DNA from: an uncultured Rickettsiales bacterium
Lineage (GTDB): Bacteria > Pseudomonadota > Alphaproteobacteria > WRAU01 > CAYYLE01
Length of the DNA stretch: 60,452 nucleotides
Assembly: GCA_964472375.1 (NCBI GenBank)
Contig: CAYYLE010000002.1
Location: 1 to 60,452 of the forward strand
Reading direction: 5' to 3'
Made by a program: the position numbers and the translations under genes. The notes under the pieces are model-generated. The model made no database searches, was not told where the DNA came from, and saw only the letters and a program-made list of their open reading frames with translations. Positions 1 through 60,452 of the stretch are shown piece after piece. Position 1 is the first letter of the stretch. Each line of letters begins with the position of its first letter.

Positions 1-140
1 ACCCACAGTGGAGCTTTTTCATTAGTTTGGGGGAAATTACACTTCTCTATTTTTGAAAGTTTAATACCTTTTGTACCCGAGCACGCCACCAAAGCAAACA
101 ATGCTACAAAAATACTTAACACCCTAACTGTTTTTAACAT
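1..140 (-). CDS. Putative lipoprotein, N-terminal part only (the gene runs off the window start)
   Basis: An ATG at 138-140 on the minus strand opens MLKTVRVLSIFVALFALVAC-SGTKGIKLSK..., which is a signal peptide followed by a lipobox (L-V-A-C). The frame stays open to position 1. It is missing from the ORF track because fewer than 60 aa are visible. Confidence 0.35.
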   Translation of the reverse strand, partial: MLKTVRVLSIFVALFALVACSGTKGIKLSKIEKCNFPQTNEKAPLW

Positions 141-180
141 AATTAAAACTCCTTTTTAGTTTTTATCAGATTAACACAAT

Positions 181-696
181 TTACTTATTGTTAAAAAGTA
201 TTTTTGGCACAATATAAACATAAATAAATCTAACAAAAATAGTTGTTAAAAAGCCCTGTAAACCTATTTCTAGAAAATAACTAAATACAGCAACTTCTAC
301 TACACTTGTTGTACTTGTTGAAATACGAGAAGAAAACAAAGCTGTTTTTGCCCTATTGTATAAAGCACGAAAAACAGAAAAATTAAGTAAACTTCCTGCT
401 ATTGCAATAGATATTGAAAGAATTTGCACACTGTTGCTATAAAAAAGCTTATCAAAAGTATTTAAATACCCCAAAGCAAGCAAAGGTATAAATAAAACAG
501 CAAACAAAACACCAAAGTTTTTATTTGCATAATCTGTAAACGAATAAAGAGCAATAAAACAAAGCTCTGAAACAAGAATTCTTATTATTAAAGAAACATC
601 TACTAAATCACTATAAATAACATTACCAAGCAAAAATAAAGACAAGTTTAATGCTATTAATAGTGCAAAAACAATGTAATTTCTTTTCATCAACAC
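181..696 (-). CDS. Small polytopic membrane protein, VUT/YhhQ (DUF165)-like; possible queuosine-precursor transporter
   Basis: The 171-aa ORF is strongly hydrophobic with multiple helices. FTDYANKNFG and SSRISTSTTSVVEVAVFSYF resemble the conserved xxDxxxExyG and STxxxxxxDxxxF regions of the YhhQ family. It is shorter than typical members, so the call is tentative. Confidence 0.4.
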   Translation of the reverse strand: MLMKRNYIVFALLIALNLSLFLLGNVIYSDLVDVSLIIRILVSELCFIALYSFTDYANKNFGVLFAVLFIPLLALGYLNTFDKLFYSNSVQILSISIAIAGSLLNFSVFRALYNRAKTALFSSRISTSTTSVVEVAVFSYFLEIGLQGFLTTIFVRFIYVYIVPKILFNNK

Positions 697-703
697 AAAA
701 CCT

Positions 704-1492
704 TTAATTGTTATGAATTTTATTCAAAGTACTATTTAGGCAATAAAATGGCTTTTTAAGCAGTGTATTTTTACCTGTATTATACATTATATCTGTATCA
801 TCAAGGTATTTTAAAACCCCTCCTGCCTCTGTTAACACAAGCTCTGGTGCTGCTATATCCCACTCATTAATATCACCAAATCTATAATATATATCTGCAA
901 CCCCTTCTGCTATTAAGCATGGTTTTATAGAGCTGCCTATATAAAGACGATTTTTGTTTAAAACATCTTTGTTTCTTGCAATTATATCTTTATCTTCTTG
1001 ATCTATTCTTGTTGAAGTCATTGTCATTATAAGGTCTTTTGTTTTAGAAGAAACCTTTAGCCTTATGTTCTTTTTGTTACGATGGTCTAAAAAAGCACCC
1101 CTGCCCCTGTATGCATAATACAATTTATCAAAATAAGGGTTATATACAACACTAGCAAGAGGTCTGTGCTTGTAAACAAGTGCAATATTGACCGAAAACC
1201 CTACACGACCATCTATAAACTCTTTAGTGCCATCAAGTGGATCTATTACAAAACAATAATCATTTTTTAGCCTTAGGTTATAATCATCTTTACTTTCTTC
1301 TGAAAGCATTGGTATTTGTGGGTGTTTTTCCAATAAAGAACTGCTTATAATTTCATTGGCTTTTTTATCTGCCTCTGTAACAGGGCTTTGGTCTTTTTTA
1401 GTAAAAATTTTATAGTCTTTTCTGTGATATTTTAAAATCTCAATACCTGTTTGCTTGGCTATTGATTTTAAATCTTGTAATAAATTTTCCAT
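704..1492 (-). CDS. cysQ: 3'(2'),5'-bisphosphate nucleotidase CysQ / inositol monophosphatase family
   Basis: The 262-aa protein has the IMPase-fold motifs MLSEES, VIDPLDGTKEF and WDIAAPELVLTEAGG. Confidence 0.75.
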   Translation of the reverse strand: MENLLQDLKSIAKQTGIEILKYHRKDYKIFTKKDQSPVTEADKKANEIISSSLLEKHPQIPMLSEESKDDYNLRLKNDYCFVIDPLDGTKEFIDGRVGFSVNIALVYKHRPLASVVYNPYFDKLYYAYRGRGAFLDHRNKKNIRLKVSSKTKDLIMTMTSTRIDQEDKDIIARNKDVLNKNRLYIGSSIKPCLIAEGVADIYYRFGDINEWDIAAPELVLTEAGGVLKYLDDTDIMYNTGKNTLLKKPFYCLNSTLNKIHNN

Positions 1493-1570
1493 AAAAGATA
1501 ATGAGGTGTTTAGTTGTTTTTTTATGCCGTGCTATCTGTGCATTTTAGCACATTTTAAATAAAAATACTC

Positions 1571-2278
1571 TTAATCTTGATTACCAAAAAGTATATCTGT
1601 ACCCAAAAAATTACGCTTAAGCTCTAAACATGCTTTCATTATAGAGAAACTACCTGCACAAGGGTCTAGTACAATATCTTGCTCTTTTGTAACACTTTCT
1701 ATTAAACTTTTTTGTAAAAAATGGGGTTTTTGATGGGTGTGAACTTTATCGGTTATCTTTTCACTTACACAGTCTCTAATATCATGCTTTAACCAAATAT
1801 CTTTTGCTCTTATGGGTTTTTTTTGCAAAACAAGTAAATACTCACAACATCTTCTTGTACGGTAACCCATGCCAAGCCTTTCTTTATTCCATGTTATAAG
1901 GTCAACTATTTGCATATTTTCAGGCACATATTGTTTTACACCCTCACATAGGTGGAATTTATCTATCCAAAAAAACAAATGCCCTGATGGCCTTAAAACT
2001 CTTGCAATCTCTTCTAAAAAACTATGAATAGTTTCTTCGCTCATTTGGCTTAATTTTGCCCTTGCAATTTGTCTTTTTCCTTCATTTCCATATCTAAGCT
2101 TATCAAGAACACCTCTGTATTGAGGGTCAAAAAATACGCAAGATACTACACATTCTTTAATGTGCTTTAAAAAAAGCAAACCATCAAAGCTATTTTTATG
2201 GTTTATCTCTATTGGTTTACCATCTATATTTTGACTGGTAAAGATATTATTGTGTACTATTTGCTTGTCTTTAAACAT
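1571..2278 (-). CDS. Beta-class (N6-adenine or N4-cytosine) DNA methyltransferase, orphan
   Basis: The 235-aa protein has a catalytic motif IV-like FFDPQY near the N-terminus and an AdoMet motif I-like VLDPCAGSFS near the C-terminus. That IV-then-I order is the permutation typical of beta-class amino-MTases. No restriction endonuclease or specificity gene lies on either side. Confidence 0.7.
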   Translation of the reverse strand: MFKDKQIVHNNIFTSQNIDGKPIEINHKNSFDGLLFLKHIKECVVSCVFFDPQYRGVLDKLRYGNEGKRQIARAKLSQMSEETIHSFLEEIARVLRPSGHLFFWIDKFHLCEGVKQYVPENMQIVDLITWNKERLGMGYRTRRCCEYLLVLQKKPIRAKDIWLKHDIRDCVSEKITDKVHTHQKPHFLQKSLIESVTKEQDIVLDPCAGSFSIMKACLELKRNFLGTDILFGNQD

Positions 2279-2386
2279 ATCTATGGTTTATAGTTTTTAA
2301 AATAAGATGGAATTTTATAAATAAACTAAATATTACACCATAGACACATAAATATCTATTTACAAAAAAATTTTTAATCTTTTACT

Positions 2387-3532
2387 TTGAATATGAAAAA
2401 TAAAAATAATACAAATAAGCACAACTATTTTATGTCTTTAGCTTTAAAAGAAGCTAAAAAAGGATTTGGTAATACAATGCCCAACCCTTTAGTAGGTGCT
2501 TTAATAGTAAAAGATGGTCAAATACTTGCAAAGTCTTACCATAAAGAATTTGGCAAAAACCACGCCGAAATAAACGCTCTTGATAAAATAAACCACCAAG
2601 CTAAAGACTCTAGCATGTATATAACCTTAGAGCCTTGCTCTCACCATGGCAACACCCCACCTTGCGTTGATTCCATAATCAAAGCAGGGGTAAAAGAGGT
2701 AATAATTCCATTTAAAGACCCATCAAAGAAAGTTTGCGGTAAAGGTATAGAAAAACTAAAAGCAAATAATATAAAAGTTGTATCTTCTGTACTTGTTGAA
2801 GATACTTTTAATATTAATGAAGAATTTTTATACCACAGCATAACACAAAAGCCCCTTGTTACAGTAAAGTATGCATCAAGCATTGATGGTAAGCTAAGCC
2901 CAAGCAATAACCAAAGAATGCAACTAACTAATGAACTATCAAACAAGCAAGTACAAATTCTAAGAGCCAAAAACCATGGTATTTTAATCGGTAGCAATAC
3001 ATTGAATGTAGACAACCCTTTACTTTCAATAAGAATTGAAAATTGCACACGAATAAACCAAAAGTTTATTGTTGGCAATGCAAACAATATAGATACAAAC
3101 CTAAAAATTTTTCAGCAAAAAAATAATGTAAATATAATAAGCAATGAAAAATTAAGTGAAGAAAAAATAGCTGATTTTAAGGCAAAAAACATCAATATTA
3201 TTGACATAAACAGCCAAAAAACCATAAAAGCTAGTGATATTGTGCAAAAACTAGGTGAAAGTGGAACTACATCTGTTTTGGTAGAAGGTGGAAGTTTTGT
3301 AATTTCTAGCTTTTTTTCATGCAATGTTGTTGATAAAATAGATTGCTTTATATCTCCATTAATTCTTGGTGGAGATGTCAATATTACAAGTTTTAAAGTA
3401 AACAATTTAAAAAACCAAAACCAGTTTTTGCTAAAAAATCTAACAAATTATGATAATGATATTCATATAAGTTATGAAAGCAAGGCTTACAATAAATGGA
3501 AAAAGGAGACTATAAAGTGTTTACAGGAATAG
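2387..3532 (+). CDS. ribD: Bifunctional riboflavin biosynthesis protein RibD (pyrimidine deaminase / uracil reductase)
   Basis: The CMP/dCMP-type deaminase zinc motifs HAEINAL and PCSHHGNTPPC are followed by a RibD C-terminal reductase domain (VKYASSIDGK, LVEGGSFV). The start may be the ATG at 2393 rather than the TTG at 2387. Confidence 0.9.
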   Translation: MNMKNKNNTNKHNYFMSLALKEAKKGFGNTMPNPLVGALIVKDGQILAKSYHKEFGKNHAEINALDKINHQAKDSSMYITLEPCSHHGNTPPCVDSIIKAGVKEVIIPFKDPSKKVCGKGIEKLKANNIKVVSSVLVEDTFNINEEFLYHSITQKPLVTVKYASSIDGKLSPSNNQRMQLTNELSNKQVQILRAKNHGILIGSNTLNVDNPLLSIRIENCTRINQKFIVGNANNIDTNLKIFQQKNNVNIISNEKLSEEKIADFKAKNINIIDINSQKTIKASDIVQKLGESGTTSVLVEGGSFVISSFFSCNVVDKIDCFISPLILGGDVNITSFKVNNLKNQNQFLLKNLTNYDNDIHISYESKAYNKWKKETIKCLQE

Positions 3533-4122
3533 TAAAAGAAAAAGGCACAATTATAGATACCGTCAAGAAAGATGGTAAAGTAGTGCTATTTATAAAAGGC
3601 AAACAAATCTCTAGAAACACTAAAATAGATGAAAGTGTTGCAGTAAATGGTTGTTGTCTAACAGCAATATCAGTTGAAGAAGATATAATGGTTTTTGATG
3701 TTTTGCCTGAAAGCCTAAAGCTAACCAACCTAGGCGAGCTAAAACATGGTGATAAAGTAAACCTAGAAACAGCGTTAACATTGCAAGACAAACTAGGCGG
3801 GCATATTTTACAAGGGCATGTAGATTGCAAAGCAAAGCTAATAAGACAAGAAAAGGAAGGCTCTGCTGTTGTTAACTATTTTGAAATGGAAGAAAAATAC
3901 ATAAGCCAATTAATACCAAAAGGTTTTGTTGCAATTAATGGAGTAAGCTTAACAATTGTTGATATAAAAGATAACTATTTTAGTGTTATGATTATACCCC
4001 ATACTTTCAACAACACACAGATTGATAGCTTAAAAATTGGTGATTATGTAAATATTGAAATTGACTTTATGACCAAAACAATAATAAACCACCTTAATAA
4101 AATACAAGAGGTAAGAAAATAG
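3517..4122 (+). CDS. ribE: Riboflavin synthase (alpha chain)
   Basis: A canonical N-terminus (V)FTGIVKEKG and duplicated lumazine-binding repeats (VAVNGCCLT, VAINGVSLT) are present. The likely start is GTG 3517, which has an AAGGAG Shine-Dalgarno at 3503-3508. The ORF track extends to ATG 3496. The gene overlaps the end of ribD. Confidence 0.85.
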   Translation: MFTGIVKEKGTIIDTVKKDGKVVLFIKGKQISRNTKIDESVAVNGCCLTAISVEEDIMVFDVLPESLKLTNLGELKHGDKVNLETALTLQDKLGGHILQGHVDCKAKLIRQEKEGSAVVNYFEMEEKYISQLIPKGFVAINGVSLTIVDIKDNYFSVMIIPHTFNNTQIDSLKIGDYVNIEIDFMTKTIINHLNKIQEVRK

Positions 4123-4123
4123 C

Positions 4124-5317
4124 ATGCAATACAACCTACAACAATGCTTAATAAACCTAAGAAAAGGTTTGCCTATTATAGTAGTAGATGATAAAAATAG
4201 AGAAGATGAAGCCGACCTTGTAGCATCGTGCGACACTTTAACACTTGGTGCTATAAACTTTATGGTAAAACATGGCAGTGGCGTAATATGCATGACAGCA
4301 AGCAAAGACCACCTAGAAAACAAACTAAAGCTAAAAAAAATGGAAAGCTCTGCACACAAAGGTGATAAATTAGACACACCTTTTTATCAGTCTTTTGAAG
4401 CCTCTGCAGGAATCACCACAGGAATATCTGCCAAAGATAGACTTTTAAGCATTAAAAAAGCATCTTCAGGCAATGCCACAAGTGAAGATATAATCTCACC
4501 TGGGCATGTTTTTCCTTTAAAGGTACATGAAGATAGCCTACAAGGAAGACAAGGGCATACAGAAGCAGGCTCTGCTATTTGTAAACTTGCAGGTTTAAGC
4601 AATCGCTCTGTAATTGTAGAGCTACCTGATGTAAACGGTGAAATGCTAAGAGATGAAAGGCTTGAAATCTTTGCTCAAACTTACAACCTACCTGCAATTG
4701 ATATAAAAACCATCAAAGAAGCAGAGCAAGACTACAAAAAACTTGAAGCTGCTAGCTCTTTTCTGCCAACTGAATTTGGTGATTTTAAAATCTCTACTTG
4801 GGTTAATTCTGTATCTTGCGAGCCTCATGTTGCCCTTGTTAAAGGAAATGTAGAAAATCAAGAAAATGTTCCTTTAAGAGTGCATTCAGAATGTTTGACA
4901 GGCGATGTTATGTATTCTTTAAAATGTGATTGTGGTGAGCAACTAAAACAATCATTAAAATATATTCAAGAGCAAGAAAGAGGTATATTTTTATGGTTAA
5001 GGCAAGAAGGTAGAGGAATTGGCTTAATTAACAAAATAAAAGCTTATAGCTTGCAAGAAAAAGGGCTTGATACCATAGAAGCCAATGAAAAGCTAAACCT
5101 ACCTGTTGATGCAAGAGAATGGGAAGAAGCGGTTAATATTTTAAAAACATATAATGTAAAAAGTTTTGAGCTTTTAACAAACAACCCTGAAAAAATCTCT
5201 TTTGTGCAAGATAACTTTAAGTGCAGCATTAAACACCTAAAGCCAACTATACAAAAACACAATAAAGACTACATTGAAACCAAAAAAGAGAAACTAAACC
5301 ATAGTTTTGACGACTAA
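4124..5317 (+). CDS. ribBA: Bifunctional 3,4-dihydroxy-2-butanone-4-phosphate synthase / GTP cyclohydrolase II
   Basis: The N-terminal RibB motif is PIIVVDDKNREDEADLV. The C-terminal RibA motifs are RVHSECLTGDV, CDCGEQL and EGRGIGL. It starts 1 nt after the ribE stop. Confidence 0.9.
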   Translation: MQYNLQQCLINLRKGLPIIVVDDKNREDEADLVASCDTLTLGAINFMVKHGSGVICMTASKDHLENKLKLKKMESSAHKGDKLDTPFYQSFEASAGITTGISAKDRLLSIKKASSGNATSEDIISPGHVFPLKVHEDSLQGRQGHTEAGSAICKLAGLSNRSVIVELPDVNGEMLRDERLEIFAQTYNLPAIDIKTIKEAEQDYKKLEAASSFLPTEFGDFKISTWVNSVSCEPHVALVKGNVENQENVPLRVHSECLTGDVMYSLKCDCGEQLKQSLKYIQEQERGIFLWLRQEGRGIGLINKIKAYSLQEKGLDTIEANEKLNLPVDAREWEEAVNILKTYNVKSFELLTNNPEKISFVQDNFKCSIKHLKPTIQKHNKDYIETKKEKLNHSFDD

Positions 5318-5325
5318 AACACAAA

Positions 5326-5365
5326 AATAGCACTGTTTTGAGTAAAATAGTGCTATTTCTTCAAA
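5326..5365 (+). terminator. Rho-independent terminator candidate after ribBA
   Basis: AAATAGCAC (5326-5334) pairs with GTGCTATTT (5351-5359). The inner TGTTTT/AAAATA bases pair further around a GAGT loop, and T-rich sequence follows. Confidence 0.55.
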
Positions 5366-5639
5366 ACTATTTATTTTTTCACCTACTACCATTTGTGTTT
5401 TTTGGTTCTATTTCATAAACCTGTTAAAACCTTTTCAGATTGCCTTGAATATCAAGTATATTTGTAGATAAAGGTAGCAATATATAAGATATACATTTAA
5501 TTTTTAAGAAAAAGCACAGCTGTTAAAATATAAATCTATTAATCCTTTGCAACCACGCTTTATATATAAAAATAAAAAGACATTGAAAAAAGTTTAATGC
5601 ACTTTAATTGCCAATAAAACAATATTTAACCTTTAAAAA

Positions 5640-6737
5640 TTAAACATTAAACCTAAATAATATAACATCACCATCTTCAACTTTATATTCTTTGCCTTCT
5701 TGTCGCCATTTGCCAGCTTGTTTAGCACCTTGCTCGCCTTTAAACTCTATAAAATCAGCATACGATATAACTTCAGCAGCAATAAAGCCTCTTTGAAAAT
5801 CACTGTGGATAATACCAGCGGCTTCAGGGGCAGACATTCCTTTTTTAAACGCCCAAGCACGAGATTCTTTAGGACCTGAAGTAAAGTAGGTTTCTAAACC
5901 TAGTATTTTATAGCACACTCTTGCAATACTATCTAAGCCCGATTCTGTAATGCCCGACATTTCTAAGTACTCTTGCTTTTCAGCATCTTCTAATGTGCTT
6001 AATTCTTGCTCTATTTGTGCAGAAACTAGCACACTTTCAGTACCTTCTTGTTTTGCAAGCTCTTCTACTTGTTTGGTAAATTTGTTTCCTTCTACAACGC
6101 TTTCTTCATCTACATTGCAAACATATATTGTAGGCTTGCTTGTTAAAAGCTGTAATAAAGGCAACATTTCACGCTCTTTTTCATCAAGCTCAACTGCTCT
6201 TACAGGCAAACCATCATCTAAACCTTTTTTAATTTTAGTTAAAAGCTCCATTTCTTTAATGGCTTCTTTATCATTGCTTTTAGCTTTTTTTTCTAGCTTT
6301 GGTAGTTTTTTTTCTATACTTTCAAGGTCGGCTATTAAAAGCTCTGTGTTTACAGTTTCAGCATCTCTTACAGGGTCTACACCATCTTCAACATGTAGTA
6401 TATCTTCGTTTTCAAAACATCTTAAAACATGCACAATTGCATCTACTTCTCTAATATTTGCCAAAAACTGGTTACCAAGCCCCTGCCCTTTGTGCGCACC
6501 TTTAACCAATCCTGCAATATCAACAATTTCAATAGAGCTAGGTATCTTTTTTTGTGAGTTATTGATTTCTTTTACAGCATCAAGCCTTTCATCAGGAACT
6601 ACAATAATGCCACTGTTTGGCTCTATGGTACAAAAAGGAAAGTTTGCAGATTGTGCAACCGATGTTTTTGTTAAAGCATTAAAAAGTGTAGACTTACCAA
6701 CATTTGGCAAACCAACTATACCGCACTTAAGACCCAT
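5640..6737 (-). CDS. ychF: Ribosome-binding ATPase YchF (Obg-like)
   Basis: The 365-aa protein has the P-loop GIVGLPNVGKSTLFNALT, a DIAGLVKGA G3 region, and a C-terminal TGS-like domain ending DGDVILFRFNV. Confidence 0.95.
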   Translation of the reverse strand: MGLKCGIVGLPNVGKSTLFNALTKTSVAQSANFPFCTIEPNSGIIVVPDERLDAVKEINNSQKKIPSSIEIVDIAGLVKGAHKGQGLGNQFLANIREVDAIVHVLRCFENEDILHVEDGVDPVRDAETVNTELLIADLESIEKKLPKLEKKAKSNDKEAIKEMELLTKIKKGLDDGLPVRAVELDEKEREMLPLLQLLTSKPTIYVCNVDEESVVEGNKFTKQVEELAKQEGTESVLVSAQIEQELSTLEDAEKQEYLEMSGITESGLDSIARVCYKILGLETYFTSGPKESRAWAFKKGMSAPEAAGIIHSDFQRGFIAAEVISYADFIEFKGEQGAKQAGKWRQEGKEYKVEDGDVILFRFNV

Positions 6738-6747
6738 TTTTTGTCCC

Positions 6748-7311
6748 TTATTGTTGTTTTTTTATAGAGTTAGTAAAAAGCTCGTAATCTTTTTGCAAAA
6801 AATAATCAAAATTATCTGTAATTTTAGCAATACTTTCTAAAACAATTTCAAACTCTTGTTTTGCAAAATTTCCCAGAACATAGTTTGTAACCATAGATTT
6901 TTCTAAAGGCCTATCTACACCTATACCTACTCTAAAGTATCCATCACCTATTTTACTATGTAAATCTCTAAGCCCATTGTGCCCCCTGTGAGAGCCTTTA
7001 TTTTTAAAGCTTAGCTTACCAAACTTTAGGTCAATATCATCATGCAATACAATAATTTGCTCATTTTCAAGCTTATAGAACTTTTTTGCTAAAGAAACTG
7101 CATTGCCACTTAAATTCATAAGTGTCTGTGGTTTAAGGGCAGTTATTTTCTCACCCTCTGCACTTCCTTCATAAACTAATGATTGAAACTTGTTGTTGGT
7201 TTTTTGCAGGTTGTAGCTATCAATAATACTATCAACAGCTAAAAAGCCCGCATTATGCCTTGTAAATTTGTATTTTTCCCCAAAATTACCAAGCCCAACA
7301 ACAAGAAACAT
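6748..7311 (-). CDS. pth: Peptidyl-tRNA hydrolase
   Basis: The signature LVVGLGNFGEKYKFTRHNAGF and the GHNGLRD motif are present in a 187-aa protein. Confidence 0.95.
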   Translation of the reverse strand: MFLVVGLGNFGEKYKFTRHNAGFLAVDSIIDSYNLQKTNNKFQSLVYEGSAEGEKITALKPQTLMNLSGNAVSLAKKFYKLENEQIIVLHDDIDLKFGKLSFKNKGSHRGHNGLRDLHSKIGDGYFRVGIGVDRPLEKSMVTNYVLGNFAKQEFEIVLESIAKITDNFDYFLQKDYELFTNSIKKQQ

Positions 7312-7328
7312 TTTTTATAAAACCGCTA

Positions 7329-7916
7329 TTACTCTTCTGTTTCTTTAGCAGCTTTAGCAGCACCACCTTTAACATGGATAGAGGCAACAACATGACCTTC
7401 TTTATAGTTATGAGTTGCTGACTTTGGTAAAGTAAGGTCTTTAGCATAAATAGAAGCAGCACCTTTATAATCTGCAAGGTCAACTTCAATATAGTCTACT
7501 AAATCTGCTAATTTACACTTAATGTTTAAATATCTATCAACTGTATTTAAAGTTCCACCTAATTTTAAACCTTGGCATTTTTCATGGTTTATGAATTTAA
7601 GGGCAACTTTTACTTTTACAGGCTCTGATTTTACAACTCTTAAAAAATCAACATGTAAAGGTCTATCTGTTACTGGGTCAAACTGAACATCTCTTAATAA
7701 CACAGTTTCTTTTTTACCTTCTGCATCAATCTCGTAAACAGTTGAGTGTAATGCACGCTTTTTTAACTCTTGCATTAAGTCTTTTTCGTCTAATGCGATT
7801 TGAATATTTTGTTTATTTCTTCCGTAAACAATTGCAGGCACTTTGCCTTCTGACCTAAGAGCACGAGAGGACCCCTTTCCTGCTTTTTCTCTTAATGTAG
7901 CATTAATAATACTCAT
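7329..7916 (-). CDS. rplY: 50S ribosomal protein L25 (Ctc form)
   Basis: The 195-aa protein contains RxxGKVPAIVYG and the two-domain Ctc architecture. It lies directly upstream of pth, as in many bacteria. Confidence 0.9.
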   Translation of the reverse strand: MSIINATLREKAGKGSSRALRSEGKVPAIVYGRNKQNIQIALDEKDLMQELKKRALHSTVYEIDAEGKKETVLLRDVQFDPVTDRPLHVDFLRVVKSEPVKVKVALKFINHEKCQGLKLGGTLNTVDRYLNIKCKLADLVDYIEVDLADYKGAASIYAKDLTLPKSATHNYKEGHVVASIHVKGGAAKAAKETEE

Positions 7917-8053
7917 TTTAAAAACCTTTCAAAGTAAATATAGTTAAACTAAGCATACCTCCAAGGGTGTATGCTTTAACTTGGCAATTATAATAAATTT
8001 ATGCTAATTATGCAAATAAGTACAAGGTTTACAACCTTAAAAAATAAAGGTTT

Positions 8054-11000
8054 TTATTCCCAAAGTTCTGGGTCTGCATCTTGAGGGATTAAAGGTTTAC
8101 TATCTGTGTTTGTGTTTCTTCTTCTAAAGGTTGACTTTGGTTCTTCTTTTTGCCCTTCTGTGCTTTGTGTTCTGCCTGTGTTTACAATAGTTTGAGACCT
8201 TACAGAACCAACCTCTTGCTCTCTTTTAGAACTATCTAAAACATTCCTATCAACAGGATATTGACCAAAAGGGTCTTCTTCTGTTTCTACTTTTATATTT
8301 TGCTTATTTTCAATACCTGTGGCTTTTTCAAGCTCTTGAATTCTTTTCTGTTCTTCGGTTTTTTCTTGCTCTACCTCTGTTCTACCAAGTTGCTCTGGCA
8401 CTAAGCTATTTGGGTTAACTTTGCTTGAACCTGGGTTGGATATTTTTTCAGTATTGCTAAAGTCTGTGCCTCTTAGGTTTTCACTTGGTACTAAGTTGTC
8501 TATTTTTGCACCCACACCGCCTATGGTATCTATATTTGTTTGTCTATTAGTATCAGTATTTTTAATATTTGACCTAACTTCTTTTATAGCCTTTTTCTCT
8601 ATTTCTTTAGCTTCTGCACTTCTTTCTACTTTTTTCTCTTCTTTTGGCTTTATTTCAGGGTTTTTTATAACAATAGAGCCATCTGACTTGCTAAATTTAT
8701 ACTCTGGTTGTGCAAGAGAGCCTTTAAAATAATACGCCATAGGTTTAGAAGATTTAGCAGTGCGAGAAATATTACCCCTTATATCTATAAAAGAATCTTC
8801 AACTCTGTAAGACCCTTCAAAGCTCCCTCTTCCTTTTGTTTTACCATGAATGTAATCAACAACAACAGGAAAAAAGTCAAACCTTCCTGAAAAAGCCTGC
8901 AAGCTACCGTAAAGGTCGTTTATGTATATCTCTGTTTTACCATCAATTTTTTTGTTACTTTTGCTTAAAGTAAGAAAGAAACCCTTACTGTTATTTGTTT
9001 TGTTAGATTTAAACCTTTCTAACTTTACAAACCTAATGTCACCTTGCAGCATGCTTAAAAAACCTGCTGAAGTCATGTTTGAAGACCTTAATCTACCATT
9101 TAAAACAACCTTGCCTTTTACTTTATACTCACTAAACATGTACTTGTTTATATCTTCAAGGTTTAAAGCAAAATTATTAAAGGTTATGTTTCCAGCTAGT
9201 GCAGGGTTTACATTTTTATTATAGCTAAAGAATAAAAGTGCACTACCTTGCTCTTGAGACTGTACATCAAACCTTTGTACAGTAATACCAGAACTGTTTA
9301 AAGAAGCATCTACTTTTAAGTTTTTAAGCAATATATTGTCAAACTCAAACTCTTCACTTTCTAGCTTTAAGTTAATATTTAGTTTGTCGCTTATACCAAA
9401 GAAAGAATCTTTTTCTACAGAAAGTAAATTAGACCCTGACATATTCTCACTAGGTCTTAAGATGTTTAAAAAATAATCATAATCAAATTTATTGTTCTTA
9501 ACAGTAAGAGCAACATCTATTATAGAAACTCTTTCTTCAAGGTTAACTTGCATGTTGTTAAACTCTAGCTCATCAAACTTTAGCATAATATTACTAAAAT
9601 AAACCTTAGAGTTTTGCACACTTAAATCAAATGCTGTTGAAAAAGACCTGCTATCTTTAGAAGCTGCCTTAATTGCTTTGTAAGACGAAGGGGATACATT
9701 AAGCAAATTTAAAAAATCATCAAAGCTACCTTGTGCATTACTTACAAGCTTTGCTTGTGAAAGCTCTGGATATAAAAAACCTGCAAGAGATACCTCTGTT
9801 TGCTTATAGTTTGCACTTAGATTGTTTAAGTAATACTGCCCCTTGCTATCTCTGTTAAGATTAACATTGATTTCAACTGGGTTGCTTTCGTTTAGTGATT
9901 TAAAGTTAATATTGCTAAATGTGTGCGTTGCATCAAAAACCTTATAAAAAGAGCTATGTAAACTATTTAGATAAACAAACAAATAAGATATATTTGCTTG
10001 CCCCATAGACCTATTTTTTTGTGCTCTTTCTTGATAAGACCTTACAAAATTAGCCATATTGGCAGAATTTACATCAATATCTAGTTTTACAGCATTGCTT
10101 GAAAAACCGTCAACCATTGATAAAGAGCCTGTTATATTTGTACTGTGATTTACATCAAGATTTATATTTTTTAGCTCTACTAATTTGTTATTAGCTACAA
10201 GGTTTGCACTAAAGTTTGCACTTTTAAACGCTGATGTATCAAAAAAACTATCATTTGCACTTGAAAGAGCAAGCAAATAATTTATAGCCCCACTGCTTGC
10301 ACTTGTCTTTAAGTCCATTGCAGATTTTTCAAAATTTACAGTACCTTCTGCTCTAATTTGATTTTCAGATCTTTCACCTAAATACAAACTAAAGTCAATC
10401 TCTTTTCCACCTTCTGATGTTCTTGAAGAGTAAAAATTGTATGAGTGCTTTTCTTTACCTGTAAAAAAGTAGCCTTCACTTTCTAAAGAGCCTGTTATGC
10501 CTCTTTCTAAATAACCACCTAGGTTTTGCACTGAAAATACATTGTTTTCTCTTTGGTTTAAAACAACCACATTGACTCTTCTGTATGTAAAGCTATCTAC
10601 CTTGTTAGGGTCAAGCTCTATTCGTGAGATAAAAAACCTATTTAACCCCATGAAAAAAGAACCTTCGGCAAAATCATCTGCTACTTGATTAGATGTTTTT
10701 TGGCTATTTGGCAAAATGCTATCGCTTTGCTGAGTGAAAAACTCTTGACTGTTGTAATCTTGAATATCTGTATTGTGTGAAAGACCATCTCCTTCATTAA
10801 AAGAATCTTGCTCTTGTTTATCAAAGTATCTTGAGCTATTTCTTTGTACAAATTTTTGAAAAATTTGCTCTATTTGACCATCTAAAGAGCGACTATCTGT
10901 TTTATCTTTACTAAAAGATGTTTTTAAAACAAAGTTTGCACCTTCTATCTGTACACTATCTACTGTAAGCTTACCTAAAAACAGGCTTAAAAACTTAAAA

Positions 11001-11566
11001 CTAAGTTTTACTTTGTTTGTTTCAAATACATTAATAGAAACACTGCCATCTTTTTGCGATGGTGTATTGCCCACTTGATTAAAAGAAACATTGTTTATAA
11101 ATATAGAAGGACTTGGAACTATGCTTACTTTTATAGAACCATCAACACTTGCTTGATAGCCTGTAATATCACTTAGAGCGTCTTGAAAGTAGTTTTTGTA
11201 GTTTGTGGTATTTATAACCCTTGAAAGCACAACGCTAAAAAGAAATAAGGCTATAAAAACAATTACTAGAAACTTAAACAGCTTACCTTTTATAAAGTTT
11301 AAGGCAAAAAAAGCTATATAAACTATTAAGGTAACAACCTTTGCGACAAAAAGAGCTATCTTGTCAAGCAATAGTATTAAGGGCTTTACTTTAGGGAACA
11401 TAGATAAAACAGCTTTTTTAAATGGCTCAAATAAATGAGCTATTGAATTAAAAAGCTTGTTTAAATCTTGCTTTACCTTCTCACGACCAGTGTGACTAGA
11501 TTCTTTGTTGCTCTCTTTTTGTGCAACTTTTTTAGCTCTAGAAACAATAAAACGCCCTAGGTTCAT
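8054..11566 (-). CDS. AsmA-family envelope protein (putative inter-membrane lipid-transport type), very long form
   Basis: The 1170-aa protein has two N-terminal TM helices followed by an AsmA-like N-domain (DITGYQASVDGSIKVSIVPSPSIFINNVSF). An AsmA_2-like C-terminal module follows (GRGSFEGSYRVEDSFIDIRGNI...YYFKGSLAQPEYKF). The last roughly 220 aa form a charged E/K/Q/T/N-rich tail. Confidence 0.7.
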   Translation of the reverse strand: MNLGRFIVSRAKKVAQKESNKESSHTGREKVKQDLNKLFNSIAHLFEPFKKAVLSMFPKVKPLILLLDKIALFVAKVVTLIVYIAFFALNFIKGKLFKFLVIVFIALFLFSVVLSRVINTTNYKNYFQDALSDITGYQASVDGSIKVSIVPSPSIFINNVSFNQVGNTPSQKDGSVSINVFETNKVKLSFKFLSLFLGKLTVDSVQIEGANFVLKTSFSKDKTDSRSLDGQIEQIFQKFVQRNSSRYFDKQEQDSFNEGDGLSHNTDIQDYNSQEFFTQQSDSILPNSQKTSNQVADDFAEGSFFMGLNRFFISRIELDPNKVDSFTYRRVNVVVLNQRENNVFSVQNLGGYLERGITGSLESEGYFFTGKEKHSYNFYSSRTSEGGKEIDFSLYLGERSENQIRAEGTVNFEKSAMDLKTSASSGAINYLLALSSANDSFFDTSAFKSANFSANLVANNKLVELKNINLDVNHSTNITGSLSMVDGFSSNAVKLDIDVNSANMANFVRSYQERAQKNRSMGQANISYLFVYLNSLHSSFYKVFDATHTFSNINFKSLNESNPVEINVNLNRDSKGQYYLNNLSANYKQTEVSLAGFLYPELSQAKLVSNAQGSFDDFLNLLNVSPSSYKAIKAASKDSRSFSTAFDLSVQNSKVYFSNIMLKFDELEFNNMQVNLEERVSIIDVALTVKNNKFDYDYFLNILRPSENMSGSNLLSVEKDSFFGISDKLNINLKLESEEFEFDNILLKNLKVDASLNSSGITVQRFDVQSQEQGSALLFFSYNKNVNPALAGNITFNNFALNLEDINKYMFSEYKVKGKVVLNGRLRSSNMTSAGFLSMLQGDIRFVKLERFKSNKTNNSKGFFLTLSKSNKKIDGKTEIYINDLYGSLQAFSGRFDFFPVVVDYIHGKTKGRGSFEGSYRVEDSFIDIRGNISRTAKSSKPMAYYFKGSLAQPEYKFSKSDGSIVIKNPEIKPKEEKKVERSAEAKEIEKKAIKEVRSNIKNTDTNRQTNIDTIGGVGAKIDNLVPSENLRGTDFSNTEKISNPGSSKVNPNSLVPEQLGRTEVEQEKTEEQKRIQELEKATGIENKQNIKVETEEDPFGQYPVDRNVLDSSKREQEVGSVRSQTIVNTGRTQSTEGQKEEPKSTFRRRNTNTDSKPLIPQDADPELWE

Positions 11567-11599
11567 TTTAGTAACTCAAACAAAACTACGCTAAAAAGC

Positions 11600-11728
11600 T
11601 TAGAATCCCTGACGAGTTTTGATTTTTGGGTTGCTTTTACTTATAACGTAAACTCTACCTCTTCTTTTAACAACAATAGCATCTCTAACGCGTGTTTTAG
11701 CAGATTTTAAAGAACTTCTAACTTTCAT
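11600..11728 (-). CDS. rpmJ: 50S ribosomal protein L36 (alphaproteobacterial non-zinc type)
   Basis: I translated this by hand: [42 protein letters not shown] (42 aa, TAA stop at 11600-11602). It is too short for the ORF track. Confidence 0.9.
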
Positions 11729-11818
11729 CTTCTCTTACCTTTTGATTTTGTAACAAAACATATCATATATTATCTAAACTAAGTATGCAAACCTAAATAT
11801 AAACCAAAATAACAAAAC

Positions 11819-14800
11819 TTACAAGTAGCTTAATTTACTTAAGTTATCTAAAACTGTAAATGTTGCCTCAATCTCTTTTCCATCTTCAATATTTTTAGCT
11901 ATAAACAAAGAGCCATCTGGTCTTAGTTTTGCAAAGTTTCTTACATCTTGCACAAAACCCATAAGGCTTTGAATGTTTTTAACCTTGCTTTCGACAAAAT
12001 TAATAACAAAGCCTTTTTTACTAAGCTGAAGCCTAGAAACCGCTAAAGCTCTGCATTTTATTTTTACTACAAAAGAATTAAAAAGGTTTTCAAGCTCATC
12101 AGGTAGTTTGCCAAATCTGTCTATAAGCTCATATTTAAAGTTATAAACATCTTCTTCACTTTCTAACCTGCCAAACTTTAAGTATAAAGACATTCTTAAA
12201 TCAATATCTGATACATAATCAGTTGGTATTGTTGCAGGAATACCAAGGTCTACCTTTACTACAAAATCTTCCATATCTTCATAGCTTGGTTTTATTATTT
12301 CCTCTTGGTTTTTGTCTTTGTTCTGCACTGTTTTTATTGCTTGCTCTAAAAATTTTTGATAAAGCTCTATACCAATTTCTTTAACATAGCCTGATTGCTC
12401 TTTACCTAGTAAGTTGCCTGCTCCTCTTATGTCTAAATCATGCTTTGCAAGTGCAAAAGATGCACCTAAATAATCAAGGCTTTGTATGACCTCTAGCCTT
12501 TTTGCTGCAAGCTCGTTTAGTTTTTTGTCTGCTTTGTAGGTCATGTATGCAAAGCCTTTGGTTGCAGACCTTCCTATTCTGCCTTTTAATTGATAAAGCT
12601 GTGCTAAGCCAAAATTGTCTGCATTGTAGATAATCATGGTATTAGCATTAGATATATCAATACCGCTTTCAACAATATTTGTTGCTATTAGTATATCAAC
12701 ATCTCCTTTTTTAAATGCAAGCATATTATCTTCAAGTGCTTTTATAGGCATTTGTCCGTGTGCTTTTACATATGATGGGTTTTCAATATGTTTGTTTATA
12801 AAGCTTTCAATCTCATTCATGTGCCTTATACGATTACATATAAAAAACACCTGACCTTTTCTTGATAACTCTCTATTAATAGCTTCTTTTATGTGCAAAA
12901 CATCAAAAGGAACAACATAGCTACTAACATTTTGCCTATTTGAAGGCGGTGTTGTTATTAAGCTTAAATCTTTAATTGAGTTCATAGCCATTTGTAAAGT
13001 ACGAGGTATTGGCGTTGCACTCATGCTAATTACATGCAAGTTGTTGCGAATTGATTTGATTTTTTCTTTATCTTTAACACCAAAGCTTTGCTCTTCATCT
13101 ATTATTGCAAGTTTTAGGTTTTTAAACTTCACACTATCTGCAAGCAAGGCATGAGTACCTACTACAACATTAATATCACCATTTTTAAGGTCTTCTTTTA
13201 CTTTCTTTCTTTCTGCTTGGTTTACAACACGAGAAAGCATTTTTACTTTTAAGCCAAATTTTTCAAGTCTTTCTTTAAAAACTTCATAATGTTGCATTGC
13301 AAGTAATGTTGTGGGACAAATAATACAAACTTGAAATTTTTCTATTGCTATTAAAAAAGCAGCCCTTAAAGCAACTTCTGTTTTACCAAAGCCAACATCA
13401 CCACATATTAATCTATCTATGTTTTTAGAGCTATGAAGGTCGTTTATTATATCTTCAATTGCCTGTATTTGGTCGCTTGTAGGAATGTATTTAAAATCTC
13501 TTGCAAACTTTTCATACATTTCTTCATTGATATGAAAAGAAGATGTTTTAGTTACACTTCTTTTAGCAGCAGTTAAAACAAGCTCGTAAGCAATTTCTTG
13601 TATTTTTGATTGCGCTTGTTTTTTGCGTTTATCCCACGATTGACCTTTTAAGCTATCAAGCCTTGCATCGCCTTTGCTACCGTATCTTGTTATAAGGTCA
13701 ATATTTTCAATTGGTAAAAAAAGCTTATCTCCACCTTCATAGAGAATCTCTAGGCAATCATGCACCAGGTCATCATCCATTTTTAAATGCACAAGGTTTT
13801 CAAACTTACCTATACCGTGTTTTACATGCACTACAAGGTCACCTTTTGAAAGCATTGAAGCATCGTATATTTTGTTTCTGCTTGCTTTTGTTTTACTTTG
13901 CCTTAGGCTTTTTACACCAAAGTCTGATATAACACTTAGTTCTTTTTCGCTTAAAAATACAGTATCATCAGCACTAAAGCCCGAAGATATATTTAACTTT
14001 GTAATAAAAATGGTTTTTTTATTACTGTTTTTATCTTCATTTGCTTCATTTTTATAATTATTTATAACAAGATAATCTTTTTTAGTAAAATAAGTGCTTA
14101 AAGTATCTGCTTTATCTTCAGATGCACAAGATGCAAAAATTCTTTTATTTTCAGAACTATTTTGCAAATAATTATGTAAATCTTGCTCTCTTTCTATAAG
14201 CCCTGAAGGTATAATCTTTACCGATGCATTAACAGTGTTTTTATTTTCTGGTAGTTTAAAGCTTGTTATCTTTAGTTTTTTAAGGTCAGAAAGTAAATTA
14301 ATTGTTTGCTCTTGGTTTAGGTACATTAAATCAGGCTTTAAAGGCTTAAATGATGCACTTTTGTTGATTTCATAACTACCTAGCCTGTTTTTATAGTTGT
14401 CTTCAATATCTTTTAAGTTGTCTTTTAGATTTTCTTGAAAGTCTTGCGTATAGATAAAAAATGCATCTTTTTCTCGCATTAACTCTAACAAAGAATATGT
14501 TTTTTCTTGAAAAAGCACTAAATAGTTTTCATACCCTTTGGGTTTTATACCATTTATAATTGAGCTATAAATACTGTTTTGATACTCTGCTTCATACCCT
14601 AGCTCATCATAGTATTTTTTGGTAAAAGAATTTGTTGTTGCTTTGTCTAAAACCAAGTTGGTGCAAAAAGACACTTCAGCACTTTCTACATCTCCTATTG
14701 TTCTTTGGGTATAAGGAGAAAATGTTTTAATGCTTTCAATGCTATCTCCAAACATTTCAATTCTCAAAGGGTTTACAAAACCAGATGGAAAAACATCAAT

Positions 14801-15319
14801 AATGTAACCCCTTATGGCAAAAGTTCCTGTTGCAACAACTAATGATTGCCTTTCATAACCTAGCTCTATTAGTTGTTTTATAAAATCATCTTGGTTTATA
14901 GTTTTATTAACCTGCAAGCTAATTGTTTTGCTTTCAAGGTTTTGGCTTGGTATTAAATACCTTGTTAAAGCTGATTGTGTGGTAAATAAAGTAAAACTAT
15001 CTTTGTTTAAAAACCTAACAGCATTTGCTTGTTTGCTTGTAATTGTAGAACTTGGTGAGTTTTTATCATACGGCTTAATATCATATTCAGGAAAAGAGAG
15101 TATTTTTTCATCACTTTCTGCAATACTAGAGTAAAAAGCTGATAAAGTATCAATCTGCAAGTTATCTTTACATACAATAACTGTTTTTTTATTGCTCTTA
15201 TTAAGCTTTGCAAGTGCAAGCACAATGTATTCTAAAGCAACAGACCCAATGTTTAAGTCTTTATCTTTTTCTTTATTTAAAAAGCTTGTTAAATTCTCTC
15301 TTATTTTTTCAATATTCAT
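11819..15319 (-). CDS. mfd: Transcription-repair coupling factor
   Basis: The 1166-aa protein has a CarD-like RNAP-interaction region (GDLVVHVKHGIGKF), superfamily-2 helicase motifs (GDVGFGKTEVALRAAF, DEEQSFGV, QLKGRIGRS) and a TRCF C-terminal domain. Confidence 0.95.
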   Translation of the reverse strand: MNIEKIRENLTSFLNKEKDKDLNIGSVALEYIVLALAKLNKSNKKTVIVCKDNLQIDTLSAFYSSIAESDEKILSFPEYDIKPYDKNSPSSTITSKQANAVRFLNKDSFTLFTTQSALTRYLIPSQNLESKTISLQVNKTINQDDFIKQLIELGYERQSLVVATGTFAIRGYIIDVFPSGFVNPLRIEMFGDSIESIKTFSPYTQRTIGDVESAEVSFCTNLVLDKATTNSFTKKYYDELGYEAEYQNSIYSSIINGIKPKGYENYLVLFQEKTYSLLELMREKDAFFIYTQDFQENLKDNLKDIEDNYKNRLGSYEINKSASFKPLKPDLMYLNQEQTINLLSDLKKLKITSFKLPENKNTVNASVKIIPSGLIEREQDLHNYLQNSSENKRIFASCASEDKADTLSTYFTKKDYLVINNYKNEANEDKNSNKKTIFITKLNISSGFSADDTVFLSEKELSVISDFGVKSLRQSKTKASRNKIYDASMLSKGDLVVHVKHGIGKFENLVHLKMDDDLVHDCLEILYEGGDKLFLPIENIDLITRYGSKGDARLDSLKGQSWDKRKKQAQSKIQEIAYELVLTAAKRSVTKTSSFHINEEMYEKFARDFKYIPTSDQIQAIEDIINDLHSSKNIDRLICGDVGFGKTEVALRAAFLIAIEKFQVCIICPTTLLAMQHYEVFKERLEKFGLKVKMLSRVVNQAERKKVKEDLKNGDINVVVGTHALLADSVKFKNLKLAIIDEEQSFGVKDKEKIKSIRNNLHVISMSATPIPRTLQMAMNSIKDLSLITTPPSNRQNVSSYVVPFDVLHIKEAINRELSRKGQVFFICNRIRHMNEIESFINKHIENPSYVKAHGQMPIKALEDNMLAFKKGDVDILIATNIVESGIDISNANTMIIYNADNFGLAQLYQLKGRIGRSATKGFAYMTYKADKKLNELAAKRLEVIQSLDYLGASFALAKHDLDIRGAGNLLGKEQSGYVKEIGIELYQKFLEQAIKTVQNKDKNQEEIIKPSYEDMEDFVVKVDLGIPATIPTDYVSDIDLRMSLYLKFGRLESEEDVYNFKYELIDRFGKLPDELENLFNSFVVKIKCRALAVSRLQLSKKGFVINFVESKVKNIQSLMGFVQDVRNFAKLRPDGSLFIAKNIEDGKEIEATFTVLDNLSKLSYL

Positions 15320-15332
15320 ATAAAACCTTGTC

Positions 15333-15599
15333 TTAAGTTTTTTTATACTCTTTTAATATATTCCACAGCTCATTATCAAGGCTTTTGCTTAAGGGGTTAT
15401 AGCCCATAAACTGCCTGTAAATATCTATATCTTTATGTTCTAATAGGTTTTCAAATTGCTTTAAAAGGTTTAAATCCATCTTGTGCAGGTGTTTTTCTAG
15501 CAAAAAGCTAAAAATCATATCAACCTCTTTTGCACCCCTCCTTGTTGCTTTATAATAAAGCTTTTTTCGCAACAAATTTATATCTAAACTATCACTCAT
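15333..15599 (-). CDS. sdhE: Succinate dehydrogenase flavinylation/assembly factor SdhE (DUF339)
   Basis: The 88-aa protein contains the RGxxE motif (ATRRGAKEVDMIFSFL). Its position between mfd and a divergent recG is conserved in alphaproteobacteria. Confidence 0.8.
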   Translation of the reverse strand: MSDSLDINLLRKKLYYKATRRGAKEVDMIFSFLLEKHLHKMDLNLLKQFENLLEHKDIDIYRQFMGYNPLSKSLDNELWNILKEYKKT

Positions 15600-15647
15600 A
15601 GTATAATTTCCTTTGAGCTAAAAAATAATTGAAAATTTAAAAAGTAA

Positions 15648-17744
15648 ATGGAAAATAAAACCTACCACCTTTTTAGAAGTATAACATCTCTTAAAGGTGT
15701 TGGCATTAAAACCAAACAAGCATTTTATAAAGCTGGCATCTATAAAATAATAGACTTGCTTTTGCACCTTCCTAGAAAAATTGAGGTTAAAAAAGTAATT
15801 AATAGTGTAACAAGCTATGATTTTGAAGAACCAAAAGAAATTGTAATAAAGCTAAAAATAACAAGCCATACCATAGGGCAAACTAAAGGTAGACAAAAAG
15901 CCCCATACAAAATACTCTGCCTTGACGAAAACCAAAAAGAAGTTACTTTATTTTTCATTAACTACTTTAGCAAAGAATATATTGAAAAAAACTATCCAAT
16001 AGATAGCAATATTTATGTTTGTGGCAAGGTTTCTATCTTTAAAGGAAAATACACAATAAGCCACCCATATTTGCTAGGTAATTGTTTTAAAGAGCAAGAA
16101 CTTGTTGAAAGAATATACCCTTCTATAAATGGAGTATCTTCTAAGGTTCTTTCTAAACTAATAAACCAAGCTCTTGCTAATTTCTCTTCTATTAAGCTAA
16201 ATGAATGGCACAATAGAGACTTTTTAAAACAAAACAGTTTACCAAGCTTTACAGAAAGTATAAATGTTTTACACAACACTAAAAACCAAGAAGATATAGA
16301 TAAAGAAGAATCAAACTTTGTAAAAAGGCTTGCAGCTGATGAAATGCTAAGCTACAACATAAACTTACTTAAAAATACAGTAAAATACAAAAAACAACTT
16401 GGTATAAGTTTTGAAAGCAATAATAAAACCCTTATAACAAAGCTTTTTAAAAACCTGCCCTTTACATTAAGCGATGAACAAATAAAAGCCATTAAAGAAA
16501 TCTTTACCCACATGGATTTAAAATGGCAAACTAATCAACTTTTGCAAGGTGATGTAGGCTCTGGTAAAACAATTGTTTGTTTTTTCTGTGCCTTAAAAGC
16601 AATACAAAAAGGATACCAAGTTGCACTTATTGCCCCTACAACAGTTTTAGCAAAACAACACTACCAAAATGCAAGCAAAATGCTTGAAAATATTGGAGTT
16701 AAATGTGCTTTGCTTACATCGCAAAACACTAAAAAAGAAAAAAGCCAAATAATAGAAAAAGCAAAAAAGGGTGAAATTGATATATTAATAGGAACGCACT
16801 CTTTAATAGAAGATGATATAGAGCTTGCAAAACTAGGTTTAGTAATTATAGACGAGCAACATAAATTTGGTGTAATGCAAAGGCACAACCTTGTAAAAAA
16901 AGGTTTAAAACCTGATATTATAAGCATGAGTGCAACCCCAATACCACGAACTCTTGCACTTTCTATTAAAAATATAGTTGATATTACAACAATTAACTCT
17001 AAGCCAAAAAATAGAAAAGAAACAAAAACAAGTGCCTTAAATGTAGAAAATATAGAAAAAATCTACACAAAGTTTAACGAAAAGCTAAAAAACAACACTA
17101 AAGTATTTTGGGTTTGCCCTTTAGTTGATGAATCTGAAAAGCTAGACCTTGTGGCAGCAAAAGAAAGATATAAATTATTAAAAGAAAAACTACCTGATTT
17201 TGAAGAAAACATCTATCTTATTCATGGAAAGATGAAAGAAAAAGAAAAGGAAGAAATACTACAAAGTTTCAAAAAGGTTAAAAAGGGTGTTTTAGTAAGC
17301 ACAACAGTTATTGAAGTTGGAATAGATATACCTGATACAAACATAGTAGTAATAGAAGAAGCAAATAGATTTGGGTTATCTCAACTACACCAGCTAAGAG
17401 GGAGAGTAGGAAGAGGAAGCGAGCAAGGGTATTGTATTTTGCTTTATAAAAGCAAAATTGGTAAAAACGCCCGTGCAAGAATTAAAGCCCTAAAAGAAAA
17501 TGAAAGTGGCTTTAATTTAGCAAATATAGACTTTATGTTAAGAGGCTATGGAGATATTTTAGGAACAAAGCAAACAGGTCTTATTAACTTTAAAATAGCT
17601 GATCTTGAAAAAGATATGAGACTTTTTGAAACCTTGATACAAGAAGCAGGAATTATTAGCACAAAAAAAGTAGACACAAAGCAATTAGAAGCAGTTTCTA
17701 TTCTTTTACAAATTTTTGATAAAAAAGAAAACTCTAACACTTAA
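15648..17744 (+). CDS. recG: ATP-dependent DNA helicase RecG
   Basis: The 698-aa protein has a wedge/OB N-domain and the helicase motifs GDVGSGKT, DEQHKFGV, SATPIPRT and QLRGRVGRG. Confidence 0.95.
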   Translation: MENKTYHLFRSITSLKGVGIKTKQAFYKAGIYKIIDLLLHLPRKIEVKKVINSVTSYDFEEPKEIVIKLKITSHTIGQTKGRQKAPYKILCLDENQKEVTLFFINYFSKEYIEKNYPIDSNIYVCGKVSIFKGKYTISHPYLLGNCFKEQELVERIYPSINGVSSKVLSKLINQALANFSSIKLNEWHNRDFLKQNSLPSFTESINVLHNTKNQEDIDKEESNFVKRLAADEMLSYNINLLKNTVKYKKQLGISFESNNKTLITKLFKNLPFTLSDEQIKAIKEIFTHMDLKWQTNQLLQGDVGSGKTIVCFFCALKAIQKGYQVALIAPTTVLAKQHYQNASKMLENIGVKCALLTSQNTKKEKSQIIEKAKKGEIDILIGTHSLIEDDIELAKLGLVIIDEQHKFGVMQRHNLVKKGLKPDIISMSATPIPRTLALSIKNIVDITTINSKPKNRKETKTSALNVENIEKIYTKFNEKLKNNTKVFWVCPLVDESEKLDLVAAKERYKLLKEKLPDFEENIYLIHGKMKEKEKEEILQSFKKVKKGVLVSTTVIEVGIDIPDTNIVVIEEANRFGLSQLHQLRGRVGRGSEQGYCILLYKSKIGKNARARIKALKENESGFNLANIDFMLRGYGDILGTKQTGLINFKIADLEKDMRLFETLIQEAGIISTKKVDTKQLEAVSILLQIFDKKENSNT

Positions 17745-17745
17745 A

Positions 17746-17785
17746 AACCAAATAAATTTAAGAAATTTGCTTAAACTATTTGGTT
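17746..17785. terminator. Bidirectional hairpin between convergent recG and the flavodoxin gene
   Basis: AACCAAATAAATTTAAG ... CTTAAACTATTTGGTT forms a long imperfect inverted repeat with outer 9-bp arms, inner 6-bp arms and one bulge. Confidence 0.5.
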
Positions 17786-17797
17786 AGTGTTAAAAAG

Positions 17798-18262
17798 TTA
17801 TTTACTTTCTTTTATAAGCTTGACTAAGTTGGTAGCCCATTTTGTTATTTCTTTTTTTCTATCTTCCCAATCATCTTGTATTCGTAAAATCTCTGTAAAA
17901 AGCTTACCTTTGTGGTTTAAAATATCTTTGCTTAGCACATCAAGTGCTCCACAAAAATGCGGGTAGTATTTATCACCACAACCCAGTAGTGCAAAGTTTT
18001 TTAAAGCCATGCTTTCTTTGTTTATATTGCTATAAAATATTTCAAAATCTTCTTGCAATGCACAAGGCTCAACACCCCAGCTAGAGCTTGCAAGAATATA
18101 TAAAATTCCATCTTGTAAATCTACATTTTTATCTAAAAAGTCAGAGCTATCTTTACAATCTACTTTTATTTTTTGCTTTGCAATAATGCTTTTTACATAC
18201 TTTGCAACGCTTTCTGTGTTTCCTGTTGTAGAGCCGTATATTATTTCAACTTTATTAAACAT
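17798..18262 (-). CDS. Short-chain flavodoxin
   Basis: The 154-aa protein has the FMN-phosphate loop IIYGSTTGNTE and a flavodoxin-like alpha/beta pattern. Confidence 0.8.
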   Translation of the reverse strand: MFNKVEIIYGSTTGNTESVAKYVKSIIAKQKIKVDCKDSSDFLDKNVDLQDGILYILASSSWGVEPCALQEDFEIFYSNINKESMALKNFALLGCGDKYYPHFCGALDVLSKDILNHKGKLFTEILRIQDDWEDRKKEITKWATNLVKLIKESK

Positions 18263-18400
18263 CTAATTTTTTACTTTCAATATTTTTTTGTTACAAACAA
18301 GTATAAAGCTTTTATGTAAAAACTTGCAAAAAACAAGCTATTAATATATAAGTTGTGTAATATAAGCAAACCAAAACACCAATATATTGTTATAAAAAAA

Positions 18401-19447
18401 ATGACTAAAGATAAAGCTTTGGATATAAAGTTATTTGACTTTGAACTAGAAAGCAAACACATAGCACAAAAACCTATACACCCTAAGCACGATGCTAAAA
18501 TGCTTGCTGTAAATGATTTTGACTTAAAAGACTATAAAGTAAAAGACCTTGTAGATATTTTAGACAAAAACACCTTAATAGTTATGAATAACACAAAGGT
18601 TTTACCATCTTTACTTGTTGGTAAAAAGGGTTTGTCTACAATATCGGTAAACCTACATAAAAAGCTTGAAAACACATGGCTTGCTTTTGCTAAAAACTCT
18701 AAAAGGTTAAAACCACAAGATACTATAATTTTTAGCGACAAACTAAGTGCAGAAGTTGTTGAAAAATATGAATATGGTGAAGTTGAGCTAAAGTTCAACC
18801 TACAAGATGAAGACTTTATAAAAGAGATAATTAGCTGTGGTAATATCCCTCTTCCGCCTTACATTAAAAGAGATGAAAAAAACAAAGAAGATGAAAAAGA
18901 CTATCAAACAGTTTTTGCAAAGCATTTAGGTGCAGTTGCAGTCCCAACAGCTGGCTTGCACTTTACAGAAGAACTGCTTGAAAAAATAAAAGAAAAAGGT
19001 ATAGAAATAGCTTTTGTAACCCTTCATGTTGGAGCAGGTACATTTTTACCTGTAAAAACTGATGATATAACAAAACACAAAATGCATTCGGAGTTTTACT
19101 CAATAAGCGAAGAAAGTGCCAAAATAATAAATAAACACATGGAAAATAACCACAAAATATTAGCAGTAGGCACAACAAGTCTAAGGGCTCTTGAAAGCTC
19201 TGTAAGTAAAGATGGCAAAGTTATACCTTGTGCAAAATCTACTGATATTTTTATTTACCCACCTTATAAATTTAAGGTTGTAAATTCTATTTTAACAAAC
19301 TTTCATTTACCTAAATCTACACTTTTTATGCTTATTTCTGCTTTTATAGGTTTAGAGCAAGCTCACAATGCTTATAAGTATGCTATAAAAAATGATTACA
19401 GGTTTTTTTCATATGGCGACTGCACATTGCTAGAGCTTAAAAAATAG
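18401..19447 (+). CDS. queA: S-adenosylmethionine:tRNA ribosyltransferase-isomerase
   Basis: The QueA motifs FDFELESKHIAQKP, PLPPYIKR, AVPTAGLHFT, VTLHVGAGTF and VGTTSLRALES are present. I prefer ATG 18401 as the start; the ORF track opens at 18353. Confidence 0.9.
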   Translation: MTKDKALDIKLFDFELESKHIAQKPIHPKHDAKMLAVNDFDLKDYKVKDLVDILDKNTLIVMNNTKVLPSLLVGKKGLSTISVNLHKKLENTWLAFAKNSKRLKPQDTIIFSDKLSAEVVEKYEYGEVELKFNLQDEDFIKEIISCGNIPLPPYIKRDEKNKEDEKDYQTVFAKHLGAVAVPTAGLHFTEELLEKIKEKGIEIAFVTLHVGAGTFLPVKTDDITKHKMHSEFYSISEESAKIINKHMENNHKILAVGTTSLRALESSVSKDGKVIPCAKSTDIFIYPPYKFKVVNSILTNFHLPKSTLFMLISAFIGLEQAHNAYKYAIKNDYRFFSYGDCTLLELKK

Positions 19448-19465
19448 TTTAAAATGTTTTATTAA

Positions 19466-20608
<1,143 letters not shown>

Positions 20609-20630
20609 AAACCATTACCTGGTGTAATTC

Positions 20631-22091
20631 ATGAAGAATATATCTATTGTAAAAATATTTAATGTTTTAGGTTTATTTATTTTTTTTACTGGTGTTTTTA
20701 TGTTAATGCCTGCATTATTAGACCTATGTAGAAAAGAAGAAACATATCTTGTTTTTTTAATATTTGCTATACTTTCTGGAGTTGTTGGCGGGTCTATATT
20801 TTTTGCAACTTATGAAAAAGACAGCACTGTAAACTACAAAGAAGGTGTTTTATTAACTGTATTTTCTTGGTTTGTTATAGTTGCATTTGCTGCATTGCCT
20901 ATACAATATGCAAGTAAAGATATAAACTATGTTGATGCCTACTTTGAGGCAATGTCTGGAATTACAACAACGGGTTCAACAGTTTTTGGCAATTTATCAG
21001 AGCTTTCTTTAGGGATGCATCTTTGGCGAGCATTAATACAATGGGTTGGTGGTCTTGGAATTGTTGTTACTGGTCTTGCAATTTTACCAAACTTAAAAAT
21101 TGGTGGCATGCAGATGTTTAAAATAGAATCTTTTGATATTGACCAATCTAAAAATAAAGCTACAAGCCTCGCTTCATCTATTGTTAAAATTTATGTATTA
21201 ATAACTCTTGTTGTTATTTTACTATTATGGCTTGTTGCTAAACTGAGTTTTTTTGACTCTATTGTTCATGCTTTTACATCAATATCTACTGCTGGGTTTT
21301 CTAACTATGATGCTTCTATTGGTTTTTTTAACAACCCAACTGCTGAAATCATTCTTACTATTTCAATGATAGTTGGCGGTATGCCTTTAATTTTGGTTTA
21401 TTTTCTTGTGTTTGAAGGTAAGGTAAAAACATTTTTAAAAGACCAACAAATAAGAGGTTTTTTAATAGCAATATCAACCCTAGTTATGATTGTTGCTACT
21501 TATTTAGTGTTAAAAAATGGGTTTTCTTTTAGTCAATCTTTAAGATATGCTTCTTTTACTGTTGTAAGCATTATAACAGGCACTGGATATGTACTAACAG
21601 ACTATACAACATGGGGCACAAGTATTGTAATGTTGCTTTTTATTATTACATTTTCAGGTGGTTGCTCTGGTGGTACATCTTGCGGTGTGAAAATATTTAG
21701 GTTTCAGGTGCTAACAAGCTTTACACTTGCAAAACTTAAGCAAAACAATATTCATAAATCTGTTATAACACCTTATTACAACAAAAGACCGTTAAAAAAC
21801 AATATTGTAGACTCTGTTGTTGTGTATTTTTACTTTTTTATTATTACATTTATTATAATTAGCTTTATTTTAACATTTTTTGGTTTAGATATAATTACAG
21901 CAACTTCTGCTACTGCTACTGCTCTTGCTAATGTTGGCCCTGGTTTTGGTGATACTATAGGTCCAAGTGGTAATTTTTCTAGCTTAGAATCAAGTGTTAA
22001 GATTATCCTTATACTAGCTATGATTATAGGAAGGCTTGAAATTATAGGTCTTTATATGATGATATACAAAAGCTTTTGGCAAAATAAATAA
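20631..22091 (+). CDS. trkH: Trk/Ktr-type potassium uptake protein TrkH
   Basis: The 486-aa polytopic membrane protein has four pore-loop-like segments (GITTTGST, STAGFSN, ITGTGYV, NVGPGFG). Confidence 0.85.
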   Translation: MKNISIVKIFNVLGLFIFFTGVFMLMPALLDLCRKEETYLVFLIFAILSGVVGGSIFFATYEKDSTVNYKEGVLLTVFSWFVIVAFAALPIQYASKDINYVDAYFEAMSGITTTGSTVFGNLSELSLGMHLWRALIQWVGGLGIVVTGLAILPNLKIGGMQMFKIESFDIDQSKNKATSLASSIVKIYVLITLVVILLLWLVAKLSFFDSIVHAFTSISTAGFSNYDASIGFFNNPTAEIILTISMIVGGMPLILVYFLVFEGKVKTFLKDQQIRGFLIAISTLVMIVATYLVLKNGFSFSQSLRYASFTVVSIITGTGYVLTDYTTWGTSIVMLLFIITFSGGCSGGTSCGVKIFRFQVLTSFTLAKLKQNNIHKSVITPYYNKRPLKNNIVDSVVVYFYFFIITFIIISFILTFFGLDIITATSATATALANVGPGFGDTIGPSGNFSSLESSVKIILILAMIIGRLEIIGLYMMIYKSFWQNK

Positions 22092-22151
22092 TACTTTATG
22101 TAAAAAATAAGCTTTATGAAAGCCAAAATAACGCTGTTTATGGTTAAAAAT

Positions 22152-23477
22152 CTACTTACCTATACAAAAGTTGCTAAATATGTTATCTAGTATATCCTCT
22201 GTGTGTATAGAGCCTATTAGTTCTTCTATATACACTGATGCTTTTCTTACATAAAAAGATTTTATAACAATATCTTCTGTATCAACTGCGTTTAGTAAAT
22301 CATTTTTACAAAAAGATAGTTTATCTATGTAATTTTGCTCAAGTAGGTATTTATGTGGTGTTTCTTGCACTATTGTAGTTTTTATTTTATCTACAATTTT
22401 TTCTTTTAGTTTTTCTATATTGCTTTCATCATGTGCTGACATAACAAAAGCATTATTATAGTTTTTATTATCTTCAAGGTCTTTTTTATTAACAACTAAA
22501 ATTGATTTTTCAAGGCTTGTGTATTGTTTTATAAAGCCATATGTTTGCTCATATCTTGTTGCATCTGCAACACAAATTAAAATATCAGAATTTTCTATTT
22601 CTTCTTTAGTTTTTAAAATACCAATATTTTCAACTTCATCTTTGCTTTCTCTAAGCCCTGCTGTATCTTTCAGTAAGATTGCATAACCATTTAAATCTAT
22701 GTATTTTTCTATTACATCTCTTGTAGTGCCAGATACATTACTTACAATTGCACTGTTGCTATTTGTAATTGAGTTTAAAATGCTTGATTTACCAACATTT
22801 GTATTGCCAAATAAAACAACCTTTATTCCATCTTTTATTTTGCTATTTGGTTTAACTTTACCTAAATAGTTTTGTAGCTCATTTATAAGATTTTTAATAT
22901 TTAAATCAGCTTGTTTTATGTAGTCATCATATATTCCATCATCAGAAAAATCAATAACACCTTCTATAAGAGTAAGTACATGTAAAATTTCATCTTTCCA
23001 TGTTTTATAGATACTTGATGTATCTCCAGATAAACCACTTAACGCATTCTGTGATTGCTCAAAAGTTTCTGCATTTATTAAATCATTAACAGATTGTGCT
23101 TTTAAAAGGTCTAGCTTACCATTTAAATATGCTCTTTTTGTAAACTCACCCCTTTCTGCTAAACGGTGGCTTTTAAAAGCACTAAGTGTTTTAATAAGCT
23201 CTTTAATAACTGATATTGAACCATGAAGATAATACTCTACTGTTTGCTCTCCTGTATAGCTTTTACTATCAAAATAAACAAACATTGCATCATCAATAAT
23301 ATTGTTGTTGCAATCATATAGCTTTGAGTTATAAAAATACCTTGCTTTAAGACTTTTTATATCTTTTTTTGTGATTTTTTCTAAACTTTTTAAGCAATCA
23401 TCACCTGATACTCTTACAACAGCAATGGCAGATTTAAATAAAGGTGTTGAAAGAGCATAAATGGTATCTTTTATCAT
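22152..23477 (-). CDS. mnmE: tRNA modification GTPase MnmE
   Basis: The N-terminal domain begins DTIYALSTP..AIAVVRVSG. The G-domain motifs GNTNVGKSS and DTAG are present, and the C-terminus is CIGK. Confidence 0.95.
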   Translation of the reverse strand: MIKDTIYALSTPLFKSAIAVVRVSGDDCLKSLEKITKKDIKSLKARYFYNSKLYDCNNNIIDDAMFVYFDSKSYTGEQTVEYYLHGSISVIKELIKTLSAFKSHRLAERGEFTKRAYLNGKLDLLKAQSVNDLINAETFEQSQNALSGLSGDTSSIYKTWKDEILHVLTLIEGVIDFSDDGIYDDYIKQADLNIKNLINELQNYLGKVKPNSKIKDGIKVVLFGNTNVGKSSILNSITNSNSAIVSNVSGTTRDVIEKYIDLNGYAILLKDTAGLRESKDEVENIGILKTKEEIENSDILICVADATRYEQTYGFIKQYTSLEKSILVVNKKDLEDNKNYNNAFVMSAHDESNIEKLKEKIVDKIKTTIVQETPHKYLLEQNYIDKLSFCKNDLLNAVDTEDIVIKSFYVRKASVYIEELIGSIHTEDILDNIFSNFCIGK

Positions 23478-23526
23478 AATTTATATCACCTTTTACTATA
23501 AAAAATCCTTTCAACAAAAAAATTAA

Positions 23527-24813
23527 TTAAGAATTCATATTATTAAAAAAGTCTTTATTGTTTTTTGTATTTCTCATTTTGTTTAATAAAAACTCTGCTG
23601 CTTCAACAGTAGACATTTGCATAAGAATTCTTCTTAAAACCCACATTTTACTAAGTGTAGCTTTATCAACAAGTAGTTCTTCTTTTCTTGTACCTGATTT
23701 TGCAATATCAATAGTAGGGAATATTCTTTTGTCTGCAATTCTTCTATCAAGGATAATTTCAGAGTTACCTGTTCCTTTAAACTCTTCAAAAATCACTTCG
23801 TCCATTTTAGAGCCAGTATCAACAAGTGCTGTACCAATAATAGTTAGAGAACCACCTTCTTCAATATTTCTTGCTGCACCAAAAAATCTTTTTGGTCTTT
23901 GTAATGCATTTGAATCAACACCACCTGTTAAAACTTTACCAGAAGATGGTATAACTGTATTGTAAGCTCTTGCTAAACGAGTAATTGAATCAAGTAGTAT
24001 AACAACATCTTGCTTTTGTTCTACAAGTCTTTTTGCTTTTTCAAGAACTATTTCAGCAACTTGAATGTGCCTTGATGCATGTTCATCAAATGTTGAGCTA
24101 ACAACCTCGGCATTTACAGACCTTATCATATCTGTAACTTCTTCAGGTCTTTCATCTATTAGTAAAATAATAATTTTACACTCTGGATGGTTTATAGATA
24201 TAGAATTAGCAATATTTTTCAACATAACTGTTTTACCAGTTCTTGGTGGAGCAACAATTAAAGCTCTTTGACCTTTACCAATAGGTGTTATTAAATCAAT
24301 AACACGAGAGGTATATTCGTCTTTAGCTGCATCATTTTCAACTTCTAATAAAAGTCTTTCTTGCGGGTAAAGCGTTGTTAAGTTGTCAAAATTATTACGA
24401 TATTTAACAAAGTTTGAAACCTCAACTCCATTGATTTTTAAAACCTTTACAAGTGCAAAGTTTTTTTCATTAACTCTTGGTGTTCTTATTTCACCTTCTA
24501 CAAAATCACCTGTTCTAAGCCCTAGTTTTCTTATTTGGTTAGGAGAAACATAAACATCATCAGAACCTGTTAAGTAGTTATATTCTTGAGACCTTAAAAA
24601 ACCAAAACCATCTGAAATAACCTCTAATGTACCGCTACCTACTACTACTTTTCCATCTTCTTGTAGCAGGTTTTTTAGTATTGCAAACATAATATCTTGC
24701 TTACGCATAGAGCCAACACCTTCTATGCCAAGTTCTTGGGTGTATGATATTAAATCCGCAATTTTTTTGAATCTAAAATCATTTAAATGTATAACAGAAT
24801 TGTCTTTTGCCAT
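23527..24813 (-). CDS. rho: Transcription termination factor Rho
   Basis: The Rho N-domain ([20 protein letters not shown]), the Walker A motif APPRTGKT and the Q/R loops are present. I place the start at ATG 24813 ([12 protein letters not shown]...). The ORF track's TTG at 24843 would add 10 non-conserved residues. Confidence 0.95.
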
Positions 24814-25186
24814 GAAAAAATTTCTCGCGTTAATAGAAAACAAAGCTTTATTGATAAAAGCATTTGAATAAAAATATTTAATAATAAAAAAGATGTGATA
24901 AGAAATAAGGAAATAATCTAATCATCGGAATAATAAGTTATTTTGCAATCATTGTCAATTTTTTATATTGTAAAACATATATGGATAAAATGTGGAAAAC
25001 TGAAGATAAAGTATTTTATTAAGTTTTTTTACACTTTTTATCCACCACTTTTTAACTAGTTTTCATGAAAGCTCTAATTATAGCTTTTATAAAGCTTTAT
25101 TGCTTATTTTTTTGATTTATCAACATGCTTTATTAATATAATATTTATATATAAAATATATTAATATAATAATAGTTGTTAAAAAC
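24814..25186. other. Candidate chromosomal origin of replication (oriC), overlapping the rho and maf promoter region
   Basis: This is the largest non-coding gap in the window. Four 9-mers lie within one mismatch of the DnaA box TTATCCACA. They are TATGGATAA at 24980-24988 (reverse), TGTGGAAAA at 24991-24999 (reverse), TTATCCACC at 25038-25046 and TTATCAACA at 25117-25125. An almost pure A/T tract follows at 25126-25186. The flanking synteny mnmE-rho / maf-aroE-coaE-dnaQ is origin-type. Confidence 0.55.
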
Positions 25187-25792
25187 ATGTTTTTTAATAA
25201 AAAAATTTATTTAATTTCACAAAGCGAAACAAGAATAAATCTTTTAAAGAAAGTCGGGTTTGAAGTAAAAACCTTAGTAAATAACTTTAATGAAGATAGT
25301 TATCATAAAGCTAATATTGATAATTCTGCTTTAGAAGATAGTTTAAACCTAAGTATGTTAAAAATAAACAACTATTTACAAAACCATAAATATACAGAAG
25401 ATACTATATTAGTAGGTTGTGATCAAACAGCAATTTGTAACAATATTAAATTAAACAAAGCAAAAGATATAAAACAAGCCAATGATATATTGAAAAATAT
25501 ATCTAATAAAACTATAACTCTTTATTCTTCTTTTTCTGTTTATATGAATAATAAGTTTTATAATGGTTACAATAGTGCAGAAATAAAAATAAAAGAATTA
25601 CAAAAGAAAGATATAGAGATTTATTTAAATTTCAATAAAGATATCGCACTTTCTTGCCTTGGTTGTATAGACTTTGAAGGAAAAGGAATACATTTAGTAG
25701 AGAAAGTTTTAAAAGGTGATTATTATACTATTTTAGGATTTCCTGTAATTGAATTTTTAGAAACATTAAACAAGATAAAAAATGAAAAATAA
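25187..25792 (+). CDS. maf: Maf-like nucleoside triphosphate pyrophosphatase / septum formation protein
   Basis: The 201-aa protein begins IYLISQSETRINLLKKVGF, which resembles the Maf LILAS.SP.R..LL pattern. Its position ahead of aroE-coaE-dnaQ is conserved. Confidence 0.8.
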   Translation: MFFNKKIYLISQSETRINLLKKVGFEVKTLVNNFNEDSYHKANIDNSALEDSLNLSMLKINNYLQNHKYTEDTILVGCDQTAICNNIKLNKAKDIKQANDILKNISNKTITLYSSFSVYMNNKFYNGYNSAEIKIKELQKKDIEIYLNFNKDIALSCLGCIDFEGKGIHLVEKVLKGDYYTILGFPVIEFLETLNKIKNEK

Positions 25793-26636
25793 ACTCCTTT
25801 TGGCTGTTGTAGGATCTGAAATAGATTATTCTTTATCACCTTTAATACATAGTGAGTTTATAAAACAACAAAACCTTCTTGCTTATTATGTTCCTTTAAG
25901 TTTAAGTAAAGATAGCTTTAATAAACAAACAATACTAAATCTTTTTAATACCTATAATTATATAGGTTTAAATATTACATATCCCTATAAAGAAGAAATT
26001 TTAAACTTTATTGAAAATAAACATGAAAGCATGAATGGTTTAACTTGTGCAAATACAGTTTATTATGAAGGTAATAGTTTAAAACTTGCTAATTTTGATG
26101 GTTTAGGTTGTTATTATTCTTTAAAAAAATATCTTTCTTTAGATTTAAAGGTTAAAAATATTCTTTTAATAGGTTTTGGCTCTACTACAAAGTCTATTTT
26201 AAAAACTTTTGTAGAAAAAGGCATGAAAAACATAACCATTGCAAATAGAACAAGGGTTAAAATTGAACAATATTTAGAAGAAAATGATATAAAGTGCAAT
26301 ATTTTGGATTTTAAAATATTAAAAAACAATATAAAAGATTTTGATATTGTAATAAATACAACAAGCTTAAGTATTTATGATTTAATAGATTTTTCAGAAG
26401 AAAATATTAATATATTGTATTATGATGTTAATTATTCTAAACAAAATTTTAAAAAAATGTTAAAATTAAGGCAAACAGGGGTTAATGCAGTTGATGGTAT
26501 TCCAATGCTTTGCTATCAAGCTAGTTTTGCTTTTGAAAAATGGTTTGGAGTATTACCCACTGTTGATAAGAATTTCATAGAAGGTATTTACAAAAATGCT
26601 AATAGTTGGTTTAACAGGTCCTATTGCAAGTGGTAA
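25782..26636 (+). CDS. aroE: Shikimate 5-dehydrogenase
   Basis: The motifs VGSEIDYSLSPLIHSEF, LNITYPYKEE and a GFGSTTKS dinucleotide loop are present. It overlaps maf by 11 nt. Confidence 0.85.
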   Translation: MKNKLLLAVVGSEIDYSLSPLIHSEFIKQQNLLAYYVPLSLSKDSFNKQTILNLFNTYNYIGLNITYPYKEEILNFIENKHESMNGLTCANTVYYEGNSLKLANFDGLGCYYSLKKYLSLDLKVKNILLIGFGSTTKSILKTFVEKGMKNITIANRTRVKIEQYLEENDIKCNILDFKILKNNIKDFDIVINTTSLSIYDLIDFSEENINILYYDVNYSKQNFKKMLKLRQTGVNAVDGIPMLCYQASFAFEKWFGVLPTVDKNFIEGIYKNANSWFNRSYCKW

Positions 26637-27240
26637 ATCAGAGGTTCTTGATATATTTAAAAGATTAGGTGCTTCTGTTTGTTCAGATGATGACTTAGTT
26701 GATTCAATGTATGCTCAAGAAAATGTGATAAAACATTTACAAAAATGCTTAAAAATTTCACCTGAAGATGCTTACTATCCTAGAATAAAATCAGTTGCTT
26801 TTAGTATAGTTAAAAAACAAGGTAGCTTTAAAAGACTTGAAGATTGTATTTTTCCAATGCTTTGGAAAAAAAGATTTTCTTTTATATTAAAATCTTTCAT
26901 GAAAAGCCCAAGAAGTATTTGTGTTTTAGAAATTCCTCTTTTAGTTGAAAAAGACTTACATAAACTTTGTGATTATATTATTATAACAAACTGCAATACT
27001 GAAGTAAGAAAAATGAGAGCAATGAAAAGACCTACTATGACAGAGGAAAGGTTTAATTTTATAGACAGAAACCAAATAGATATAAATAGAAAGCTTTCTT
27101 ATGCTGATTCTGTAATTGATACAGAAAGAGATTATGGTTCTGTTATGACTTCTGTTGAAAATATATACACTGATTTAATAGATTTGCAAAGTAATGTTGG
27201 TTTTTTAAACATATTTAGTTGGCGTAAGTATCACAAATGA
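26596..27240 (+). CDS. coaE: Dephospho-CoA kinase
   Basis: The P-loop is IVGLTGPIASGKSEV. It overlaps aroE by 41 nt and is coupled to dnaQ through an ATGA junction. Confidence 0.85.
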   Translation: MLIVGLTGPIASGKSEVLDIFKRLGASVCSDDDLVDSMYAQENVIKHLQKCLKISPEDAYYPRIKSVAFSIVKKQGSFKRLEDCIFPMLWKKRFSFILKSFMKSPRSICVLEIPLLVEKDLHKLCDYIIITNCNTEVRKMRAMKRPTMTEERFNFIDRNQIDINRKLSYADSVIDTERDYGSVMTSVENIYTDLIDLQSNVGFLNIFSWRKYHK

Positions 27241-27923
27241 GAAAAATAGTATTTGACTTTGAAACAACAGGTTTTGAACCTTCTGAAGGTCATAAAATAA
27301 TAGAATATGCATTTTTGGAGCTTATAGACAACGATATTACAGATAACTATATTTATGATCTTGTTAACCCAAAAAGAAGTATTCCAGAAGATTCTATAAA
27401 AGTTCATGGAATAACAGATGATAAAGTTAAAGACAAAGAAACTTTTGATAAACATATAGACAGAATTCTTGACTTTATAGGTGATGATTCTGTTTTGATA
27501 GCTCATAATGTAGAGTTTGATAAAAAGTTCTTAAATCATGAAATGAAGGACATAGGCTTAGCTAGTAAAATTCTTCCTAATGATAGATTTGTAGATAGTT
27601 TAGATATAGCAAAGCGTAAGTTTCCGGGCCAAAGTAATAATCTTGATGCTTTATGTAGAAGGCTAGATATAAGTTTAAGTGCAAGGGCAGATGGCCATAA
27701 TGCTTTGGTTGATACAGAGCTACTTGCTAAAGTTTATATTAAAATGACTGTAAAAGAAGAGCTTGATATCTTTGTTGAAGGTAAAAAAGAGCAAATTGTA
27801 AATAATAGAGATGTTGTTTACAATGCAGATTTTACTTATAGAACATTTGATGTGAAAAAAGAACAGCAAGAAAAACACTTAGATTTTATTAAAAATACTA
27901 TAAAAAACTCTTCTTGGTATTAG
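27237..27923 (+). CDS. dnaQ: DNA polymerase III epsilon subunit (3'-5' proofreading exonuclease)
   Basis: The exonuclease motifs are Exo I VFDFETTG, Exo II LIAHNVEFDKKFL and Exo III GHNALVDTELLAKVY. Confidence 0.9.
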   Translation: MRKIVFDFETTGFEPSEGHKIIEYAFLELIDNDITDNYIYDLVNPKRSIPEDSIKVHGITDDKVKDKETFDKHIDRILDFIGDDSVLIAHNVEFDKKFLNHEMKDIGLASKILPNDRFVDSLDIAKRKFPGQSNNLDALCRRLDISLSARADGHNALVDTELLAKVYIKMTVKEELDIFVEGKKEQIVNNRDVVYNADFTYRTFDVKKEQQEKHLDFIKNTIKNSSWY

Positions 27924-28399
27924 CCTGTATTTTTATTTTGGCTATCTAAACTTGATTTATTTAAATAATCCAAAGCATCATTATAGTATTGGTTAAAATC
28001 AATACCAGGAAAGTTAATTCTATTAAGATTTGACTTTAAAAGATTGTTGTTTAGCTTATTAATTAGTATTTTGTAAACATCTGGTAAAACAACTAAATAA
28101 AGCTGATTAATAAAACTGTAGTGGTCTTTTGCATCCATATAAACATAGTTGCCAAGGTTAGCTTCTACGTTTACAAGAACTTGGTCTGCTTTACACACTC
28201 TTAGTTTTACAGACATATCAACTTCGTAAATACTTTCACTTACTTCGTCGTATTTAATTCCTATTGGACTAAGTAATGTGTTTAACCCATGAAATAGATT
28301 TTTATCTTCATTTTCATTTTCTAAAAACAAATACACAGAATCGTGTATAGATAATTTGTAGTTCTTAAAAAAACTTTTATATATATTTACACCGTGCAT
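27920..28399 (-). CDS. secB: Divergent SecB-like export chaperone
   Basis: The 159-aa protein occupies the conserved alphaproteobacterial slot between dnaQ and the Tim44-like gene. Its similarity to the SecB pattern is only loose (KLSIHDSVYLFLEN..., NRINFPGIDFNQYY near the C-terminus). Confidence 0.5.
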   Translation of the reverse strand: MHGVNIYKSFFKNYKLSIHDSVYLFLENENEDKNLFHGLNTLLSPIGIKYDEVSESIYEVDMSVKLRVCKADQVLVNVEANLGNYVYMDAKDHYSFINQLYLVVLPDVYKILINKLNNNLLKSNLNRINFPGIDFNQYYNDALDYLNKSSLDSQNKNTG

Positions 28400-28478
28400 T
28401 TTTTAAAGTGGACTTAAGGTTTTTTTACTTTTAAACTTAACAAGTACAGTACTTAATTATACTTTAAAGAGTTTTATA

Positions 28479-29141
28479 ATGGAAATAATATTTAACAATG
28501 TTGATATAGTTATATTCTTTTTTATAACAATACTTATTATACATAGGTTGTACCTTGTGTTAGGAACTAGGCAGGGTCATCATGTTGATATTAACAAAAC
28601 ACGCTATGCAAAACAAAACACAGAAGATGAAGATACAAAACCTTTAGAGCAGGTAAAAGAAGAGGTTTTAAACACTAAAATACAAGATGAAGTAAATTTA
28701 GATTCTGGTTCAGCTAAAAGTACATACAAGAAAATGCTTTATCTTGAAAAAATATTTTCTGACTTTGAATACGTTGAATTTATTAAAAAAAGACAAGATG
28801 ATTTTTTAACTATAATAGCTTCTTACCACTCTAAAACTTTAAGTAATGTAAAAAATAAGCTAAGCCAACATTATTTTAATACTTTAGAAAAAGCTTCTTT
28901 AAACAATGAAGAAGATGAAAGATTTTCTTTAAATGAGTTTAAAGAAGTTGATATAAAAGATATTGATTTTAAAGAAGATGAAGCAATTGTATGTGTTAAG
29001 TTTATAACTAGCTATAAAATACTTGCAAGCGATAATAGTGTTGTAGAAGAAGATGATAGCAATACAGAATATTGGTTTTTTTCAAGGTCTTACAAAAATA
29101 CAAAATGGGTACTTTTTAATATAAAAAATGAATACAATTAA
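28479..29141 (+). CDS. Tim44-like domain protein (membrane-anchored)
   Basis: The protein has an N-terminal TM helix followed by RLYLVLGTRQG, and a C-terminal Tim44-type domain ending EYWFFSRSYKNTKWVLFNI. The secB-Tim44-mltA synteny is conserved. Confidence 0.75.
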   Translation: MEIIFNNVDIVIFFFITILIIHRLYLVLGTRQGHHVDINKTRYAKQNTEDEDTKPLEQVKEEVLNTKIQDEVNLDSGSAKSTYKKMLYLEKIFSDFEYVEFIKKRQDDFLTIIASYHSKTLSNVKNKLSQHYFNTLEKASLNNEEDERFSLNEFKEVDIKDIDFKEDEAIVCVKFITSYKILASDNSVVEEDDSNTEYWFFSRSYKNTKWVLFNIKNEYN

Positions 29142-30339
29142 AAATATTTTTACTAAATATAAGCTTTTTATACTTTTAATATCATTGTTATTGTTTGTTA
29201 TTTTTACAATTGCTTTCAATAAGCTTTATGTAAAAAATAACATTAACAATCAAAGTAAACAAAATGCAACTAATTATACTCAAGTATCTGCTTTAAATAT
29301 ACCTAATTGGAAGAAAGATAACGAAATATCTAATGGGTTAAAGCAATTTTTAAGAAGTTGTCAGGTTATTTTGCGTAAAAAACCAGAAACAACAATAACA
29401 GAGCAACCTTATGTTACCACAGTGCTTCATTGGCAACATGTTTGCGACCAAGGTGAGCTTGTTCAATCGGAAAGTATTGATAAAATATATGAATACCTAG
29501 AAAATAACTTTAATTTTTACCTAGTTGGCAAAAAAGATGAAGCTTTTATTACAGGTTATTTTAATATCACACTAAATGGTTCTTTAACACCAACAGATAA
29601 ATTTAAATACCCTGTTTATAAAAAACCACAAGACCTTATAAGTATAGATTTATCTCGCTATATTAAAGACCTAGAAAGCAATTCAGTGATTTTTGGTAGG
29701 TTGATAGATGGAAAGCTTTATCCTTACCACACAAGAGAAGACATAGACAGCAAAGGTGTTTTAAAAAACCAAAATCTAGAAATATTGTGGGTAGATAATA
29801 AAGTAGACCTTTTTATGCTTCATGTACAAGGTTCAGGTAGAGTTAGATTGCAAGATGGTTCTGTTGTGTCAGTAGGGTATGCTGCTAAAAATGGAAGACC
29901 TTATAGGTCAATAGGTTCTACAATTGTAGAGCTTGGTTTACTAGAAAAAGATCAAATAGATATGTTTGCTATCTATAAGGTATTGGAAGAAAACCCAAGC
30001 TTAGAAGATAAGATATTAAACACTAATGAAAGTTATATCTTTTTTGAAGAAAGAAGAGGAGCAGATGTTGTAGGAGCAATGAATGTACCTTTAACAGCTA
30101 AAAGAAGTGTAGCAGTAGATACAAAATATATTGCCTTAGGAACACCTATATGGCTTGAAACAACATACCCAAATACCAATAATTCAATAAACTCTTTAGT
30201 TGTAGCACAAGATATAGGTTCGGCAATTAAAGGCAATGCAAGGTTGGATTATTATTGGGGTTCAGGCAAAGAAGCAACATTTTGGGCTGCACAGATGAAA
30301 AATAAAGGAAGCATTTACATAATGCTTCCTAAACCTTAA
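29128..30339 (+). CDS. mltA: Membrane-bound lytic murein transglycosylase A
   Basis: The MltA domain (LHVQGSGRVRLQDGS, GYAAKNGRPYRSIG) is followed by a 3D domain (VAVDTKYIALGTPIWL, VAQDIGSAIKGNARLDYYWGSG). Confidence 0.85.
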   Translation: MNTIKNIFTKYKLFILLISLLLFVIFTIAFNKLYVKNNINNQSKQNATNYTQVSALNIPNWKKDNEISNGLKQFLRSCQVILRKKPETTITEQPYVTTVLHWQHVCDQGELVQSESIDKIYEYLENNFNFYLVGKKDEAFITGYFNITLNGSLTPTDKFKYPVYKKPQDLISIDLSRYIKDLESNSVIFGRLIDGKLYPYHTREDIDSKGVLKNQNLEILWVDNKVDLFMLHVQGSGRVRLQDGSVVSVGYAAKNGRPYRSIGSTIVELGLLEKDQIDMFAIYKVLEENPSLEDKILNTNESYIFFEERRGADVVGAMNVPLTAKRSVAVDTKYIALGTPIWLETTYPNTNNSINSLVVAQDIGSAIKGNARLDYYWGSGKEATFWAAQMKNKGSIYIMLPKP

Positions 30340-30343
30340 AAAC

Positions 30344-31642
30344 TTATAGAATTTGATTAGAAAGGTCATTATTTTTAACTATATGAGATAGTTTTTCTTT
30401 AACAAACTCTTTATCTATTACATATTTTTTGCCCTCATTTTCAGATGCAGAAAAACTAATATCTTCTAAAAGTTTTTCTGTAACTGTATAAAGTCTTCTA
30501 GCCCCTATATTTTCAATATTATTGTTAAGCTCAACAGCAATAGAGGCTATTTCATCTACTGCATCTTCTTTAAAGGTTATAGTTACATTTTCAGCACCTA
30601 TAAGGTTTTTGTATTGCTCTAAAAGATTATTTTTTGTATCTTTTAGGATTTTTACAAAGTCATCTTTGTTTAAAGATTCAAGCTCAACTCTAATAGGAAA
30701 CCTACCTTGTAATTCAGGTAGCATATCAGAGGGTTTACTTACATGGAAAGCACCAAGACCAATAAATAAAATATGGTCAGTGTTAACATTACCATGCTTT
30801 GTATTTACCCTTGTACCTTCAATTATAGGCAAAAGGTCTCTTTGCACACCTTCTCTGCTTACCCCTCCTCTTGTATTTACAGAGCCAGAGTTAACTATTT
30901 TATCTATTTCATCAATTACTACAATGCCATTTTCTTCAACATTTGCAATGGCAATTTCTATAATGTCATCTTCATTAATAAGCTCTTCTGCTTCTTCATT
31001 TATCAGCAATTCTCTTGCCTGGCTTATTTTTAAAGATTTCTTTTTAGTTTGCTTTTGATTTCCGCCTAAAATATCACCAATTGGCATCATGCTAATTTGA
31101 CCACCGTTTGAAATATCTAAAGTAGCTGGAGATTTTTTTACAGTTATAGTTATGTCAATAACTTTATCTTCAAATTCTTTTTTTCTTAGTTTTTCTAAAA
31201 ATTTGGCTTTTGTTTCTTCCGATGCACTTTTACCAACAAGAGCTTGTAATATTCTATCTTCAGCTTTTTTTTCTGCTGTTACTCTTACATTGTTTTTTTG
31301 TTTTTCTTTTGTGTTTTGTATAGAAACTTCAAGTAAATCTCTTATAATTTGCTCTACATCTCTACCTACATAGCCAACTTCTGTAAACTTAGTTGCTTCT
31401 ACTTTTACAAATGGTGCATCATCTAAAACTGCTAATCTGCGAGATATTTCAGTTTTACCAACACCAGTTGGCCCCATCATTAGTATATTTTTAGGAACTA
31501 TGTTTTTACGAACATCAGCAGGAAGTTGCTTTCTTCTCCATCTATTGCGTAAAGCAATAGCGACTGATTTTTTTGCTTCATTTTGCTTAATAATATATTT
31601 ATCAAGGTATGAAACTATCTCTCTAGGTGTAAAGTTTTTCAC
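30344..31642 (-). CDS. hslU: ATP-dependent protease ATPase subunit HslU
   Basis: The sequence shows TPREIVSYLDKYIIKQ, the Walker A motif GPTGVGKTEISRRLA, IVVIDEIDKI and the I-domain insertion. Confidence 0.95.
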   Translation of the reverse strand: MKNFTPREIVSYLDKYIIKQNEAKKSVAIALRNRWRRKQLPADVRKNIVPKNILMMGPTGVGKTEISRRLAVLDDAPFVKVEATKFTEVGYVGRDVEQIIRDLLEVSIQNTKEKQKNNVRVTAEKKAEDRILQALVGKSASEETKAKFLEKLRKKEFEDKVIDITITVKKSPATLDISNGGQISMMPIGDILGGNQKQTKKKSLKISQARELLINEEAEELINEDDIIEIAIANVEENGIVVIDEIDKIVNSGSVNTRGGVSREGVQRDLLPIIEGTRVNTKHGNVNTDHILFIGLGAFHVSKPSDMLPELQGRFPIRVELESLNKDDFVKILKDTKNNLLEQYKNLIGAENVTITFKEDAVDEIASIAVELNNNIENIGARRLYTVTEKLLEDISFSASENEGKKYVIDKEFVKEKLSHIVKNNDLSNQIL

Positions 31643-31645
31643 GGT

Positions 31646-32200
31646 TTAATTTCCTTCAACTGTTTTTATTGTTAAATTATTATTGGTGTAAATACATAAA
31701 TCTGCTGCTATATTTAGTGATTTTTTAACGATTTCTTCAGCGTTTAGATTATTTTCAATACTTAATAGTGCTTTTGCAGCAGCGGTTGCATAGTTACCAC
31801 CAGAGCCAATTGCAATACAATCATCTTCAGGTGCTAAAACATCACCAATTCCTGTTAAAACAAATGTTTGTTTGCCATTTGTTACAATCATCATTGCTTC
31901 TAGTTTTCTTAGATATTTATCTAAACGCCAATTTTTAGCAAGTTCTACACATGCTCTGTCTAGCTGTGTTGGGTATTTTTCTATTTTTTCTTCTAGTCTT
32001 TCAAAAAGTGTAAAAGCATCAGCAGTAGAGCCTGCAAAACCAGATATAATATTTTTATTACTGCTTAATCTTCTAACTTTTACAGCGTTTCCTTTTAATA
32101 CAGTATTACCAAGGGTAACCTGACCATCTCCACCTATTGCTGTTTTGCCATTTTTAGTAACACACAGTATAGTAGTGCCTTTTAGTTTAATTTCACTCAT
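31646..32200 (-). CDS. hslV: ATP-dependent protease subunit HslV
   Basis: The catalytic N-terminal Thr context (GTTILCV), GDGQVTLG and GSGGNYA motifs are present. The gene lies 3 nt upstream of hslU. Confidence 0.95.
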
Positions 32201-32247
32201 GTTTAAAATCTTTTTTGGTGTATGTTATAATTTAAGTTATATAAACT

Positions 32248-32275
32248 ATATAGTTACAAAAAAAATAATTGCAAG
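32248..32275 (-). promoter_or_regulatory. Candidate promoter of hslVU (CTTG-N17-ACTATAT)
   Basis: On the minus strand the sequence reads CTTG (32275-32272), then 17 nt, then ACTATAT (32254-32248). The -10 element ends 48 nt upstream of the hslV ATG. The grpE upstream region has the same -10 heptamer, and the dnaK upstream region has a closely related one. Confidence 0.35.
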
Positions 32276-32297
32276 ATTTTATAAACAAGGGTTAAAA

Positions 32298-32657
32298 ATG
32301 TTTAAGTATGATGATGAAAATATATTTGCAAAAATTTTAAAACAACAAATACCTTGCAATAAGGTGCATGAAAGTGAAAATACTTTAGCTTTTAAAGATA
32401 TAGCACCACAAAAAAAAGTGCATATTGTTGTAATACCAAAGGGTAAGTATATTAATTACAGCCATTTTATAGAAAACGCAAAAGAAGAAGAAATATTAGA
32501 CTTTTTTAAATCAATAAAAAAGATTGTTAAAGAACTTGCTTTAGAAGAAAAAGGTTACAGGCTTATAACAAACCAAGGAGAGCATGGAGGACAAGAGGTT
32601 TTTCATTTTCATGCTCATATACTAGCTGGCGAAAGCGTTGGCAAACTAACTTGTTAA
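32298..32657 (+). CDS. HIT-family (histidine triad) nucleotide hydrolase
   Basis: The protein begins MFKYDDENIFAKILKQQIPC and contains the histidine triad HFHAHILAG. The start is set at ATG 32298, because the longer track ORF (32145) would overlap the hslV start. Confidence 0.85.
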   Translation: MFKYDDENIFAKILKQQIPCNKVHESENTLAFKDIAPQKKVHIVVIPKGKYINYSHFIENAKEEEILDFFKSIKKIVKELALEEKGYRLITNQGEHGGQEVFHFHAHILAGESVGKLTC

Positions 32658-32669
32658 TTTAGGACTAAA

Positions 32670-34520
32670 ATGATTTTTGATGTAGTGGTAGTAGGTGCAG
32701 GACATGCAGGAATAGAAGCAGCAGCTGCAGCAGCTAGATATGGTGCAAATGTTGCTTTAATATCTAAAAGTAAAGAAGATATTGGTCAAATGTCTTGTAA
32801 CCCTGCAATAGGTGGGCTTGGTAAAGGGCATATTGTGAAAGAAATTGATGCTTTAGATGGCTTAATGCCAGAAATTGCAGACAATGCTTGCATACACTTT
32901 AAAATACTTAACAGAAGTAAAGGTGCTGCTGTGCAAGGTCCTCGCTCTCAAGCTGATAGAGAGCTTTATAAGAACTTTGCACACAATAAAGTACTAAACT
33001 ATAAAAATATTACTTTTGTAGAAGGTGTTGTTGATGATATTAAACTTAAAGATGGCAAAGTAAGCTCAATTGAGCTTGAAGATGGAAAAAGCATTAAGTG
33101 TGGTGCTATTGTTTTAACAACAGGTACTTTTTTATCTTCTACTATCTTTATTGGAAAAGAGCGTTTACAAGGCGGTAGATGGGGTGAAAAATCTTATAGC
33201 GGGCTTTCTAAATTTTTGCGTTCATGTAATGTAGATGTAGCTCGTTTAAAAACAGGAACACCTGCAAGGCTTGCTAAAGATTCAATAGATTTTTCAGTTT
33301 TAGAAGAGCAAAAAGGCGATAGCATCCCAACCCCTTTTTCATATGCTACTGATAAAGTAACTGTTCCTCAAGTAAGTTGCTATATTACCCATACAAATAG
33401 TGAAACACACAATATTATAAAAGAAAACCTTGCAGAATCACCTTTGTTTGATGATTCTATAAAAGGTAAAGGCCCAAGATATTGCCCATCTATTGAAGAT
33501 AAAATACATAGGTTTAGCCAAAGAGATGCACACCAAATATTTCTAGAGCCTGAAGGGTTAAACAGTAATTTAATATATCCAAATGGAATATCTACCTCTT
33601 TACCAAAAAGTGTTCAAGATAGCTTTATAAGAAGCATAAAAGGTCTTGAAAATGCCAAAATTGTAAACTATGGATATGCAATAGAGTACGACTATGTAAA
33701 CCCTAAAAGCCTAGATAAAAACCTGCAACTTGATGGAATAAAAGGGCTTTTTTTAGCTGGTCAGATAAATGGCACAACAGGATATGAAGAAGCAGGAGGG
33801 CAGGGTCTAATTGCAGGGTTTAATGCAGCTAGGTTTGCCTCTTCTGATTGCAGTGATTTTACAATGTCTCGTAGTGATGCTTATATAGCAGTGATGATAG
33901 ATGACCTTATTAACTTTGGTGTAAAAGAGCCTTATCGCATGTTTACATCTCGTGCTGAATACAGGATTCTTTTAAGGGCAGACAATGCTGATTTTAGATT
34001 AACTGAAGCAGGCTATAAGGCTGGTTTTGTTTCACAAAAAAGATATGATGCATTTTTACAAAGAAAAGAAAGAGTGGAAAAAATAAAGCATGTTCTTTCT
34101 CAATATAGTTTTACCCCAAATTCTTTAGAAAAAGAAGGTATAAGATTAAACAAAGACGGTGTAAGAAGAGATGGCTTAAAACTTTTAAGTTTATCGGCTG
34201 TTTCTTTAGAAGATGCTATTAAAATTATGCCTAATCTTAAAGAGTTTGATGCAAAAGACTTGGAGTTTGTTGAAAATGATTGTAAATATAGTAGCTATAT
34301 AGAAATCTACAATAAAGAAAGAGAAAGACTAAAAAAGGAAGAAAGTATAGTTATTCCTACTAGTTTAGATTATAGTAAAATACCTAGCTTATCTTCTGAA
34401 ATGGTTGAGCTATACTCAAGAGAAAAACCAAAAAATATATATACAGCCTCACGAATGAAGGGTGTTACACCTGCTTCTGTGTTTGCTGTTCTTGCTTATG
34501 TAAAAAAGAACAATAAATAA
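32670..34520 (+). CDS. mnmG: tRNA uridine 5-carboxymethylaminomethyl modification enzyme MnmG (GidA)
   Basis: The 616-aa protein has the FAD motif DVVVVGAGHAGIEAA plus MSCNPAIGG, GPRYCPSIEDK and GQINGTTGYEEA. Confidence 0.97.
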   Translation: MIFDVVVVGAGHAGIEAAAAAARYGANVALISKSKEDIGQMSCNPAIGGLGKGHIVKEIDALDGLMPEIADNACIHFKILNRSKGAAVQGPRSQADRELYKNFAHNKVLNYKNITFVEGVVDDIKLKDGKVSSIELEDGKSIKCGAIVLTTGTFLSSTIFIGKERLQGGRWGEKSYSGLSKFLRSCNVDVARLKTGTPARLAKDSIDFSVLEEQKGDSIPTPFSYATDKVTVPQVSCYITHTNSETHNIIKENLAESPLFDDSIKGKGPRYCPSIEDKIHRFSQRDAHQIFLEPEGLNSNLIYPNGISTSLPKSVQDSFIRSIKGLENAKIVNYGYAIEYDYVNPKSLDKNLQLDGIKGLFLAGQINGTTGYEEAGGQGLIAGFNAARFASSDCSDFTMSRSDAYIAVMIDDLINFGVKEPYRMFTSRAEYRILLRADNADFRLTEAGYKAGFVSQKRYDAFLQRKERVEKIKHVLSQYSFTPNSLEKEGIRLNKDGVRRDGLKLLSLSAVSLEDAIKIMPNLKEFDAKDLEFVENDCKYSSYIEIYNKERERLKKEESIVIPTSLDYSKIPSLSSEMVELYSREKPKNIYTASRMKGVTPASVFAVLAYVKKNNK

Positions 34521-34537
34521 ACTCTTTGCCTAAAAAA

Positions 34538-34573
34538 CAGCTATTTTTTAACAAATGGCTGTTTCTATTTTTT
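34538..34573 (+). terminator. Rho-independent terminator candidate after mnmG
   Basis: CAGCTATTT (34538-34546) pairs with AAATGGCTG (34553-34561), including one G-U pair. TTTCTATTTTTT follows the hairpin. Confidence 0.55.
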
Positions 34574-34575
34574 AT

Positions 34576-34591
34576 TGTTTCACGTGAAACA
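34576..34591. promoter_or_regulatory. parS centromere-like site 1 (perfect palindrome TGTTTCACGTGAAACA)
   Basis: This exactly matches the palindromic form of the conserved ParB/Spo0J-binding parS consensus. It sits inside a 25-bp direct repeat (34569-34593) whose second copy carries parS 2. Confidence 0.85.
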
Positions 34592-34613
34592 AAATACCAT
34601 TTAAAAACAAACC

Positions 34614-34642
34614 TTGTTTTATTTTTTCAAAAAAATTATTAT
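34614..34642 (+). promoter_or_regulatory. Candidate sigma-70-type promoter of rsmG-parA-parB
   Basis: TTGTTT (34614-34619), a 17-nt spacer, then TATTAT (34637-34642). The promoter lies between the two parS sites, so parS 2 would fall in the 5' leader. Confidence 0.3.
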
Positions 34643-34680
34643 TGATAATAATTAGTAATTTATTTTAAAAACATTTTTAT

Positions 34681-34696
34681 TGTTTCACGTGAAACA
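34681..34696. promoter_or_regulatory. parS centromere-like site 2 (perfect palindrome TGTTTCACGTGAAACA)
   Basis: This 16-mer is identical to site 1 and lies 105 bp away. It is embedded in the second copy of the 25-bp repeat TTTTTATTGTTTCACGTGAAACAAA (34674-34698) and ends 9 nt before the rsmG ATG. Confidence 0.85.
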
Positions 34697-34705
34697 AATA
34701 CACAT

Positions 34706-35308
34706 ATGAAATTAGAAAACTTTAACTTAAATAATGAAAAAATAGAGCTTATACATAAGTATATTAAGCTTTTAACAGAGTATAACCAAAAGTTTAACTT
34801 AATATCTAAACATACAGTTGATGATATTTTAGATAGGCACATAATAGACTCTTTACAGCTTGTTAAATATATAGACAGTAATGCAAAAAAAATAGCTGAC
34901 CTTGGAAGTGGTGCAGGGTTGCCTGGTATTGTTTTAGCAATTGCTTTAGACAATATTGAGTTTTGTTTAGTAGAAAGCAATGGTAAAAAAGCATCTTTTT
35001 TGCAAACTGTAGTTAAAGAGCTTGGTTTATTAAATGTAAAGGTGGTTAATGACAGAATAGAGACTTTGCAAGGTAAGGGTATTTATTTTGATATCATTAC
35101 AGCAAGAGCCTTAGCGTCTTTAGATATTTTGTGGAGTTTGTCTGCAAACATATTAGGTAAAAATGGTTATACATTGTTTTTAAAAGGTAGAAAACATAAA
35201 GAAGAAACTAGTGCTTTGTTGAAAAAAAATAAAGGTTTAAAAATTGACTTTTTAGATGCATTGGTTGAAGAATCTAAAATAGTGAAAATACACAAAAAAG
35301 GAAAGTAA
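34706..35308 (+). CDS. rsmG: 16S rRNA (guanine527-N7)-methyltransferase RsmG (GidB)
   Basis: The sequence contains NQKFNLIS, RHIIDSL and the SAM motif DLGSGAGLPGIVLAI. The gidA-gidB-parA-parB synteny is conserved. Confidence 0.9.
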   Translation: MKLENFNLNNEKIELIHKYIKLLTEYNQKFNLISKHTVDDILDRHIIDSLQLVKYIDSNAKKIADLGSGAGLPGIVLAIALDNIEFCLVESNGKKASFLQTVVKELGLLNVKVVNDRIETLQGKGIYFDIITARALASLDILWSLSANILGKNGYTLFLKGRKHKEETSALLKKNKGLKIDFLDALVEESKIVKIHKKGK

Positions 35309-35310
35309 AA

Positions 35311-36075
35311 ATGTCTAAAATTATATCTATTGTTAACCAAAAAGGTGGAGTTGGTAAAACAACAACAGCAATTAATTTAGCGGCATCTTTAGCAGCAATG
35401 AAAAAGAAAGTTCTATTAATAGATTTTGACCCACAAGGAAACGCAAGCACAGGTGTACAGGTGTATTTAGAGCAGGGAGAAAAACATGTTTATCATTTCT
35501 TAATAGGGCAAGCATCTTTTGAGCAAGCTGTAAGAAAAACTATTATAAACGGGCTTGACATCCTGCCATCAAACATGGATCTTACAGGGGCAGAGGTAGA
35601 GCTAGGTGCAATGGAAAACAGCTATACAGCCTTAAAAGATGCTTTAAAAGATATAGTATTAGATTATGATTATTGCCTTATAGATTGCCCGCCTTCTTTA
35701 GGTATGCTTACCATTAATTCTTTAATAGCGTGTGATGATGTACTAATACCATTGCAAACAGAGTATTTTGCACTAGAAGGGCTTAGTCACCTAATGAAAA
35801 CAATAGAGCTTATAAGAGATTCTTATAACTCTAGTTTGAATATTAGAGGCATACTTTTAACAATGTATGATGCACGAAATAACCTTACAAAATCAGTTGA
35901 AAAAGATGTAAGAGATTACTATAAAGATATTGTTTATAACTCTTATATTCCTCGTAATGTAAAGATATCAGAATCTCCATCACATGGTTACCCTGTAATA
36001 GTGTACGACCCGCAGTGTACAGGTGCAAAAGCTTATTTAGATTTAGCAGTAGAGTTTTTAAATCAAGAAAAGTAA
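35311..36075 (+). CDS. parA: Chromosome partitioning ATPase ParA (Soj)
   Basis: The deviant Walker A motif is NQKGGVGKTTTAINLA. DCPPSLG and other ParA/MinD-type motifs are present in a 254-aa protein. Confidence 0.95.
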   Translation: MSKIISIVNQKGGVGKTTTAINLAASLAAMKKKVLLIDFDPQGNASTGVQVYLEQGEKHVYHFLIGQASFEQAVRKTIINGLDILPSNMDLTGAEVELGAMENSYTALKDALKDIVLDYDYCLIDCPPSLGMLTINSLIACDDVLIPLQTEYFALEGLSHLMKTIELIRDSYNSSLNIRGILLTMYDARNNLTKSVEKDVRDYYKDIVYNSYIPRNVKISESPSHGYPVIVYDPQCTGAKAYLDLAVEFLNQEK

Positions 36076-36088
36076 AAGGTTTGATTTT

Positions 36089-37081
36089 ATGAAAAATACA
36101 ATAGATACAAGTTTGTTGCTTAATAAAAAACTAGATAACAATAATAAAAAACCTAAGGCTTTAGGCAGAGGGCTTTCTGCATTGCTAGGTGAGGTTGAAA
36201 GCACTAAAGTTTCAATCAACAATCCACAAGTGCCTAAACCTAAAGCAAAGCAAGAGTATTCTACAGAAGTTAAAGAAGCTCCTAAAGAGGATGGAAAAAA
36301 TGTTGTTTTAATAAAAATAGAGCATATAGCACCAAATATCAATCAACCTCGTAGGCTTTTTGATGATGAGAAAATAAAAGACCTTGCAAGCTCAATTAAA
36401 GAAAAAGGTATAATACAGCCTTTAATTGTAAGAAGGCTAAACAACCTAGAAACAGACTATGAAATAGTAGCAGGTGAAAGAAGATTCCGTGCAGCGTCTT
36501 TTTTAAAACTCAAAGAAGTTCCTTGTATTGTTGTAAAAGCAACTGATATTGAAGTTTTAGAAATAGCTCTTATTGAAAACATACAAAGGGAAAACCTAAG
36601 CCCAATAGACGAAGCAGAAGCATATAATGAGCTTTTGGTAACTCATAATCATACCCATGAAAGCTTATCTCATGCTGTTTCTAAAAGTAGGCCTTATATT
36701 AGCAATTATTTAAGGCTTTTAAGCTTGCCAAATGCTGTTAAAAACATGGTTAATCAAAGGCTTATCAGTGTTGGTCATGCAAGATGTTTGATAAACTCTC
36801 AAAACCCTGAAAAAATAGCAGAGCTTATTATAAGTAAAAAACTAAGTGTTAGAGAAACTGAAAAACTAGTAAATGATGAAAAATCTAGCACTAAAGAGAT
36901 AGTGAAGCATTTAAAGAATCCTGATCAGGTTGAGTACATACAAAACTTGCAGAAAGATATTTCAAGCTATTTAAATAGAGATGTTGTTATAAAGCAAGAT
37001 AGTAAAGGCAGGGGCTATATCAAGGTTAAGTTTCTTTCAATAGAAGATGTTTATAGGTGGTTTGATATAAATAAAAAATAA
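36089..37081 (+). CDS. parB: Chromosome partitioning protein ParB (Spo0J)
   Basis: The sequence shows N-terminal LGRGLSALLG, ParB box I/II (NINQPRRLFD, IVAGERRFRA) and an HTH region (ESLSHAVSKSRPYISNYLRLLSLP). Confidence 0.95.
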   Translation: MKNTIDTSLLLNKKLDNNNKKPKALGRGLSALLGEVESTKVSINNPQVPKPKAKQEYSTEVKEAPKEDGKNVVLIKIEHIAPNINQPRRLFDDEKIKDLASSIKEKGIIQPLIVRRLNNLETDYEIVAGERRFRAASFLKLKEVPCIVVKATDIEVLEIALIENIQRENLSPIDEAEAYNELLVTHNHTHESLSHAVSKSRPYISNYLRLLSLPNAVKNMVNQRLISVGHARCLINSQNPEKIAELIISKKLSVRETEKLVNDEKSSTKEIVKHLKNPDQVEYIQNLQKDISSYLNRDVVIKQDSKGRGYIKVKFLSIEDVYRWFDINKK

Positions 37082-37082
37082 T

Positions 37083-37111
37083 AAAAAAGGGAAAATGCCT
37101 CCCTTTTTTTT
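37083..37111. terminator. Bidirectional rho-independent terminator between parB and the convergent ABC ATPase gene
   Basis: The sequence is AAAAAAGGGA-AAATGCC-TCCCTTTTTTTT. A GGGA/TCCC stem is extended by a flanking A-tract and T-tract, so it can work in both directions. Confidence 0.6.
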
Positions 37112-37139
37112 GTATTAATATTGCATGCAAACGATGTTT

Positions 37140-38045
37140 TTAAGTATTTTCTTTTGTTATGTTTAAAAAGATACTTTCAAGGTCAGGCTCTTGAATGTTT
37201 ATGTCTTTAATTTCTAGCTTTAAAAGCTTTGCAGAATCTATCATATCTTGAATCGAATCTTCCTTTGTAAGCTTAAATTTAAGGCTTTTTGTGTCAATTT
37301 CAACATTAAACTTGTTGGTTATCTTTGTGGGAACAACATCAAGGCTTTTATTGAACTTAATTTCAAGAACCCTATCTGCTTTTGTAAGTAAGTTTTCTTT
37401 GCTTTCATTTGCAATAAGCTTGCCATTTTTAATTATAGCAACTTGATTGCAAAGCTGTTGTGCTTCTTGCAGATAATGAGTTGTTAAAACAATGGTAGTT
37501 CCTTGTTTGTTAAGTTCTTTTAGGTTGTTCCATATTATGTCTCTTAGCATAATATCAACACCTGCTGTTGGTTCATCTAAAAACAAAACTTTTGGCTTTG
37601 TAATTAGTGCCTTTGCTATCAAAACCCTTCTTTTCATACCACCTGAAAGCTGGCGAGTAGAGCTAAATGCTTGCTCTTCAAGTCCTAGTTTTTCAAGAAC
37701 CCTTAAAACCTCTTGCTTTGTTGTCTTTATGCCATAAAGCTCTGCTTGTAGTTGCACAGACCTAAATGGTGTAAAAAATGGGTCAAAAACAATATCTTGA
37801 GGAACAATAGCAACTGATTTTCTAAAGTTTATAAAGTTGTTATCAATGTGGTAGTTGTCAACAAAAATATCACCTTCATTTCTTACTACCATATTTCCTA
37901 TTATATTAATAAGAGTAGATTTACCAGCACCGTTATGACCCAAAAGAGCCAAAAAACCACCGCTTTCTAAATTAAGCGATATATTATCCAAAGCTTTTTT
38001 GTTTTTATTTTTGTAAGACTTTGTTACATTTTTTATTTCTAACAT
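37140..38045 (-). CDS. ABC transporter ATP-binding protein (ABC-2/DrrA-like exporter type)
   Basis: The sequence has the Walker A motif GHNGAGKST, the signature LSGGMKRR, the Walker B motif LFLDEPTAGVD and an H-loop (TTH). No permease gene is adjacent. Confidence 0.9.
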   Translation of the reverse strand: MLEIKNVTKSYKNKNKKALDNISLNLESGGFLALLGHNGAGKSTLINIIGNMVVRNEGDIFVDNYHIDNNFINFRKSVAIVPQDIVFDPFFTPFRSVQLQAELYGIKTTKQEVLRVLEKLGLEEQAFSSTRQLSGGMKRRVLIAKALITKPKVLFLDEPTAGVDIMLRDIIWNNLKELNKQGTTIVLTTHYLQEAQQLCNQVAIIKNGKLIANESKENLLTKADRVLEIKFNKSLDVVPTKITNKFNVEIDTKSLKFKLTKEDSIQDMIDSAKLLKLEIKDINIQEPDLESIFLNITKENT

Positions 38046-38125
38046 TTTTTAATACTTTATTTAAATTATGTTTCAAATTATACATACTTTTAATAGCCAC
38101 TAAAAAAGTATTTTTTTTGTTTTTT

Positions 38126-39151
38126 TTATTGTAGTGTAGCACTTAAAGAAAGCAAAGCACCATTACTTGTTTCGTTTTCTTGGTTGTATTTTTCTGTGTA
38201 TGAAAATAAAGAGCCTTTTAGAGCAAATACATTGTTGATTTTATACATCCCATGAAGTGAAGTATAGTAAACCATATTTTCTTGCTTGTATTGCTCTAAT
38301 TTTGAGTTTAAATAATTTAGTTCAAGCATAAAATTATGTATTTGGTACTGAAGCTTTGTTTCGTAAATTAAACTTTGGTTGTTTTCTAAAAAATTATTTT
38401 TGTATGAAAATAAAACAGTAAAACCAAGGTAAGAGATTCTTGTTAAAGCTCCATGCTCATTATTTAAAAAAACATCATTTAAGTTGGTTTCTCTTTTTTT
38501 GTATTTTCTATAATTTATTTTTATGTCATATGCTATTGCGTAGCTTTCGTTAAAATATGCTATTGTTGTGTCAAAAATATCTGCTATATTATGTTCGTTA
38601 AAAGTGTAAGAGCCTGCAATAAGGGTGTTGTAATTATCAGCAAGATACTTGTTGTAGTAAGATACATTAAAATTGTTTGAGTTACTGTAACTGCTTGTAT
38701 AAATATTGTTACTAAGTCTTGTTTTTTTATAATCAACAAAATCAAATAAATTATTAAAAGTGCTTATTTTGTTAGTGTGAAAAAAGCTATTGTAAAATGT
38801 TTGCGAATTTATATTGGGTAAAATTCCAAAGCTTAAGTTGTGTGAGTTAGTTTTTAGTTCAATATTTGCATTTTCAATATAATTTAATGAGTTTTTATTT
38901 TGTTTATCAAAAATAAAAGATGTTTCTTTCAGGTTTGTGGCTTTTAGGTTTAAAGAAACTGCATCTCTGGCACCAAATTTTTGTGTATATTTTAGTTTTA
39001 TGTAGCTATCATGGTTGTATTTTTCAAAAAAACTAGAGCTGTTTACTATTTGTTCTGTGTGTAGCTTGTAGCTCATATTTTGCTCAAAACTATTTAATTT
39101 TAAACAAGAGTATGAAAGCAGTATTATTGACCATATGGTTGTTTTTTTCAT
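38126..39151 (-). CDS. Hypothetical secreted protein, possible outer-membrane beta-barrel
   Basis: The 341-aa protein has an N-terminal signal-like segment (MKKTTIWSIILLSYSCLKLNSF). It is extremely N/Y/S/F-rich with alternating hydrophobic patterns suggestive of beta-strands. I recognise no family, and the C-terminus (SATLQ) lacks the usual terminal aromatic residue. Confidence 0.4.
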   Translation of the reverse strand: MKKTTIWSIILLSYSCLKLNSFEQNMSYKLHTEQIVNSSSFFEKYNHDSYIKLKYTQKFGARDAVSLNLKATNLKETSFIFDKQNKNSLNYIENANIELKTNSHNLSFGILPNINSQTFYNSFFHTNKISTFNNLFDFVDYKKTRLSNNIYTSSYSNSNNFNVSYYNKYLADNYNTLIAGSYTFNEHNIADIFDTTIAYFNESYAIAYDIKINYRKYKKRETNLNDVFLNNEHGALTRISYLGFTVLFSYKNNFLENNQSLIYETKLQYQIHNFMLELNYLNSKLEQYKQENMVYYTSLHGMYKINNVFALKGSLFSYTEKYNQENETSNGALLSLSATLQ

Positions 39152-39278
39152 AAATATTTATATACTTTGCTAAGTTGTTGATAATGCAATATAATACCAT
39201 ATAAAGTATTTCCTATTTACACAACCTGATTTTTGGTTGTTTTAACTTGTATTTTGTTTAATTTAATTATTTTGAAAA

Positions 39279-39707
39279 ATGAAAAATAAAGTTTTATATT
39301 TTTTAGCTATTGTGTTTGCATACTTAAGTATTAGTGTGAGTTCAGCAAATGATAAAGTTGATATCAATGAGTTACCTTTTTTAATAAATGTTAATAAACA
39401 TGCTTGGTTTGCAAGTCTTGAGGTTTTAAGCTTTGCACCTGTTGAGATTGTAGAGCCTTTTTCTGGTGTTGTTTCAACGCAGTGGTACTCATCAGAAGCT
39501 GACTTGGAAAGGTTTAAGATTACAGTTTATATAAAAGAAGCACTTTTAACAGCATCTACTGTTGATGTGAAGGTTTATAAAAAAGTTAAAGTTTCTGGTC
39601 AGTGGAAAGATGTAAAAGCTCCTAAAGAACTTGAAGAAAGAATAGAGCTTGCAATACTTACAACAGCAAGAAGCTTAAGAAGAGAAGAATTTATTTCATC
39701 AAGGTAG
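39279..39707 (+). CDS. DUF3576-like periplasmic protein
   Basis: The protein has a signal peptide and the segment WFASLEVLSFAPVEIVEPFSGVVSTQWY, which resembles the DUF3576 core. Its position immediately upstream of leuS is conserved in alphaproteobacteria. Confidence 0.65.
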   Translation: MKNKVLYFLAIVFAYLSISVSSANDKVDINELPFLINVNKHAWFASLEVLSFAPVEIVEPFSGVVSTQWYSSEADLERFKITVYIKEALLTASTVDVKVYKKVKVSGQWKDVKAPKELEERIELAILTTARSLRREEFISSR

Positions 39708-39711
39708 TTAA

Positions 39712-42246
39712 ATGAGATACAACTTTAAGCAAAATGAAAAAAAATGGCAAAAATATTGGCTAGAAAATAGTAAAAATATTTTTACAAACCACAAAGACAA
39801 AGAAAAATACTATGTTTTAGAAATGTTTCCATATCCATCAGGAAACATACACATGGGGCATGTAAGAAACTACACACTAGGCGATATTATAGCTCGTTAC
39901 TATCAGCTAAATGGCTATAATGTAATACACCCAATGGGTTGGGATGCCTTTGGTTTACCTGCTGAAAATGCAGCAAAAGAACACAACGTAAACCCAGGTG
40001 ATTGGACCTACAAAAACATTGAAAAAATGAAGCTTGTATTGCAAGAGCTTGGTTTTTTAATAGATTGGTCAAAAGAGTTTGCAACATGTGATGAAAACTA
40101 CTATAAGCATGAGCAAGCAATATTTTTAAAGCTTTATGAAAAAGGCTTAGCTTTTAAAAAAGAAACTTGGGTAAATTGGGACCCATTAGAGCATAGTGTA
40201 TTAGCCAATGAGCAAGTTGTTGACGGTAAGGGCTGGCGTTCAGGTGCTTTGGTTGAGCAAAAGCTTATGAGCCAATGGTTTTTAAAGATTTCAGATTACT
40301 CCCAAGAGCTTTTAGATGGCATTGAAACCCTAAAAGATTGGCCTGAAAAGGTTAAAACCATGCAAAAAAATTGGATTGGTAAATCTAAAGGGGCTTATAT
40401 AGACTTTAAAATTAAAAATTCTGATGAAAACCTTAGAATTTTTACCACAAGACCAGAAACAATTTTTGGGGCAACTTATGCTTGTATATCTCCTAAGCAT
40501 AAAATAGCAATAGAGCTAGCAGAACAAAGTGAAGATATTAAAAAAGCTATAACTAAGTTTAATTCTTTAGGCACAAGTAAATCAGTAATTGATAAAGCCG
40601 AAAAAGAAGGCATAGATACAGGTTTAAAGTTAATTCACCCTTTTGATTCTAGTATTGAAATACCTTTATATATTGCAAACTTTGTGCTTGTAGATTATGG
40701 CAACGGTGCGTTATTTTCTTGCCCTGCACATGATGAAAGAGACTTTGAGTTTGCACAAAAATATAACCTGCCAATTATTCCAGTTGTAAGGGGCGAAAAA
40801 AGCAAGCTACCTGAAAAACCGTACACAGACAAAAAAGGTGTTATGATAAATTCTTCTTTCTTAGATGGCTTAAGTGTTGAAGATGCTTTTGATAAAGCTA
40901 TTTTAGAGCTAGAAAGCAAAAACTGTGGCGGTGCAGAAACAAACTATCGTTTAAAAGATTGGTTAATCTCAAGGCAAAGGTACTGGGGTTCACCTATACC
41001 TATTGTGTATTGTAAAAGCTGTGGCACTGTACCAGAAAAAGAAGAAAACCTACCTATTGCATTACCAAAAGATGTAGATATGAGCCAAAAAGGTAACCCT
41101 TTAGATGCTCATAAAACTTGGAAGCACTGTAAATGCCCTAATTGTGGTCAAGATGCCACTAGAGAAACAGACACTTTTGATACTTTCATGGAATCTTCTT
41201 GGTATTTCTTGCGTTTTGCATCTTTGCACGATGATAAACCATTTGATAAAAATGAGATTAACAAAAACCTTCCTGTTGATATGTATATAGGCGGCATTGA
41301 GCATGCTATTTTGCACTTATTGTACTCAAGGTTTTTTACAAGAGCATTAATTGACACAAATCTACTTGATGAAAGCGTAAAAGAGCCATTTAAGGCACTT
41401 TTAACCCTTGGAATGGTTTGCCATGCTGTGTATAAAGATGAAGATGGTGCTTATGTTTTTCCTCAAGATGTTTTTGCAGATGAAGGCGGAGTTCTTTTAC
41501 ATAAGGAAACTGGCAAAAAAGTTTCTGTTTTCCCTTCAGAAAAAATGAGTAAGTCAAAAAAGAACATAGCAGACCCTGTGCATTACTATAAAGAATATGG
41601 TGCTGATGCTTGTCGTTTGTTTGTAGTATCTGATTCACCTCCAACAAGAGATGTGCAATGGAGCGAAGAGGGTATTGAAGGTACTTGGCGTTTTTTAAAC
41701 AAGCTATGGAATGTGTCTTTAAAGGTAAGTGAGCAAGAGTTTAGAGATTTTGGAGAGAGTGAAGACCTTAAAAAGCTTACACACAAAACAATTGCAAGTG
41801 TGAGTGCTGATATTAAAGCAATGCGTTACAATAAAGCAATTGCAGGCACAAGAGAGCTTTTTAACGAAGTTGAAAAACTTGTCAACAGTAATAAAATTTG
41901 TAGTAATTTGCAAGAAAGTATAGAAGCAATAGTTATGCTTTTAAATCCTTTTGTGCCTCATATTACAGAAGAGATATGGCAAAATATCTTTAAAAAGAGC
42001 AAAACTATAACAGAAGGCAGTTGGCTAAAATACAACAAAGAGTTTGCAGATGTTGACACTGCAAATATAGCTGTGCAGGTTAATGGAAAAACAAGAGATG
42101 TTGTTACAGTTAGTAAATCTATAACAAAAGAAGATATGTTAAACCTTGTTGAAAAAGAAAGCACTGCTTATAGGTTTATAGAAGGTAAAGAGGTGAAAAA
42201 AGTTATTTTTGTACCTGGAAGAATAATAAATGTTATTGTGGTTTAA
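39712..42246 (+). CDS. leuS: Leucine--tRNA ligase
   Basis: The 844-aa class I aminoacyl-tRNA synthetase has the HIGH-type motif ([13 protein letters not shown]), KMSKS and a CP1 editing domain. Confidence 0.97.
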
Positions 42247-42724
42247 GTTACTTTTATTAACCCTTGTGTTGTTTGTAAACTCTTGTGGGCTTTCATATCA
42301 ATATGGGGGTATGCTTTCTGCAAAAAATAAGGTTTATGTAGATTATATAGAAGGCGTTGAAGGTAATATCTTACGCAATAGGCTTGCAGATTACTTTAGT
42401 GCTGATGTTACCAAAGATAGCAAGTATGTTATAAGGTCAAATGTAACTATAAATACAGTAAATAGCAATACTGATTCTGAAGGCTTTGCTACTTCTAAAA
42501 TGGTTTATGTATATGCACATTGGCAACTTTATGACATTGAAACAGGCGACATTATCTATGAAGATGTATCTAATAGTTTTTCAAAATATTCATTTAGAGA
42601 TTTAAACTACCTAAACAACCAAGATGAAGTTAGCTCTATTGACGCAAGTATTTTAGTTATAGCTAAAAAAATATTTGATTCCGTATCATTAGTACTTGTA
42701 AATATGGAAGAACAAGAAGAGTAA
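42230..42724 (+). CDS. lptE: LPS-assembly lipoprotein LptE
   Basis: The protein has a signal peptide with a lipobox (LFVNSC). It is about 160 aa long. It occupies the conserved leuS-lptE-holA position and overlaps the end of leuS by 17 nt. Confidence 0.7.
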
Positions 42725-42735
42725 GGTAGGTTTTT

Positions 42736-43746
42736 ATGAAAGTTTTTAAAAACCAAGATAGTTTTTTAACCTCTTTAACAAAAAATGAAATCAAAGTTGT
42801 TTTATTTTATGGCAAAGACTTGGGTTTAATATCTTTTTACAGTCAGATTGCAGCTAGTAATTTAGTTTCTCAAAATTTTTCAAAACATGTTTTATTTGCT
42901 AATGAGCTAAAAGATAACACCAAGGCTTTTGAAAACACATTGCAATCAAATGATTTATTTGCAGGAGAAGCTAGTTCAAAATGTATTATTTTAAAAGGCG
43001 ATTTCCCTAAACTTGTAGAGATTTTAAAGTCTGTTGTCCCACACATGCAAGACACAATAGTGTTGATTGAAGCAGGTGATTTACTTCCATCTTCAAAACT
43101 TAGGGCTTTTTGTGATAAAGAACAAAATACAGCAAGTGTTGCTTGCTACCAAGAGACAGAAGGGGAAGTAAAAACATATGTTGCAAGTTCTTTAAAAGAA
43201 GATGGATACAAAATAGAACAAGATGCACTTAATTTTGTTGCTACAAAGCTAGGTAACAACAAGATGGTAACCAAGCAAGAGATAGAAAAACTAAAACTAT
43301 ACAAGCTAGATGATAAAAACATTAGTTTAGAAGATGTTTCTTTAGCTATTGGGCAAAATGATAATATTGCAATTGATAAAATAATTAATGCCTGTTATTC
43401 AAAATCTTTAGGTAATTTACATTCTTACATAGAAGAAGAAACGCTTAAAAATATAGGTGTTATGCCTATTGTAAGGTCTTTGCTTAATCATTGCTTAAAG
43501 TTAATTACTATAAAGCTTTTATTAAGAGAAAAAAATGACTTTGAAGTTGCTGTTACTACACTTAAGCCACCTATGTTTTACAAGCAGAAAAATGAAATAC
43601 GCTCTTATATTAATTTGTGGTCCTTAAAATCATTGTTTGAGGTTTATAATGAACTTATATTGCAAGAGATTTCAGTTAAAAAGAACAGTCCAATTGCAGA
43701 GATTATTTTACAAAATACATGTATTAAAATAGCAAATTACTACTAG
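42736..43746 (+). CDS. holA: DNA polymerase III delta subunit
   Basis: The 336-aa size matches, and the position after leuS-lptE is conserved. The N-terminal region (VVLFYGKDLGLI) resembles the HolA pattern. Confidence 0.75.
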   Translation: MKVFKNQDSFLTSLTKNEIKVVLFYGKDLGLISFYSQIAASNLVSQNFSKHVLFANELKDNTKAFENTLQSNDLFAGEASSKCIILKGDFPKLVEILKSVVPHMQDTIVLIEAGDLLPSSKLRAFCDKEQNTASVACYQETEGEVKTYVASSLKEDGYKIEQDALNFVATKLGNNKMVTKQEIEKLKLYKLDDKNISLEDVSLAIGQNDNIAIDKIINACYSKSLGNLHSYIEEETLKNIGVMPIVRSLLNHCLKLITIKLLLREKNDFEVAVTTLKPPMFYKQKNEIRSYINLWSLKSLFEVYNELILQEISVKKNSPIAEIILQNTCIKIANYY

Positions 43747-43756
43747 GAGGATAAAA

Positions 43757-43921
43757 ATGAAAAATCTACAAAAAGAATATGTAAATGAAAGAAAGGTTGT
43801 TTGCTCTGGTCAAGGAAATACCCTTGGTCATCCTACTGTTTATTTAAAAATAGCAAAAAATCAAACAGAGGTTGCATGCCCATATTGCTCTAAAAAGTTT
43901 ATTTTAGATTTAAAAAAGTAA
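43757..43921 (+). CDS. Small zinc-finger (zf-CHCC-like) protein
   Basis: I translated this by hand: MKNLQKEYVNERKVVCSGQGNTLGHPTVYLKIAKNQTEVACPYCSKKFILDLKK (54 aa). A GGAGG Shine-Dalgarno lies at 43746-43750. The C...H...CxxC pattern matches the small zinc-finger proteins common in alphaproteobacteria and the mitochondrial NDUFS6 C-terminus. Confidence 0.6.
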   Translation: MKNLQKEYVNERKVVCSGQGNTLGHPTVYLKIAKNQTEVACPYCSKKFILDLKK

Positions 43922-43930
43922 AGGTTTTTC

Positions 43931-46681
43931 ATGAAGTTGTATCTTGTCGATGGTTCTGCTTTTATATTTAGGGCTTATTATGCTTTGCCTGATATGTATA
44001 GAAAAGATGGTGTTCAGGTAAATGCCGTGTATGGTTTTACTAAAATGATGCTAAGCGTAAAAGAAGAGCTTTGTCAAGATGACTTAATAGCAGTTGTTAT
44101 GGACCATAAAGATAAGTCTTTTCGTAACCAAATATATGATAAATACAAAGCAAATAGAAAAGCCCCGCCTGAAGATCTTATTCCTCAATTTGAGCTAATA
44201 GACAAAGCAATATCTGCACTTTCTCTTAGAATGCTACGCAAAAAAGGGTTTGAGGCTGATGATATTATAGCAAGCTATACAAAACAAGCTGAAGAAGATG
44301 GGGTAGAGGTTGTTGTAGTTTCATCAGATAAAGATTTAATGCAACTTGTTTCTAAAAATGTTTGTATGTACGACCCTATGAAAAAAAAGATGATAAAAGA
44401 ACAAGAAGTGCATGAAAAATTTGGGGTAATCCCAAGTAAGGTAGTAGATGTTCAGGCTTTAACAGGAGACAGTAGTGACAATATTCCTGGTGTAAAAAGT
44501 GTAGGGCCAAAAACAGCAGCGACCTTAATAGATGAATACGGTTCTTTAGAAGGCGTTTATGAAAATATAGAAAATATAAGCAAAAAAAAGCTAAAAGAAA
44601 ACCTTATAACATATAAAGATGATGCTTTTTTATCTTACAAGCTTGCAAGTTTGAGCTGTGAGGCCTTGTTAGAAAGTGTAGATTATAAAGACCTTGTAAA
44701 TAGCTCATTATGTGAAAATACTTTTGCTGACTTTTTATTGGAAAATAATTTCAACTCTATGTATAAAAGCTTTGTTAAAAAATGCAATAGTTTAAACCTA
44801 GATATAGAAGCAACAGCTGTCTTTAAAAAAGAAACACACCAAGAGGCTGAAAAAGGTGGAAAGATAGCTATAAGTGAAGTTGATGGAAGAAAAGGAAGCT
44901 ACAAACTCATTGAAAATAATGATGATTTTAATATCTTAATTGAAAGATTAGAAAACAGTTTTATATTTTCTTTTGACCTTGAAACAGATAGCCTAGATGA
45001 AATAAATGCAAATATTGTAGGTATATCTTTGGCTTTATCATGCTATGAGGCTTATTATATTCCCTTAAAAAACCACAAAGATTTTGAAGTAAGTCTAGAT
45101 GAAAATAAAGTTTTACAAAGCTTAAAAAAATACCTAGAAGATAAAAAGATACTAAAAGTAGCACATAACTCTAAATACGATATATTAGTACTGAAAAAAT
45201 ACAATGTAAGTGTTGTAAGCTATGATGATATTATGCTAATGAGCTATGTTATAAATAGCACTAAAATTAGCCATAGTTTAGACAGTCTTGCAAACCATTA
45301 CTTAAGTTATAAAACTATAAAATTTGAAGATGTTGTTGCAAAGAAACAGACTTTTCAAGATGTTGAAATAGTAAAAGCAACAGAGTATGCAGCAGAAGAT
45401 GCTGATATAACCTTAAGGCTTTATTGCTTATTAAAAAATATGCTTTTGGCTTCCAAAGCTAAGTACATTTATGAAAAATACGACAAACCTCTTGTAGATG
45501 TTTTGCTAAGCATGGAAAATGAAGGTATTTTAGTTGATAAAAACTATTTGCAAGATCTATCAGTAATTTTTAAAAGTAAGATAAATGAACTAACAGAAGA
45601 TATTTTTAAAAAAACAGGCTGCGAGTTTAATTTATCTTCACCTAAGCAATTAGGGGAGGTTTTGTTTGAAAAACTATCTTTCAAAGGTAGTAAAAACAAA
45701 AATGGTAGCTGGAAGACGGATGTGCTTTCGCTTGAGAAAATAGAGGATGAAGAAACGGGTTTAATTAAGCAAATTTTGTATTGGAGGCAAATAAACAAGC
45801 TAAAAACCACATATACAGATGCTTTAATATCTGCAATTAACCCAAAAACTGAAAGAGTACATACATCTTATTTGCAGTTTATTGTAAATACTGGGCGTTT
45901 ATCTTCACAAAACCCTAACTTGCAAAATATTCCTGTTAAAACAGAAGAGGGTAGAAAAATAAGACAAGCTTTTAAGGCAAAAGATGGCTTTGTGTTGCTT
46001 TCTGCTGATTACTCTCAAGTAGAGCTTAGAGTTCTTGCCTATTATGCAGGGGTTGACAATCTCATTAAAGCTTTTAACGAAGGTAAAGATATACATAAAA
46101 TAACAGCAAGTGAAGTTTTTGAGATTAGTTTAGAAGATGTAACCAATGAACATAGGTCTAAAGCTAAAATGATTAATTTTGGTATTGTTTATGGAATATC
46201 TCCTTATGGGCTTGCAAAAAGATTAAATATTAGTGCAGATGAAGCAAAAGCTTACATATCATCTTATTTTAAAAAATACCCAAAAATAGCAGAATACATG
46301 GAAAACACAAAGTCTTTTGCAAGAGACAATGGCTATGTTTGCACTATGTCAGGTCGTATGTGCCATATAGAAAACATAAAAAGTAGCAATGGTGCTTTAA
46401 GGTCTTTTGCAGAAAGGGTGGCAATAAATGCACCAATACAAGGCAGTGCAGCTGATATCATGAAGCTTGCAATGATAAATGTGCAAAATGCTATTAACAA
46501 ACAAGGTTTAAAGTCAAAAATATTATTGCAAATACACGATGAAATAGTGCTAGAGGTTTTACCACAAGAGCTTGAGCAAATTAAAGCTCTATTAAGGCAA
46601 GAAATGACCCATTTAGACGGTATTGATATCAATCTTGATGTTGATATAAACACAGGCTATAAATGGTCCGATATTAAGTAA
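43931..46681 (+). CDS. polA: DNA polymerase I
   Basis: The 916-aa protein has a 5'-nuclease domain, a 3'-5' exonuclease motif (FSFDLETDSL) and the polymerase motifs DYSQVELRVLA, RSKAKMINFGIVYG and QIHDEIVLE. Confidence 0.97.
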   Translation: MKLYLVDGSAFIFRAYYALPDMYRKDGVQVNAVYGFTKMMLSVKEELCQDDLIAVVMDHKDKSFRNQIYDKYKANRKAPPEDLIPQFELIDKAISALSLRMLRKKGFEADDIIASYTKQAEEDGVEVVVVSSDKDLMQLVSKNVCMYDPMKKKMIKEQEVHEKFGVIPSKVVDVQALTGDSSDNIPGVKSVGPKTAATLIDEYGSLEGVYENIENISKKKLKENLITYKDDAFLSYKLASLSCEALLESVDYKDLVNSSLCENTFADFLLENNFNSMYKSFVKKCNSLNLDIEATAVFKKETHQEAEKGGKIAISEVDGRKGSYKLIENNDDFNILIERLENSFIFSFDLETDSLDEINANIVGISLALSCYEAYYIPLKNHKDFEVSLDENKVLQSLKKYLEDKKILKVAHNSKYDILVLKKYNVSVVSYDDIMLMSYVINSTKISHSLDSLANHYLSYKTIKFEDVVAKKQTFQDVEIVKATEYAAEDADITLRLYCLLKNMLLASKAKYIYEKYDKPLVDVLLSMENEGILVDKNYLQDLSVIFKSKINELTEDIFKKTGCEFNLSSPKQLGEVLFEKLSFKGSKNKNGSWKTDVLSLEKIEDEETGLIKQILYWRQINKLKTTYTDALISAINPKTERVHTSYLQFIVNTGRLSSQNPNLQNIPVKTEEGRKIRQAFKAKDGFVLLSADYSQVELRVLAYYAGVDNLIKAFNEGKDIHKITASEVFEISLEDVTNEHRSKAKMINFGIVYGISPYGLAKRLNISADEAKAYISSYFKKYPKIAEYMENTKSFARDNGYVCTMSGRMCHIENIKSSNGALRSFAERVAINAPIQGSAADIMKLAMINVQNAINKQGLKSKILLQIHDEIVLEVLPQELEQIKALLRQEMTHLDGIDINLDVDINTGYKWSDIK

Positions 46682-46708
46682 AAATACAGCTAAAATGATA
46701 AATAAAAG

Positions 46709-49516
46709 TTATTTACTTTCATGTAAACGGCTGATTGTATTAAGTCGCTCATTTTTATAACTTTCTTTACTTGTTGGCATTGTGCTAGCATTGTAAAAGT
46801 TTTCAATTAGTTCTTTTACATTTATTTCATCTTCTTTGTCTATTTTTTGTGCTTTTACAAAAATATAGTTTAAGTTGTACTTAGTGTTTTCGTTTATTTT
46901 TGTATTTTCAAATTTATCAAACCCTTTATTTTGTAAAATATGTTGAACTAAAGAAAGTTGAACTCTTTTACGGCTATTTTTAGACCCTGTTTTAAAGTCT
47001 ATTATATTGATTTTATTGTCATCAGAGCTTGTTGTTGCAAGGTCTAGCCTTGCTTTAACAAAAGTATTTTGTTCCTTAAAAGCAAAAGCTCCTTCAATTT
47101 CTGAATACATATTTACGCTTTTGTTCTTTTCAAGAAGGTTGTTTATTTCTTTTGTAGAATTTTTGGCAATATTTCTAATATTATTTTGGTTTTGTAGTAT
47201 AAAAAAAGCATCTTTTTTATGCCAAGCCATGTGTTTGTTTATAGTTTCTTCTAAAATATCTGCTTGCAGTAGACTGTCTTTAGTTAATATATTTGTATTT
47301 TTTATTACTTCTTCCAGGCTTGTATGAACAATATTACCAAAAACTATACTTTTGTTGCTTTCATGCAGTTTGCTTGCTTCTTTTAGGTTTAAAATATGTT
47401 TTACAAAAAATTCAAAAGGGTCGTTGTGCCATGTTTCTAAAAGTGTAACTGAAACATTGTTTTTTAAGTTGTGGTTTATGGTTGGGTAAACAGCGTTGTA
47501 TTTTGTTATTTTTTCGTTTTCCTCTAGTGTTTTTTTGTAAGCTTTGTGCCAATTTTTATCTTGTCCATTAAGGTCAATATGGTTTTGAAGACATTTGTTC
47601 TCAAGAGCTACTAAAAAACGAGAGCTATAACCACTTTTGCTAGATTTAGTAATAAAAACATTGTTGTTGCAAAGGCTTTTTGCAAAATAAAACGCATAAT
47701 TGCCTGTTTTTTCATCTTTAGAGCTTAAATTTAAGCTTTTAATTGTAGCTTTGCCAAGCCAAGGAAGGTTTTCAGTTTTTTTAGGCCACACGCCATCATT
47801 TGCCCCTGCAATTACCATGGTGTCAAAATTAAGCATGTAGCTTTCAAGTGGCGACATAATACTAATGTTTTTGTCAAAACTATGTTGGGTTCTTATGGTA
47901 ACTTTAGATATATCTTTAACAATAAAAGAAACAATATCATATAAAGCAAGACCATCAAAACTTTCTGTTTTATCTTTAAAGTTATCTAATATTTTTTTGA
48001 TTTCAGCACCTTCTTGTTCTTTAAAGATGTTTGCTCTTTCATTTTCATCAAGAGAAGAGTTGATAGCTATGTTGTATAAAATTTCTAGCTGTTTTGCACT
48101 ATTTTCACTTTTGTTTTGTGTTACTTCTTCAAAAAATAGTGATATTTGCTCTATTATTTTATTACAGTTTTCTAAGGTAGTGTTGTCCGTGCTTTTTATA
48201 AAAAAGTTTTGGTTGGCATAGTATTTAATATCCTTAAAAGAATATATAGATAAACTAATATTGCGTAAAATATTTTTATCAATAACTCTGGCAGCTTTTA
48301 GGCTTTCTTGCCTACTCATTCCAAAGCTAGCAAGAGGGTTTTTTATAAAAGCACTAAAGTTTAATGTGTTAAATTTATTAAAAAATAAATTAAAAGCACT
48401 TAAAAAATAAAGTGTATTTTTGCTTTTAGCTAAAGAGACACCAAGTGAGTTGTTGGCAAAAATCCCCCATGCTTTTAATAAGCTGTCAACCCTTGTTAAA
48501 ATACTATTATCATAACTTACAATGCATGATTTTTTACCATCAATAAATGCTTTTTTAAGCACAAGGGCAGCTTTTAGGCTCTCTTCTTCTTTTGTTTTGC
48601 AGTTTAGGTTTTGCATGTTAAAGTTTTTGTAGTCAACATTGTTTTGCTGACCATTAAAACAAGAGTAAGCAATATCTTGATGGCAATTTGTTATATTGTT
48701 ATTTTCAATATTTTTTACATCTTTTAAGCTAAAACCCATGTAGTTTAGCATTTTTGCATAAATATATTGGGGGTTTTGCTCGTTTAAATTGTCTTTTGCG
48801 TTAAAATCAAGACCATAAAAAACAACACTACCATTTTTAAGCCCTGCAATCTCTTTAAGTAAAAGACAAAGGTTTTTACTTAAAGACCTTAAGCCAATTG
48901 CAATAAAGCTTTGTTCTGGTTTATGTTTTTTTATTAACTCAAGTTGTATTTTTAATGCTTGCTCTTGTAAATAAACACGGCTTACTTGTTTAATATTATC
49001 TATTTCTAGATAGTTAGGTAGTATTTTATAGACGATTTTTAAAAACTCTAAGTTTTGTCTAAAATGTTCAGAGTTTTCAAATTCTGTAATATTTTCAAGT
49101 TCTGCAAAGTCAACATTGTTTAAAGCGGCGTCATCTATTATATCTTCAAGACTTTGTGTTATTTTAATAATAGATGCAGGGCTTGATTTTTTATATTTTG
49201 CTTTTAGTAGCTTATAAAGAGCTATTTGTTTTTCCAGGTTGCTATATTTTGGTTTTATCTTTACAAGACTTCGGTAAAAGCTAGCATCTTTTACAAGTGG
49301 TTGTTTTGAAAGGTCTTCAATAGTTAGTATATTAGGTAAAAAACCAATACCTTGCTTTGTGCTGCTTGCAAGTGCTTCTTTTATAAAATATCCAAATCTT
49401 CTAGTAGGAACTATTAAAGTTGTACTTATAATATCTGTTTGATTTTTACTTTGTAGCTCTTTAACCACATAGTTTACTGCATCTTGGTTAAGGCTTATAT
49501 TTTTTATATTGTGCAT
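46709..49516 (-). CDS. addB: Double-strand break repair protein AddB (alphaproteobacterial type)
   Basis: The 935-aa protein has an N-terminal LIVPTRRFGYFIKEAL, typical of alpha-type AddB. A C-terminal PD-(D/E)XK nuclease motif is also present (INIIDFKTGS ... QLSLVQ). Its ATG directly abuts the tsaE stop codon. Confidence 0.75.
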   Translation of the reverse strand: MHNIKNISLNQDAVNYVVKELQSKNQTDIISTTLIVPTRRFGYFIKEALASSTKQGIGFLPNILTIEDLSKQPLVKDASFYRSLVKIKPKYSNLEKQIALYKLLKAKYKKSSPASIIKITQSLEDIIDDAALNNVDFAELENITEFENSEHFRQNLEFLKIVYKILPNYLEIDNIKQVSRVYLQEQALKIQLELIKKHKPEQSFIAIGLRSLSKNLCLLLKEIAGLKNGSVVFYGLDFNAKDNLNEQNPQYIYAKMLNYMGFSLKDVKNIENNNITNCHQDIAYSCFNGQQNNVDYKNFNMQNLNCKTKEEESLKAALVLKKAFIDGKKSCIVSYDNSILTRVDSLLKAWGIFANNSLGVSLAKSKNTLYFLSAFNLFFNKFNTLNFSAFIKNPLASFGMSRQESLKAARVIDKNILRNISLSIYSFKDIKYYANQNFFIKSTDNTTLENCNKIIEQISLFFEEVTQNKSENSAKQLEILYNIAINSSLDENERANIFKEQEGAEIKKILDNFKDKTESFDGLALYDIVSFIVKDISKVTIRTQHSFDKNISIMSPLESYMLNFDTMVIAGANDGVWPKKTENLPWLGKATIKSLNLSSKDEKTGNYAFYFAKSLCNNNVFITKSSKSGYSSRFLVALENKCLQNHIDLNGQDKNWHKAYKKTLEENEKITKYNAVYPTINHNLKNNVSVTLLETWHNDPFEFFVKHILNLKEASKLHESNKSIVFGNIVHTSLEEVIKNTNILTKDSLLQADILEETINKHMAWHKKDAFFILQNQNNIRNIAKNSTKEINNLLEKNKSVNMYSEIEGAFAFKEQNTFVKARLDLATTSSDDNKINIIDFKTGSKNSRKRVQLSLVQHILQNKGFDKFENTKINENTKYNLNYIFVKAQKIDKEDEINVKELIENFYNASTMPTSKESYKNERLNTISRLHESK

Positions 49517-49945
49517 TTATGCTCTTATTGTAAGGTCTCTTAGGTTATTATCTTTTTCATTAATTTTTATAAAAATATCAATGGTTTCATCAGGTTTAAA
49601 GTCTTCTAGGTATTCGGCCCATTCTACAATAATTATGCTGTCTTGCTGGTGCTCAAGTATTGCAAGGTCTAGTATTTCACTTTGTTTTTTAATCAAGTAA
49701 AGGTCTACATGTAGTATATTTATATTTTTTGCTTGGTAGCTTGCAACTATGTTGTAGCTTGGGCTTGTAATATTATCAATAGTGCTATCTATTGCTTTAA
49801 TAAAATGTTTGCAAAAAAAGGTTTTACCTGCCCCAAGGTTGCCATAAAGGCATATAAATTTTGGTTTATTGATTGTTTTTGCCAAATTTTGAGCAATTTT
49901 AGCAACTTGTATTTCGTTTAAAGATTTATGTTTAGTGCTTTGCAT
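49517..49945 (-). CDS. tsaE: tRNA threonylcarbamoyladenosine biosynthesis protein TsaE
   Basis: The 142-aa protein has the P-loop LYGNLGAGKTFFCKHF, SPSYNIV and the HVDLY motif. Confidence 0.85.
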   Translation of the reverse strand: MQSTKHKSLNEIQVAKIAQNLAKTINKPKFICLYGNLGAGKTFFCKHFIKAIDSTIDNITSPSYNIVASYQAKNINILHVDLYLIKKQSEILDLAILEHQQDSIIIVEWAEYLEDFKPDETIDIFIKINEKDNNLRDLTIRA

Positions 49946-50006
49946 GTTTTGTTGTTTAGTTTGTGTTATACTCTTATAAACAAATTATACATTATAGGAG
50001 CGTTTT

Positions 50007-51017
50007 ATGACAACGACATATAATACAGACATAGTAATTATAGGCTCGGGACCTGTTGGAATTTTTTCTGTTTTTCAAGCTGGCTTGCTTGGCATGAGGT
50101 CAGTGGTTGTAGACAGTTTAGATGAAATAGGTGGTCAACTTAATGCACTTTACCCTGAAAAATATATTTATGATATACCGGCACACCCGCAAATATATGC
50201 TAAAGATGTAGTAGAAAACCTAAAAGAGCAAGCAAGTAAATACAACCCTGTTTATTTACTTTCTCAAACCACCAATGGTTTAGAGAAAAATGGCGATACT
50301 TTTACAGTTACAACATCAAAAGGTAACACAATACATGCAAAAGCAGTTATTATAGCAGCAGGAGCGGGGGCTTTTGGTCCTAATATTCCTAATGTTGAAG
50401 GTATTGAAGATTTTGAAAAAACATCTGTTCATTACTTTATAAAAGATAAAAGTATTTTTGCAGGTAAAGATATTGCAATTGCAGGTGGTGGTGATAGTGC
50501 TGTTGATTGGGCTTTAACACTTGCAGAAACAGCAAACAAAATTTACTTTATTCATAGAAGAAACAAGTTTAGAGCAGCAAACGATACAGTAAGCCAGCTT
50601 GTAAAACTAGCTGAAACAACTGATAAAATTGAAATGGTTATTCCTTACACTATGACAAAAATAAATGGTGAAAATGGAAAAATATCTTCAATAGACCTTG
50701 CAAAAGTAGGTGAAGGTGAAAAAAACATTAAATGTGACCATTTATTAGCATTTTTTGGATTAACAAGGTCTTTAGGAACTTTAAAAAGCTGGGGGTTTGA
50801 TGTTGACGAAAACCTTTCTTTAATTAATGTTAAAAACACAATTTGTGAAACAAATATTAAAGGTATTTACGCAGTTGGAGATGTTGCAAACTATGAGCAT
50901 AAAATCAAATTGATTTTAACAGGGTTTGCTGAAGCATCGCAGGCTCTTCATCATGCTTGGCAATATGTGTTTCCTGATAAAGTATTCCACTTTGTGCATT
51001 CTACATCAAAAGTTTAA
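50007..51017 (+). CDS. Ferredoxin--NADP(+) reductase, thioredoxin-reductase-like type
   Basis: The TrxR fold is present (IIGSGPVG, GGGDSAVDWAL, GDVA), but there is no CxxC redox pair. The protein has only two isolated Cys residues. That pattern matches YumC/plant-independent FNRs. Confidence 0.8.
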   Translation: MTTTYNTDIVIIGSGPVGIFSVFQAGLLGMRSVVVDSLDEIGGQLNALYPEKYIYDIPAHPQIYAKDVVENLKEQASKYNPVYLLSQTTNGLEKNGDTFTVTTSKGNTIHAKAVIIAAGAGAFGPNIPNVEGIEDFEKTSVHYFIKDKSIFAGKDIAIAGGGDSAVDWALTLAETANKIYFIHRRNKFRAANDTVSQLVKLAETTDKIEMVIPYTMTKINGENGKISSIDLAKVGEGEKNIKCDHLLAFFGLTRSLGTLKSWGFDVDENLSLINVKNTICETNIKGIYAVGDVANYEHKIKLILTGFAEASQALHHAWQYVFPDKVFHFVHSTSKV

Positions 51018-51033
51018 TACTTTTTGAAAGCTT

Positions 51034-51058
51034 AAAAGGGGTTTTTGGCTCCTTTTTT
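51034..51058. terminator. Weak bidirectional hairpin between the FNR gene and the convergent pseudokinase gene
   Basis: AAAAGGGG-TTTTTGG-CTCCTTTT forms an 8-bp stem that includes one G-U pair, with an A-tract on one side and a T-tract on the other. Confidence 0.35.
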
Positions 51059-51067
51059 ATATTTTAG

Positions 51068-52435
51068 CTACTTAGTTAGTTTTATACAGTTTAAGTTTTG
51101 TTCTTGGATTTGGTTTATTTTGATATTTAAAGCATCAAGTATATTAAATACAAGTAGTGTTTTAATGTCTCTTGCAGCGGTGTTTTTTGTAAACAAAACC
51201 GATTGACAATTGTGATGCAAGCTAAAAAAACAACCTTCATTGCTTTTTATTTTTAAAATACCTTTATAGGGCAGGTTTTCAATAATCTCTGTGCACATTA
51301 GGTTGATCAACTTAGTAAGTTGATTTTTGTCGCTTTTTATAGATAAATGGTCTTCAATTTCAAGCTCTAGACTAATTTGCTTTTGTTCTATTGTTTGCTT
51401 TAGGTTAATAATAGTTGTTGCTATAATGTCACCTACTATTACATCATCAAGACTATGTGATTTTTGTGAAATATTTATATTTTCTACATGATAGTAAAGC
51501 TGGTTTGCTATATCTTCTATATTTTCATGCACTTTATTTAAAAAAGAGCTTTGCCTTTTATTTAAGCTACCTGCATATTCTTTAGTTACAAGCTCAAGGT
51601 AGTTTTTTGCATTAGTAAGAGGGTTGTTTATATATGTGTTTAGTTTTAGGTAAATATTTTTATAGTTTTGTTGCAAGCTTTCTTTTATAAAGTCTATATT
51701 TTCTAAAACATCTAACTCTTTTTGCTCTAAAGATATAAAAAGTAGAGATTTTGAAGAAAGCATAGGTATAACTTTAATATAAATACTTTCACCATCTTCA
51801 TTTTTTAAAACATTGCTATATTCTTGTTGGTTGAAAATGCTTTCTATTATTTTTTTAAGGTCATCTTCATTTTGCACATAGTCTTTTAGTTCTTCAAAAA
51901 TCTTTCTTATGTGCATGCCCTCTTGGCAAAACACACCTAAAGATTGGTTAAAGTAGTTGCTTTGCTCAATCACTTTGCCATTGCTTTCAATAAAAAGTAA
52001 AGGGATAGGAATATGCTTAATAATTTGGCTAATATTGCTATTTACAATGCTTGCTTCTTTGTGAAGGTTGTTAACAACAGTGTTATCTTTCCATGTAAAA
52101 AGCACGCCATCTTGCAAAGATATTATTTTTTCACTTACAACTTTATTAGGGTTGCAAAGTATTGTTCGGCTAATATTAAGGTTTTTTTGTAATATTGTGC
52201 TTGCAATATTTTTAATAAAATCAGATGGTGATTCTGTAATTATTAAAGAGCCATTTTCTATTATTATGCTAAAAAAATCAGCAATAGAAGGACTTTCTTC
52301 TTCTGTTATGTTTTCGTGCAAACGCCAAAGGTCTAAACACACTTTGTTGTAGTGTTTTAGGTCTCCATTTTGGTCAAAAAAAGCAAAAGCTTGCTCTAGG
52401 TTGCTTACTATTTCATAAATGGTGTTTGTTTTCAT
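51068..52435 (-). CDS. PAS-containing degenerate (pseudo) histidine kinase, DivL-like
   Basis: The 455-aa protein has no TM segment. It contains two PAS-like modules, including AFAFFDQNGDLKHYNKVCLDLWRL. The DHp-like H-box reads LNTYINNPLTNAKNYLEL and has no His. The CA-like domain lacks the N-box Asn and the G1/G2 glycines. Confidence 0.55.
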   Translation of the reverse strand: MKTNTIYEIVSNLEQAFAFFDQNGDLKHYNKVCLDLWRLHENITEEESPSIADFFSIIIENGSLIITESPSDFIKNIASTILQKNLNISRTILCNPNKVVSEKIISLQDGVLFTWKDNTVVNNLHKEASIVNSNISQIIKHIPIPLLFIESNGKVIEQSNYFNQSLGVFCQEGMHIRKIFEELKDYVQNEDDLKKIIESIFNQQEYSNVLKNEDGESIYIKVIPMLSSKSLLFISLEQKELDVLENIDFIKESLQQNYKNIYLKLNTYINNPLTNAKNYLELVTKEYAGSLNKRQSSFLNKVHENIEDIANQLYYHVENINISQKSHSLDDVIVGDIIATTIINLKQTIEQKQISLELEIEDHLSIKSDKNQLTKLINLMCTEIIENLPYKGILKIKSNEGCFFSLHHNCQSVLFTKNTAARDIKTLLVFNILDALNIKINQIQEQNLNCIKLTK

Positions 52436-52440
52436 ATTTA

Positions 52441-52974
52441 TTAAAAAACCATTAGGGTGTTTTGTAGGTCATTAAGTATTTTTTCAAGTGTTTTTGCATC
52501 ATTGTTTATAACAAACTCTATATTAGAGTACAAAAACCCCCTTTGCATGAGTTTATTGAAATCTTTACTTGCTTGTTCCTTGTTTTTGTTCCAAGGGCCT
52601 AGTTTTTTGCTAGCACAAAGTTTAATAATTGCCATTTTTTCAAGGTCTTGCTCACTTTGCCCATCAAGAAGCTCTTTAAAAGCACGCTCTATCGTTTCTT
52701 TATTTACATGTTTTTCATAAAGATAGTTTTTAATATATCTTAATGATTTACCTGCTCTTGTTCTCCCTGCTATTTTAAAGGTAGCATAGGTTAAATCATT
52801 AATATATCCTTTAGTTTCAAACCTATCTAGTACTTTATCTATATTATTTTCAATTTCTTGGTTGTTTTTAGCATCTTCTATTTTTTGTAGTAGATACAGT
52901 TTTATGCCATGTTTTGTTTTATTGTACCTGGATATATATTTTAAGGTTATTTTTTCTATTTCTTCAATGTGCAT
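52441..52974 (-). CDS. recX: Regulatory protein RecX
   Basis: The 177-aa protein shows the helical-repeat pattern typical of RecX (LKYISRYNKTKHGIKLYLLQK, VLDRFETKGYINDLTYA). Confidence 0.7.
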   Translation of the reverse strand: MHIEEIEKITLKYISRYNKTKHGIKLYLLQKIEDAKNNQEIENNIDKVLDRFETKGYINDLTYATFKIAGRTRAGKSLRYIKNYLYEKHVNKETIERAFKELLDGQSEQDLEKMAIIKLCASKKLGPWNKNKEQASKDFNKLMQRGFLYSNIEFVINNDAKTLEKILNDLQNTLMVF

Positions 52975-53068
52975 ACTAATATTTATAGTATTTGTTTTTT
53001 CATCTAATTAAGATAATATAATGTTTATAATTATTTTTGTTAAAAAAACTCTAAAAAGGTATTAAAAA

Positions 53069-53854
53069 TTGAAAAGTAGTTTTACTGTATTTTTTGCTCT
53101 TTATAAAAAAGAGGTTCAAAGATTTATGAATGTTTTTGGACAAACTGTTTTACAACCAGTGATAAATATAGCACTATTTTTAGCTATATTTGTTTTTGCA
53201 TTAGGTGGCAAGGAAGGTTCTGCTAGTGTTGCAAGTGGTTCATACAGCGGGGCTTACATTAGCTTTTTGTTACCTGGTCTTATTATGATGTCGGTAATAC
53301 AGAACTCTTTTGCAAATTCATCTAGTTCTATTCTTATATCTAAAATGCATGGTATTATTATAGATATTGTAATGGCACCAATAACAACAATACAGTTTTT
53401 ACTAGCCTACTCTTTAGCTGGGGTTACAAGGTCGTTGTTTATATTATCAGTTGTTGTTTTGCCTATTTTGGTTTTAACGGATATAAAAATTTACAGCATA
53501 GCTTTTACAGTGTTGTTTTTACTTTTAGGGGGTTTTTTACTTTCTGTGCTGGGTGTAATAGCAGCGGTAAGAGCGCAAAGGTTTGACCATATTGCAACTT
53601 TTACAAATCTTTTTATAGTGCCTTTTTCTTTTCTTTCGGGAACATTTTATTCATTTCAAAACTTTCCTGAAAAATACCAGTTTTTGATTCTGTATAATCC
53701 ATTTTTTCACTTAATTAGTGGAATGAGATACGCTTTTACAGGGTATTCAGAAGTTGGAATTACAACAAATATTACTTTTTCATTAGTTTGTAATATTGTT
53801 TTATTTGCAATAGCTTATGTGCTTATAAGAAAGGGATATGGAATTAAAAGCTAG
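53069..53854 (+). CDS. ABC-2 type transporter permease
   Basis: The 261-aa protein has six predicted TM helices and YadH-like ABC-2 family features. The ORF track gives a TTG start. No ATPase gene is adjacent. Confidence 0.8.
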   Translation: MKSSFTVFFALYKKEVQRFMNVFGQTVLQPVINIALFLAIFVFALGGKEGSASVASGSYSGAYISFLLPGLIMMSVIQNSFANSSSSILISKMHGIIIDIVMAPITTIQFLLAYSLAGVTRSLFILSVVVLPILVLTDIKIYSIAFTVLFLLLGGFLLSVLGVIAAVRAQRFDHIATFTNLFIVPFSFLSGTFYSFQNFPEKYQFLILYNPFFHLISGMRYAFTGYSEVGITTNITFSLVCNIVLFAIAYVLIRKGYGIKS

Positions 53855-53859
53855 AAAGT

Positions 53860-54507
53860 TTATTTTGTTGTTTTGTTCGCAAAGTTGCAGTTTTCAGATA
53901 CAGGGCAAGTAAAGCAAAGTGGTTTTTGTGCTTTGCAAATGTATCTGCCTTGCAAAATCAACCAGTGATGTGCATTTAAAAGATATTTTTCAGGCACTCT
54001 TTTCATTAGTGCTGCTTCTGTTTTTTCAACAGTTTTTTCATTTACCATACCTGTTCTGTTAGCTACCCTAAATACATGGGTATCAACAGCTATGGTTTTT
54101 TGCTTAAATGCTGTATTTAGTACAACATTGGCTGTTTTAACGCCAACACCAGGCAAAGATACAAGGTCTGTTTTGTTGTCAGGAACAATAGAGTTAAAGC
54201 AATCAATAAGTAGTTGCGATAGTTTTATAACATTTTTTGCTTTAGCTTTGTAAAGACCAATAGATTTAATATGCTTTGTTAGTTCTTCTTCACCTAAGGC
54301 AATCATTTGGTTTGGTGTTTTAACTACTTTAAAAAGCTCTTTGGTGGCTTTATTTACTTGTATATCAGTTGCTTGTGCAGAAAGAATAACGGCAACAAGA
54401 AGGGTGTAATTGTTGCTGTAATTAAGCTCTGGTTGAGGGTTTTTGTTTAAGCTTTCAAGGCAAGCAAAAAAACCTTCAACTTGTTTATTAAGCAGTCGCT
54501 TTGTCAT
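53860..54507 (-). CDS. nth: Endonuclease III
   Basis: The sequence shows LLVAVILSAQATD, the HhH-GPD motif LPGVGVKTANVVL, and a C-terminal 4Fe-4S cluster loop of the form C-X6-C-X2-C-X5-C (CKAQKPLCFTCPVSENC). Confidence 0.95.
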   Translation of the reverse strand: MTKRLLNKQVEGFFACLESLNKNPQPELNYSNNYTLLVAVILSAQATDIQVNKATKELFKVVKTPNQMIALGEEELTKHIKSIGLYKAKAKNVIKLSQLLIDCFNSIVPDNKTDLVSLPGVGVKTANVVLNTAFKQKTIAVDTHVFRVANRTGMVNEKTVEKTEAALMKRVPEKYLLNAHHWLILQGRYICKAQKPLCFTCPVSENCNFANKTTK

Positions 54508-55276
54508 TTAGTACATCTTGCATTGTGTAAAGTTTTCCTGCTTTTTGTTTAAAAAGCCACTTAGCAGCATTAATAGCACCAGAAGAAAAAATACTTCTGT
54601 TAAATGCAGTGTGTTTTATTTCTATCATTTCATCAGATGATATGAACTGAATAGAGTGTTCGCCAAAAACTCCACCGCCTCTAATAGAAGAGAAACCTAT
54701 TTTCCCCATTGGGCGTTCACCAACAATACCATGACGGCTGTATATTCCATTGTTTTTAATACTATGACCACGAGCCTTAGATGCAATATCACCAAGTGCA
54801 ATAGCAGTACCAGAAGGACAATCTATCTTGTTTTTATGGTGACTTTCAATGATTTCAATATCATAGTTTTCAGCAGTTAAAGATTTTGCAGTTTTTTCAA
54901 CAAGGCTGTTTACCATATTTATGCCCAAGCTAGCATTGTAAGATCTTAAAATAGGGAAGATTTCGCTATATTTTACAAGGGCTTGTTCTTGTTCATCGGT
55001 AAACCCAGTTGAGCAAACAACAATAGGAACTTTTTTTTCAGTATTTTGTTGAAAAAAGTTTACAGCAGATGCAGGTTTAGAAAAATCTATTACAACATCA
55101 GAGTTTTCAATTAGCTCTTGAATGCTTCCAAATGCTCTAAATTCTTTTTCTTCTTCAGGGTTTGTAGTAATATCATACCCACCTGCAAGTATGCCTAGGT
55201 TGCTTTCGTTTAGAGCTTTTACAAGCTCTTTTCCCATACGACCATAACAGCCAAGAATGCCTATTTTAGGTTCCAT
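54488..55276 (-). CDS. dapB: 4-hydroxy-tetrahydrodipicolinate reductase
   Basis: The sequence contains GILGCYGRMG and the DapB signature ESHHKNKIDCPSGTA. The gene overlaps dnaJ by 16 nt and nth by 20 nt. Confidence 0.93.
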   Translation of the reverse strand: MEPKIGILGCYGRMGKELVKALNESNLGILAGGYDITTNPEEEKEFRAFGSIQELIENSDVVIDFSKPASAVNFFQQNTEKKVPIVVCSTGFTDEQEQALVKYSEIFPILRSYNASLGINMVNSLVEKTAKSLTAENYDIEIIESHHKNKIDCPSGTAIALGDIASKARGHSIKNNGIYSRHGIVGERPMGKIGFSSIRGGGVFGEHSIQFISSDEMIEIKHTAFNRSIFSSGAINAAKWLFKQKAGKLYTMQDVLNDKATA

Positions 55277-56433
55277 GCTAGGTCCTTTTGTTTGTTAAAA
55301 AAATTAAAAAACCTAGGTTTTTTAGTATTATTTAAGTCTCTTTTGATTCCTGCACTACCTTTAGTGTTATAAAAATCTTTTAAAATCTGTTTTTGTTTTC
55401 CTGTAAGATTTTTAGGAGTTTCTACAATGACTTTTACATACATATCAGCCCTTTTACGAGAGTTTACACCCAAAAGCATGCCTTTTTCTTTTATTCTAAA
55501 GCTTTGCCCACTTTGAGTTCCAGCTGGTATGCTAAGGTCTATTGATGTTCCATCAATAGTAGGTATAGATTTAACAGTACCAAGGGCAGCATCAACCATA
55601 TTAATAGTTATTTTTTTATATAAAGATTTATCTTTAAGGTCAAAATCTTTGTGTTTTTGAATAAATATTACAATATAAAGGTCGCCAGCTTCACCACCTC
55701 TAGGAGAGGCTTCACCTTTGCCGCTCAATCTAATTTTCATTCCTGTATCAACCCCTTTAGGGATAGAAACATTAAGTGCTTTTGTAGAGTGGGAAGTACC
55801 TGAACCATTACATGTCTTACAAGGAGATTTAAAGCTATAGCCATAACCAGAGCATTTGTTGCACACAGATTCACTAACAAAAAAACCTCTGCGGTTGGTT
55901 GTTCTTCCTGTTCCACTGCAAGTTTTGCAATTTTCTACACTGCTTGGGCTATTGCTACCTTTACCATTACAGCTTTCGCATTGTCCTAACGCACTTACAG
56001 TTATTTTCTTTTCTATACCTTTTAAGGCATCTTCTAAACTTATGTGAAGGTCGTACCTTAAGTCAGCACCTCTTCTTTTTGCTCTTCTTCCTGAAGATGC
56101 ACCAGAGCGAGATGAAGAAAAATTACCAAACATTTCTTCAAAAAGGTCAGATATATCACCAAATCCAAAACCTTGTCCGTGTTGAGCTGAACCTGCAGAG
56201 CCAAAAGGAGAACCACCATTTTCAGTGCCAAATCTATCATAATTAGCACGCTTTTGCGGGTCTTTTAGTGTATCATAAGCCCTATTTATTTCTTTAAACT
56301 TAACTTCCGCATCTTTGCTGTTTTTGTTTAAATCTGGGTGGTATTTCATAGCAAGTTTTTTGTAAGAGCTTTTAATCTCATCATCACTTGCAGTTTTTGC
56401 AACACCTAGCGTTTTGTAAAAATCTTCTGCCAT
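55261..56433 (-). CDS. dnaJ: Molecular chaperone DnaJ
   Basis: The J-domain (DFYKTLGV...YHPD) is followed by a G/F region and four CxxCxGxG zinc repeats (CESCNGKG, CKTCSGTG, CNKCSGYG, CKTCNGSG). Confidence 0.97.
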   Translation of the reverse strand: MAEDFYKTLGVAKTASDDEIKSSYKKLAMKYHPDLNKNSKDAEVKFKEINRAYDTLKDPQKRANYDRFGTENGGSPFGSAGSAQHGQGFGFGDISDLFEEMFGNFSSSRSGASSGRRAKRRGADLRYDLHISLEDALKGIEKKITVSALGQCESCNGKGSNSPSSVENCKTCSGTGRTTNRRGFFVSESVCNKCSGYGYSFKSPCKTCNGSGTSHSTKALNVSIPKGVDTGMKIRLSGKGEASPRGGEAGDLYIVIFIQKHKDFDLKDKSLYKKITINMVDAALGTVKSIPTIDGTSIDLSIPAGTQSGQSFRIKEKGMLLGVNSRKRADMYVKVIVETPKNLTGKQKQILKDFYNTKGSAGIKRDLNNTKKPRFFNFFNKQKDLAWNLK

Positions 56434-56460
56434 TTATAAGACCTTTTTGTTTTAATGCAT

Positions 56461-56492
56461 AAAAAGCAAGAAGATAAAATATATCTTCTTGC
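56461..56492 (-). terminator. Perfect 11-bp hairpin in the dnaK-dnaJ spacer (terminator or attenuator candidate)
   Basis: GCAAGAAGATA-AAATA-TATCTTCTTGC spans 56466-56492. On the transcribed minus strand the hairpin is followed by TTTTT (the complement of 56461-56465). Confidence 0.5.
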
Positions 56493-56524
56493 CCTAGTTT
56501 TTTATTAAAAAAGATTAAAAAATA

Positions 56525-58420
56525 TTATTTTTTAACTTCTTCATAGTCCCCATCAACAACATCTTCATCTGGCTTAAAGTCAGATCCTTCAGAAGAACCA
56601 GCTTGAGCACCACCTTGTGAAGCATTTGCTTGAGCGTTTTGATAAAGCTCTTGGCTTAAAGCCATAATTTCTTGAGTTTTTGTATTAATTAACTCAATAT
56701 CTTCTTTGGCTCTTGCTTCTTTTAGCTCATCTAAAAGATTTTTGTATCTTTCTTTTAACTCAGCAGGAATGTTTTCGCCCATATCTTTAAGGGTTTGCTC
56801 TGTTGTATGAACAAGGCTATCTGCTTGGTTTAAAGTTTCAACTTTTTCTTTTAACTCTTTATCTTTTTCGGCATTTTCTTCTGCATCTTTTACCATTCTT
56901 TCAATATCTTCTTCTGAAAGACCACTGCTTGATTGGATTTTAATCTGTTGCTCTTTACCTGTTCCTTGGTCTTTTGCAGATACATGCACAATACCATTTG
57001 CATCAATATCAAAAGTAACTTCAATTTGAGGAACACCTCTAGGTGCAGCAGGTATACCTACTAAGTCAAATTGACCAAGTATTTTGTTGTGTGCAGCTAT
57101 TTCTCTTTCCCCTTGGAATACTTTAATAGTAACAGATGGCTGGTTGTCTACTGCTGTTGAAAACACTTGACTTTTTTTGGTAGGAATTGTTGTGTTTCTT
57201 TCAATTAATTTTGTAAACACACCACCTAGTGTTTCAATGCCTAGTGAAAGTGGAGTAACATCAAGTAATAATACATCTTTAACATCACCTTGTAGTATAC
57301 CACCTTGGATAGCAGCACCAATTGATACAACTTCATCAGGGTTTACGCCTTTATGAGGCTCTTTGCCAAAGAATTCTTTAACAACTTCATTTACTTTAGG
57401 CATACGGGTCATACCACCTACTAAAACAACCTCAGTAATTTCAGAAGCTATTAAGCCAGCATCTTTTAAAGCTTGCTCACATGGTTTAATTGTTCTTTGG
57501 ATTAAATCCTCTACTAAGCTTTCAAGTTGAGACCTTGTAAGTTTAATGTTTAAGTGCTTAGGACCACTTGCATCTGCTGTTATGAAAGGCAGGTTGATAT
57601 CTGTTGAGATTGAGCTTGAAAGTTCAATTTTAGCTTTTTCAGCAGCTTCTTTTAATCTTTGTAAAGCCATCATATCAGAGCTTAGGTCAACACCGCTTTC
57701 TTTTTTAAACTCTTCTACTAGATGTTCAATGATTTTTTTATCAAAGTCTTCACCGCCTAAAGATGTATCACCATTTGTAGATTTAACTTGGAATAAACCA
57801 TCACCAATTTCAAGTATTGAAACATCAAAAGTACCACCACCAAGGTCGTAAACTGCTACAACACCGCTTTTATTTTTATCTAAACCATATGCTAATGCAG
57901 CTGCTGTTGGTTCATTTATTATTCTTAAAACCTCAATACCTGCAACTTTACCAGCATCTTTTGTTGCTTGTCTTTGTGCATCATCAAAATAAGCAGGAAC
58001 AGTAATAACAGCTTTATCAACAGTTGTTCCTGCCCAAGCTTCTGCTGTTTCTTTCATTTTTGTTAAAATTTTTGCACTAATTTCTTCAGGGCTGTATTTT
58101 TTACCATCAACTTCAACCCAAGCATCGCCTTTACCGCTGTCTACAATTTTGTAAGGTAATGATTCTGCAAGTTTTTTTGTTGAAGGGTCACTATATTTAC
58201 GACCAATTAATCTTTTAACAGCAAAAAGAGTGCGACCAGTGTTTGAAACTGCTTGTCTTTTAGCTGATTGACCAACTAAAGTCTCACCTTCTAATAAAGC
58301 AACCATAGAAGGTGTTGTTCTGTTACCTTCGCTATTTTCAATAACTTTTGCTTCTTTACCATCCATTACAGAAACACAAGAGTTTGTAGTTCCTAAATCG
58401 ATTCCCATTACTTTTGACAT
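56525..58420 (-). CDS. dnaK: Molecular chaperone DnaK (Hsp70)
   Basis: The 631-aa protein has the Hsp70 signatures [17 protein letters not shown] and [10 protein letters not shown]. Confidence 0.98.
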
Positions 58421-58500
58421 TTTAAAATCTCCAATTTTTCAATTTTTATATTTTGTTTTTTTATTTACTAAATTTACTTTTTGTTCTTAATCTATTTTTT

Positions 58501-58528
58501 AAATAGGTGTATTTATTTTTTTTGCAAA
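58501..58528 (-). promoter_or_regulatory. Candidate heat-shock (RpoH-type) promoter of dnaK-dnaJ: TTTG-N17-CCTATTT
   Basis: On the minus strand the sequence reads TTTG (58528-58525), then exactly 17 nt, then CCTATTT (58507-58501). The motif lies about 80 nt upstream of the dnaK ATG and immediately after the grpE stop. The -10 element fits the reported alphaproteobacterial sigma-32 pattern CYTATNT. Confidence 0.4.
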
Positions 58529-58530
58529 TT

Positions 58531-59055
58531 TTATTTTCTTGCAACTACAACTTTTGCAGCTCTTAATAGGCGGTCTTTTATCACATAGCCTACTTCAAAA
58601 ACTTCTGCAATCGTCATATCTTCTTTTTCAGGGTCTTTTATTTCACAAAGTATTTCATGAAAATTAGCATCAAACTTTTCGCCAAGAGGGTTTATTTCTT
58701 TAATATCAAACTTTTCAAAAGATTGTAATAATTGAGACCTTGTAAGTTTTATGCCTTCAACAAAAGGGTTTAACTCTTCGTTAATTTCTTTTTCTTTTAG
58801 GCTTTGTATTGCCTTGCTTAATATATCTTGTATAGAAAGCATTTCTTTGGCAAATTTTGCAATGGAGTACAGGCTTGCATCTTGCTTTGCTTTTTCAGCT
58901 CTTTTTTTAATATTTTCATTTTCTGCAAGCAGCCTTACATATTTATCTTTCCAATCAATTTCTTCTTTCATTTCTTCTTGATTGGTTTCATTTTGTTGTA
59001 TGTTTTCTTGCTCTTCTATATTTTCTTCTAAGTTTTCGTTTGTTTTTTCACTCAT
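58531..59055 (-). CDS. grpE: Nucleotide exchange factor GrpE
   Basis: The 174-aa protein has an acidic N-terminus, a coiled-coil (YVRLLAENENIKKR) and a C-terminal beta domain (GEKFDANFHE, GYVIKDRLLRAAKV). Confidence 0.9.
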   Translation of the reverse strand: MSEKTNENLEENIEEQENIQQNETNQEEMKEEIDWKDKYVRLLAENENIKKRAEKAKQDASLYSIAKFAKEMLSIQDILSKAIQSLKEKEINEELNPFVEGIKLTRSQLLQSFEKFDIKEINPLGEKFDANFHEILCEIKDPEKEDMTIAEVFEVGYVIKDRLLRAAKVVVARK

Positions 59056-59112
59056 CTTTAAAAAGCCTTTTTGTTTATTTTTGTTAAAAAATTATTTTGC
59101 CTACAAAATAAC

Positions 59113-59140
59113 ATATAGTTTAAAATAACAAAACAGCAAG
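59113..59140 (-). promoter_or_regulatory. Candidate promoter of grpE (CTTG-N17-ACTATAT)
   Basis: On the minus strand the sequence reads CTTG (59140-59137), then 17 nt, then ACTATAT (59119-59113). The -10 element ends 58 nt upstream of the grpE ATG. The heptamer and spacing are identical to the hslVU upstream motif. Confidence 0.35.
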
Positions 59141-59172
59141 TTACTAATGTAAAAAAAGAGAAAATAAAAACT

Positions 59173-59898
59173 ATGAGTAGACCATCTTCAAGAAAATTTG
59201 ACCAAATAAGACCTATTGAAATTATTCCAAATTATTTAAAGCATGCAGAAGGCTCTTGTTTGTTTAAAAGTGGTGCAACAGAGGTTATATGCTCTGCATC
59301 GGTTGATTTTAATGTACCTAGGTGGTTAAAAGGCAAAGGTAAAGGCTGGGTTACAGCCGAATACGGAATGCTACCAAGAGCAACAGGTGATAGAGTAAAC
59401 AGAGAAGCTGCAATGGGTAAGCAATCAGGCAGAACGCAAGAAATTCAAAGGCTTATAGGTAGGTCTTTAAGGGCAATTGTAGATTTACAAAAACTTACAG
59501 AGCTACAAATAAAAATTGATTGTGATGTTATAAATGCAGACGGCGGCACTAGAGTTGCTGCTATAAATGGTGCTTATGTTGCTTTATTTATGGCAATATC
59601 TAATCTTATGAAAAGAAAAATAATAAAAGAAATGCCAATAAGAAGCGAAGTTGCTGCAATATCTTGCGGTATTTACAACGGGCAGGCAATTGTAGATTTA
59701 GACTATAAAGAAGATAGCAACATAGAAGCAGATGTTAACTTTGTTTTAGATTCATCTTTAAGAGTTATTGAAATACAAGGAACAGCAGAGCATGAGCCTT
59801 TTGAGTTTGAGTTTTTTAACCAAATGACAGAACTTGCAAAAAATGCAGTTACTGAAATCATAAAAGCACAAAGAAAAACATTGATGAATATTAATTAG
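59173..59898 (+). CDS. rph: Ribonuclease PH
   Basis: The 241-aa protein shows EGSCLFKSGATEVICSA, GWVTAEYGMLPRAT, GRTQEIQRLIGRSLR and CDVINADGGTR. Confidence 0.95.
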   Translation: MSRPSSRKFDQIRPIEIIPNYLKHAEGSCLFKSGATEVICSASVDFNVPRWLKGKGKGWVTAEYGMLPRATGDRVNREAAMGKQSGRTQEIQRLIGRSLRAIVDLQKLTELQIKIDCDVINADGGTRVAAINGAYVALFMAISNLMKRKIIKEMPIRSEVAAISCGIYNGQAIVDLDYKEDSNIEADVNFVLDSSLRVIEIQGTAEHEPFEFEFFNQMTELAKNAVTEIIKAQRKTLMNIN

Positions 59899-60452
59899 GT
59901 GAATATAAACTCAACTATTGAGTTTATGTAAAACATACCCTTTTTGGTGCAGGTTAAATTATTGTTTTTTAGGGTTAGAAAACCATTTTCAACTAATTCT
60001 TTGGTTTTCTCTCCTTGTTTTTTACTAAGTTTTCGTATTATTTTTGGTGGTATTCCATCGTTAAGCCTTATATAGCTTAAAAATATCTCTTCAAAACGAG
60101 ATGTATCATCAATTTTATTGAAAATCTCAAAGCTACTTTTTTCTGTTAAAACAGCATTTAAGTATTTGTTAGGGTTTTTTATTGCTCTACTTTCAAACCA
60201 AGTGCCTTTTTTTATCACCCTACCGCAAGCACCTGCACCTATTCCTATGTATGGTGTGCCATTCCAATAGCTAAGGTTGTGTTTGCACTCATATCCTTTT
60301 TTTGCATAGTTTGATACCTCATATTGCAACAAGCCTTGAGTTTTTAAAAAATCTTTTATAGTGCTATGCATTGCAATAGAAAGTGTATCTATGGCTTCTT
60401 TAATGTTTTTGTTATAAAAAACAGTGTTTTTTTCAATGGTTAGTTGGTATGC
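59895..60452 (-). CDS. hemW: Radical-SAM heme chaperone HemW / oxygen-independent coproporphyrinogen oxidase-like protein, C-terminal part (5' end lies outside the window)
   Basis: The track ORF starts at an internal Met (60371), but the frame stays open to the window end (..AYQLTIEKNTVFYNKNIKEAIDTLSIAMHST..). The HemN C-terminal motifs YEVSNYAKKGYECKHNLSYW are present. Confidence 0.85.
   Translation of the reverse strand, partial: AYQLTIEKNTVFYNKNIKEAIDTLSIAMHSTIKDFLKTQGLLQYEVSNYAKKGYECKHNLSYWNGTPYIGIGAGACGRVIKKGTWFESRAIKNPNKYLNAVLTEKSSFEIFNKIDDTSRFEEIFLSYIRLNDGIPPKIIRKLSKKQGEKTKELVENGFLTLKNNNLTCTKKGMFYINSIVEFIFT

Follow-up and report, generated by a model that had tools for sequence, protein, structure and literature searches.

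A probable chromosomal replication origin between rho and maf in an AT-rich alphaproteobacterium

The window analysed here, a 60,452-nucleotide stretch of DNA, contains an intergenic region of 373 bp (24814-25186, 19% GC) whose limits are set by the rho ATG on the minus strand and the maf start codon on the plus strand. Both boundary genes are transcribed away from this gap, rho on the left and maf on the right, where it heads a maf-aroE-coaE-dnaQ block. The initial annotation had singled the gap out as the largest non-coding stretch, and it remains so across ~70 kb when a 9.3 kb extension on the left is included, the runner-up measuring 322 bp. The gene order of the window is mnmE-rho, the gap, and then maf-aroE-coaE-dnaQ-(ORF)-Tim44-mltA-hslUV-HIT-gidA-gidB-parA-parB. 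This is the order that had been read previously for mnmE-rho, maf-aroE-coaE-dnaQ, Tim44 and gidA-gidB-parA-parB, with the exception of a secB label. Pfam, NCBIfam and PDB sequence searches gave no match for the ORF in question (27920-28399), and it shows no similarity to the genuine SecB that occupies the corresponding position in Maricaulis. A single-sequence AlphaFold model of the same ORF is unusable (pLDDT 37). The reported absence of hemE and DUF299 holds, as neither is found among the window ORFs scanned, and dnaA is likewise missing from them.

The AT content of the gap is 81% vs 69% for the window, which is ordinary for local intergenic DNA (71-86% in the other intergenic regions). Open reading frames inside the gap were rejected as genes; the longest encodes 38 amino acids of low complexity. 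Rfam yielded no match at gathering thresholds in the window and none in the gap region at E values up to 1; therefore, no known RNA accounts for the conservation of the gap. The window contains no tRNAs. Conservation was assessed by footprinting over three lineages, namely the present one and two syntenic relatives, L087 and L089, to which Maf is 77% and 50% identical. The features of the locus are collected in Table 1.

Table 1 Coordinates of genes and predicted elements at and around the rho-maf gap.
Feature	Coordinates	Strand	Description
rho gene	23527-24813	-	Pfam Rho_N, Rho_RNA_bind, ATP-synt_ab; ATG at 24813 read from sequence
Inferred rho 5' leader and transcription-start region	24814-24929	-	Conserved block AATCTAATCA at 24915-24924
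Putative rho promoter	24930-24958	-	TTGACA (24958-24953), 17-bp spacer, TATTAT (24935-24930); 11/12 matches
DnaA box 1 (predicted)	24980-24988	-	TATGGATAA, reads TTATCCATA on minus strand; one mismatch
DnaA box 2 (predicted)	24991-24999	-	TGTGGAAAA, reads TTTTCCACA on minus strand; invariant in all three lineages
Degenerate box 2'	25027-25035	+	TTTTACACT, three mismatches; from inverted repeat and alignment
DnaA box 3 (predicted)	25038-25046	+	TTATCCACC; L087 identical, L089 TTATCAACA
DnaA box 4 (predicted)	25117-25125	+	TTATCAACA; L087 identical, L089 TTTTACACA (two mismatches)
Candidate DNA unwinding element	25129-25174		46-bp pure A/T run; longest run and lowest nearest-neighbour stability in window
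maf gene	25187-25792	+	Pfam Maf, NCBIfam Maf
Two perfect parS sites	34576-34591 and 34681-34696		Exact matches to TGTTTCACGTGAAACA

Four 9-mers in the gap, all of them proposed in the initial annotation and all present in the sequence as described there, differ by a single base from the DnaA box TTATCCACA, and the 2-bp separation of boxes 1 and 2 is likewise as described. The flanks of box 2 are conserved together with the box itself (ATGTGGAAAACT). Box 1 is considered weak and not conserved, since its mismatches increase from one here to two in L087 and three in L089. An 18-nt inverted repeat (I2) pairs 24982-24999 with 25027-25044 at 89% complementarity, so that boxes 2' and 3 form the mirror image of boxes 1 and 2, with a start-to-start spacing of 11 bp within each pair. 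Box 2' is a fifth box that had been missed; L087 has TTATCCCCT at the aligned position, and L089 a perfect TTATCCACA.

The window as a whole contains 17 boxes with at most one mismatch vs 17.8 expected under a first-order Markov model, and thus shows no general box enrichment; a perfect-match box does not occur in it. The gap carries four such boxes within 146 bp vs 0.076 expected from its own composition. None of 20,000 composition-matched simulated gaps reached three boxes, and one of 300 simulated whole windows contained a four-box cluster inside 150 bp at any location, in line with the earlier view that four copies within 150 bp look non-random. Every other intergenic region of at least 60 bp in the ~70 kb has one box or none.

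The cluster recurs in both relatives. In L087, three boxes in the gap have no more than one mismatch; of the only four such boxes in 20.6 kb of L089, three fall in the gap, one of them being the perfect copy mentioned above. Over the three lineages the proportion of invariant columns is 100% in box 2, 78% in box 3, 67% in box 4 and 85% in the spacer downstream of box 4, and only 31-36% in the inter-box spacers. Strain-level variation affects 11 positions, all outside the boxes. The box 2'/3 pair exhibits turnover across lineages, in which a weak box is compensated by a strong partner. Each of the three lineages has kept three or more good boxes at aligned positions while the spacers have diverged, which argues for continuing selection. 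Identity of the whole gap to the relatives (0.82 and 0.62) equals that of the maf gene and exceeds that of most intergenic regions; two short promoter gaps are more conserved, and the rho and maf promoters can account for some of the conservation. A 12-nt repeat, AAAGCTTTATTG (24842 and 25091), was discarded as an element of the gap as it is not conserved in the relatives. Scans of metagenome contigs with the Maf alignment gave no confirmed match, and the pattern AATCTAATCA-N23-27-CATTGTCAA gave 45 matches, 0 with similarity to rho, maf or the gap, so that the footprinting comprises three lineages. A Rho scan of genome contigs retrieved 80 loci, none with more than 70% identity; Rho is too conserved for such a scan to identify close relatives. 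The alphaproteobacterial loci among them were of use for synteny.

Directly 3' of box 4, which is oriented toward it, lies the 46-bp pure A/T run; the second longest run in the window is 28 bp. Nearest-neighbour calculations at 40, 60 and 100 bp all place the least stable duplex of the 60-kb window at this tract. The wider segment 25126-25186, previously described as about 60 bp of almost pure A/T, is 92% A/T by direct count. A 28-bp tandem repeat (D1, 25115-25142 and 25143-25170) encloses much of the run. Over the three lineages 74% of the columns of the run are invariant, as is ACATGCTTTATTA immediately after box 4. Two TATAAT hexamers within the run (25137-42 and 25165-70) lie just upstream of maf, and on the basis of sequence the run probably carries the -10 elements of the maf promoter. 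Its composition and position further suggest that strand opening may start here. The orientation of box 4 relative to the A/T run is that seen in E. coli oriC for box R1 and its unwinding element.

The position of the gap was examined in 11 Sphingomonadales, Caulobacterales and Maricaulis loci. In these, rho and the maf-aroE-coaE-dnaQ block are divergent and 2-3.7 kb apart, and mnmE-gidA-gidB-parA-parB follow rho in 8 of the 11, confirming the Caulobacter-type neighbourhood that the initial annotation had described. The annotated intervals read maf-DUF299-gap-hemE-hemJ-rho in Maricaulis and maf-gap-hemE-rho in Sphingomicrobium, and DnaA-type boxes are present in those gaps beside hemE. The rho-to-maf interval agrees in position with the Caulobacter origin mapped at hemE/duf299 (PMC6393856) and with the predicted Rickettsia origins (PMC1914354). 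Here, the gap is flanked by the next-outer ancestral neighbours, rho and maf, in place of the hemE/DUF299 boundary genes. Presumably, the lineage has lost hemE, hemJ and DUF299/COG1806, and rho and maf have therefore become the boundary genes; the origin would then keep its ancestral alphaproteobacterial position between the rho side and the maf-dnaQ side. A single inversion across the origin would explain the location of gidA-gidB-parA-parB on the maf side.

GC skew was evaluated with a binomial model of third-position G versus C (GC3), with one polarity switch or none, coupled with a gene bootstrap. The one-switch model is better by 37.7 log-likelihood units, and the sign of the switch is that of an origin. 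The optimum lies at 20.6 kb, with a 95% bootstrap interval of 7.3-25.8 kb that includes the gap; the skew locates the switch only to about 17-26 kb, and its optimum is ~4 kb to the left of the gap. Placing the switch at the gap costs 3.9 log-likelihood units, or ~2 after correction for ~1.9-fold overdispersion. Between 12 and 34 kb, no intergenic region other than the gap exceeds 140 bp. The minimum of the raw cumulative G-C curve is spread flat over 16.3-25.7 kb and so cannot place the origin, and gene-strand bias is uninformative once the left extension is added. Over 10 kb on each side of the gap, L087 shows a weak leading/lagging contrast (p=0.03) and L089 shows none (p=0.5). The parS sites, which had been reported near the gap along with gidA-gidB-parA-parB, are 9.5 kb away from the gap, between gidA and gidB and upstream of parAB; two exact matches compare with 0.35 expected at up to three mismatches.

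Ioannidis et al. 2007 (PMC1914354) identify an oriC by (a) boundary genes homologous with those in related bacteria (hemE, COG1806/DUF299 or COG1253), (b) an intergenic length of 200-1000 bp, (c) DnaA boxes and an IHF site, (d) a larger number of binding sites than other intergenic regions have, (e) AT content above the genome average, (f) similarity to relatives above background and (g) a shift in GC skew. The gap has the length, the DnaA boxes, the largest number of sites (within ~70 kb), the above-average AT content and the skew shift, and differs in its boundary genes, hemE and DUF299 being missing from the window ORFs scanned. The box cluster, the relatives, the AT tract, the synteny, the skew polarity and parS all agree with, or do not contradict, the initial annotation, which had proposed the gap as a candidate oriC. 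We consider it about three in four probable that the chromosome of this AT-rich, probably host-associated alphaproteobacterium has its replication origin (oriC) in the rho-maf gap. The evidence covers ~70 kb of the replicon, up to the point on the right where the contigs end, and a stronger box cluster may exist elsewhere, for example beside dnaA or a relocated hemE.

Promoter-like hexamers are common in such AT-rich DNA, with 12 found vs 5.3 expected. The putative rho promoter is the best promoter-like site of the region; the relatives both have the same -35 hexamer, and a conservation peak lies at 24913-24925, within the putative leader. Of the two promoters that the initial annotation had placed inside the origin, that of rho is supported by its hexamers and their spacing, and that of maf remains a weaker candidate. 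The strict IHF consensus WATCAANNNNTTR has no match in the gap. The loose consensus WATCAN5WTR matches twice, at 24920 and 25105, vs ~0.2 expected from the window density; the first (24920-24932) retains its motif in each of the three lineages but shares positions with the rho promoter. Full CtrA sites (TTAA-N7-TTAA) are absent from the gap and number 8 in the window vs 19 expected by chance, and no GANTC (CcrM) site occurs between 24774 and 26700.

The strong and conserved putative rho promoter, 22 bp from box 1, and the TATAAT hexamers just upstream of maf are also what would be expected of a DnaA-regulated divergent promoter region for rho and maf-aroE-coaE-dnaQ, or of a DnaA-titrating cluster, with the active origin elsewhere. 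DnaA is a transcription factor in Caulobacter, and E. coli (datA, DARS) and B. subtilis are known to have clusters of DnaA boxes away from oriC; moreover, the skew optimum does not fall exactly at the gap. However, regulation or titration leaves unexplained why box 4 is directly followed, in the origin-type orientation, by the 46 bp of lowest stability in the window, and why the cluster coincides with the ancestral origin position, the reversal of skew polarity and nearby parS sites. In addition, no other intergenic region near the skew switch could hold an origin. This alternative is accordingly judged unlikely. A somewhat smaller chance is given to the gap being a relic of the ancestral origin, whose function has moved and whose boxes are decaying or reused for regulation. 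The loss of both canonical boundary genes, the lack of a perfect box in the window, the degeneration of boxes 1 and 2' in one lineage or another and the missing skew contrast around the L089 locus would fit a relic, and there are precedents in hemE of Wolbachia and in rearrangements that separate the two flanking genes in Anaplasmataceae (PMC1914354). Against relocation, lineages with Maf as little as 50% identical keep at least three good aligned boxes despite diverged spacers, and skew polarity still reverses in the window, a reversal that would fade after relocation. It is very improbable that the boxes are chance matches in an ordinary conserved promoter and 5'-UTR region with no role in DnaA binding, for although the window-wide box number and the frequent promoter-like hexamers would fit this reading, the simulations, the independent recurrence of the cluster in both relatives with compensating box 2'/3 turnover, and the paired, mirror-symmetric boxes with 11-bp spacing do not.

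The origin reading is most likely to take the form of an ordinary Caulobacter/Rickettsia-type origin minus its two usual flanking genes. In such an origin, DnaA would bind two mirror-image pairs, one formed by boxes 1 and 2 (minus strand), the other by boxes 2' and 3 (plus strand); the box starts are 11 bp apart within each pair and hence on the same helix face. With their 2-bp separation and 11-bp periodicity, the boxes are reminiscent of the low-affinity arrays in E. coli oriC; the two halves are oppositely oriented. DnaA would also bind box 4, which faces the adjoining A/T tract, and a DnaA oligomer growing from box 4 may open the tract, where the helicase would be loaded. The rho promoter, and probably the maf promoter, would lie inside the origin. 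More tentatively, and with appreciably less confidence, the gap may be a stripped-down origin without either canonical boundary gene or recognizable CtrA/CcrM elements, in which the unwinding tract doubles as the promoter of maf-aroE-coaE-dnaQ and DnaA occupancy, or transcription through the origin, couples initiation to the expression of Rho and the Pol III proofreading subunit.

If firing at the gap is accepted, the result is an origin position that can be put to use in an uncultured, AT-rich lineage of alphaproteobacteria, where it can anchor genome orientation, replichore analysis and coverage-based growth-rate estimates. The lineage is so far known only from contigs in large, possibly host-derived assemblies and from the two diverged relatives. 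The hemE/COG1806 rule for alphaproteobacterial origins can fail by gene loss, and the wider rho ... maf-dnaQ neighbourhood then continues to mark the position. The lack of CtrA and GANTC sites fits earlier suggestions that host-restricted alphaproteobacteria relax the Caulobacter-style cell-cycle control of initiation. Current understanding of origins is unchanged by these findings.

Among known origins, E. coli oriC shares with the gap a box that faces the unwinding element, followed by a short spacer that contains G/C (TGC; AGCA on the opposite strand) and NAN trinucleotides (3'-AAT AAT TAT-5') (PMC8287927). The basal unwinding system (BUS) of that study calls for a box carrying two mismatches or fewer, a 0-16 bp spacer and three or more NAN trios, counted on the strand where the box reads TGTGGATAA. 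The minus strand of the gap reads 5'-TAT TAA TAA-AGCA-TGTTGATAA, with three trios and a 4-bp spacer, a pattern that is identical in L087, has only two trios in L089 and is barely informative in pure A/T DNA. In contrast to E. coli, the gap has only this minimum of trios and no GATC clusters.

The Caulobacter crescentus origin, Cori, lies in the same neighbourhood: rho and mnmE are found to one side of it, maf-aroE-coaE-dnaQ is found to the other, and parS/parAB are close by. It is also similar in size (~400 bp) and has several imperfect DnaA boxes and an AT-rich tract. Both also have a flanking-gene promoter inside the origin, that of hemE in Cori (PMC6393856) and the putative rho promoter here. 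Cori is bounded by hemE and duf299/CCNA_00001, whereas hemE, hemJ and duf299 are absent here and the boundaries are rho and maf. Five CtrA and five GANTC sites are reported for Cori and have no counterpart in the gap, the boxes of which are nearer to the E. coli consensus than the G and W boxes of Caulobacter. Cori is a mapped origin and the gap a predicted one.

The predicted origins of Rickettsia, Wolbachia, Ehrlichia and Anaplasma, also AT-rich alphaproteobacteria, resemble the gap in their length (383-455 bp in most), in having about three DnaA boxes and short AT-rich repeats in two copies, and in a GC-skew shift resolved to ~20 kb (PMC1914354). Those of Rickettsia, at 383-396 bp and ~82% AT (Table 1 of PMC1914354), are comparable to the gap in both respects. 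CtrA sites are few or absent in some of these taxa, for example E. ruminantium (PMC1914354), and are absent here. Every origin in that study retains hemE or COG1806/COG1253 as a boundary, whereas the gap retains neither and matches IHF by the loose consensus only.

The loci of Sphingomicrobium and other Sphingomonadales differ from the present one in retaining hemE on the rho side and in belonging to GC-rich genomes (61-69%), and their gaps were compared by box counts only. In L008, DUF299 is already missing, an intermediate state. The short maf-hemE gaps of these loci (L007, L008, L010, L014 and L021) contain TGTGGAAAA and TGTGGATAA boxes beside maf, the former being the same variant as the invariant box 2 of the rho-maf gap.

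The rho and maf starts delimit an intergenic region of 373 bp and 19% GC (24814-25186; the gap) that is the largest non-coding stretch of the window, as the initial annotation had stated. This holds for the window together with the 9.3 kb added on its left, where the runner-up measures 322 bp when the small Sdh5 and HIT genes are counted as genes. The four 9-mers proposed as DnaA boxes lie at the annotated coordinates, each one mismatch from TTATCCACA. Boxes with at most one mismatch number 17 in the window, and a first-order Markov model predicts 17.8; thus there is no general enrichment. The gap holds four boxes inside 146 bp against 0.076 expected and is enriched over other intergenic regions; three or more boxes occurred in none of 20,000 simulated gaps, and a four-box cluster anywhere in one of 300 simulated whole windows. 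The cluster is real and is not explained by chance. The most probable reading, which we put at about three in four, is that the gap is a DnaA-dependent oriC; its main weakness is that it rests on about 70 kb of replicon.

Features of the gap and its surroundings, with invariant columns in the three-way alignment of the window and the relatives L087 and L089
Feature	Coordinates	Sequence or content	Invariant columns
Left of gap		recG, fldA, queA, tgt, trkH, mnmE(-), rho(-)	
rho	ATG 24813 (-)	Pfam Rho_N, Rho_RNA_bind, ATP-synt_ab	
Putative rho promoter	24958 to 24930 (-)	TTGACA-17-TATTAT	-35 hexamer, 100%
12-nt repeat	24842-24853; 25091-25102	AAAGCTTTATTG	
Box 1	24980-24988	TATGGATAA	
Box 2	24991-24999	TGTGGAAAA	
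Box 2 with flanks		ATGTGGAAAACT	100%
Spacer, box 2 to box 2'			36%
Box 2' (degenerate)	25027-25035	TTTTACACT	
Box 3	25038-25046	TTATCCACC	78%
Spacer, box 3 to box 4			31%
Box 4	25117-25125	TTATCAACA	67%
13 bp 3' of box 4			85%
Pure A/T run	25129-25174	46 bp	74%
maf	starts 25187	right edge of gap	
Right of gap		maf, aroE, coaE, dnaQ, ORF(-) without family, Tim44-like, mltA, hslU(-), hslV(-), HIT, gidA, gidB, parA, parB	
Beyond parB, rightward		ABC transporter, DUF3576, leuS, ORF without family, holA, polA	
CtrA-type sites (spacer 28400-28478)	28403; 28453	TTAAAGTGGACTTAA; TTAATTATACTTTAA	
parS	34576; 34681	TGTTTCACGTGAAACA	
ORF, 171 aa	181-696 (-)	no Pfam or NCBIfam match	
ORF, 1170 aa	8054-11566 (-)	no Pfam match	
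ORF, 341 aa	38126-39151 (-)	no Pfam or NCBIfam match	
ORF, 164 aa	42230-42724 (+)	no Pfam or NCBIfam match; between leuS and holA	

Boxes 1 and 2 (24982-24999) form an 18-nt inverted repeat, 89% complementary, with boxes 2' and 3 (25027-25044), giving two box pairs with 11-bp start-to-start spacing that face outward from one another. Another 79 bp to the right is box 4, oriented into the A/T run. The A/T stretch noted after the last box proved to contain the longest pure A/T run of the window (next 28 bp) and its least stable duplex at 40, 60 and 100 bp (at 40 bp, -32.0 kcal/mol versus -37.1 at the next site); a 28-bp tandem repeat (25115-42 and 25143-70) encloses the run. The minus-strand junction between box 4 and the run, 5'-TAT TAA TAA-AGCA-TGTTGATAA, formally satisfies the minimum that the basal unwinding system requires (PMC8287927), a box, a spacer and three trios, a pattern of little information in A/T-only DNA; possible DnaA trios number three in the window and only two in L089. 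From this layout we infer DnaA binding, unwinding and origin firing: DnaA would occupy both box pairs and box 4 and open the adjoining A/T tract, with the rho promoter, and probably that of maf too, inside the origin. The gap has no Rfam match and no credible ORF. The 12-nt repeat, whose two exact copies flank the box cluster and both contain the palindrome AAAGCTTT, is conserved in neither relative.

The expectation that both promoters lie inside the origin was supported for rho. The best promoter-like site of the region (11 of 12 matches), with its invariant -35 hexamer, is the putative rho promoter, 22 bp from box 1; the maf side gave no confident site, and there TATAAT hexamers occur at 25137 and 25165 within the A/T run. 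Such proximity would also suit a divergent promoter under DnaA control, the origin lying at another place, which is an unlikely reading. Because raw GC skew tracks gene strand, third-position G versus C was modelled for 62 genes in about 70 kb, in a model that allowed a single polarity switch and included a leading/lagging term for the coding strand. The switch improved the fit by 37.7 log-likelihood units, with third-position skew about +0.02 for inferred leading-strand genes and about -0.25 for lagging ones, and the plus strand is G-rich rightward, the polarity of an origin and opposite to that of a terminus. On these 70 kb the proposed skew check yielded an origin-type switch whose gene-bootstrap 95% interval (7.3-25.8 kb) covers the gap, with the optimum at 20.6 kb and not at the gap, which lies 3.9 log-likelihood units lower (about 2 after correction for 1.9-fold overdispersion). 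The raw cumulative G-C curve is flat along its valley, which spans 16.3-25.7 kb, and the gap is the sole intergenic region above 140 bp between 12 and 34 kb. Within 10 kb on each side of the gap, the leading/lagging contrast is seen in the window (p=0.003) and L087 (p=0.03), and not in L089 (p=0.5). Skew thus assigns an origin to this part of the window and leaves the exact point undefined, the same limit as in related bacteria, where the GC-skew shift spreads over about 20 kb (PMC1914354).

Window proteins were mapped onto rho loci from other genomes, 11 alphaproteobacterial loci in all (Sphingomonadales L007-L014 and L021, the Caulobacterales MAG L017, Maricaulis L018 and Marinicaulis L019). 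In all 11, rho has the dnaQ-coaE-aroE-maf block 2-3.7 kb upstream, facing away from it; mnmE-gidA-gidB-parA-parB follows beyond rho in eight, and nothing past rho in three. The Maricaulis interval comprises maf, DUF299 (Kinase-PPPase), a 365-bp gap with several xxATCCACA boxes, hemE, a hemJ-like gene and rho. Sphingomicrobium is without DUF299, and maf stands opposite hemE over a gap with two TGTGGAAAA boxes; this box 2 variant adjoins maf in four Sphingomonadales loci. The rho to maf interval of these bacteria corresponds to the position of the Caulobacter origin, mapped near hemE and overlapping duf299 (PMC6393856), and of the predicted Rickettsia origins at hemE/COG1806 (PMC1914354), which bears out the Caulobacter-type neighbourhood recognized initially. 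By this shared layout the gap is, at the level of synteny, a remnant of the ancestral origin interval, from which hemE, hemJ and DUF299 have been lost. The gidA-gidB-parA-parB genes here follow hslUV-HIT on the maf side (32670-37081) and follow mnmE on the rho side in eight loci, and trkH-tgt-queA adjoin mnmE in the window; a single inversion over mnmE-rho-gap-maf...HIT would explain the shift.

A remnant might be a mere relic of the ancestral origin, and box 1 does decay in relatives (two, then three mismatches); the conservation of the other elements makes this very unlikely. The only related lineages in the protein collection, both fully syntenic, are L087 (Maf 77% identical, gap 354 bp) and L089 (50%, 370 bp). 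Three boxes with at most one mismatch lie in the L087 gap, and the L089 gap has three of the only four such boxes in 20.6 kb, one a perfect TTATCCACA. The box 2' position reads TTATCCCCT in L087 and is a perfect box in L089, so the 2'/3 pair has at least one good box in each of the three lineages. This patchy conservation is the pattern expected of binding sites with free spacers between them. Whole-gap identity to the relatives (0.82 and 0.62) is the same as that of the maf gene and above that of most, though not all, other intergenic regions; among strain variants of the window's species, none of 11 variable gap positions falls in a box, with about one expected, which fits this pattern but is not significant. 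It is very unlikely, given the simulated box counts, that the boxes arose by chance within a conserved promoter region.

Pfam and NCBIfam assignments backed the annotated flanking order (mnmE-rho; maf-aroE-coaE-dnaQ, Tim44, gidA-gidB-parA-parB), and dnaA, hemE and DUF299 are absent from the scanned window ORFs, the latter two as initially reported. The nearby parS comprises two identical perfect 16-bp palindromes 105 bp apart in the gidA-gidB spacer (34521-34705), upstream of gidB-parA-parB and away from parB. The secB label for the 159-aa ORF at 27920-28399 (-) found no backing: the ORF matches nothing in Pfam, NCBIfam or PDB sequences, and BLASTP shows no similarity to Maricaulis SecB (L018:3625-4134; Pfam SecB, E=2e-52), whose exact position it occupies. 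The ORF is kept in the relatives (92% and 64%), and its single-sequence AlphaFold model is unusable (pLDDT 37); either SecB has diverged extremely here or another protein has replaced it. In the usual gene order, lptE would be expected between leuS and holA.

The 79-bp spacer 28400-28478, which separates the secB-position ORF from the Tim44-like gene, contains two of the eight full CtrA-type sites of the window, ranks with the best-conserved intergenic regions (100% identical to one relative and 75% to the other) and may be a CtrA-regulated divergent promoter. GANTC is strongly depleted in the window (55 versus 94 +/- 9 expected; 100 of 100 shuffles higher), and TTAA-N7-TTAA is depleted too (8 versus 19). 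A 235-aa ORF at 1571-2278 (-) shows similarity, far under cutoff, to N6/N4 DNA methylases, the CcrM model among them, in their C-terminal part only; it may be a CcrM-like methyltransferase that is short or degraded.

This sequence is also present in the NCBI WGS assemblies GCA_019826105, GCA_019826165, GCA_019826185 and GCA_040777145, whose contig counts run from tens to hundreds of thousands, and the relatives are in GCA_040777085 and SRR26065848; the source contigs of both are L001-L006 and L087-L098. The lineage was not recovered in JGI metagenome scans or in one Rho-query scan of GTDB species representatives (best match 70% identity). These results suggest an undescribed symbiont lineage sequenced together with a host.

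When the seven oriC criteria of Ioannidis et al. (PMC1914354) were applied to the gap, its size, DnaA boxes, AT content above the genome average, skew shift and box enrichment over other intergenic regions agreed with an origin; the boundary genes did not, because hemE and COG1806 are both missing, and conservation in relatives and IHF sites gave a mixed picture. As an oriC, the gap would be an ordinary alphaproteobacterial origin with its textbook flanking markers lost. The call is useful for genome orientation, and the origin marker becomes the wider rho ... maf-dnaQ synteny, beyond hemE alone. CtrA sites, GANTC sites and a strict IHF site are all absent from the gap, which has two loose IHF matches; it thus differs from the Caulobacter crescentus origin, Cori, which typically carries CtrA and GANTC elements, and resembles some Anaplasmataceae origins, which do without them.
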